Positions 1 to 32,000 of a DNA stretch of 32,000 bases are shown here, one piece after another. The stretch is from positions 264,784-296,783 of the forward strand of contig CAKOOM010000002.1 in the NCBI GenBank assembly GCA_934098395.1, in the 5' to 3' direction. This DNA comes from an uncultured Bacilli bacterium. GTDB lineage: Bacteria > Bacillota_I > Bacilli_A > RF39 > UBA660. The first letter of the stretch is position 1; each line of letters starts with the position of its first letter. The translations under genes were made by a program, and so were the position numbers. The notes under the pieces were generated by a model that saw nothing but the letters and a program-made list of their open reading frames with translations, did not search any database and was not told the DNA's origin.

Positions 1-1276
1 TTCTTCCGGTATAATAACTACTTGAATTATTGATATATATTTCTTCATTTATTCCATAATTAGAATGTGATAAATAAGCCACAGCTCCCCACTCACTATT
101 TTTCATCATGTGCGCGTCTATTTTTGATGTGGAACCGTATGTACTGGTGCCAAATTTTTGGGCTGTTGAAAATTGAGTACTCACATTTTGATTTCTTAAT
201 GAACTTAGATTAGGTTTTACGGTTGGTGTTGTCGCATCACCAGTTGTTTCAAACTTACCTACCCAGATACCATTTAATTCTGTGTCCCCGAAAGTAAAAG
301 CTGGATGGGTTCGGTAACTTCCTACCGTGGTACCGATTGATTTAGTTGTTGTTTTATTTTCAAATACAATATCAATTGTTTGTTCACTACTATTACTACT
401 TTCTGTGGTAGTCCATATTTTATATTTATACCTAGGTATCCATACGAGATATGCCAATATATCTGACTCGGCTACCAATACATCTGTAGTATCTAGATAT
501 TTACTTCTTGATGAAGATGTTGTTAATACGACATTAGCCCATTTTTTACTTTCATAATTATACCAATTAGAGTCATTTTTAGATATTGTTTTAATTGTTG
601 TTTCACTACCGCTGTTATCTATGACTACTGGTATCATGCCATCATCTAATTCAGGTGTTGCTCCGTTTAAAATACTTTCACTATATGCTTTTGCTTCATC
701 AGTACACTCACCGTTTAGCGATAGACTAAATGATTGGCTTTGAGTTTCAGTACTTGTTTCTTCTTTATCTAGCCAGATATATAAATAATAAGTGTTGGTT
801 GTTGATCCATTGTATTCTTTTGAAGACAAGAGCTCTATTTTATCTCCTTGACTTGTACCAGTAAATGTTCCTGATGTAACCAATCCAGTTTCACAACTAG
901 TATCTGAGGTAGTTAAGGCATATTTAAAATTATTACTGTTAGATAGACCATTTCCTATTTCATTGATATCTAACCATAAATCCATATAGATAGAATTATT
1001 ATTTATAGTTTGTGTTCTTGTAGTTAGCGTTCTTTTTATAGCGTGTGTTCCAGTACAGCTATCTGGCATTAAATGAGTATCATTACTTGAAATTGTTCCA
1101 CCAATATCGGCAGAACATGACATTTTTTTATCTATAGTATTTTTATCTATAGTAAAAGTTAACTCTGTTTTTTGAGATTCGCTAGTTTGCCAATTATAAT
1201 ATGCAAGAGAGCCGCCAATTATGGTAAAGGTTATTGTTAACATTATTAAGATTATGATTAAATTCTTGTTTTTCAT
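1..1276 (-). CDS. Secreted protein, paralog 1 of the 615-aa protein. The C-terminal end runs off the window. It has a SipW-type signal-peptide-like N-terminus and an FGE-sulfatase-like C-terminal region.
   Basis: Hand translation from the ATG at 1276-1274 gives MKNKNLIIILIMLTITFTIIGGSLAYYNWQTSESQKTELTFTIDKNTIDKKMSCSAD... The frame stays open to position 1. It is absent from the ORF track, presumably because no stop codon lies in the window. It aligns colinearly with 1971-3261. Confidence 0.8.
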   Translation of the reverse strand, partial: MKNKNLIIILIMLTITFTIIGGSLAYYNWQTSESQKTELTFTIDKNTIDKKMSCSADIGGTISSNDTHLMPDSCTGTHAIKRTLTTRTQTINNNSIYMDLWLDINEIGNGLSNSNNFKYALTTSDTSCETGLVTSGTFTGTSQGDKIELLSSKEYNGSTTNTYYLYIWLDKEETSTETQSQSFSLSLNGECTDEAKAYSESILNGATPELDDGMIPVVIDNSGSETTIKTISKNDSNWYNYESKKWANVVLTTSSSRSKYLDTTDVLVAESDILAYLVWIPRYKYKIWTTTESSNSSEQTIDIVFENKTTTKSIGTTVGSYRTHPAFTFGDTELNGIWVGKFETTGDATTPTVKPNLSSLRNQNVSTQFSTAQKFGTSTYGSTSKIDAHMMKNSEWGAVAYLSHSNYGINEEIYINNSSSYYTGR

Positions 1277-1298
1277 CTATCTCACCTATCATATAACT

Positions 1299-1328
1299 AT
1301 GATACCGCAAGAAGTATTAGGATGTCAA
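1299..1328 (-). promoter_or_regulatory. Putative sigma-A promoter of paralog 1 (TTGACA, 18-nt spacer, TATCAT)
   Basis: On the minus strand, TTGACA lies at 1328-1323 and TATCAT at 1304-1299. A GGTGAG RBS precedes the ATG at 1276. A 7-bp inverted repeat (TATCATA-taac-TATGATA, 1287-1304) overlaps the -10. Confidence 0.35.
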
Positions 1329-1339
1329 CGAGTTTTGGA

Positions 1340-1377
1340 TAAAAAATAATACTTTTTCACTATATGGAAAAAGCATT
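1340..1377 (-). terminator. Hairpin terminator downstream of the 615-aa gene. It is a copy of the 3327-3365 hairpin with one stem mismatch.
   Basis: The arms aatactttttc (1348-1358) and gaaaaagcatt (1367-1377) pair. An A-run at 1341-1346 gives the U-tract on the minus strand. Confidence 0.5.
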
Positions 1378-1413
1378 ATTTTGTCTTTTTTATATTTATA
1401 TTATATTTTTTTA

Positions 1414-3261
1414 TTAATCAATATATACAATGACTGAACGAAATGTAACATTGGTAGCTAAATCCCCTGTACCAAAGCCAGCATATAATTCACCTGTTTC
1501 GGCAGCATTGCCACCATAACATCCGCCACCACGAAGAATCCATGGAGAACTTGTACTGAGACTATATATCTCTCTATCATACCAACCGGCCGTTTCAGAT
1601 AAAGCATGCCCGTAACATATCCCGTTATTACACGCAGTAAGTGAACTGGTAGTAGTATAATCATCATAATACTTGCTATCCGGTTTACCATTAAAACCAG
1701 CATAATTAGTACCTGTCGTTGCTTCCCATGATTTTCTACTTGCTCCCCATGTTGTACTGGCTCCGCTGTAATACCCCATCACATATTCCAACGTACCTCC
1801 AGACATATCATATATTCCCGTAATGTTACCAGTGGTGCTAGCCTTTGTACCTAGAGTTCTATCATCGGCGTATTCTCCAATTTTTCCATTGTATGATATT
1901 ATTTTTCCATCCCAAGTATATGCTCCACCCCCACTGGTATTAGCATAACATGATCTTACTTCTCCAGCACTTCTTCCAGTATAATATCCTGTACTGTTAT
2001 TTGAATACATTTCTTCATCTATTCCATAAATTGAGTGTGCTAGATATGCGGTAGCTCCCCACTCGCTATTCTTCATCATATGCGCATCTACTTTTGATGT
2101 TGAACCGTATTCGCTGGTGCCAAATTTTTGTGCTGTTTCAAATTGCATACTTACTTTTAAAGTTCTCAACGCTAATGAATTTGGCTTTATGCTTAAATCA
2201 TCTATTGGTTCACCTGCTATTTCGTATCGTGCACTATCTCCTGTCGTTTCAAACTTACCTACCCATATACCATTTAATTCGGTATTGCCAAAAGTAAAGG
2301 CTGGATGTGTACGGTAACTTCCTACCGTAGTACCAGTTGATTTAGTTGTTGTTTTATTTTCAAATACAATATCAATTGTTTGTTCGTTACCATTGCTACT
2401 TTCTGTCGTAGTCCATATTTTATATTTATATCTAGGTATCCATACCAAGTATGCCAATATATCTGATTCGGATACAGACACTCCGGTAGTATTCAGATAT
2501 TTGCTTCTTGATGAAGATGTTGTTAAAACGACATTAGCCCATTTTTTATTCTCATAATTATACCAATTCGAATCATTTCTTTTGATAGTTTTTACAGTTG
2601 TTTCACTACCGCTATTATCTATGACTACTGGTATCATGCCATCATCTAATTCAGGTGTTGCTCCGTTTAAAATACTTTCACTGTATACTATTTGCGAATC
2701 ACTACATTCACCGTTTAGGGATAGACTGAATGATTGGCTTTGAGTTTCAGTACTTGTTTCAGCACTATCTAACCAAATATATAAATAATAAGTGTTGGTT
2801 GTTGAATCATTGTATTCATTTGAAGACAAGAGCTCTATTTTATCTCCTTGACTTGTACCGGTAAATGTTCCTGATGTAACCAATCCAGTTTCACAACTAG
2901 TATCTGAGGTAGTTAAGGCATATTTAAAATTATTACTGTTAGATAGACCATTTCCTATTTCATTGATATCTAACCATAAATCCATATAGATAGAATTATT
3001 ATTTATAGTTTGTGTTCTTGTAGTTAGCGTTCTTTTTATAGCGTGTGTTCCAGTACAGCTATCTGGCATTAAATGAGTATCATTACTTGAAATTGTTCCA
3101 CCAATATCGGCAGAACATGACATTTTTTTATCTATAGTAAAAGTTAACTCTGTTTTTTGTGATTCACTAGTTTGCCATGTGAAATAAGCTAGAGTTCCAC
3201 CCATTATGGTAAAGGTTATCGTTAACATCATTAAAATTATGATTAAATTCTTGTTTTTCAT
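1414..3261 (-). CDS. Secreted protein, paralog 2 (615 aa), with a SipW-type signal-peptide-like N-terminus and an FGE-sulfatase (SUMF1)-like C-terminal domain
   Basis: The N-terminus MKNKNLIIILMMLTITFTIMGGTLAYFTWQTSES resembles the TasA/camelysin-class signal (hydrophobic core followed by GGT-x-AYFT). C-terminal motifs are HPAFTFG..LNGIWVGKFE, NSEWGATAYLAHSIYG, GIYDMSGGTLEYV, ILRGGG and TFRSVIV. These resemble the FGE-sulfatase motifs GLYDMSGNVWEW, RGGSW and GFR. Confidence 0.7.
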   Translation of the reverse strand: MKNKNLIIILMMLTITFTIMGGTLAYFTWQTSESQKTELTFTIDKKMSCSADIGGTISSNDTHLMPDSCTGTHAIKRTLTTRTQTINNNSIYMDLWLDINEIGNGLSNSNNFKYALTTSDTSCETGLVTSGTFTGTSQGDKIELLSSNEYNDSTTNTYYLYIWLDSAETSTETQSQSFSLSLNGECSDSQIVYSESILNGATPELDDGMIPVVIDNSGSETTVKTIKRNDSNWYNYENKKWANVVLTTSSSRSKYLNTTGVSVSESDILAYLVWIPRYKYKIWTTTESSNGNEQTIDIVFENKTTTKSTGTTVGSYRTHPAFTFGNTELNGIWVGKFETTGDSARYEIAGEPIDDLSIKPNSLALRTLKVSMQFETAQKFGTSEYGSTSKVDAHMMKNSEWGATAYLAHSIYGIDEEMYSNNSTGYYTGRSAGEVRSCYANTSGGGAYTWDGKIISYNGKIGEYADDRTLGTKASTTGNITGIYDMSGGTLEYVMGYYSGASTTWGASRKSWEATTGTNYAGFNGKPDSKYYDDYTTTSSLTACNNGICYGHALSETAGWYDREIYSLSTSSPWILRGGGCYGGNAAETGELYAGFGTGDLATNVTFRSVIVYID

Positions 3262-3283
3262 CTATCTCACCTATCATATAACT

Positions 3284-3315
3284 ATGATACCGCAAAAAAA
3301 TAGTTAGGATGTCAA
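3284..3315 (-). promoter_or_regulatory. Putative promoter of paralog 2 (TTGACA, 20-nt spacer containing a T7 run, TATCAT)
   Basis: The hexamers match copy 1: TTGACA at 3315-3310 and TATCAT at 3289-3284. The spacer is 2 nt longer because of the homopolymer run at 3294-3300. The inverted repeat at 3272-3289 is conserved. Confidence 0.3.
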
Positions 3316-3326
3316 CGGGTTTTTGA

Positions 3327-3365
3327 TAAAAAAATAATGCTTTTTCACTATATGGAAAAAGCATT
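3327..3365 (-). terminator. Rho-independent terminator ending the long pilin/housekeeping transcription unit
   Basis: A perfect 11-bp stem forms between aatgctttttc (3336-3346) and gaaaaagcatt (3355-3365) with an 8-nt loop. On the minus strand it is followed by AUUUUUUUA (3327-3335). Confidence 0.65.
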
Positions 3366-3383
3366 ATTTTGTGTATGTTATTT

Positions 3384-3800
3384 TTATACTGATAAATTTT
3401 TCGTATTTATAGATATATTGTATGATTTTTTTGTAGTTTTTACTGTTAAAGGAATATTTAATTCAATTAAATTTGTTGATGTGATATTACAAGTAATAGC
3501 ATCTACATCTATAGTTGTATATTTATTTACTTCAATAATAGTATCTTTGTATTTAAATTTATTACCATCAACTGATATATTATTACATGAAAATTGAGTA
3601 TTTTTATTATATACATCTCTCATAATGGTATTTGTAATAATAGCCTGATCGGTTCTGGCAAGAGTATCAACGAATAAATCATCATTTTTATTTTTTAATT
3701 TTATTACTAGGTCTAGTAAGAAGTATGCAACGCCGAAGGCTATAACTGATGCAAGAATTATTTCTACGAGCATATATCCTTTATTATTTAATTTTTTCAT
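3384..3800 (-). CDS. Type IV pilin-like (minor pseudopilin) protein
   Basis: The N-terminus MKKLNNKG/YMLVEIILASVIAFG has a basic leader, Gly at -1, Glu at +5 and a hydrophobic helix. Its start abuts the stop of the upstream pilin gene. Confidence 0.7.
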   Translation of the reverse strand: MKKLNNKGYMLVEIILASVIAFGVAYFLLDLVIKLKNKNDDLFVDTLARTDQAIITNTIMRDVYNKNTQFSCNNISVDGNKFKYKDTIIEVNKYTTIDVDAITCNITSTNLIELNIPLTVKTTKKSYNISINTKNLSV

Positions 3801-4241
3801 TTAATTATACTCCCCACTCTCAAGATAACCATATTTACACTCTTTTTTAACTTTATCACATTTTTCCATGACCAATATATAATTGCAGTTATCCACGGTT
3901 ATGGAATTTTTTAAATATTCTAGATATTCATTAAAGGTAGTATTTTCTTGTGATAGATTGGTATCAGTTATTTTATTATCTGTTAAAGGTATGGCGTAAA
4001 CAGTAGTATTAGATTCGGAATCTTTTATAATTTTAGTGTTATTTGTAGGTGCAACTATTACTTCATTTCTTCTTATTTGATCTAAATCGTAGATAATGGA
4101 TACATCATAGTAATTAATTCTTTTTTTGTATGTAGAATATATTTTATTATAACTCATATATAGACTAGTTAAAGTTATTAAAACGATTGATGATACGACA
4201 ATTACTTCGGCCATCATAAAGCCTTTTTTATTCAATTTCAT
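3801..4241 (-). CDS. Type IV pilin-like (minor pseudopilin) protein
   Basis: The maximal ORF reaches 4250. The ATG at 4241 gives MKLNKKG/FMMAEVIVVSSIVL, which parallels the other pilins, and forms a TA-A-TG overlap with the upstream stop. Confidence 0.7.
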   Translation of the reverse strand: MKLNKKGFMMAEVIVVSSIVLITLTSLYMSYNKIYSTYKKRINYYDVSIIYDLDQIRRNEVIVAPTNNTKIIKDSESNTTVYAIPLTDNKITDTNLSQENTTFNEYLEYLKNSITVDNCNYILVMEKCDKVKKECKYGYLESGEYN

Positions 4242-4585
4242 TAATTGCATGCCTCATTTTTATAAGTACAATTTCCATCACAGTTGATAGAACCTGTAAA
4301 TTGTTTATCATCGGCATCTTTTATTTCACTATCTTCAAGATTAAAGTATTGGCTAAGAGTCCCTATATTGACACATTTTTTGGTAGTAGTATAGTTATTG
4401 ATATTTTCTTCAAAATATAGTTCTCCATAACTAACTAATACTTCTTTCTTAGCATTATTTGTTTTTTGTTTGTTTCTTTCGATAGCTGATGAAATTGAAG
4501 ATATGGCTATGGTAGATATTGCTAATAAGATAACAATAACTGCTAAGAGTTCGATTAAAGTAAATCCCTTTTTATTTAGTTTCAT
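4241..4585 (-). CDS. Prepilin-type N-terminal cleavage/methylation domain protein (ComGC-like major pseudopilin candidate)
   Basis: MKLNKKG/FTLIELLAVIVILLAISTIA is a textbook class III signal, with G at -1, F at +1 and E at +5. Confidence 0.8.
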   Translation of the reverse strand: MKLNKKGFTLIELLAVIVILLAISTIAISSISSAIERNKQKTNNAKKEVLVSYGELYFEENINNYTTTKKCVNIGTLSQYFNLEDSEIKDADDKQFTGSINCDGNCTYKNEACN

Positions 4586-4589
4586 ATTA

Positions 4590-5678
4590 TCAATCCTTTC
4601 TTAATCTTTTTACTTTTACTGCTGTTTCTTCTTTGTCATTTATTAAATTGTCTATTGAGTTACCATAGTTTAAGTGATTTATAATATTAGCTATTTTATA
4701 TGAACAATCTACGGAATTAAACCACTCTTTATTTTTTACTTCTTCTCTAACATAGCTTACGTTTGTAGCATATACACGATTAAAATAACCTTTTTCATAA
4801 TATTTATCAAACTTATCAATCCCACTTGTGAAAAGGGCAAAGGTTGTCATTAGATATACTTTAGATACACCTTGTTCTTTTAAGTTTTTGGCGGTATCTA
4901 AAATTGAAGTGCCTGAGGCAATCATATCATCTACGACAATAGCGTCTAATCCGGATAAATTCGGCCCTAGAAAACGATGATCAACGATTGGGTGTAAGCC
5001 ATTTTCTAATTTGGTATAATCTCTTTGTTTATAAAAGTATCCCAAGGCTCCATTACCTAGAACATTAGATACGAATCTTGCACGATCCATGGCTCCACTG
5101 TCAGGAGCAATAGATGCTATATTATTAATATTAAGATCTTTTTCATTTTCTAATAGGGATAAGATTAAATCTCCAGTTAGGTAAACACTTTCAAAAGCAA
5201 GATTAGGTACGGCATTCATTACACCTTTATTATGAACGTCACAAGTAATTATTTCATTTACTCCCATGCGTGATATTTCTTGAAGAGCAACGGCACAATC
5301 AAGAGATTCACGAGAATCTTTTTTATCTTGACGGGATTCATATAGGTATGGGAGAATTAAGGTTATTTTACTAGCATGTCCACATTCGGCACTTAGAATT
5401 CTTTTTATATCTTGGAAGTGTTCGTCTGGTGACATGTAATGTTTACGATTAAAGAATTCATATGATATATCATAATTAGATATATCACTTAGAATGTATA
5501 AATCTTTATCTCTGATTGTTTCTTCCAATACGGCTTTCCCTTCACCATTATTAAATCTTACTAAATTTGTTTTTACGAGATAATTTTGATTAGTTTCTCT
5601 AATACGATTAATATGTTCATTTACTTTATTACCAAATTCTTTAAAATTATTGGGTACTATTATTTTTAAATCTTTCAT
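4590..5678 (-). CDS. prs: Ribose-phosphate diphosphokinase (PRPP synthetase), long form
   Basis: It carries the PRPP-binding loop AIVVDDMIASGTSILDTA, ITCDVHN and LPYLYESRQDKK. At 362 aa it is longer than the typical ~315 aa. Confidence 0.8.
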   Translation of the reverse strand: MKDLKIIVPNNFKEFGNKVNEHINRIRETNQNYLVKTNLVRFNNGEGKAVLEETIRDKDLYILSDISNYDISYEFFNRKHYMSPDEHFQDIKRILSAECGHASKITLILPYLYESRQDKKDSRESLDCAVALQEISRMGVNEIITCDVHNKGVMNAVPNLAFESVYLTGDLILSLLENEKDLNINNIASIAPDSGAMDRARFVSNVLGNGALGYFYKQRDYTKLENGLHPIVDHRFLGPNLSGLDAIVVDDMIASGTSILDTAKNLKEQGVSKVYLMTTFALFTSGIDKFDKYYEKGYFNRVYATNVSYVREEVKNKEWFNSVDCSYKIANIINHLNYGNSIDNLINDKEETAVKVKRLRKD

Positions 5679-5694
5679 ACTACAAACCGCCTTA

Positions 5695-6261
5695 TTATAT
5701 TATTTCTAATTTTTCAAATTTTATATTTAAATAACTACGAGATGCTAAGAAATCGCATCGATGAACGTATTTTTCTAATTCATTTTTGGGAGTTGGAAGA
5801 ACTACTTTACTATATTTATTAGTATTCCATTTACCCATATGACTTTCTATTAATTGACACATTTTTCTGACGTCATCAGTACTCATTTTTAAGTTTTTAG
5901 CATTTTCCATTATTAATTTTGATACGAGTAATGGATGATCAAATCTGGTATATTCTTCTTCAACTTCGCCTTTTTTCAAACCATCATGCATAATTAGAGC
6001 CATAATAATTAAATCTTTATCATTATCAGTAAAATTATTTACAGTATCAAATAAATCATGTGCTATTCTTACAGCGACTTTGGTATGTTTTAATAAACCG
6101 TTTTTAGTACTAGCAAATTTGGGATGATATTTTCCAGTTGAAGATGCCGGTATTTGAAAGAAATAATCGGGTAATAGATTAATAAGAAATTTTATGTCTT
6201 CTTGATAAACTTCGTTTTTTATATAGTTTATTTCAGTATTAAAATATTTAATTTTATTCAT
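5695..6261 (-). CDS. HD-domain phosphohydrolase
   Basis: Metal-ligand pattern: H..KH...A ... LIMHDGLKKG ... ESHMG. Confidence 0.65.
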   Translation of the reverse strand: MNKIKYFNTEINYIKNEVYQEDIKFLINLLPDYFFQIPASSTGKYHPKFASTKNGLLKHTKVAVRIAHDLFDTVNNFTDNDKDLIIMALIMHDGLKKGEVEEEYTRFDHPLLVSKLIMENAKNLKMSTDDVRKMCQLIESHMGKWNTNKYSKVVLPTPKNELEKYVHRCDFLASRSYLNIKFEKLEII

Positions 6262-7039
6262 TGTTCCTCCTTAGGTATACATCTAATTGGTTATATGGTA
6301 TTTCGATGTTATTTTTATTAAATGCATTTTGAATTAGTTTATAGAAATCTCTTTTTACTTGATATTGAGTTTCGGGTTTGCACTCCAATAAGACGGTATA
6401 TTTGATACTACTGGAAGAGAAATCTTCAATACCTAGAGTTTGATAATTTATAACATTTTTAATTTTTAAAACTTCGTCTGTTAATTCATTTAAAACTTTT
6501 TCTAATTTATCTATATCAGTATTATATGAGACATCTAATTTTATAAAGTTTGTAGATGTAGCTCTACTGTGATTGATTATTTGTTTAAATGATGAGTTAG
6601 ATATAATTAGAATTTCTCCAGAATATGATTTTATTTTAGTACTCATTAGACCAAAGTTAGTTACTTTTCCTTTAAAGTTATTTATGGTAACAATATCACC
6701 GATAGTGTATTTATCGTCAAAGATGATAAAGATTCCTGCTAAAAAGTCAGCTACAATATCTTGTAAGGCAAGACCAATAACTACTCCAGCAATTCCAATT
6801 GATGCAAGTATTCCATTGGTGTTTATGCCATAAACATTTAATATTGCTATGATAACAAAGATAAATATTAAGTATTTAATAATATTTTTTATTAGAGAGA
6901 TAATAGTTATTCTTCGATTATCAACGTGTTTGTTATGCATTAATTTATTTACAATATTCTTAATTATATTATAAACTATTATACCTATTAATATATAAAT
7001 TAATGGTAGATAAAATTTTTCGTTTTTAATAAAATCCAT
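6254..7039 (-). CDS. Mechanosensitive ion channel (MscS family)
   Basis: It has N-terminal TM helices and the MscS core GIAGVVIGLALQDIVADFLAGIFIIFDDKYTIGDIV..FKGKV. Confidence 0.8.
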   Translation of the reverse strand: MDFIKNEKFYLPLIYILIGIIVYNIIKNIVNKLMHNKHVDNRRITIISLIKNIIKYLIFIFVIIAILNVYGINTNGILASIGIAGVVIGLALQDIVADFLAGIFIIFDDKYTIGDIVTINNFKGKVTNFGLMSTKIKSYSGEILIISNSSFKQIINHSRATSTNFIKLDVSYNTDIDKLEKVLNELTDEVLKIKNVINYQTLGIEDFSSSSIKYTVLLECKPETQYQVKRDFYKLIQNAFNKNNIEIPYNQLDVYLRRNNE

Positions 7040-8136
7040 TATATATCACTTCCTATTAATTTTTCTAAGATATAGTTTAGTAAATATAAATATTCTTTGT
7101 TGCATCTAAGATAACCATTTGAATATTCTAAACTATTATCTTTTATTAAATTTTTAATTACATCATGTTCTAATAAATTATCTTGATATTTTTGATTAAA
7201 GGTTGCTACGTTTATTCCTTTTGTTAATCTAAGTCCAAGGATTAAATCATTTTCTTTTTGAGTAGGTATATCTTCGTAACTAGTAGTAGCAATAAATTTA
7301 TTACAATAATAAGTATGTAGATTTTTAGTATTAGATATACGAGTATTTGATAAATAACTTACGGCTCCTAAGCCAAAACCATAATAACTACCATTTAACC
7401 AATAGTTTTTGTTATGAAGGCTTTCATATCCATCTTTAGCATAATTGCTTATTTCATAATGATTATAACCATTCTTGGTTAAGGTATTTTCTATATAATC
7501 ATACATGTCTCTATCAAGCTCTTCAGGAATATATTGATGGTTATTAATATATAATTTAGTATTTTTTTCAAGGATTAGAGAATAGCATGATATGTGTGGT
7601 ATATCTAATTCAAGGAATTTTTGAATATCTTTTTTAACAATATCTATATCGGGAGTTACACCATAGATAAGATCGATATTTATATTATTAAAATATTTTT
7701 TTGTTAGATATATATTATCAAAAATGGTATCTTCATCATGTTTTCTACCTAAAATACTTTGAATAGATTTGTCGAATGACTCAACTCCAAAACTTATGCG
7801 ATTTATACCATAACTAATAAATAGATTTATTTTATCGATATTGATGTCTTCGATATTGCATTCGATAGTGTATTCATAATTATCTTCAAGATTTAGTGTA
7901 TCAACGATGCTTAGTAATTTTTCTAACTCTTTTATAGTAAGACTACTAGGGGTACCACCACCAATATAGATAGTTTTTATTGGTTCGTTATGATATCTTT
8001 CTTTGATTTCTTTTTCGAGACAATCTAAGTAATTATCGACATATTTTTCATTATATAGCATTTTACAAAAGTCACAATAAGTACAGATACTACGACAAAA
8101 GGGTATGTGAATGTATACTGATAACATATTTACCAC
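7039..8136 (-). CDS. hemW: Radical SAM heme chaperone HemW (oxygen-independent coproporphyrinogen III oxidase-like)
   Basis: It has HIPFCRSICTYCDFC (CxxxCxxC) and GGGTPS. The first codon in the track is GTG. The ATG at 8127 (MLSVYIHIPFC) is the likelier start. Confidence 0.85.
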   Translation of the reverse strand: MVNMLSVYIHIPFCRSICTYCDFCKMLYNEKYVDNYLDCLEKEIKERYHNEPIKTIYIGGGTPSSLTIKELEKLLSIVDTLNLEDNYEYTIECNIEDINIDKINLFISYGINRISFGVESFDKSIQSILGRKHDEDTIFDNIYLTKKYFNNINIDLIYGVTPDIDIVKKDIQKFLELDIPHISCYSLILEKNTKLYINNHQYIPEELDRDMYDYIENTLTKNGYNHYEISNYAKDGYESLHNKNYWLNGSYYGFGLGAVSYLSNTRISNTKNLHTYYCNKFIATTSYEDIPTQKENDLILGLRLTKGINVATFNQKYQDNLLEHDVIKNLIKDNSLEYSNGYLRCNKEYLYLLNYILEKLIGSDI

Positions 8137-8780
8137 TCTATTTCTTTCAAACCATTTTTCTTTAAAAAATTATTAGTTTTAGAGAATGGCTTACTTCCAA
8201 AGAAGCCATTGTTTGCAGAAAATGGACTAGGATGTGGGGATGAGATAATTAAATGTTTAGGATTAGTTATATACTTAGCTTTGGCTTTAGCAAAATTTCC
8301 CCATAATATGAATACTACAGGGGTTTCTGATTCATTGATTTTTTTTATTATATTATCGGTAAATTCTTCCCAACCGACAAATTTATGACTAGCTGGTTTA
8401 TCTTTTTCAACGGTTAGAACACTGTTTAGAAGTAAGACGCCTTGCTTGGCCCAATCAGTTAAATCGGTATTGGTTCTTTTTATACCTAAATCATCGTAGA
8501 GTTCTTTATATATATTATTTAATGATGGGGGCATTTTTACTCCTTGATTAACTGAGAAACACATACCATTGGCTTCCCCTTCACCATGGTATGGGTCTTG
8601 TCCTAATATTACTACGGATGTATCTTTATATGGTGTCATTCTTAGAGCAAAAAATACTCTATTTGCTTGTGGAAAAATTGTTTTAGTAAGATACTCGTGT
8701 CTTACTATTCTTTTTATTTTTTGAAAATATTCGGAATTATATTCGTCTTTTAAAACTATATCCCAATCGTTACCTATCAT
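8130..8780 (-). CDS. ung: Uracil-DNA glycosylase (family 1)
   Basis: It carries the GQDPYHG, HPSPFSA and LLLNSVLTV motifs. Confidence 0.9.
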   Translation of the reverse strand: MIGNDWDIVLKDEYNSEYFQKIKRIVRHEYLTKTIFPQANRVFFALRMTPYKDTSVVILGQDPYHGEGEANGMCFSVNQGVKMPPSLNNIYKELYDDLGIKRTNTDLTDWAKQGVLLLNSVLTVEKDKPASHKFVGWEEFTDNIIKKINESETPVVFILWGNFAKAKAKYITNPKHLIISSPHPSPFSANNGFFGSKPFSKTNNFLKKNGLKEIEW

Positions 8781-8789
8781 AGTTACCTC

Positions 8790-9209
8790 TTAATTGTAAT
8801 TTTTTGGACATGAGTCATTATCAGTCTTGTTTTCAATTGTTAGTTTTCCATCTTCATATTTGACTGCTATCACACATTCTCCAATATCTACATTATCTTT
8901 AGGGTTGAAAATTTTCATTTTGTTATCTTTGGTACTACCATTACCTTTTAGGTAGCCATAATTAACTAATTCTTGTAATTTTACAGTATCTTTACATTTA
9001 ATACCAGTATTATTCGAATATTTACATTCCTGATAGTAAGTTTCCGATGCATCTTTGATGTTTTTTATAAGTAGTTTATAATTTTTTTCTTTAGCACTAT
9101 TAATAATATTTGTTATGGCATAAGCACTAATAGATACGACTAATGCCAAGACAACAATAGTGGCAATTAATTCTACTAAGGTAAAACCTTTTTTGTTTAA
9201 TTTTTCCAT
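8790..9209 (-). CDS. Prepilin-type N-terminal cleavage/methylation domain protein (orphan type IV pilin-like)
   Basis: MEKLNKKG/FTLVELIATIVVLALVV. The track start at 9218 is a GTG lying inside the AGGTGA RBS. The ATG at 9209 sits 5 nt after that RBS. Confidence 0.75.
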   Translation of the reverse strand: MEKLNKKGFTLVELIATIVVLALVVSISAYAITNIINSAKEKNYKLLIKNIKDASETYYQECKYSNNTGIKCKDTVKLQELVNYGYLKGNGSTKDNKMKIFNPKDNVDIGECVIAVKYEDGKLTIENKTDNDSCPKNYN

Positions 9210-9226
9210 ATTATTCACCTAATTTA

Positions 9227-9255
9227 ATTATACGAAATTTCTTAGAAAAAGTCTA
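9227..9255 (-). promoter_or_regulatory. Putative promoter of the pilin-ung-hemW-mscS-HD-prs-pilin unit
   Basis: On the minus strand, TAGACT (9255-9250) is separated by 17 nt from TATAAT (9232-9227), about 18 nt upstream of the ATG at 9209. Confidence 0.4.
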
Positions 9256-9338
9256 TAGTAATATTTGTCAAACTGAGGAACCAATAAAATTATTTTAATT
9301 ATATGAAAAAAAGATTAATAAGTTATGCTTGATACTTA

Positions 9339-9938
9339 TTAGATCTCTTTTTTTAATTCTTTAATTTCATCTAGAGATAGTCCAGTTATTTCTTTTATTG
9401 AATCAATATCGATATTCTTCTCAAGCATTTTTTTGGCAGTGGAAATTTTGTTTTGTTCTATACCTTTTTCAATAAAAGAATTTTTCAATAATCTTTCTTC
9501 ATCTTCATCAGATAAATATTTTACAAAGTCATCGTTATTATTTAATTTTAAGGCTTCATTTTTTAGTTTATCCATAATCTTATCTCCTTTAAAATTGGTT
9601 AATTTTTCATAATCCATATCGAGCATACCTAATATACTCATCTTTTTTTCATTATAACATAACTCTGTAGTTTTTTTAATGTTTATTTCATAAATTTCTA
9701 AATTATCAATAAAATATTTATTATTTTCTTTATCATATAATTTGTATAAAGAAAATAATGGTAGTGAACTAGTTGCAGTTGTTAAATTTATTTGAATAAA
9801 ACGTGTCATTTTTTGATAACTTTCTCCGATATTTAAAGAATCACTATATCTTTTAAAAATATATCCAGCGTTTCTTCTCCTTAAAAAAGTATCTGCATAT
9901 GAATTTAGTTCGATGTTTACTTCACCGGTTTTTGTCAT
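9339..9938 (-). CDS. Rpn-family recombination-promoting nuclease / PD-(D/E)XK 'transposase', 5'-truncated remnant (probable pseudogene)
   Basis: The C-terminus ...NIDIDSIKEITGLSLDEIKELKKEI is typical of the family. The core-like LDILV..K.GEVNIELN straddles the first ATG. The frame stays open upstream to a TAA at 10056-10058 with no start codon in between. Confidence 0.5.
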   Translation of the reverse strand: MTKTGEVNIELNSYADTFLRRRNAGYIFKRYSDSLNIGESYQKMTRFIQINLTTATSSLPLFSLYKLYDKENNKYFIDNLEIYEINIKKTTELCYNEKKMSILGMLDMDYEKLTNFKGDKIMDKLKNEALKLNNNDDFVKYLSDEDEERLLKNSFIEKGIEQNKISTAKKMLEKNIDIDSIKEITGLSLDEIKELKKEI

Positions 9939-10065
9939 TACTAAAATATCTAGAGTTTTACCTTTTAAATGGATTATATGATATTTTGAAGTATTATATT
10001 TATAGATTGATATATTTGCTATACAATAATGATTCTCATTATATATAAAGGAAGATTAAAATTAT

Positions 10066-10096
10066 ACAAATAAAAATTTAGAATAAAATTCTAAAT
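10066..10096 (-). terminator. Rho-independent terminator of the AAA/vWA operon
   Basis: A 9-bp stem forms between atttagaat (10076-10084) and attctaaat (10088-10096) with a 3-nt loop. On the minus strand it is followed by UUUUUAUUU. It starts 8 nt after the stop at 10104. Confidence 0.55.
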
Positions 10097-10103
10097 CTTT
10101 ATT

Positions 10104-11549
10104 TTATCTTGACATTCCTTTTGTTTCATTAGTCATTTGATAATTATATAGTCTTTCAAGTTGTTCATCGTCTACATGAATTACTTTACCACCTTTAGGA
10201 TTAATTCTTTTACCACCAAAAACTATCCATATTGCAACAAGTGGCATATCTGGCATTGAAGCTTCACCATCAGTAAAAATTATTTTATTTTCAACTCGTC
10301 TTGAGAAAGCACCTACAGCAACGTCGAAGTCGGTACCTCCTCCACCTTCAAATTGCATCTTTTCTATATCTTCTTCTGTTCTAATTTCATGAAATCCATA
10401 AAATTCTGTATCAAAACATCCAACTTTTAATTTAGTATGTTGTAATATATTTTTACATTCTCTTAAAAAGTTCTTTAATAATACTTCATTTATTGAGCCG
10501 CTTGTATCAAGAACAATTTCAGTTTCTGGCATTGGTTGTTCTTCTAAATTAGCACTAACTACACCATCTTCTAATGTTGCATTTTTATAAGACCAATCAA
10601 CATCATACTTAATTGTTTCTCTTAAAACATAACGCCAATCAATTAATGGTTTAGCAGTACCTATATCATTAACTGTTCTAATATCTCTATTCGTTGATGT
10701 ACCAGCCTGTGATGCTTGTTTTGAAATTGCCTCTTTTAATTCTTCTAGTTGTTTTTTCTTATCTTTAAGGTTCTTTTTAAAAGCATCTTTTTCTCCCATA
10801 CTTTCAAGTTCTTCCTGTTTCTTTTCAAGTTCAGTTTTCTCTTTATCTTTTTTATCTTTTCCTAATAATTTATCTAATAAATTCTCTTTTTTATCAGTTT
10901 TTTCTTGTTGTTCTTTATGTTTTTTTACTGCTTGTTCCCACATACTGTGAGTATCATGCCCAACATCTTGCTTTGATTTATCTTCTTTTTGTGAATTTTT
11001 CTCAGATTCACCACCACTTTGTTCTCCATCACTACTTTGCTGTTTATTTTCTTGATTTCGTTCTTGATTTTGTGTTTCTCTATTCTCTTGTTGTGATTGA
11101 GGTTGTTGTTGATTTTGTTGACTATTACCTTGTCCACTTTGTTGTTGTCCTTGTTGTTTTTCTTGTAATAATTTTTCATATAATTGTTCAGCATCATAAT
11201 TAATAGCTTCTGCCATATCAACACCACCCGGTGCCATTTTTAAACCATCTCGTTTTAAAAATTGATTAATAACACCATCAGTAGCAATATTCCATAATTC
11301 ATGATCCTTACCTTCACTTCTTAATATATGATTGAATGCAATATGACATACTTCATGGGCAAATATAAAAGTTTGTTCCTCAACACTTAATCCCTCTAAA
11401 TATTCCTGATTATAATATATTGTTTCTCCATCTGTACCTGCAACTGGTATATCTTTTTTTTCTTTATAACCGACACTTGCTACTACGCTCCCAAAAAAAG
11501 GATATTTAACAAGCATTTTTCTTTTTAATGCTGCTATATCATATTTCAT
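10104..11549 (-). CDS. Zincin metallopeptidase (HExxH) + low-complexity linker + vWA (MIDAS) domain protein, DUF2201-type architecture
   Basis: The N-terminal part has FIFAHEVCHIAFNH and WNIATDGVINQFL. The middle ~150 aa are Q/E/K/D-rich. The C-terminal part has IVLDTSGSI (DxSxS), GGGGTDFD and IIFTDGEA, which together form a complete MIDAS. Confidence 0.8.
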   Translation of the reverse strand: MKYDIAALKRKMLVKYPFFGSVVASVGYKEKKDIPVAGTDGETIYYNQEYLEGLSVEEQTFIFAHEVCHIAFNHILRSEGKDHELWNIATDGVINQFLKRDGLKMAPGGVDMAEAINYDAEQLYEKLLQEKQQGQQQSGQGNSQQNQQQPQSQQENRETQNQERNQENKQQSSDGEQSGGESEKNSQKEDKSKQDVGHDTHSMWEQAVKKHKEQQEKTDKKENLLDKLLGKDKKDKEKTELEKKQEELESMGEKDAFKKNLKDKKKQLEELKEAISKQASQAGTSTNRDIRTVNDIGTAKPLIDWRYVLRETIKYDVDWSYKNATLEDGVVSANLEEQPMPETEIVLDTSGSINEVLLKNFLRECKNILQHTKLKVGCFDTEFYGFHEIRTEEDIEKMQFEGGGGTDFDVAVGAFSRRVENKIIFTDGEASMPDMPLVAIWIVFGGKRINPKGGKVIHVDDEQLERLYNYQMTNETKGMSR

Positions 11550-11559
11550 AACTTACACC

Positions 11560-11952
11560 TCAAATTCGTGCAACTAATGAAAATATTTCTTCACTTATTT
11601 TATCTTTATTTATTTCATTTGCAGTAACAATTATTACACAGCTTTTAGGTAATTCAAATGTAGATATTTTCCTATGTTCTAATAATTCACAAAACTTTAA
11701 TTGTTCTTCTTTAGAAATCGAATCAATTTTATCAATTACTAATATTCTACTAGCATTTGTACTTAATATTTCATTAAGCCATTTAGGAGGCATAAAATCT
11801 ACTCCATCATAATGACCATTTAACTCTTTAACATCAACAGTGGCAGGTACTAGAACTGCACCATTCAAATCCTTACCAGATATAAAGTCAACTAATATTG
11901 GTGCAACATTTGCTTTAATATATGATAACAATATTTCTTTCTTATTTTCCAT
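11560..11952 (-). CDS. Small AAA+-like protein without a Walker A P-loop (degenerate ATPase subunit or adaptor)
   Basis: RILVIDKIDSISKEEQLKFCELLEHRK....LPKSCVIIVTAN looks like Walker B through sensor-1 of a MoxR-type fold. There is no GxxxxGK[ST]. Its start shares one nucleotide with the upstream stop (TA-A-TG at 11952). Confidence 0.5.
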   Translation of the reverse strand: MENKKEILLSYIKANVAPILVDFISGKDLNGAVLVPATVDVKELNGHYDGVDFMPPKWLNEILSTNASRILVIDKIDSISKEEQLKFCELLEHRKISTFELPKSCVIIVTANEINKDKISEEIFSLVARI

Positions 11953-13886
11953 TATCTTCTTATACCTCCTTCAGGCATTTCAGCAAGCTTTGCTTCTGCA
12001 AGTCTTTCTAATTTACTTTCATCACCATGTGTCCATAAAGCATCAAAAATTGCACCAAACTCTGCTCCTAATCCTGTAACGAATCTTCTAACTTTTTCTA
12101 AATTATCATCATCTACCTGTGTTAATCCCATAGTTGTTGCATATCTTTCAGCAGTATTTAATACTTGTATATCTCTATTGGTATAATTTCCATTTATTAC
12201 ATCGTCTAATGTTATTACTTGTTGATTACAAAATTCAACAAATTCTCTTGTTATATCTTCACCTACTAATGCCCTTAACATTTCTGGACTTCCTGTTGCA
12301 TAAAGCATTTTAGAAGCCATTTCCCATTTTCTAGGATCAGCATTAGGTTTCTCACCATCATACTTACTTCTTAATGTTTCACCCTTCTTATAAGCAATAT
12401 AAGAATAAATTGCTGGATGTATATTATGTTCACTTGCCCACTTTAACCAACCTTCGGTTGTTGTTTTAATATATACATGAGCAAATCTATTAAATAATGG
12501 TTCTGCTAACTGATTTGCAGCAAGTGAATCTTTCATATCATTTCCTGCTGCTACAATTCTAGCATTCTCTGGTAATTTCCAAATACCATTTACTTCTCTA
12601 TCTAAAACTATATTAAACGCTATACCTTGAATACTTGGTAGTGCATTTGTTATTTCATCAAAGAATACTACATGAAGTCTATCTGGTTCCTTTTCACATT
12701 TTTCTTGTAATTTCTTAAGCCATGTTGGTGGAACATCCATCATTTCTCCTGTTGATCCATTATATACACTTTTACCATTTAAACTTTCTGGTGTCGCATT
12801 ACGAAGATATATTATTTCGCAAGTAGGATCTATTTGTTTTACTCTTGCAGATTTACCCTCTGATGAAGGACCATGCAAGAATACTGCTACACCACTTTCT
12901 ATTGCTCCTCTTATGATTTCTTCTTCACTTACTTGCCCAAATTTTAAACCATAGGGGTTTCTTCTTTCAGCTTGTTTTTGTTCTTCTTCAAATTGAGCTT
13001 TTTCTTCTGGTGTCATATTTTTAACACGAGTAAATGTTACAGTTTGAGTTAAATCTCGAAGCATATATCTATCAAGATATTCTTTCATTTCTGTTCTATC
13101 AAAATCACCTTTATAATTAGTTCTTTCATCAAGAAATCTTATACCAGAAACCAATCCTTTTTTTGAAATTAAAATTCCTGTTCTATCATCTATCAACCAT
13201 TTAACCGGTGACACTTCTATCCAAACATAATCACCATTTCTATATTCAATGCCATTTGAAAGCTTGAATTTTTTGTCACAAAAATAAGAGTTAGCTTTTA
13301 TGCGAATATATCTCTTTCCATAATATTCGTATTCTTCATAAGTTACAGGTTTAAATCCTGTATCAAAGTCTTTATAGTCTACAGAATCAAATGTGTAACT
13401 TTTTCCCGTTTTATTCATTCCTCTATTATATTCTGACTCTAGTATATTTTGCATTCTTAAATCAGCGGCGTTTTGAGGATATTCTCCATATTCTACTTCT
13501 TCTGTTCCATTGTATCCCCTCACTCTATTTTGAGAGATTTGGGAAAAAATTATAGAAGATTTCAAAGCTGGGCGAACAGCAATATGGCGGCAAAACTCAC
13601 GTTGACTGCGCCTACGACCATTCTCATCGACCACGCGAACATCTTTACGGTCATCATCAGATCTAGTCCAAAACCAACTAGTTCTACCAGTTAAAGATCT
13701 ATCTTCATCTATATTATAATCAGTATTTTCACATAAATAACTACCTGTTAAAATACATAAATCTGTAATTGCGGCTTTTATTCCATATTTTCTAATTACA
13801 TCTAATTGAGGTTCACTACTGTTTCCCAAAATTTGTCCTTCAGATAATAAAGTTAAATCTTGACTATTCATTTTAATCATCACCAC
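11952..13886 (-). CDS. AAA+ ATPase (MoxR/AAA_5-like) fused to a ~330-aa unassigned N-terminal region
   Basis: It has Walker A LHGPSSEGKS, Walker B HVVFFDEITNA, sensor-1 RIVAAGN and EPLFNRFAHV. The track start at 13886 is a GTG. The ATG at 13880 or at 13871 (preceded by GGTGA) is the likelier start. Confidence 0.8.
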   Translation of the reverse strand: MVMIKMNSQDLTLLSEGQILGNSSEPQLDVIRKYGIKAAITDLCILTGSYLCENTDYNIDEDRSLTGRTSWFWTRSDDDRKDVRVVDENGRRRSQREFCRHIAVRPALKSSIIFSQISQNRVRGYNGTEEVEYGEYPQNAADLRMQNILESEYNRGMNKTGKSYTFDSVDYKDFDTGFKPVTYEEYEYYGKRYIRIKANSYFCDKKFKLSNGIEYRNGDYVWIEVSPVKWLIDDRTGILISKKGLVSGIRFLDERTNYKGDFDRTEMKEYLDRYMLRDLTQTVTFTRVKNMTPEEKAQFEEEQKQAERRNPYGLKFGQVSEEEIIRGAIESGVAVFLHGPSSEGKSARVKQIDPTCEIIYLRNATPESLNGKSVYNGSTGEMMDVPPTWLKKLQEKCEKEPDRLHVVFFDEITNALPSIQGIAFNIVLDREVNGIWKLPENARIVAAGNDMKDSLAANQLAEPLFNRFAHVYIKTTTEGWLKWASEHNIHPAIYSYIAYKKGETLRSKYDGEKPNADPRKWEMASKMLYATGSPEMLRALVGEDITREFVEFCNQQVITLDDVINGNYTNRDIQVLNTAERYATTMGLTQVDDDNLEKVRRFVTGLGAEFGAIFDALWTHGDESKLERLAEAKLAEMPEGGIRR

Positions 13887-14081
13887 AATTATATTTTACC
13901 ATAAATATAATGATTAAGTAAAGTAAGTAAATATTAATTTAAATTTAATAAATATTAATTATTTGGAATGCTTTAAGTATAGTAATTGAAAAACTGTTAT
14001 ATTATTTATGTGGATAATTGTAGATTATTAAATATTCTCAATAAATTTGTTTGGATTTTGAATTAATTAATTTTATTGTTT

Positions 14082-14111
14082 AAAAAAACTTTACAAAAAA
14101 CATGTAAAGTT
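14082..14111 (-). terminator. Rho-independent terminator of the tsaEB-rimI-tsaD operon
   Basis: On the minus strand the arms aactttaca and tgtaaagtt pair across a 7-nt loop and are followed by UUUUU. The hairpin begins directly after the tsaD stop. Confidence 0.6.
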
Positions 14112-15125
14112 TTATTTTTCATTATATAGTGAATCTACGGCGACGGCATTTTGTTCTAGATTACCTATTATACCTTTTTGATATGCATAATAGGCAGCTG
14201 CGCCGATCATTGCAGCATTATCAGTGCAGTATTCGATTCTTGGATATCGAAAATCGATGTTTTCTAAAGATGTAGCTTCGGATAATTTTTCTCTTAGATA
14301 GCTATTGGCAGCAACACCACCTGCTAATAAAAGATTTTCAACACCATATTCTTGGATGGCTTTCATTGTTTTTTTAACAATAATATGAACTACTCTATCT
14401 TGAAAAGACTTACACATATCTTCAACGCGAATAGGATTTCCTCTTTGTTCTTCATTATGAACTAAGTTTACTACGGCTGATTTAATTCCACTAAAACTAA
14501 AATTATAACTATCATCATCTAGTGGCATTGGTAGATCGTAGGTATCTTTTCCTAATTTGGATAACTTGTCTACTTTAGGTCCTCCAGGATAATCAAGATG
14601 ACAAATTTTAGCTACTTTGTCGTAGGCTTCTCCAACGGCATCATCTAATGTTGAACCAATTCTTTTAAATGAGTAATCTTCTTTCATATAGACAAGATCG
14701 GTATGGCCTCCAGACACGACTAAGGCAATTAATGGAAATGATAATCTTTTTTCTAAATTATTAGCATAAATATGACCGGCAATATGATGAACTGGAATTA
14801 GAGGTTTTCCGGTTACTAGAGATATTGTCTTAGCACATTGAAGGCCTATTAATAATGAACCGATTAATCCAGGACCATAAGTTACTCCGATAATATCTAT
14901 TTCGTCCATAGTCATTTTACTTCTTTGAAATAATTCGTCTAGCACGATTGTAATGTTTTCAATGTGACTACGACTAGCTATTTCGGGAACTACTCCGCCA
15001 AATTCTTTATGAATATCGATTTGAGTATTAGTTACTGTACATATTTCTTCGATACCATTTTTGATAATACTCATGCTAGTTTCGTCACATGATGATTCGA
15101 TTGCTAAGCAATATATATCTTTCAT
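14112..15125 (-). CDS. tsaD: tRNA N6-adenosine threonylcarbamoyltransferase TsaD
   Basis: LAIESSCDETS, HIAGHIYA, VSGGHT and LAGGVAAN are characteristic Kae1/TsaD motifs. Confidence 0.95.
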   Translation of the reverse strand: MKDIYCLAIESSCDETSMSIIKNGIEEICTVTNTQIDIHKEFGGVVPEIASRSHIENITIVLDELFQRSKMTMDEIDIIGVTYGPGLIGSLLIGLQCAKTISLVTGKPLIPVHHIAGHIYANNLEKRLSFPLIALVVSGGHTDLVYMKEDYSFKRIGSTLDDAVGEAYDKVAKICHLDYPGGPKVDKLSKLGKDTYDLPMPLDDDSYNFSFSGIKSAVVNLVHNEEQRGNPIRVEDMCKSFQDRVVHIIVKKTMKAIQEYGVENLLLAGGVAANSYLREKLSEATSLENIDFRYPRIEYCTDNAAMIGAAAYYAYQKGIIGNLEQNAVAVDSLYNEK

Positions 15126-15143
15126 ATTGTCACCTCTTTATAT

Positions 15144-15497
15144 TTACATTATTTGTTTTTCCATTAATATACCATCTTCATCGCCATAATAATATTTTCT
15201 TAGGGCTACTTCACGAAAACCAAACTTTTTATATAAGTTTTTAGCTATTTCGTTACTTACTCTAACTTCTAGAGTTATATTTATTACTCTTAAGTTAATA
15301 GCTTCATTTACTAGATAAGCCATTAATTTAGTACCTATTCCCTGTCCTCTTGATTCGATATTTACTTGAACGTTATCTATTTCAATACGATCATATATTA
15401 GAGAGTATTCAAGAAAACCAAGAGAAATATCGTCTTCGTAATATTCGATTCTTCTTCCAAAGGGATTGGAGGTAGATGTATCAATTTCTTTTATCAT
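15144..15497 (-). CDS. rimI: GNAT acetyltransferase, RimI-like (short)
   Basis: It has the acetyl-CoA motif RGQGIGTKLM and sits between tsaB and tsaD. Confidence 0.7.
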   Translation of the reverse strand: MIKEIDTSTSNPFGRRIEYYEDDISLGFLEYSLIYDRIEIDNVQVNIESRGQGIGTKLMAYLVNEAINLRVINITLEVRVSNEIAKNLYKKFGFREVALRKYYYGDEDGILMEKQIM

Positions 15498-16120
15498 TAA
15501 TGCTTGTCCTCAATGGCTTGTGGTTGTTTTAAATAGTTTGGTAGTAATTTATGGTAATTAATTTTTTCTTTGTCTTGATAATAATTAATTATCTTTAATA
15601 TATCTAAGTTTACTTTATTTATTTTATAATCTTCGATAGTACTATTGCTTTCTCCGATTATATATGGATTATATTCACTTAATAATGAAATTAATTTTGT
15701 TTTATTAACAAACTCTTCGTCTTTAACTATATTATATTTTTCATCAAATATAGCGACATAATAGTTTGTTTTGTTAGCAGGAATAATACTCATAACTAGT
15801 CCGGAATAATTAGTACTTAAAGCCATAGCTTTTAATGATGATACAGGTGTTATATACTTGTTTATTAAATAGCCATATGTTTTTGCAATGGTTACACCAA
15901 TTCTTAGACCAGTAAATGATCCAGGACCGTTTACTACATAAATATTATCAATATCAAAGGCATTAATATGAGCTTCATCTAAAGCTTTTCTTACAAAGCT
16001 TGTGGCATAAATTGAATGCATATTAGGAATATCTTTTTGAATTAAAGATAGTATTTTATTATCTTTAACAACAGAAATAGATACACTCACTAGAGATGTA
16101 TCTATAAATAAACTTATCAT
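15497..16120 (-). CDS. tsaB: tRNA threonylcarbamoyladenosine biosynthesis protein TsaB
   Basis: It shows YeaZ-like features (IDTS...VVNGPGSFTGLRIGV) and the expected operon context. Confidence 0.85.
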   Translation of the reverse strand: MISLFIDTSLVSVSISVVKDNKILSLIQKDIPNMHSIYATSFVRKALDEAHINAFDIDNIYVVNGPGSFTGLRIGVTIAKTYGYLINKYITPVSSLKAMALSTNYSGLVMSIIPANKTNYYVAIFDEKYNIVKDEEFVNKTKLISLLSEYNPYIIGESNSTIEDYKINKVNLDILKIINYYQDKEKINYHKLLPNYLKQPQAIEDKH

Positions 16121-16566
16121 AAAATGTCCTCACAAACTCTTTGATATTCTTCACCATAAGGTTTAAGAATTAATACTCTAGTATTTTCATCTATTACTTT
16201 AAATTTAATATCTAATCTTTCTTCAGGTAGATAATCTTCGATTAGATCTGCCCATTCGATAATTGTTACGCCACCTTTTTCAAAATATTCTTCAATTCCT
16301 AGGGATTCGACATTGTTATCTACACGATAAACATCCATGTGATACAAAGGAAGTTCTCCATTATATTCCTTTATTATATTGAAGGTTGAGGATGTTACGT
16401 CATCTATTCCCATAGCATGACCAAATGCCTTTGCAAACACTGTTTTTCCACTACCTAATTCTCCATATAAACAAATAACCATATTTGGAAATTTTTCTGA
16501 TTCAATATTTTGTGCTAAATATACGGTATCTTCTTCATTATGCATAGTTACTTTGTATTCTTCCAT
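16117..16566 (-). CDS. tsaE: tRNA threonylcarbamoyladenosine biosynthesis ATPase TsaE
   Basis: It has the P-loop LYGELGSGKTVFAK and ...HMDVYR. Confidence 0.9.
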   Translation of the reverse strand: MEEYKVTMHNEEDTVYLAQNIESEKFPNMVICLYGELGSGKTVFAKAFGHAMGIDDVTSSTFNIIKEYNGELPLYHMDVYRVDNNVESLGIEEYFEKGGVTIIEWADLIEDYLPEERLDIKFKVIDENTRVLILKPYGEEYQRVCEDIL

Positions 16567-16595
16567 TATTATTCTTCCTTTCTTACTGCTTATTA

Positions 16596-16625
16596 ATTAT
16601 ATCAAATATTAATATGTAATTTCAA
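16596..16625 (-). promoter_or_regulatory. Putative extended -10 promoter for tsaE
   Basis: On the minus strand, TTGAAA (16625-16620) is separated by 18 nt from TGATATAAT (16604-16596), about 30 nt upstream of the ATG at 16566. Confidence 0.35.
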
Positions 16626-16687
16626 TACTTTTATTGAAATTTTAACTATGTTAAGATAATTATAACAAATAAATATATTTATGTAAA

Positions 16688-17455
16688 TTAATTTGAATTA
16701 CTTTGTAAAATGATATCAGTATTAATATATTTGAATAAATAATCGTTATCTAGATATAATGTATTTTTATTATCTATTATAAAAAATAGTTCTTTAGATA
16801 GTTCAGAATTATTAGTTAAATAGGTTTCTTTAGTATATTTTAATTTAGTTTTGTTATCTATTAATTCAATGTTACCTATTGATTTATCAGAGAAAATAAT
16901 ATTTTTAGTTTTAATATCCGTTATATATATTTCTAATTTAGCGGTATTTGAATCAGAATTATATCCTGTTTGAAGGGATATGTTATAATTATATTCTTTG
17001 TTTTTATTGGATAGTTTATAGGCGGTATTTAAGTTTATTATTTCTGAATCTGTTAGATTTAATTTGTTACAATAATTACCAAAGCTATATTCATAATATA
17101 TATTAGTATATATTAAATAGTTTTTTATTTGATATTTTTTGATAGTAAAATCTAGGTTATTGTTGTAGTAATAAGTAGTATTATTGCAATTTATTTTGGT
17201 ATAACTAGATAATTCTTTTTGAATTAATTTATTAATTTTTTTTGATGACTGAATACTGGTGGTCCTTAGATTTAGTTTGTTTTGATAGTCTTGTTTTGTT
17301 AAAAATGAATATTTAGGAATAACTAATTCGATGGTTTGACTGCCATTTTCCATATCATATATGACGTTTGCTGTTTCTCTTTTTACAGGTAATAATTTTG
17401 GAATTATTATTAATAGAATAATAATTGTTAGAACTATGGTTATTATTTTTTTCAT
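16688..17455 (-). CDS. Hypothetical membrane-anchored or secreted N/K/Y-rich protein
   Basis: The ATG at 17455 gives MKKIITIVLTIIILLIIIPKLL and is preceded by AAGGAGAG. The maximal track start at 17488 leaves no room for an RBS after the rplQ terminator. Confidence 0.6.
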   Translation of the reverse strand: MKKIITIVLTIIILLIIIPKLLPVKRETANVIYDMENGSQTIELVIPKYSFLTKQDYQNKLNLRTTSIQSSKKINKLIQKELSSYTKINCNNTTYYYNNNLDFTIKKYQIKNYLIYTNIYYEYSFGNYCNKLNLTDSEIINLNTAYKLSNKNKEYNYNISLQTGYNSDSNTAKLEIYITDIKTKNIIFSDKSIGNIELIDNKTKLKYTKETYLTNNSELSKELFFIIDNKNTLYLDNDYLFKYINTDIILQSNSN

Positions 17456-17491
17456 ATGACTCTCCTTTACTTTATTATAAAGTATCATAAT

Positions 17492-17516
17492 AAAAAAAAC
17501 AATAATTTCTTATTGC
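17492..17516 (-). terminator. Weak hairpin plus U-tract after rplQ
   Basis: On the minus strand, caataa-gaaa-ttattg is followed by UUUUUUUU (the A-run at 17492-17499 on the plus strand). Confidence 0.4.
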
Positions 17517-17528
17517 TTTTCTTGTTAA

Positions 17529-17870
17529 TTAAACTAATTCTAAGATAACTAATAGAGCGTTATCTCCTTTTCTTTCTTTATATTTTACAATTCTTGTGTA
17601 TCCACCATTTCTTTCTTTATAACGTGGAGCTAATTCATTGAATACTTTTGATACGCAAGCTTCATCATTATGTAAGAAAGCTAAGGCTAATCTACGAGAT
17701 ACTAAAGAGCCATTTTTACCATATGTTATCATTTTATCAAAACATTTTCTTACTTCTTTAGCTCTATCTTGTGTTGTAACAATTCTTTCGTTTTCAATAA
17801 GTTGTTTTGTTAATGTAGCCAACATACTTCTTCTATGTTTATTATCTCTTCCTAATTTTCTGTATGCCAT
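17529..17870 (-). CDS. rplQ: 50S ribosomal protein L17
   Basis: [17 protein letters not shown]...ERIVTT..RAKEVR. Confidence 0.96.
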
Positions 17871-17888
17871 TTTTTGTTCCTCCTTTTA

Positions 17889-18842
17889 TTAGTCTTCAGA
17901 TCTGAAACTTAATCCCATATCTTTTACTTTATCCATAACTTCTTTAAGTGATTTTTTACCTAAGTTTCTGATTTTCATCATTTCGTTTTCACTCTTATCT
18001 ACTAAGTTTTTAAGTGTTAGGATACCTGCTCTTTTTAAGCAGTTATATGCTCTTACTGATAGGTCTAAGTCATCGATTGAAGTTTCTAGTATTTTAACGT
18101 TTGGATCTTCAACTTTTGCGATCATTAATCCTGTTTCATCAGCTATTTCGTTTAAGTTTACTAATATTTGGAAATGTTCTATTAGTATTCTTGAACCTAG
18201 AGCTATTGCTTCTTCTGGAGTGATAGAACCGTTAGTCCATACTTCCATAATTAATTTATCGTAGTGATCGTTTTGACCTACTCTAGCAGGTTCTACTTCA
18301 TAATTAATTCTTTCGATTGGGGCATATGAACTATCGATTGCTATAACGTTCATTTTGTTTTTGTCAAATAATTTTTTGTTTTCTTCAGCTCTTACATAAC
18401 CTCTTCCTGATGAGATTGTCATTTCAATATTAATTGATCCACCTTCAGCAAGGTTACATATTACTAAATCTGGGTTGAAAATTTCGATATCAGCATCTTT
18501 TTCAATGTCAGCGGCAGTTACTGGACCTTCAGTGTTTTTAGATAATCTTAATATTTTTGTATAGTCATCTGAATGATTCTTTAAGACAATACTTTTAATA
18601 TTTAAGACAATAGCTGTGACATCTTCGATTACACCATCAATTTTTTGGAATTCATGAGCTACGCCATCAATTTTGATACTGGTAATTGCATCACCTGGTA
18701 AACTTGATAACATTACTCTTCTTAGAGCGTTTCCTAATGTAGTTCCGAATCCTCTTTCTAATGGTTCTATTTCAAATTTTCCATAAAAATTATCTCTTAC
18801 ATATTCTTTTACTTTATATTCTGGTTTTTCAAATTTTAACAT
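17889..18842 (-). CDS. rpoA: DNA-directed RNA polymerase subunit alpha
   Basis: It carries FGTTLGNALRRVMLSS and a C-terminal domain with ..LSVRAYNCLKRAGI. Confidence 0.96.
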   Translation of the reverse strand: MLKFEKPEYKVKEYVRDNFYGKFEIEPLERGFGTTLGNALRRVMLSSLPGDAITSIKIDGVAHEFQKIDGVIEDVTAIVLNIKSIVLKNHSDDYTKILRLSKNTEGPVTAADIEKDADIEIFNPDLVICNLAEGGSINIEMTISSGRGYVRAEENKKLFDKNKMNVIAIDSSYAPIERINYEVEPARVGQNDHYDKLIMEVWTNGSITPEEAIALGSRILIEHFQILVNLNEIADETGLMIAKVEDPNVKILETSIDDLDLSVRAYNCLKRAGILTLKNLVDKSENEMMKIRNLGKKSLKEVMDKVKDMGLSFRSED

Positions 18843-18861
18843 TTAACACACTCCCTTTCTT

Positions 18862-19251
18862 TTATCCACGACGTTTTTTTGGTGGACGGCATCCGTTATG
18901 TGGAATTGGTGTTACATCGGTAATTGATTTTACTTCTAATCCTGCAGTTGCTAGTGCTCTTATTGCTGATTCTCTTCCAGCACCTAATCCTTTTACAGAT
19001 ACATCAACAGTTTTCATACCTGCATCAGCTGCAGCTTTTCCAGCTTTTTCAGCAGCCATTCCTGCTGCGAATGGTGTAGATTTTTTACTACCTTTTATTC
19101 CCATTGTTCCTGCTGAAGCCCAACTAATTGCATTACCTTCAATATCAGTAATAGTAATTACTGTGTTGTTGAAGGTTGTATGAATGTGAACAACACCATG
19201 TGGAACATTTTTCTTAACTTTACGTTTTCTAGCGTTATATGTTTTTCCCAT
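18862..19251 (-). CDS. rpsK: 30S ribosomal protein S11
   Basis: [25 protein letters not shown]. Confidence 0.96.
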
Positions 19252-19272
19252 ATAAATATCCTCCTTTTATAA

Positions 19273-19641
19273 TTAAGCTTTCTTCTTATTAGCTACGACT
19301 TTTCCTTTACCCTTACGAGTTCTAGCATTTCTGTTAGTTCTTTGTCCTCTTACTGGTAAGCCTTTTTTATGTCTAGTTCCTTCATAAGAATTAATTTCCA
19401 TCTTAGTTTTGATGTTCATGTTAACTTCTCTTCTTAAGTCACCTTCAACAGTATGATTTTCAAGTTCTTTTCTAATACTTGCTAATTCTTGTTCTGTTAG
19501 ATCTTTTGCTTTTTTATTTAAGTCAACATTTGCAGCAGTTAAGATTTGTTTTGATAATTTTCTTCCTATACCATAGATATAAGTTAAAGAAATTTCAATT
19601 CTTTTGTCGTTTGGTATATCAATACCTTTAATTCTTGCCAT
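19273..19641 (-). CDS. rpsM: 30S ribosomal protein S13
   Basis: [24 protein letters not shown]. Confidence 0.96.
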
Positions 19642-19658
19642 TTAATTTTCCTCCTAAA

Positions 19659-19805
<147 letters not shown>

Positions 19806-20033
19806 TTATTTCTTGTTGTATACGATACGCCCATGTGTTAGATCATATGGTGATAATTCTACAACAACAGTATCACCTGGTAGAATACGTATATTATTTA
19901 CGCGCATTTTACCAGAAACATGGGCTTCTACTATGTGTCCTCCTTCAAGTTCAACTTTAAAGAATCCTCCTTTGATTAAGTCAATGACTTTTCCTTGGGC
20001 TTCTATAATATTGCTCTTACTCAAAATTATCAT
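19806..20033 (-). CDS. infA: Translation initiation factor IF-1
   Basis: ..[35 protein letters not shown]. The likelier start is the TTG at 20024, with AGGAG 9 nt upstream, giving a 72-aa protein. Confidence 0.93.
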
Positions 20034-20775
20034 CTCCTGTTAGTATTCTATAACCATCTTTGGTAACTACAACGCTGTGCTCGAAGTGAGCTGATGGTGA
20101 GCCATCTCTTGTAATTATTGTCCAGTCATCATCTAAGATATATATTTTATGTGTTCCTAGATTTAACATTGGTTCTATTGCGATAGTCATGCCTTCTTTT
20201 AATAATGGGCCGGTGCCTTTTTTACCATAGTTTGGTACATCAGGTTCTTCGTGTAAATTGCTACCTACACCATGTCCTACTAGTTCTCTTACTACTCCTA
20301 AGTTATGAGCATTGGCATATGTTTCTATAGCATTAGATATATCACCAATTCGGTTACCAGGTTTTACCTGCTTTAGTCCTTCAAATAAAGCTTTTTCGGT
20401 ATGTTCTAATAAATATTCTTTTTCTTTTGAGACACTGCCTACTTTGTAAGACCAAGCAGAATCGCCATGATAACCTTTATAATTGGCGCCAATATCTATT
20501 CCTATGATATCACCATTTTTAAGTTTACGATTTGATGGTATTCCGTGAACTACTTCATCATTAACTGATGTACAGATACTTCCTGGAAAGCCGTTGTAAT
20601 TTAAAAATGATGGTGTTGCATCTTGACTGATGATAAAGTCATATGCTAATTTATCTAACTCTTTTGTAGTAATTCCTGGTTTAACGTATGGTTCTAGGTA
20701 TTTATGCGTTCTATATACGATATTACCAGCTTTTCTCATTAAAGATATTTCATAATCAGATTTTATATTAATCAT
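20017..20775 (-). CDS. map: Type I methionine aminopeptidase
   Basis: It shows the metal-ligand pattern [16 protein letters not shown] and EPM. Confidence 0.95.
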
Positions 20776-21424
20776 TTAATACCTTCTTTACTTCTTCGAA
20801 GATGGTGTTTGCTGATTTATCTAATACTTCTATTTTATGTAACATATTTAGATTATTATAGTAATCTATTAATTCTTTTGTACTATTTATATAAGTATCA
20901 AATCTATTTTTAAACACTTCTTCGGTATCATCTTTTCTTGTTTTAAGTTCGTGATGACAACGATCACAGATGTTTTCTTTATGTGGTTTTAATTCATCTA
21001 CTAGTAAGTTATATGATGAACCACAATTTGGACATATTATTCTACTGATGGTTCTTTTTAGAGCTCTATCTTTGTCAATATCAAAGAATATTACAGTGCT
21101 ATTATCATAATTAAGTTCTTTTAATAAATCGTTATATGTTTTGGCTTGAGCTATATTTCTTGGATATCCATCTAGAATATAGCCATTTTTACAATCTGGT
21201 GATGTTATTCTATTTTTTAGGAGTGTAGTAATTACTTCATCAGATACTAAGTTGCCTTTTTCCATATCTTCTTTGATAGATTTACCTAACTCAGTTTCTT
21301 TAGCTATTTCTTCTCTTAAAAGATCGCCAGTAGATATATGAGGAATATTATACTCTTCACTTACTAGTTTAGATTGTGTGCCCTTACCAGCAGCTGGTGG
21401 GGCGATAAATATAATATTTCTCAT
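20768..21424 (-). CDS. adk: Adenylate kinase (zinc-lid type)
   Basis: It has APPAAGKGTQ and the lid cysteines CPNCGSSY...CDRC. Confidence 0.95.
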   Translation of the reverse strand: MRNIIFIAPPAAGKGTQSKLVSEEYNIPHISTGDLLREEIAKETELGKSIKEDMEKGNLVSDEVITTLLKNRITSPDCKNGYILDGYPRNIAQAKTYNDLLKELNYDNSTVIFFDIDKDRALKRTISRIICPNCGSSYNLLVDELKPHKENICDRCHHELKTRKDDTEEVFKNRFDTYINSTKELIDYYNNLNMLHKIEVLDKSANTIFEEVKKVLND

Positions 21425-22686
21425 TATTTTCCACCTCGATAACTTCTGTTTAATAAACTGTTTTCTAATTGGTTGTATGTATCTAAGGCTACGCCTATTA
21501 CGATTAAGATACTTGTACCACCAATTGAAACACTACTTGGAAGCCCTGTATCAATGAAGCTACTGAAGATTATTGGTAATCCTGCAATAACTGCAATTGA
21601 TATTGCTCCGATAAATGTAATTCTTCCAATTACTGTGCTTATGTATTCTTTTGTTTCTTTTCCTGGTCTTACACCTGGAATATATCCGCCATTCTTGTTA
21701 AGATTTTTAGATAATTCTTCTGGATTGATTTGTAAGAATGTATAAAAGTAACAAAACATTATTATTATTAGCATGTAGGCTGTAAAACCTACTGGAGTAG
21801 TATAATTTACATATTTTGAGACAAATTCTGCAAAAGCTGATTCACTATCCATAAGTCCAGCAATAAATGATGGTATTGTAAATATTACTGATGCAAATAT
21901 TACTGGCATTACGCTAGCACTATTTAATTTAAATGGTATATAGTTTTGTTTAGCTCCGTATGCAGATGATGTTTGATTTGCGTATTGTATTGGTATTCTT
22001 CTTTCGGATTTTTCGATGTATACGATACCAACAATAATTCCTACGTATACTAATACAAATAGGATAAATGTTAGGATTCCTAGGAATAATGATGATTCAT
22101 TACCTATTACTAATGATTGGAATGTCTCAATAAACATATTTGGAATGCTTGAAATTATACCAGCCATAATTAATAGGGAAATTCCATTACCAATTCCTTT
22201 TTGAGTTATTCTATCTCCTAACCATAATAGGAATGCTGTACCGGCAGTTAACATAATAGCTATTTTTAGATATCCTACAGCAGTTCCGTTTTCAACGAAG
22301 GCAAAGGCCATGCTGAAACCTTGGACAAATGCTATACCTAATCCTAGGTATCTGTTAATTTGATTTATTTTTTGTCTTCCAGTGGCTCCTTGTTCTTTTA
22401 ATTCAACAAAGTATGGAATTATATCCATTTGAAGTATTCCTGTTATGATAGATGCTGAGATATATGGCATAACACCTAGTGAGAAAATTGAAAATCTTGC
22501 TAGGGCTCCTCCAGATATAGCATCATATAATCCCCATAGGTCAAGGTCTGAAACAGCTCCTTGAGTTCCTGGAACAGGAATTGTTTTTCCTATTATAAAT
22601 ACAAATAAACATCCTAATGTAAATAATACTCTTTTTTGTATATCTTTATTTTTTTTGTTGAATAGCAATTTTAGTGTTTTAAACAT
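21424..22686 (-). CDS. secY: Preprotein translocase subunit SecY
   Basis: It is a 10-TM protein in the conserved position after rplO, with GIGNGISLLI. Confidence 0.95.
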   Translation of the reverse strand: MFKTLKLLFNKKNKDIQKRVLFTLGCLFVFIIGKTIPVPGTQGAVSDLDLWGLYDAISGGALARFSIFSLGVMPYISASIITGILQMDIIPYFVELKEQGATGRQKINQINRYLGLGIAFVQGFSMAFAFVENGTAVGYLKIAIMLTAGTAFLLWLGDRITQKGIGNGISLLIMAGIISSIPNMFIETFQSLVIGNESSLFLGILTFILFVLVYVGIIVGIVYIEKSERRIPIQYANQTSSAYGAKQNYIPFKLNSASVMPVIFASVIFTIPSFIAGLMDSESAFAEFVSKYVNYTTPVGFTAYMLIIIMFCYFYTFLQINPEELSKNLNKNGGYIPGVRPGKETKEYISTVIGRITFIGAISIAVIAGLPIIFSSFIDTGLPSSVSIGGTSILIVIGVALDTYNQLENSLLNRSYRGGK

Positions 22687-22687
22687 A

Positions 22688-23122
22688 TTAAATCACCTCG
22701 ATTGTTCCACCAACATTTTCTATTTTTGCTTTTGCTGAAGATGAGAACTTGTTAGCTTTTACTGTTAATTTCTTAGTTAATTCTCCATTACCTAATACTT
22801 TGATCCCATCTAATTCTTTTTTAACTAGACCTTTTTCTATTAACAATTCTTTTGTAACAACTGTACCCTCTTCGAATACTTCTAAATCACTTACGTTTAC
22901 TGTAGCATATACAGTACGGAAGTTGTAATTATTGAATCCTCTTTTTGATAATCTTCTATATAATGGTAATTGTCCACCTTCAAATCCTGGTCTTACGCCA
23001 CCACCACTTCTAGCGTTTTGTCCTTTGTGTCCTTTACCACTTGTTTTACCGTTTCCAGAACCAGGTCCACGACCTACTCTTTTACGATCTTTCTTTAATG
23101 ATTCTAATTCATTTAATTTCAT
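22688..23122 (-). CDS. rplO: 50S ribosomal protein L15
   Basis: [26 protein letters not shown]. Confidence 0.96.
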
Positions 23123-23709
23123 TATCCTAAAATCTCCTCAACTGTTTTTCCTCTTAATTCTGCAACGTGTGATGGTGATTTTTGCAATTTAAGAGCGTTT
23201 AATGTTGCTCTAGCCATATTAACTTTTGTACTAGAACCTAAGCTTTTAGATAATACATCTTTAACTCCAGCTAATTCAAGTACGTCTCTAACTGGTCCAC
23301 CAGCTTTAACTCCAGTACCTTCTTTAGCAGGTTTTAGCATTACTCTAACTGCTCCTTCTTTTACGATTATTTCGTGAGATATTGTACGATTATCAATTAA
23401 TTCAACATTTATTAAGTTTTTAGAAGCTTGTTGTGTAGCTTTTTTTACAGCATCTGGCATTTCTTTAGCTTTTCCTAAACCAATACCAACTTTGCCTTTT
23501 CTATTGCCAACTACAACTGTAGCTGCAAAACGAAATTGACGGCCACCTTTTACTACTTTTGTTACACGGTTAATGCAAATAACTTTTTCTTCTAGATCAC
23601 TTTTTGGTTTGTCAAAGTTTCTTCTAGGTTTTCTTTTATTGTTTTTTGCATCAAAGTTTTTAGCAGATCTTTCACGATTTTCTTGTGGCTTTTTCATTTC
23701 TTCGTTCAT
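23122..23709 (-). CDS. rpsE: 30S ribosomal protein S5 (with a ~45-aa basic N-terminal extension)
   Basis: [34 protein letters not shown]. Confidence 0.95.
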
Positions 23710-23723
23710 AAGTATCCTCCTTA

Positions 23724-24086
23724 TTAGAATTCTAATCCATTTTCACGTGCTGCTTCAGCTAATGCTTTAACACGTCCATGATATAGGTATCCACCTCTAT
23801 CAAATACTACTTTTTCAATCTTTGCTTTTTTAGCTCTTTTTGCAATCTCGGCTCCGATAAGTTTTGCAGCTTCAACGTTTCCACCATTTTTAATATTTAA
23901 TTCTTTTTCTCTAGTAGAAGCGCTTACTAGTGTTAATCCTTTTTCATCATCGATGATTTGAGCTGTAATGTTTGCGTTAGATCTAAAGACATTTAATCTT
24001 GGTCTTTCACTTGTACCAGATATGTCTTTTCTTATTCTTTTATGTCTTTCGACACGCATTTCATTTCTTGAAACTTTCTTTATCAT
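23724..24086 (-). CDS. rplR: 50S ribosomal protein L18
   Basis: [20 protein letters not shown]...[16 protein letters not shown]. Confidence 0.96.
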
Positions 24087-24104
24087 AAGAATATCACTCC
24101 TCTA

Positions 24105-24644
24105 TTATTTAGATGCTTTCTTTCCTTCTTTATGACGAACATGTTCACCTTTATAACGGATTCCTTTTCCTTTATATGGTTCAGGTTGTCTTACTTTACG
24201 GATATTAGCAGCAAATTCACCTACTACTTGCTTCTCTGCACCAGCTACTTCGATTTCAGTTGCGCTGATAGCGTTAACTGTGATACCTTCTGGAATAGTT
24301 AATTTTACTGGGTGTGAATATCCAGCTTGGATTGTTAATACATTTCCACTTACGGCAAATCTATATCCAACTCCGATTATTTCTAATCCTTTTTTGTAAC
24401 CTTCGCTTACTCCAATAATCATATTATTGATATTAGCATTTGTAGTTCCGTGCATTTGGTTTGTAAATTTATCTTCTTTTAATTTTTCTACAGTTAATTT
24501 ATTTTCTTCAACATTTACTTTTAATGTTTTAATAAGATCTAATTTAAGTTCTCCTTTTGGTCCCTTAACTGTAACTGTATTATCAACAACATCAACATTA
24601 ACGTTTTCTGGTATAGTTAATACTCTTTTTCCAATTCTACTCAT
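24105..24644 (-). CDS. rplF: 50S ribosomal protein L6
   Basis: MSRIGKRVLTIP... The ATG at 24644 has AGGAGG 7 nt upstream. The track start at 24662 would overlap rpsH. Confidence 0.95.
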   Translation of the reverse strand: MSRIGKRVLTIPENVNVDVVDNTVTVKGPKGELKLDLIKTLKVNVEENKLTVEKLKEDKFTNQMHGTTNANINNMIIGVSEGYKKGLEIIGVGYRFAVSGNVLTIQAGYSHPVKLTIPEGITVNAISATEIEVAGAEKQVVGEFAANIRKVRQPEPYKGKGIRYKGEHVRHKEGKKASK

Positions 24645-24655
24645 TAACTTTCCTC

Positions 24656-25036
24656 CTACCAAATATATGCAATTACTTCGCCACCAACATTGTTTTTACG
24701 AGCTAACTTATCAGTCATAACTCCCTTTGGTGTAGATATAATGGCAATTCCTAGACCATTTAGTACATAAGGTATTTCGTCAGCACCTGCATATACTCTT
24801 AATCCTGGTTTAGAAATTCTCTTTAATCCAGTAATTACTCTTTCTTTATTTTGTCCATATTTTAAAGTTAATGTTAATGTATTATCTTTTACAGTATAAC
24901 CTGCAATGAAACCCTCTGAGTCTAATAGTTTTGCTATTTCTACTTTCATTTTTGATGTAGGCATAGCAACTTCTTTATTACGCATTTGGTTTGCATTACG
25001 TATTCTTGTAAGCATATCTGCGATTGGATCTGTCAT
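24656..25036 (-). CDS. rpsH: 30S ribosomal protein S8
   Basis: [15 protein letters not shown]. Confidence 0.96.
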
Positions 25037-25067
25037 TTAAAATCCCTCCTTCTTTATTAAATAGGTA

Positions 25068-25253
25068 TTACCAACTTGATTTTTTTACGCCTGGTATTTG
25101 TCCTTTATAAGCTAATTCTCTAAAACAAATACGGCAAATACCAAATTTGCTCATAACAGCATGTGGTCTTCCACATATACTACAACGAGTATATTCTCTA
25201 ACTTTAAATTTTGGTTTCTTTTGTGATTTTACAATCATTGATTTCTTTGCCAT
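25068..25253 (-). CDS. rpsN: 30S ribosomal protein S14 type Z (zinc-binding, 61 aa)
   Basis: [10 protein letters not shown]...[22 protein letters not shown]. Confidence 0.95.
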
Positions 25254-25265
25254 TGTAACCTCTCC

Positions 25266-25805
25266 TTATTTCCTAAAAGGAACTCCAAGTTCTTTTAATA
25301 AATCAAAAGCTTCTTCATTAGTTTTTGCTGTTGTAACGATAACAATATCCATTCCTCTAACTTTTTCAACTTCATCAAAATTTATTTCTGGGAATATTAA
25401 TTGTTCTTTTATACCTATTGTATAGTTTCCTCTTCCATCAAAGCTTTTTGGTGAAAGACCTCTAAAATCTCTTACTCTTGGTAGAGAGATTGAAATTAAT
25501 TTATCTAAGAAGTTATACATATTTTCTCCTCTTAGAGTTACTTTACATCCGATCTTATGACCTTCTCTTACTTTGAATGAAGCGATTGATTTTTTTGCTT
25601 TAGTTTCTACAGGTTTTAATCCAGTGATTTTTTCTAGGTCAGCTACTGCGTTTTCTAAGTTTTTAGAATTAGCAATTGCATCTCCAACACCCATATTAAC
25701 TACGATTTTTTCGATTTTAGGAACCAACATTAATGTTTTATAGTTATGTTTTTCCATTAAACTTGGAACAACTTCGTTTTTATATTTTTCTTCTAGGCGG
25801 TTCAT
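25266..25805 (-). CDS. rplE: 50S ribosomal protein L5
   Basis: [19 protein letters not shown]...VVNMGVGDA. Confidence 0.96.
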
Positions 25806-25825
25806 TAGTCCACCCTCCTTCCAAA

Positions 25826-26131
25826 CTAGTCAATCTTTTCATTAGATTTTTTTGAAATTCTAATTTTTTTGCCATCTTTATCAAAATCCATTTTGATTTT
25901 AGTTGGCTTTTTTGTTTTTGGATCAATTATCATAACGTTAGACTTGTGAATTGGTCTTTCTACTTCAACTATTTCACCAGTTCCATTATTGTTCTTTGGT
26001 TTTAAGTGCTTTTTACAGATATTAACGCCTTCAACAATAACTTTTTCATCTAATACTTTAGTAATTTTTCCTTCTTTGCCTTTATTGGCGCCAGCTATTA
26101 CTACAACTTTGTCACCTGTTTTTAATTTCAT
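25826..26131 (-). CDS. rplX: 50S ribosomal protein L24
   Basis: [23 protein letters not shown]. Confidence 0.95.
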
Positions 26132-26160
26132 GAACTTATATCCTCCTTAAATATTTCGGA

Positions 26161-26529
26161 TTAAAGAACTTCTTTCGCTAAACTTACTATTTTTGTAAAT
26201 CCTGCATCTCTTAATTCACGTGCTACAGGACCCAAAACACGAGTACCAACTGGACTCTTATCATCTTTAATGATTACGCATGCATTATCATCAAATTTAA
26301 TATAGCTTCCGTCTTCTCTTCTTACTCCGAATTTACTCCTAACAATTACGGCTTTTACGACTTTTCCTTTTTTAACATTACCATTAGGAGTTGCTTTTTT
26401 AACTGTTCCAACAACGATATCTCCGATGTTACCAGTTTTTACTTTACTTCCACCAAGAACTCTAATTACTAGTAATTCACGAGCTCCACAGTTATCTGCC
26501 ACTTTTAAACGGCTTTCTTGTTGTACCAT
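26161..26529 (-). CDS. rplN: 50S ribosomal protein L14
   Basis: [27 protein letters not shown]. Confidence 0.97.
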
Positions 26530-26548
26530 CTTATTTCCTCCTTCCGAA

Positions 26549-26809
26549 CTAAAGAACTATAGCTTTTTCTATTACTTCAGCTAATTCATATCTTTTAGTT
26601 TTAGATAATGGTCTTGTTGCTACTAAACGAACTTTATCGCCAATTTTTGCAACATTATTTTCGTCATGAGCTGTATATTTTTTAGAATATTTAATTCTTT
26701 TTTTGTATATTGGATCTTTTTTGTAAGTTTCAACTTTTACTGTGATTGTTTTATCTGCTTTGTCACTTACAACAACGCCAATTAATTCACGTTTAATATT
26801 TTCATTCAT
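26549..26809 (-). CDS. rpsQ: 30S ribosomal protein S17
   Basis: [26 protein letters not shown]. Confidence 0.95.
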
Positions 26810-26823
26810 CTTGACGTCCTCCT

Positions 26824-27018
26824 CTACCCTTCGATTTCTCTTTCTCTAAGAATTGTTTTTAGTCTAGCAACTGTTTTTCTTAATTCCTTAATTCTTCCAG
26901 GGTTTTCTAGTGATCCAGTTGCTTGTTTCATTCTTAAATTAAATAATTCTTCTTTTGATTCAGCAATTTTTTTATTGATTTCTTCAGTGGATAATTTTCT
27001 AATATCATTAGCTTTCAT
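26824..27018 (-). CDS. rpmC: 50S ribosomal protein L29
   Basis: [27 protein letters not shown]. The track start at 27030 is a GTG. The ATG at 27018 gives the canonical N-terminus. Confidence 0.94.
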
Positions 27019-27436
27019 TATTTTCACCACTTTCTTTTTTTACAAATTTTGTTTTAATTGGTAATTTATGAGATGCAAGACGTAATGCTTCTCTAGCAAC
27101 TTCTTCAGAAACGCCACCAATTTCAAACATGATTTTTCCTTCTTTTACTACGGCTACCCATACTTCTGGATTACCTTTACCTTTACCTTGTCTTGTTTCA
27201 AGGGGTTTTTTAGTTAGTGATAAGTTAGGGAAAATATTAATCCATACTTTACCACCACGTTTCATATATCTTGTCATAGCAATTCTGGCTGCTTCAATTT
27301 GATTAGCTGTAATCCATGCACCTTGTTGGGCCATTAAACCATATTCACCAAAATGAAGCTCAGTGTTACCTTTTGATTTTCCTTCATATTTTAGACGGAA
27401 AGTTTTTCTATGCTTTGTTCTTTTTGGCATTAACAT
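27008..27436 (-). CDS. rplP: 50S ribosomal protein L16
   Basis: [11 protein letters not shown]...; a GGAGG RBS lies 8 nt upstream. Confidence 0.96.
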
Positions 27437-28082
27437 GAGAATTACCTCCCTTATCTTCTAGGATTTCTCCTTTATATATCCATACTTTTACACCGATTTT
27501 TCCATATGTAGTATCTGCTTCTGATGTTGCATAATCAATGTTTGCTCTTAATGTGTGTAATGGAGTTGTTCCTTCAGAATATCCTTCACCACGAGCGATA
27601 TCAGCTCCACCTAAACGTCCAGATACTAAAGTTTTAATTCCTTTTGCTCCGGCTTTCATTGTGTTTCTAATTGCTTTCTTTTGAGCTACTCTGAATGATA
27701 CACGTCCTTCAATACTACGAGCTATATTATCTGCTACTAGTTGTGCTACTAAATCTGGGTTTTTAACTTCAACAACTGAGATTTGTACGTTTTCTCCAAC
27801 TAATTTAGATACTTCTTTTTTAACATTTTCTATTTCTGTACCACTTTGTCCGATTATTAATCCTGGACGAGATGCATTAATAAATATTTCTGTTCTTTTA
27901 GAATTTCTTTCGATAATAATGTTAGAAACTCCAGCGTTTTTAAATTTCTTCATTAAATATTTACGTATTTTGTTATCGTTTAGTAAATATTTTGAGAAGT
28001 TTTTATTATCTGCATACCATTTAGATTCCCAATCTTTATTGATACCGATTCTAAGTCCGACTGGACTAACTTTTTGTCCCAC
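27408..28082 (-). CDS. rpsC: 30S ribosomal protein S3
   Basis: [23 protein letters not shown]. Confidence 0.96.
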
Positions 28083-28095
28083 TTCGGTTCCTCCT

Positions 28096-28446
28096 TTACT
28101 TATTTAATTCACTTACAATTACTGTAATGTGACTTGTTTTATGATCTTTTCTTCCAACATGTCCACGTGAATCCATTTTTGCTCTTTTCATAACAATTCC
28201 TTCATCAACGAAGCATGTTTTTACAAATAAATTTTCTTCTTTTAAATTAAAATTATTTACAGCATTACTTGTAGCTGATTTTAAAACTTTTTCAATAACT
28301 CTAGCTGCTTTTTGTGGTTGATTTCTAAGAATTGCATAAGCTTCGCTTACACTCTTTCCTCTTATTAAATCAATTATTAATCTTGTTTTTCTAGGAGCTA
28401 TTCTTATAGTTTTAGCTACTGCTTTTGCTTCAGTTCTTTCCATCAT
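28096..28446 (-). CDS. rplV: 50S ribosomal protein L22
   Basis: [23 protein letters not shown]. Confidence 0.95.
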
Positions 28447-28464
28447 AGTCCTCCTTATAAGTTA

Positions 28465-28734
28465 CTATTTCTTCTTATCTGCGCCGTGTCCACCAAATTT
28501 ACGAGTTAATGAGAATTCTCCAAGTTTGTGTCCTACCATATCTTCAGTAACATATACTGGAATAAATTCTTTACCATTGTGTACTGCAAAAGTGTGACCA
28601 ATAAAATCAGGATAAATAGTTGAACGACGAGACCAAGTTTTAATAACTTCTTTTTTTCCTGTTTCATTAAGTAATTTTACTTTTTTTAATAGTCTATCAA
28701 AGACATAAGGTCCTTTTTTTAAACTTCTTGCCAT
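28465..28734 (-). CDS. rpsS: 30S ribosomal protein S19
   Basis: [11 protein letters not shown]...[23 protein letters not shown]. Confidence 0.97.
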
Positions 28735-28753
28735 TTTTAATCATCCTTTCTTA

Positions 28754-29584
28754 TTATTTCTTACGACGAGTCACAATATATTTGTCAGATTGTTTTTTGT
28801 TCTTTCTAGTCTTTAATCCTAGAGCTGGTTTACCCCATGGAGTCATTGGACCGCTACGACCGATTGGTGCACGTCCTTCTCCACCACCATGTGGGTGATC
28901 ATTTGGATTCATAACAGATCCACGAACAGTTGGTCTGATACCCATATGTCTTGTTCTTCCGGCTTTTCCGATTTTTACTAATGAGTAGTCTTCATTTCCA
29001 ACTACACCAATAGTTGCACGACATGTTCCAAGAATTTTTCTTGTTTCTCCGCTTGCTAATCTTACTAGTACGTATTTATCTTCACGTCCTAAGATTTGTG
29101 CGCTGTTTCCAGCACTTCTTGCAAGTTGTCCGCCTTTTCCTGGCTTTAATTCAATATTGTGGATTGTTGTACCTACGGGAATATTTGCTATTGGTAGGGT
29201 ATTTCCTATTTTTATATCAACATTTTCTCCAGATACTACAACATCTCCAACTTTTAGTCCTTTTGGTGCTAAAATGTATGATTTAGTTCCATCTTTGTAA
29301 CTAATTAATGCAATGTTAGCACTTCTGTTTGGATCGTATTCAATTCCTTGTACGATTGCTTCAATTCCGTCTTTTACTCTCTTAAAATCAACTAAACGGT
29401 ATTTTCTTTTAACTCCACCACCACGGTGTCTTAAAGTTATTTTACCTTGGTTATTACGACCAGTAATTTTATTTATTGGTGCTACTAGACTTTTTTCAGG
29501 AGTTGTTTTAGTTATTTCATCGCTTTTTAGAAAGCTTTTTTGTCTTTGACCGTTAGTCAATGGTTTAATTACTTTAATTGCCAT
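28754..29584 (-). CDS. rplB: 50S ribosomal protein L2
   Basis: [14 protein letters not shown]; [15 protein letters not shown]. Confidence 0.97.
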
Positions 29585-29601
29585 TTTTTCTCCTCCTTTT
29601 T

Positions 29602-29880
29602 CTAGTCAAAATTAATTGAATTACCTTCTGCTAATTTTACAATAGCTTTTTTATACTTATTAGTCATACCAGTATATTTTCCAACTCTTCTCTTTTTAGG
29701 ATGAGAATTTGTTGTATTAATACTTTCTACTTTGACATTGAAGATACTTTCAATTGCTTGTTTAATTTGTGTTTTATTAGCTCTTGGATCCACTTTGAAA
29801 GCATATTTGTTTTCGTTAGCCATTAGAGCTGTCTTTTCAGTTATGATTGGTGCATAAATGATATCAAAATTCTTATTCAT
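29602..29880 (-). CDS. rplW: 50S ribosomal protein L23
   Basis: [11 protein letters not shown]...YAFKVD..ANKTQIK.AIE..F.VKV. Confidence 0.95.
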
Positions 29881-30505
29881 TTGTTAGCACCTCCTCTAAT
29901 TTCTTTAATGCTGCTTCAGTTATAACCATTTTATCTGAGTTAACTACATCGTATGTATTTACTTCAGTAGGTAATACGATTAATACGTTTCCTAAATTTC
30001 TTGAAGCTAAGCAAATGTTTTCATCTAATTCATCAATTACTAATAGTACTTTGCTATTAGCTAATTCTAATGTATTTAATAATTTTAACATTTCTTTAGT
30101 TTTATTTGTTTCAAATTTAATTGAATCTAATAGAACTATTTCATTATCTGTTGCTTTATATGTTAAAGCTGATAATAATGCTAATCTTCTAACTTTCTTA
30201 TTTTGTTTCTTAGAGTAATCTCTTGGTTTTGGTCCAAAGGCAATTCCACCTTTTCTCCATTGTACTGCTCTAATACTTCCTTGTCTGGCATTACCAGTTC
30301 CTTTTTGTCTCCAAGGTTTTCTTCCACCACCAGAAACTTCTGCTCTAGTTTTAGTTGAATGTGTTCCTTGTCTAGCATTTGCCATTGATAAAACGATGGC
30401 ATCATGTAGTACTATATCGTTTGGAGTAATTCCAAATACGTTATCATTTAATTTAATATCTTTAACCTTTTCACCATTAACATTTAATAGTTGTACTTTA
30501 GACAT
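29873..30505 (-). CDS. rplD: 50S ribosomal protein L4
   Basis: SGGGRKPWRQKGTGNARQGSIRA.QWR.GG. Confidence 0.96.
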   Translation of the reverse strand: MSKVQLLNVNGEKVKDIKLNDNVFGITPNDIVLHDAIVLSMANARQGTHSTKTRAEVSGGGRKPWRQKGTGNARQGSIRAVQWRKGGIAFGPKPRDYSKKQNKKVRRLALLSALTYKATDNEIVLLDSIKFETNKTKEMLKLLNTLELANSKVLLVIDELDENICLASRNLGNVLIVLPTEVNTYDVVNSDKMVITEAALKKLEEVLTNE

Positions 30506-30554
30506 AATATCCTCCTTATTTCATCACAATCTTTTTTAGTTTAATATTTTTAAA

Positions 30555-31313
30555 TTATTCAGCTTTATTTTCGTCTTGTGATGATGTCTCATTAATTTCT
30601 TCTTTTTCTTCTTCAGCAGTTTCTACTGGTTCTTCAACTACAGTTTCATCAACATATGTAATTAATTCAACTGGAGTATTTATTTTTCCAGGATTTTTTA
30701 CTGAAGTTTTAATTAAAACTAATGATTTTTTTGGTCCAGGGACATTTCCTTTAATTAAAATAACGTTATTTTCTAAATCTATTTGTACTACTTCTAGGTT
30801 TTGAATAGTTACTTGTTCAGAACCCATATGTCCAGGCATTTTCTTTCCTGGGATAACTCTCATAGGTAACAATGTTCCTAATGACCCAACACCACGATGA
30901 TATTGGCTACCGTGTCCCATAGGTCCACGTGATTGGTTCCAACGTTTGATAACACCTTGGAAACCTTTTCCTTTAGAAGTGCCGGTTACATCAACCATTT
31001 CTCCTTCAGCAAAAATATCTGCTTTTACTTCACTACCAAGTGAATAATTTGCTACATCTACACCTCTAATTTCTCTTAAGAAGCGCTTAGGGGTAGTGTT
31101 TGCTTTTTTCAAATGACCTTGTTCTGGTTTATTTGCTAACTTTTCTCTTTTATCGAATGCTGCTAATTGAATAGCTTCATAACCATCTTTTTCTTTAGTC
31201 TTAATTTGACTAACAATATTTGGTTCTACTTCGATTACTGTTACAGGAATTAATTTTCCGTCTTTAGCAAATACAGAAGTCATTCCGATCTTACGACCTA
31301 AGATTCCTTTCAT
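30555..31313 (-). CDS. rplC: 50S ribosomal protein L3 (with a ~40-aa acidic C-terminal tail)
   Basis: [25 protein letters not shown]; [12 protein letters not shown]. Confidence 0.96.
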
Positions 31314-31328
31314 TTTTTCCTCCTATTA

Positions 31329-31637
31329 CTATAATTTGATTTGAATATCAACACCGCTTGGTAAATCTAGATGTTGTAATGCATCAATAGTTTCCTTACT
31401 TGGATTGTTGATATCAATAAGTCTTTTGTGAGTACGCATTTCGAATTGTTCACGTGAGTCTTTATATTTGTGAACAGCTCTTAGAATTGTATACTTTTGA
31501 ACTTCTGTTGGTAATGGTACTGGACCACTTACAACTCCGCCAGTTCTCTTAACTGTTTCAACGATTTTTGCAGCCGCTTTGTCAAGAGTTCTGTGTTCAT
31601 AAGCTTTAAGCTTAATTCTCACTTTTGTGTTTGACAT
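31329..31637 (-). CDS. rpsJ: 30S ribosomal protein S10
   Basis: [14 protein letters not shown]........GPVPLPT....[24 protein letters not shown]. Confidence 0.97.
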
Positions 31638-31765
31638 TATTGAATCCTCCCTTCGCCTATATCTGGTATAGACTTGCTCCGAACAAATTACCTGATATAC
31701 AGATTTGTTTTAACAACTCCACCTGGTGTATCAGCAACTTTGCCCATCTAAGCCAGTCACACATT
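31638..31765 (-). promoter_or_regulatory. Structured 5' leader of the S10 operon (candidate autoregulatory element)
   Basis: The ~127-nt untranslated stretch is visibly more GC-rich than other intergenic DNA. The segment AACAAAU can pair with two different partners: AUUUGUU downstream, or UUGUU upstream within a larger CUGAUA/UAUCAG helix. A CUAUA-CCAGA-UAUAG hairpin lies just before the GGGAGGA RBS. Confidence 0.4.
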
Positions 31766-31770
31766 TATTA

Positions 31771-31799
31771 ATTATACAGGAAAATTATATGAAAATCAA
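31771..31799 (-). promoter_or_regulatory. Sigma-A promoter of the S10 ribosomal protein operon
   Basis: On the minus strand, TTGATT (31799-31794) is separated by exactly 17 nt from TATAAT (31776-31771). Confidence 0.65.
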
Positions 31800-31837
31800 G
31801 GCTTTTTTATGATTTTTTTGACTTTTTTTCTTTATTT

Positions 31838-31870
31838 AAATAAAAAGAAGATTTTTAAATAAAAATCTTT
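31838..31870 (-). terminator. AT-rich hairpin plus U-tract after the small upstream ORF
   Basis: A stem forms between 31848-31856 and 31861-31869 with an aaat loop. On the minus strand it is followed by UUUUUAUUU. Confidence 0.35.
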
Positions 31871-31874
31871 GTTT

Positions 31875-32000
31875 TTACTGGATTTTTCCATACATTGCTT
31901 CGTATAATTCTTTGCCACCAATAATCCCTATTACTACTGCTAAAATTAGGACAATAATAGTTATAATAAGTTCTTTTTTGTTTATTTTATTCTTTTTCAT
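31875..32000 (-). CDS. Possible 41-aa single-TM small protein. Its ATG coincides with the window edge, so the gene could extend further.
   Basis: Hand translation gives MKKNKINKKELIITIIVLILAVVIGIIGGKELYEAMYGKIQ*. It has a basic N-terminus and one hydrophobic helix and is followed by a hairpin. Confidence 0.25.
   Translation of the reverse strand: MKKNKINKKELIITIIVLILAVVIGIIGGKELYEAMYGKIQ

Follow-up and report, generated by a model that had tools for sequence, protein, structure and literature searches.

The operon described here is probably an orphaned copy of a cytoplasmic recognition-motor-protease module once serviced by a diversity-generating retroelement (DGR), that is, a conflict module combining a sensor, an AAA+ motor and a zincin/vWA protein. 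It occupies the following positions of the window, the whole 32,000-nucleotide stretch analysed:

11952-13886, minus strand: ORF A, 644 aa, N-terminal variable receptor domain and AAA+ ATPase (ORF list).
12927-13886, minus strand: N-terminal domain of A, residues 1-320, DUF6273-like (Pfam, column entropy, AlphaFold).
13562-13641, minus strand: variable region (VR), 80 nt, ORF A codons ~83-109, DGR target site, frozen in the window lineage.
11952-12926, minus strand: AAA+ ATPase domain of A, residues 321-644 (phrog_1297 match, conserved motifs, dN/dS).
11560-11952, minus strand: ORF B, 130 aa, AAA+ alpha/beta subdomain only (ORF list, AlphaFold).
10104-11549, minus strand: ORF C, 481 aa, zincin, Q/E/K-rich linker and vWA (MIDAS) (ORF list, Pfam).
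10920-11528, minus strand: zincin (HExxH) domain of C, residues 8-210 (Pfam DUF2201_N envelope).
10173-10517, minus strand: vWA-like domain of C, residues 345-459 (Pfam DUF2201 envelope).
10069-10103, minus strand: A+T-rich hairpin and U-run after C, a likely terminator inside the sequence common to cassette copies.
10020-13903, minus strand: transferable cassette, approximate limits, defined by sequence in common with copies located elsewhere on chromosomes (both flanks compared by blastn with 79 loci).

The original prediction had noticed an extra N-terminal domain on the ATPase, but its nature was missed: it is a DGR variable-protein domain, which makes the module not a generic MoxR-vWA pair but a system with a hypermutable receptor. 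Among homologues, column entropy reaches 1.2-2.6 bits in this domain, compared with 0.3-0.7 for the ATPase core. Of 49 family members, 13 are recognised by Pfam DUF6273 (best E 3.9e-7); the window copy stays below threshold (3.9e-4). DUF6273-like domains are reported to adopt a C-type-lectin-like fold; a Foldseek search with the AlphaFold model of the domain (pLDDT 88.5) gave no significant match and left that fold unconfirmed. Within the VR, variation is confined to codon positions 1 and 2, with position 3 constant; on either side of it even synonymous sites do not vary. Among 121 sequences sharing at least 88% identity, residues 87, 89, 91, 93-95, 99, and 101 have an entropy above 3 bits, and residues 85, 88, 96, and 98 a raised one of 1.5-2.5 bits; dN/dS in the VR is 2.0-4.6. 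The region is predicted to form a beta-hairpin and an adjacent strand. Some natural ORF A variant pairs are identical over ~610 residues outside the VR and differ at 7-10 residues within it, and tandem A paralogues share 92-100% identity in their ATPase domains but 42-90% in their N-domains.

In related genomes, an adjacent Avd-TR-RT DGR rewrites the VR of ORF A at adenines of the template repeat (TR). The TR was first inferred from the VR codon pattern and then searched for; the predicted sequence was found at L003:6633-6712, flanked on one side by a bAvd-like gene (1.4e-5) and on the other by an RVT_1 reverse transcriptase (RT; 1.2e-16). This RT has YMDD and LGNQSSQ motifs, and its end lies 65 nt ahead of A. 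The VR of this locus departs from its own TR at 12 adenine sites and at no other site, that of L001 at 10 adenine sites and no other, and 20 further in-register copies show 9-16 adenine-site mismatches versus 1-7 others. Of 75 related loci, 12 have an intact RT immediately upstream of A, nine of these with a recognisable Avd as well, and six more retain RT remnants upstream of A.

No RT, Avd, or TR was found in the 32-kb window; the DGR link of the window copy is therefore historical or in trans. In its VR, mismatches to the L003 TR again concentrate on adenines: 16 of the 26 adenine sites are changed, against 8 of the remaining 54 (Fisher p=4.6e-5). Those eight non-adenine mismatches are the most of any close copy, and scaffold codons that are otherwise conserved have changed (TAT AGG TAT to CGT GAG TTT). 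Four assemblies of the lineage (the window and P0001-P0003) share one and the same VR, which, with no RT or TR in 32 kb, makes this an orphaned copy of fixed specificity: the retroelement has been lost from the neighbourhood, and the VR has become fixed and has accumulated non-adenine changes. Outside the VR, purifying selection is evident (dN/dS 0.08-0.21 for the ATPase domain, 0.07-0.63 for B, and 0.16-0.46 for C), and same-locus copies in other assemblies, 98-99% identical, differ by few substitutions. Since the three genes are intact and constrained, the module is probably functional, with one hard-wired specificity.

ORF A carries an intact, phage-type, MoxR-like AAA+ ATPase. Residues 323-612 match phrog_1297 "ATPase" in a profile search (E 2.6e-46) and include Walker A (GPSSEGKS, 339-346), Walker B (VVFFDEI, 406-412), IVAAGN (444-449, with sensor-1 N449), and NRF (466-468). 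It had been proposed as MoxR/AAA_5-like; the AAA+ assignment stands, whereas strict MoxR (AAA_5) membership does not, the Pfam match falling below threshold (0.019). The family is large, with more than 2800 homologues of ORF A and a relative in 129 GTDB species. ORF B corresponds in alignment to A residues 366-471. It is a pseudo-protomer, an AAA+ alpha/beta domain that is catalytically dead: its Walker A is degenerate (ISGKDLNG), its Walker B reads IDKID, and the NRF arginine is replaced (SLV). Its description as a P-loop-less AAA-like protein is borne out by a weak AAA match in a sequence profile search and by its AlphaFold model (pLDDT 93.8), for which Foldseek returned AAA+ domains of LONP1, NorQ, CbbQ, and Rea1 (probability 1.00, TM-score ~0.65). 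The B family comprises 194 clusters at 50% identity, in which matches covering most of B measure ~115-160 aa and others are shorter fragments; 58 of 76 loci have B, in each case placed between A and C. Pfam likewise bears out C as a zincin-linker-vWA(MIDAS) protein of DUF2201 type (DUF2201_N, 1.9e-33; vWA-like DUF2201, 9.4e-14), and it matches phrog_1314 (6.7e-68) and, weakly, the minigluzincin MJ1213. It contains HEVCH (65-69), DTSGS (348-352), GGGGTD (T406), and FTDG (D427), and the HExxH and MIDAS residues (D348/S350/S352/T406/D427) are conserved in its homologues. Each of these A and C motifs was found, with conservation of at least 90% across 62-82 homologues.

The unit is self-contained, as proposed, and also accessory and mobile: its chromosomal site differs in every species examined, and homology between copies ends ~20 nt before A and ~83 nt past the stop codon of C. 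In five lineages this 3.9-kb cassette occupies five distinct places in the chromosome, with different housekeeping neighbours in each species examined. In the window, tsaE-tsaB-rimI-tsaD lie upstream, while the downstream side holds a 5'-truncated Rpn/PDDEXK_2 remnant (the decayed Rpn-type gene already noted), a pseudopilin gene, ung, and hemW, confirming tsa genes on one side and ung/hemW on the other. Both flanking hairpins are real and fold better than shuffled sequence, that 3' of tsaD at -9.6 kcal/mol (z -3.0) and that 3' of C at -11.4 kcal/mol (z -4.2), each followed by a U-run; a consensus terminator scan detected neither because their stems are A+T-only.

The cassette was first thought not to be a described system. 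Its exact architecture, an N-domain-fused ATPase with a dead AAA and a zincin-vWA protein, was indeed not found in the literature searched, but the logic of a DGR-diversified sensor (CLec) in MoxR-vWA conflict systems has been described in multicellular bacteria (Kaur et al. 2020, PMC7159879; Dore et al. 2024, PMC10907252), including DGR-linked MoxR-vWA-VMAP ternary systems in cyanobacteria and in purple sulfur bacteria. As in those systems, a DGR diversifies a ligand-binding domain within a multi-gene module, a MoxR-like AAA+ ATPase accompanies a vWA/MIDAS protein and a peptidase, and the sensors are predicted to be cytoplasmic, with a proposed flow from sensor to NTPase to effector. Unlike them, the cassette fuses the variable domain to the ATPase N-terminus instead of a vWA protein or separate target, places the VR near the 5' end, uses a DUF2201 zincin-vWA fusion and an ATPase of the phage family phrog_1297, and adds the inactive pseudo-protomer B; no VMAP, Trypco, TIR, or trypsin/caspase component was detected in it. 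It is carried by small-genome, uncultured gut Bacilli/Mycoplasmatota-like bacteria and by some Clostridia, whereas the ternary systems belong to multicellular bacteria. By analogy, then, the cassette appears to follow the logic of the ternary systems in a different architecture and host lineage. Judging from these systems and from NorQ-NorD and CbbQ-CbbO, A would assemble into a ring displaying its variable domains, onto which C may dock through its vWA/MIDAS domain, with B as a putative non-hydrolysing regulatory or adaptor subunit. The variable domain would bind a cognate protein, whose likeliest source is a phage or another mobile element, and binding could trigger ATP-driven remodelling that either activates the zincin or hands it the bound protein. 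Either role originally envisaged, defence or regulated proteolysis, is inferred; against an immune reading, there is no defence-island context, the neighbours being housekeeping genes, and PADLOC, a check that had been suggested, gave no hit.

Might the module instead serve a mobile element, derived from a phage or integrative element, in superinfection exclusion, counter-defence, or host takeover, its variable domain targeting host or rival-element proteins? We consider this unlikely, yet it has a real footing. The ATPase and C fall into phage families (phrog_1297 and phrog_1314) that are paired in Schitoviridae (N4-like), with the ATPase also in PA5oct-like jumbo phages; homologues in lytic Schitoviridae and in the jumbo phages indicate that the core pair can serve a phage and not the host. 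In Schitoviridae the two genes are neighbours, ordered as in the cassette, their zincin-vWA proteins being ~28-33% identical to C; the Schitoviridae and PA5oct-like ATPases, some annotated "MoxR-like ATPase", are ~27-31% identical to that of A but lack a variable N-domain and a linked DGR. In phage nACB1 a small ORF separates the two genes, though it is not detectably related to B. The RT is also closest to gut-phage DGR RTs, its nearest phage relative being that of phage nd12 (42% identity), whose DGR targets are DUF6273 proteins, target1 reportedly having its VR near the 5' end (PMC10743442). Compared with gut-phage DUF6273 DGRs (the tentaclins of phages nd4/nd12, PMC10743442; the Toutatisvirus hotspot, bioRxiv 10.1101/2024.10.15.618418), the order Avd-TR-RT then target, the DUF6273-type VR scaffold motif W-W-x-R-S ... 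V-R-P and the predicted VR beta-hairpin are shared. The N-domain resembles the nd12 target at profile level only (hhalign E 5.7e-4, probability 29%; no tblastn match). Moreover, HTH regulators, a C5 methylase, or a large serine recombinase occur near some RT-carrying loci, and dS versus other-species copies is low (0.09-0.14) despite unrelated flanks. Conversely, no close relative was found among IMG/VR viral contigs, phage structural, integrase, or replication genes are not linked in the window or most loci, and the cassette stands alone and persists between housekeeping genes. Another proposal, highly improbable here, is that the variable domain acts outside the cell as an adhesin or host-/phage-receptor binder, like most characterised DGR targets. 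Gut-phage DUF6273 targets are interpreted as virion receptor-binding proteins, with Ig-like domains; the cassette domain, in contrast, is fused directly to a cytoplasmic ATPase that travels chromosomally with B and C, and inspection by eye of the N-terminus of A shows no hydrophobic stretch of the signal peptide or membrane anchor type.

Decay of the window operon to a relic, DGR loss having made the receptor useless and pseudogenisation being under way, would suit the missing RT and TR, the eight non-adenine changes, scaffold codons among them, the truncated Rpn gene alongside, and frameshifts in A or C of several relatives. We give it only a small chance: the three reading frames are all intact and no catalytic motif of A or C has been lost, dN/dS of ATPase, B, and C is well below 1, the same-locus copies have barely diverged, and intact cassettes persist in many RT-less lineages, with one identical protein on 15 contigs. 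A housekeeping chaperone or maturation pair with a fixed cellular client, like NorQ-NorD, CbbQ-CbbO, or RavA-ViaA, seems quite improbable. An AAA+ gene, its product putatively a ring, beside a vWA/MIDAS partner is the classic MoxR arrangement, the B model superposes on the AAA+ domains of NorQ and CbbQ, and the neighbours are housekeeping genes; however, those pairs lack a protease domain, a hypervariable domain, and a dead AAA subunit, and sit at conserved loci beside client genes, whereas the cassette locus differs in every lineage with no conserved client gene nearby among the loci compared. A fixed client is also hard to reconcile with targeted N-domain hypermutation and with tandem paralogues that diverge, and we retain the conflict module as the preferred reading.

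Some details of expression can be added. Promoter-like hexamers 5' of ORF A are no more frequent than in shuffled sequence, so a promoter of its own is only putative. ORF A is listed with a GTG start, but on a 99%-identical contig gene callers pick the ATG at 13871, which is more likely the true start. The junctions match the earlier description, A and B overlapping as TA-A-TG and B and C lying 10 nt apart, and Shine-Dalgarno sequences precede B (GAAGGAGG) and C (GAGGTG).

At the family level, the N-terminal domain of the ATPase, A, in this three-gene cassette (A-B-C) is almost certainly the target of a diversity-generating retroelement (DGR). This is the striking finding, and it belongs to the family; the copy in the window is a retroelement-less, frozen form. 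The features on which the argument turns are the following.

Features of the cassette in the window (ORFs from the ORF list)
Within 10104-13886, minus strand: ORF A, 644 aa, ATPase with variable N-terminal domain
Within 10104-13886, minus strand: ORF B, 130 aa, dead AAA+ protein
Within 10104-13886, minus strand: ORF C, 481 aa, zincin-vWA protein
13562-13641, within A: variable region (VR) of the window copy

The layout agrees with the original prediction of three tightly packed ORFs set off by hairpin terminators. The stop codon of A and the start codon of B share one base (TA-A-TG), a 10-nt gap separates B from C, and good Shine-Dalgarno sequences precede both B and C; the real start of A is probably the ATG at 13871, downstream of the listed GTG. 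The hairpins with U-runs 3' of tsaD and 3' of C are both clearly more stable than their shuffled counterparts (z -3.0 for the one after tsaD, -4.2 for the one after C), and both were missed by a consensus terminator scan because it requires G+C pairs. Promoter-like hexamers 5' of A occur no more often than expected by chance, and the tsaD-to-A gap is only 225 nt. The flanks also agree with the original prediction. Upstream lie tsaE-tsaB-rimI-tsaD and a ribosomal-protein/secY/rpoA cluster; downstream come an Rpn/PDDEXK_2 gene truncated at its 5' end, a pseudopilin gene, ung and hemW.

In a codon alignment of close copies, all four bases occur at positions 1 and 2 of about 13 VR codons; position 3 does not vary, and the codons on either side of the VR show no changes, not even synonymous ones. 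The template repeat (TR) deduced from this codon pattern (AAT AAG AAT GGT AAT AGG AAC AAC AAA TAT AGG TAT AAA CGC AAT GGT) was recovered by blastn with the VR as an exact sequence in the locus of a relative (L003:6633-6712). Its core is GTCCGCGCGGTCAATAAGAATGGTAATAGGAACAACAAATATAG...GTTCGCCCAG, and it is flanked there by a bAvd-like accessory gene and an RVT_1 reverse transcriptase (RT) with the motifs YMDD and LGNQSSQ, 65 nt upstream of A. An intact RVT_1 RT lies directly 5' of A in 12 loci (with a recognisable bAvd in nine), and RT remnants occupy this position in six more. Compared with its own or a near TR, the VR of L003 shows 12 adenine-site mismatches and that of L001, another homologous locus, shows 10, with none elsewhere in either; 20 other in-register copies carry 9-16 adenine-site mismatches and 1-7 others. 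In a set of 121 proteins with at least 88% identity to A of the window, VR residues 87, 89, 91, 93-95, 99 and 101 have entropies above 3 bits and residues 85, 88, 96 and 98 reach 1.5-2.5 bits, whereas entropy is low at the conserved scaffold and flanks. Some pairs of A proteins have no differences over ~610 non-VR residues and 7-10 differing residues in the VR. The dN/dS ratio is 2-4.6 in the VR, 0.08-0.21 in the ATPase half of A, 0.07-0.63 in B and 0.16-0.46 in C. The VR variation in the family is recent and targeted.

Several irregularities accompany the retroelement. In L025, a locus with an intact Avd-TR-RT set (L025:8001-9939), A is broken by a 1-nt insertion within the VR (near 8246-8326), which may reflect either faulty homing or misassembly of a mixed VR population, and at L017:8291-8370 eight codons are duplicated within the VR. 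A conserved 162-aa ORF directly 5' of Avd in six DGR-carrying loci (L003:5340-5828, L009, L016, L022, L023 and L025) may be an extra DGR accessory gene.

The window holds the VR without the machinery. No RT or Avd was found in the 32 kb by tblastn with the L003 proteins, and no TR by a repeat search or by blastn with the VR. Set against the TR of a 90%-identical relative, the window VR has mismatches at 16 of the 26 adenine sites and at 8 of the 54 remaining ones (p=4.6e-5), and it carries the most non-adenine changes among close copies. The VR is identical in the window and in three other same-lineage assemblies (P0001-P0003) that differ elsewhere in A, and is therefore frozen in this lineage; hypervariation confined to the VR is not seen among these four copies and is seen in other lineages of the family. 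The window copy is thus an orphaned form. Since the end of its target site (GCTGTTCGCCCAG) is intact, a DGR located elsewhere in the genome might still act on it in trans.

The original prediction had noted an extra N-terminal domain on A, and this domain is present; its nature as a DGR target is added here from the VR and TR evidence. Over 82 homologues, column entropy is 1.2-2.6 bits in residues 1-320, versus 0.3-0.7 in the ATPase core, with a peak at residues 81-100. Pfam DUF6273, a C-type-lectin-like domain that published work describes as a DGR target in gut phages (including PMC10743442), matches 13 of 49 members of the A family (best 3.9e-7), the window copy only weakly and below threshold. 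An AlphaFold model (pLDDT 88.5) predicts that the VR forms a beta-hairpin and the next strand. Foldseek of this model against PDB and BFVD returned nothing at E<=0.001, leaving the C-type-lectin fold unconfirmed by search; the best BFVD matches, both at E ~0.04 with poor TM-scores, are an unnamed protein and a Siphoviridae DUF6273 protein. A profile of the domain gave only spurious short hemopexin-repeat matches in PDB, and tblastn against phage genomes gave no match. The domain also occurs apart from the ATPase: tandem ~360-aa proteins at L080:8011-9102 and 10001-11086 carry a VR and a short helical tail, with no B or C nearby, and one protein (P0121) consists of two N-domains in tandem.

In the other half of A, residues 323-612 belong to the phage ATPase family phrog_1297 (2.6e-46 in a profile search), and Walker A, Walker B and sensor-1 are intact and conserved among homologues. 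The MoxR/AAA_5-like label given to A in the original prediction stands in part. The AAA+ motifs and an adjacent partner in the same operon, C, with a full MIDAS are there; the Pfam AAA_5 threshold is not reached (15.4 bits against a cut-off of 22), NCBIfam has no match for A, and searches of PDB with the ATPase profile, which gave just weak matches to sigma-54 activator AAA+ domains, or by phmmer did not reach MoxR structures. "MoxR-like" rests on the vWA partnership and the annotation of phage homologues, not on profile membership. ORF B agrees with its description as a P-loop-less AAA-like protein. It can be aligned to A residues 366-471, and its AlphaFold model (pLDDT 93.8) superposes on the AAA+ alpha/beta domains of LONP1, NorQ, CbbQ, Rea1 and NtrC-type proteins (Foldseek probability 1.00, TM-score ~0.65); it lacks the P-loop (ISGKDLNG), the Walker B glutamate (IDKID), the NRF arginine and the lid domain. 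B is a family of its own and no gene fragment: it comprises 194 clusters at 50% identity, with matches of ~115-160 aa covering most of B, and where present it always lies between A and C. In the Schitoviridae phage nACB1 of Acinetobacter, a 137-aa ORF occupies B's position between a phrog_1297 ATPase and a DUF2201 homologue (L086:2556-2969); it was rejected as a counterpart of B, having no detectable similarity to it and no PHROG. The zincin-linker-vWA(MIDAS) reading of C is confirmed by both Pfam domains, DUF2201_N (zincin; 1.9e-33, 116.7 bits, cut-off 23.2) and DUF2201 (vWA-like; 9.4e-14, 52.0 bits, cut-off 26.4), which place C among the DUF2201 zincin-vWA proteins (PF13203 + PF09967; phrog_1314). 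Conservation of its H65-E66-x-x-H69 and MIDAS residues (D348, S350, S352, T406, D427) reaches at least 90% across 62 homologues. Between zincin and vWA, residues ~130-290 (window 10600-11170) form a long Q/E/K-rich low-complexity linker, very variable in length among homologues, in which C spans ~400 to 760 aa.

The A-B-C family is widespread, with relatives of A in 129 GTDB species, mostly uncultured small-genome gut Bacilli and 'Tenericutes'-type MAGs; the genomes include one complete 1.46-Mb chromosome, and some relatives are found in Clostridia, there as A-C without B. An accessory, possibly horizontally acquired unit had been predicted, a view that a fixed locus in all relatives would contradict; the locus changes across lineages. 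Neither tsaD nor ung lies near a relative of A in any of 75 species loci. The window and its 99% twin share tsaD|ABC|rpn-ung, and other lineages have pheST-pfkB-smr|ABC, ftsEX|ABC|veg, glycosyltransferase|ABC|relBE or polA|ABC|sepF, homology with other copies ending ~20 nt before A and ~83 nt after C. Cassette dS between the window and L001, L004 and L077, loci from different GTDB species with unrelated flanks, is 0.09-0.14, which, with no shared housekeeping gene as calibrator, suggests recent horizontal transfer. Many loci contain tandem A paralogues with ATPase halves 92-100% identical and N-domains 42-90% identical. A genes number up to six in the arrays of L020 (the whole locus) and L031:11628-17451 (A-A-B-C-A-A-B-C-A-A or A-B-C-A-A-A), which combine near-identical ATPase halves with differing VRs and N-domains. 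Many contigs terminate at the cassette or close to it, a hint that multi-copy repeats break the assemblies.

The best-understood DGRs act on extracellular receptors, such as phage tail fibres and pili. The case for their use on cytoplasmic conflict-system sensors has until now been made chiefly in multicellular cyanobacteria and in purple sulfur bacteria (PMC7159879, PMC10907252). Of the systems described, the nearest are the DGR-associated vWA-MoxR-VMAP ternary systems known from multicellular bacteria (Kaur et al. 2020, PMC7159879; PMC10907252), and the A-B-C family shares their logic; it falls outside them because it has no VMAP component, none being found in A, B or C (Pfam scan, E<=0.1). 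ORF clustering over 79 loci revealed no further consistently linked gene, the remainder being antisense artefacts, housekeeping genes and, in six loci, the ORF upstream of Avd. The family differs from the ternary systems in that its variable domain is the N-terminus of the ATPase, its vWA protein is a DUF2201 zincin fusion, it has an extra dead AAA+ subunit, and its host biology is different. Among phages, nd12 has the closest RT (42% identity); its DGR shows the same RT-then-target order and targets DUF6273 proteins, with the VR of target1 near the 5' end (PMC10743442); the W-W-x-R-S...V-R-P scaffold of its target aligns weakly with the N-domain of A (hhalign E 5.7e-4). Schitoviridae phages have the ATPase + DUF2201 core in common with the family, but without the variable domain, and jumbo phages share only the ATPase, likewise without it. 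IMG/VR viral contigs hold no close relative of A. In PADLOC-DB 2.0, the kind of defence catalogue suggested as a test of novelty, B, C and the Rpn remnant have no match and A only a chance-level one to HamB (E 0.032); NCBIfam is uninformative for all three proteins. The claim that this is not a described system holds in part: for the architecture, of which full-text searches on DUF2201 and on DGRs with MoxR or ATPase gave no description, and not for the logic, which is that of the DGR-linked systems.

How might such a cassette work? A hypermutable N-domain sits on an intact AAA+ ATPase, accompanied by a conserved dead AAA+ protomer-like protein (B) and by C, whose zincin and MIDAS sites are conserved. 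If the MoxR-vWA pairs NorQ-NorD and CbbQ-CbbO and the DGR-linked MoxR-vWA-VMAP conflict systems are taken as analogues, A would assemble as a ring displaying variable receptors, C would dock onto this ring via its vWA domain, and B might modulate or bridge the assembly; ATP hydrolysis would link the binding of a ligand at the variable domain to cleavage by C. Proteins of phages or mobile elements are the most plausible ligands, since nothing but a moving target accounts for the anticipatory diversification of a cytoplasmic domain. On these analogies, we lean slightly toward the full sensor-motor-protease conflict model. A bolder version is offered more tentatively: A-B-C may be a programmable intracellular recognition machine, its binding site written by the DGR onto an AAA+ motor, that works together with a dead-AAA adaptor and a zincin-vWA protein either to neutralise a bound invader protein by proteolysis or to signal on it, thereby providing anticipatory, antibody-like immunity in unicellular small-genome gut bacteria, spreading horizontally and still working with fixed specificity after loss of the retroelement, as in the window.

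Other readings were weighed against the conflict model. Two were rejected: a conserved core operon, the locus being different in each lineage, and an ordinary prophage remnant, there being no linked phage genes. That the device serves a mobile element and not the host is unlikely, if the strongest of the alternatives. Everything but the VR is under purifying selection, and we regard a decaying relic in the window genome as improbable; a housekeeping chaperone is a shade less probable still, and an extracellular receptor scarcely credible. At ~6 kb, Avd-TR-RT-A-B-C offers a compact system in which to study the coupling of hypervariable recognition to an AAA+ motor and a protease, the variable domain standing directly on the ATPase. 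With this family, DUF2201 and the phage gene pair phrog_1297/phrog_1314 gain a testable functional context, and natural RT-less copies, such as that in the window, are built-in controls of frozen specificity.

Around the cassette, the window has further features. The Rpn/PDDEXK_2 'recombination-promoting nuclease' gene adjoining it downstream (9339-9938), probably a remnant, is missing approximately 65 profile positions at its start. A tandem duplication of ~2 kb (1-1437 / 1971-3425, 76-91% identity) has produced two paralogues of a large ORF (1414-3261, 615 aa, no Pfam match), the first copy crossing the window start. Small genes at 8790-9218, 4241-4585, 3801-4250 and 3384-3800, two with N-terminal methylation (pseudopilin) motifs and three with a common repeated 5' end (repeat D5), look like a ComG/type-IV-pilin-like set with housekeeping genes interspersed.
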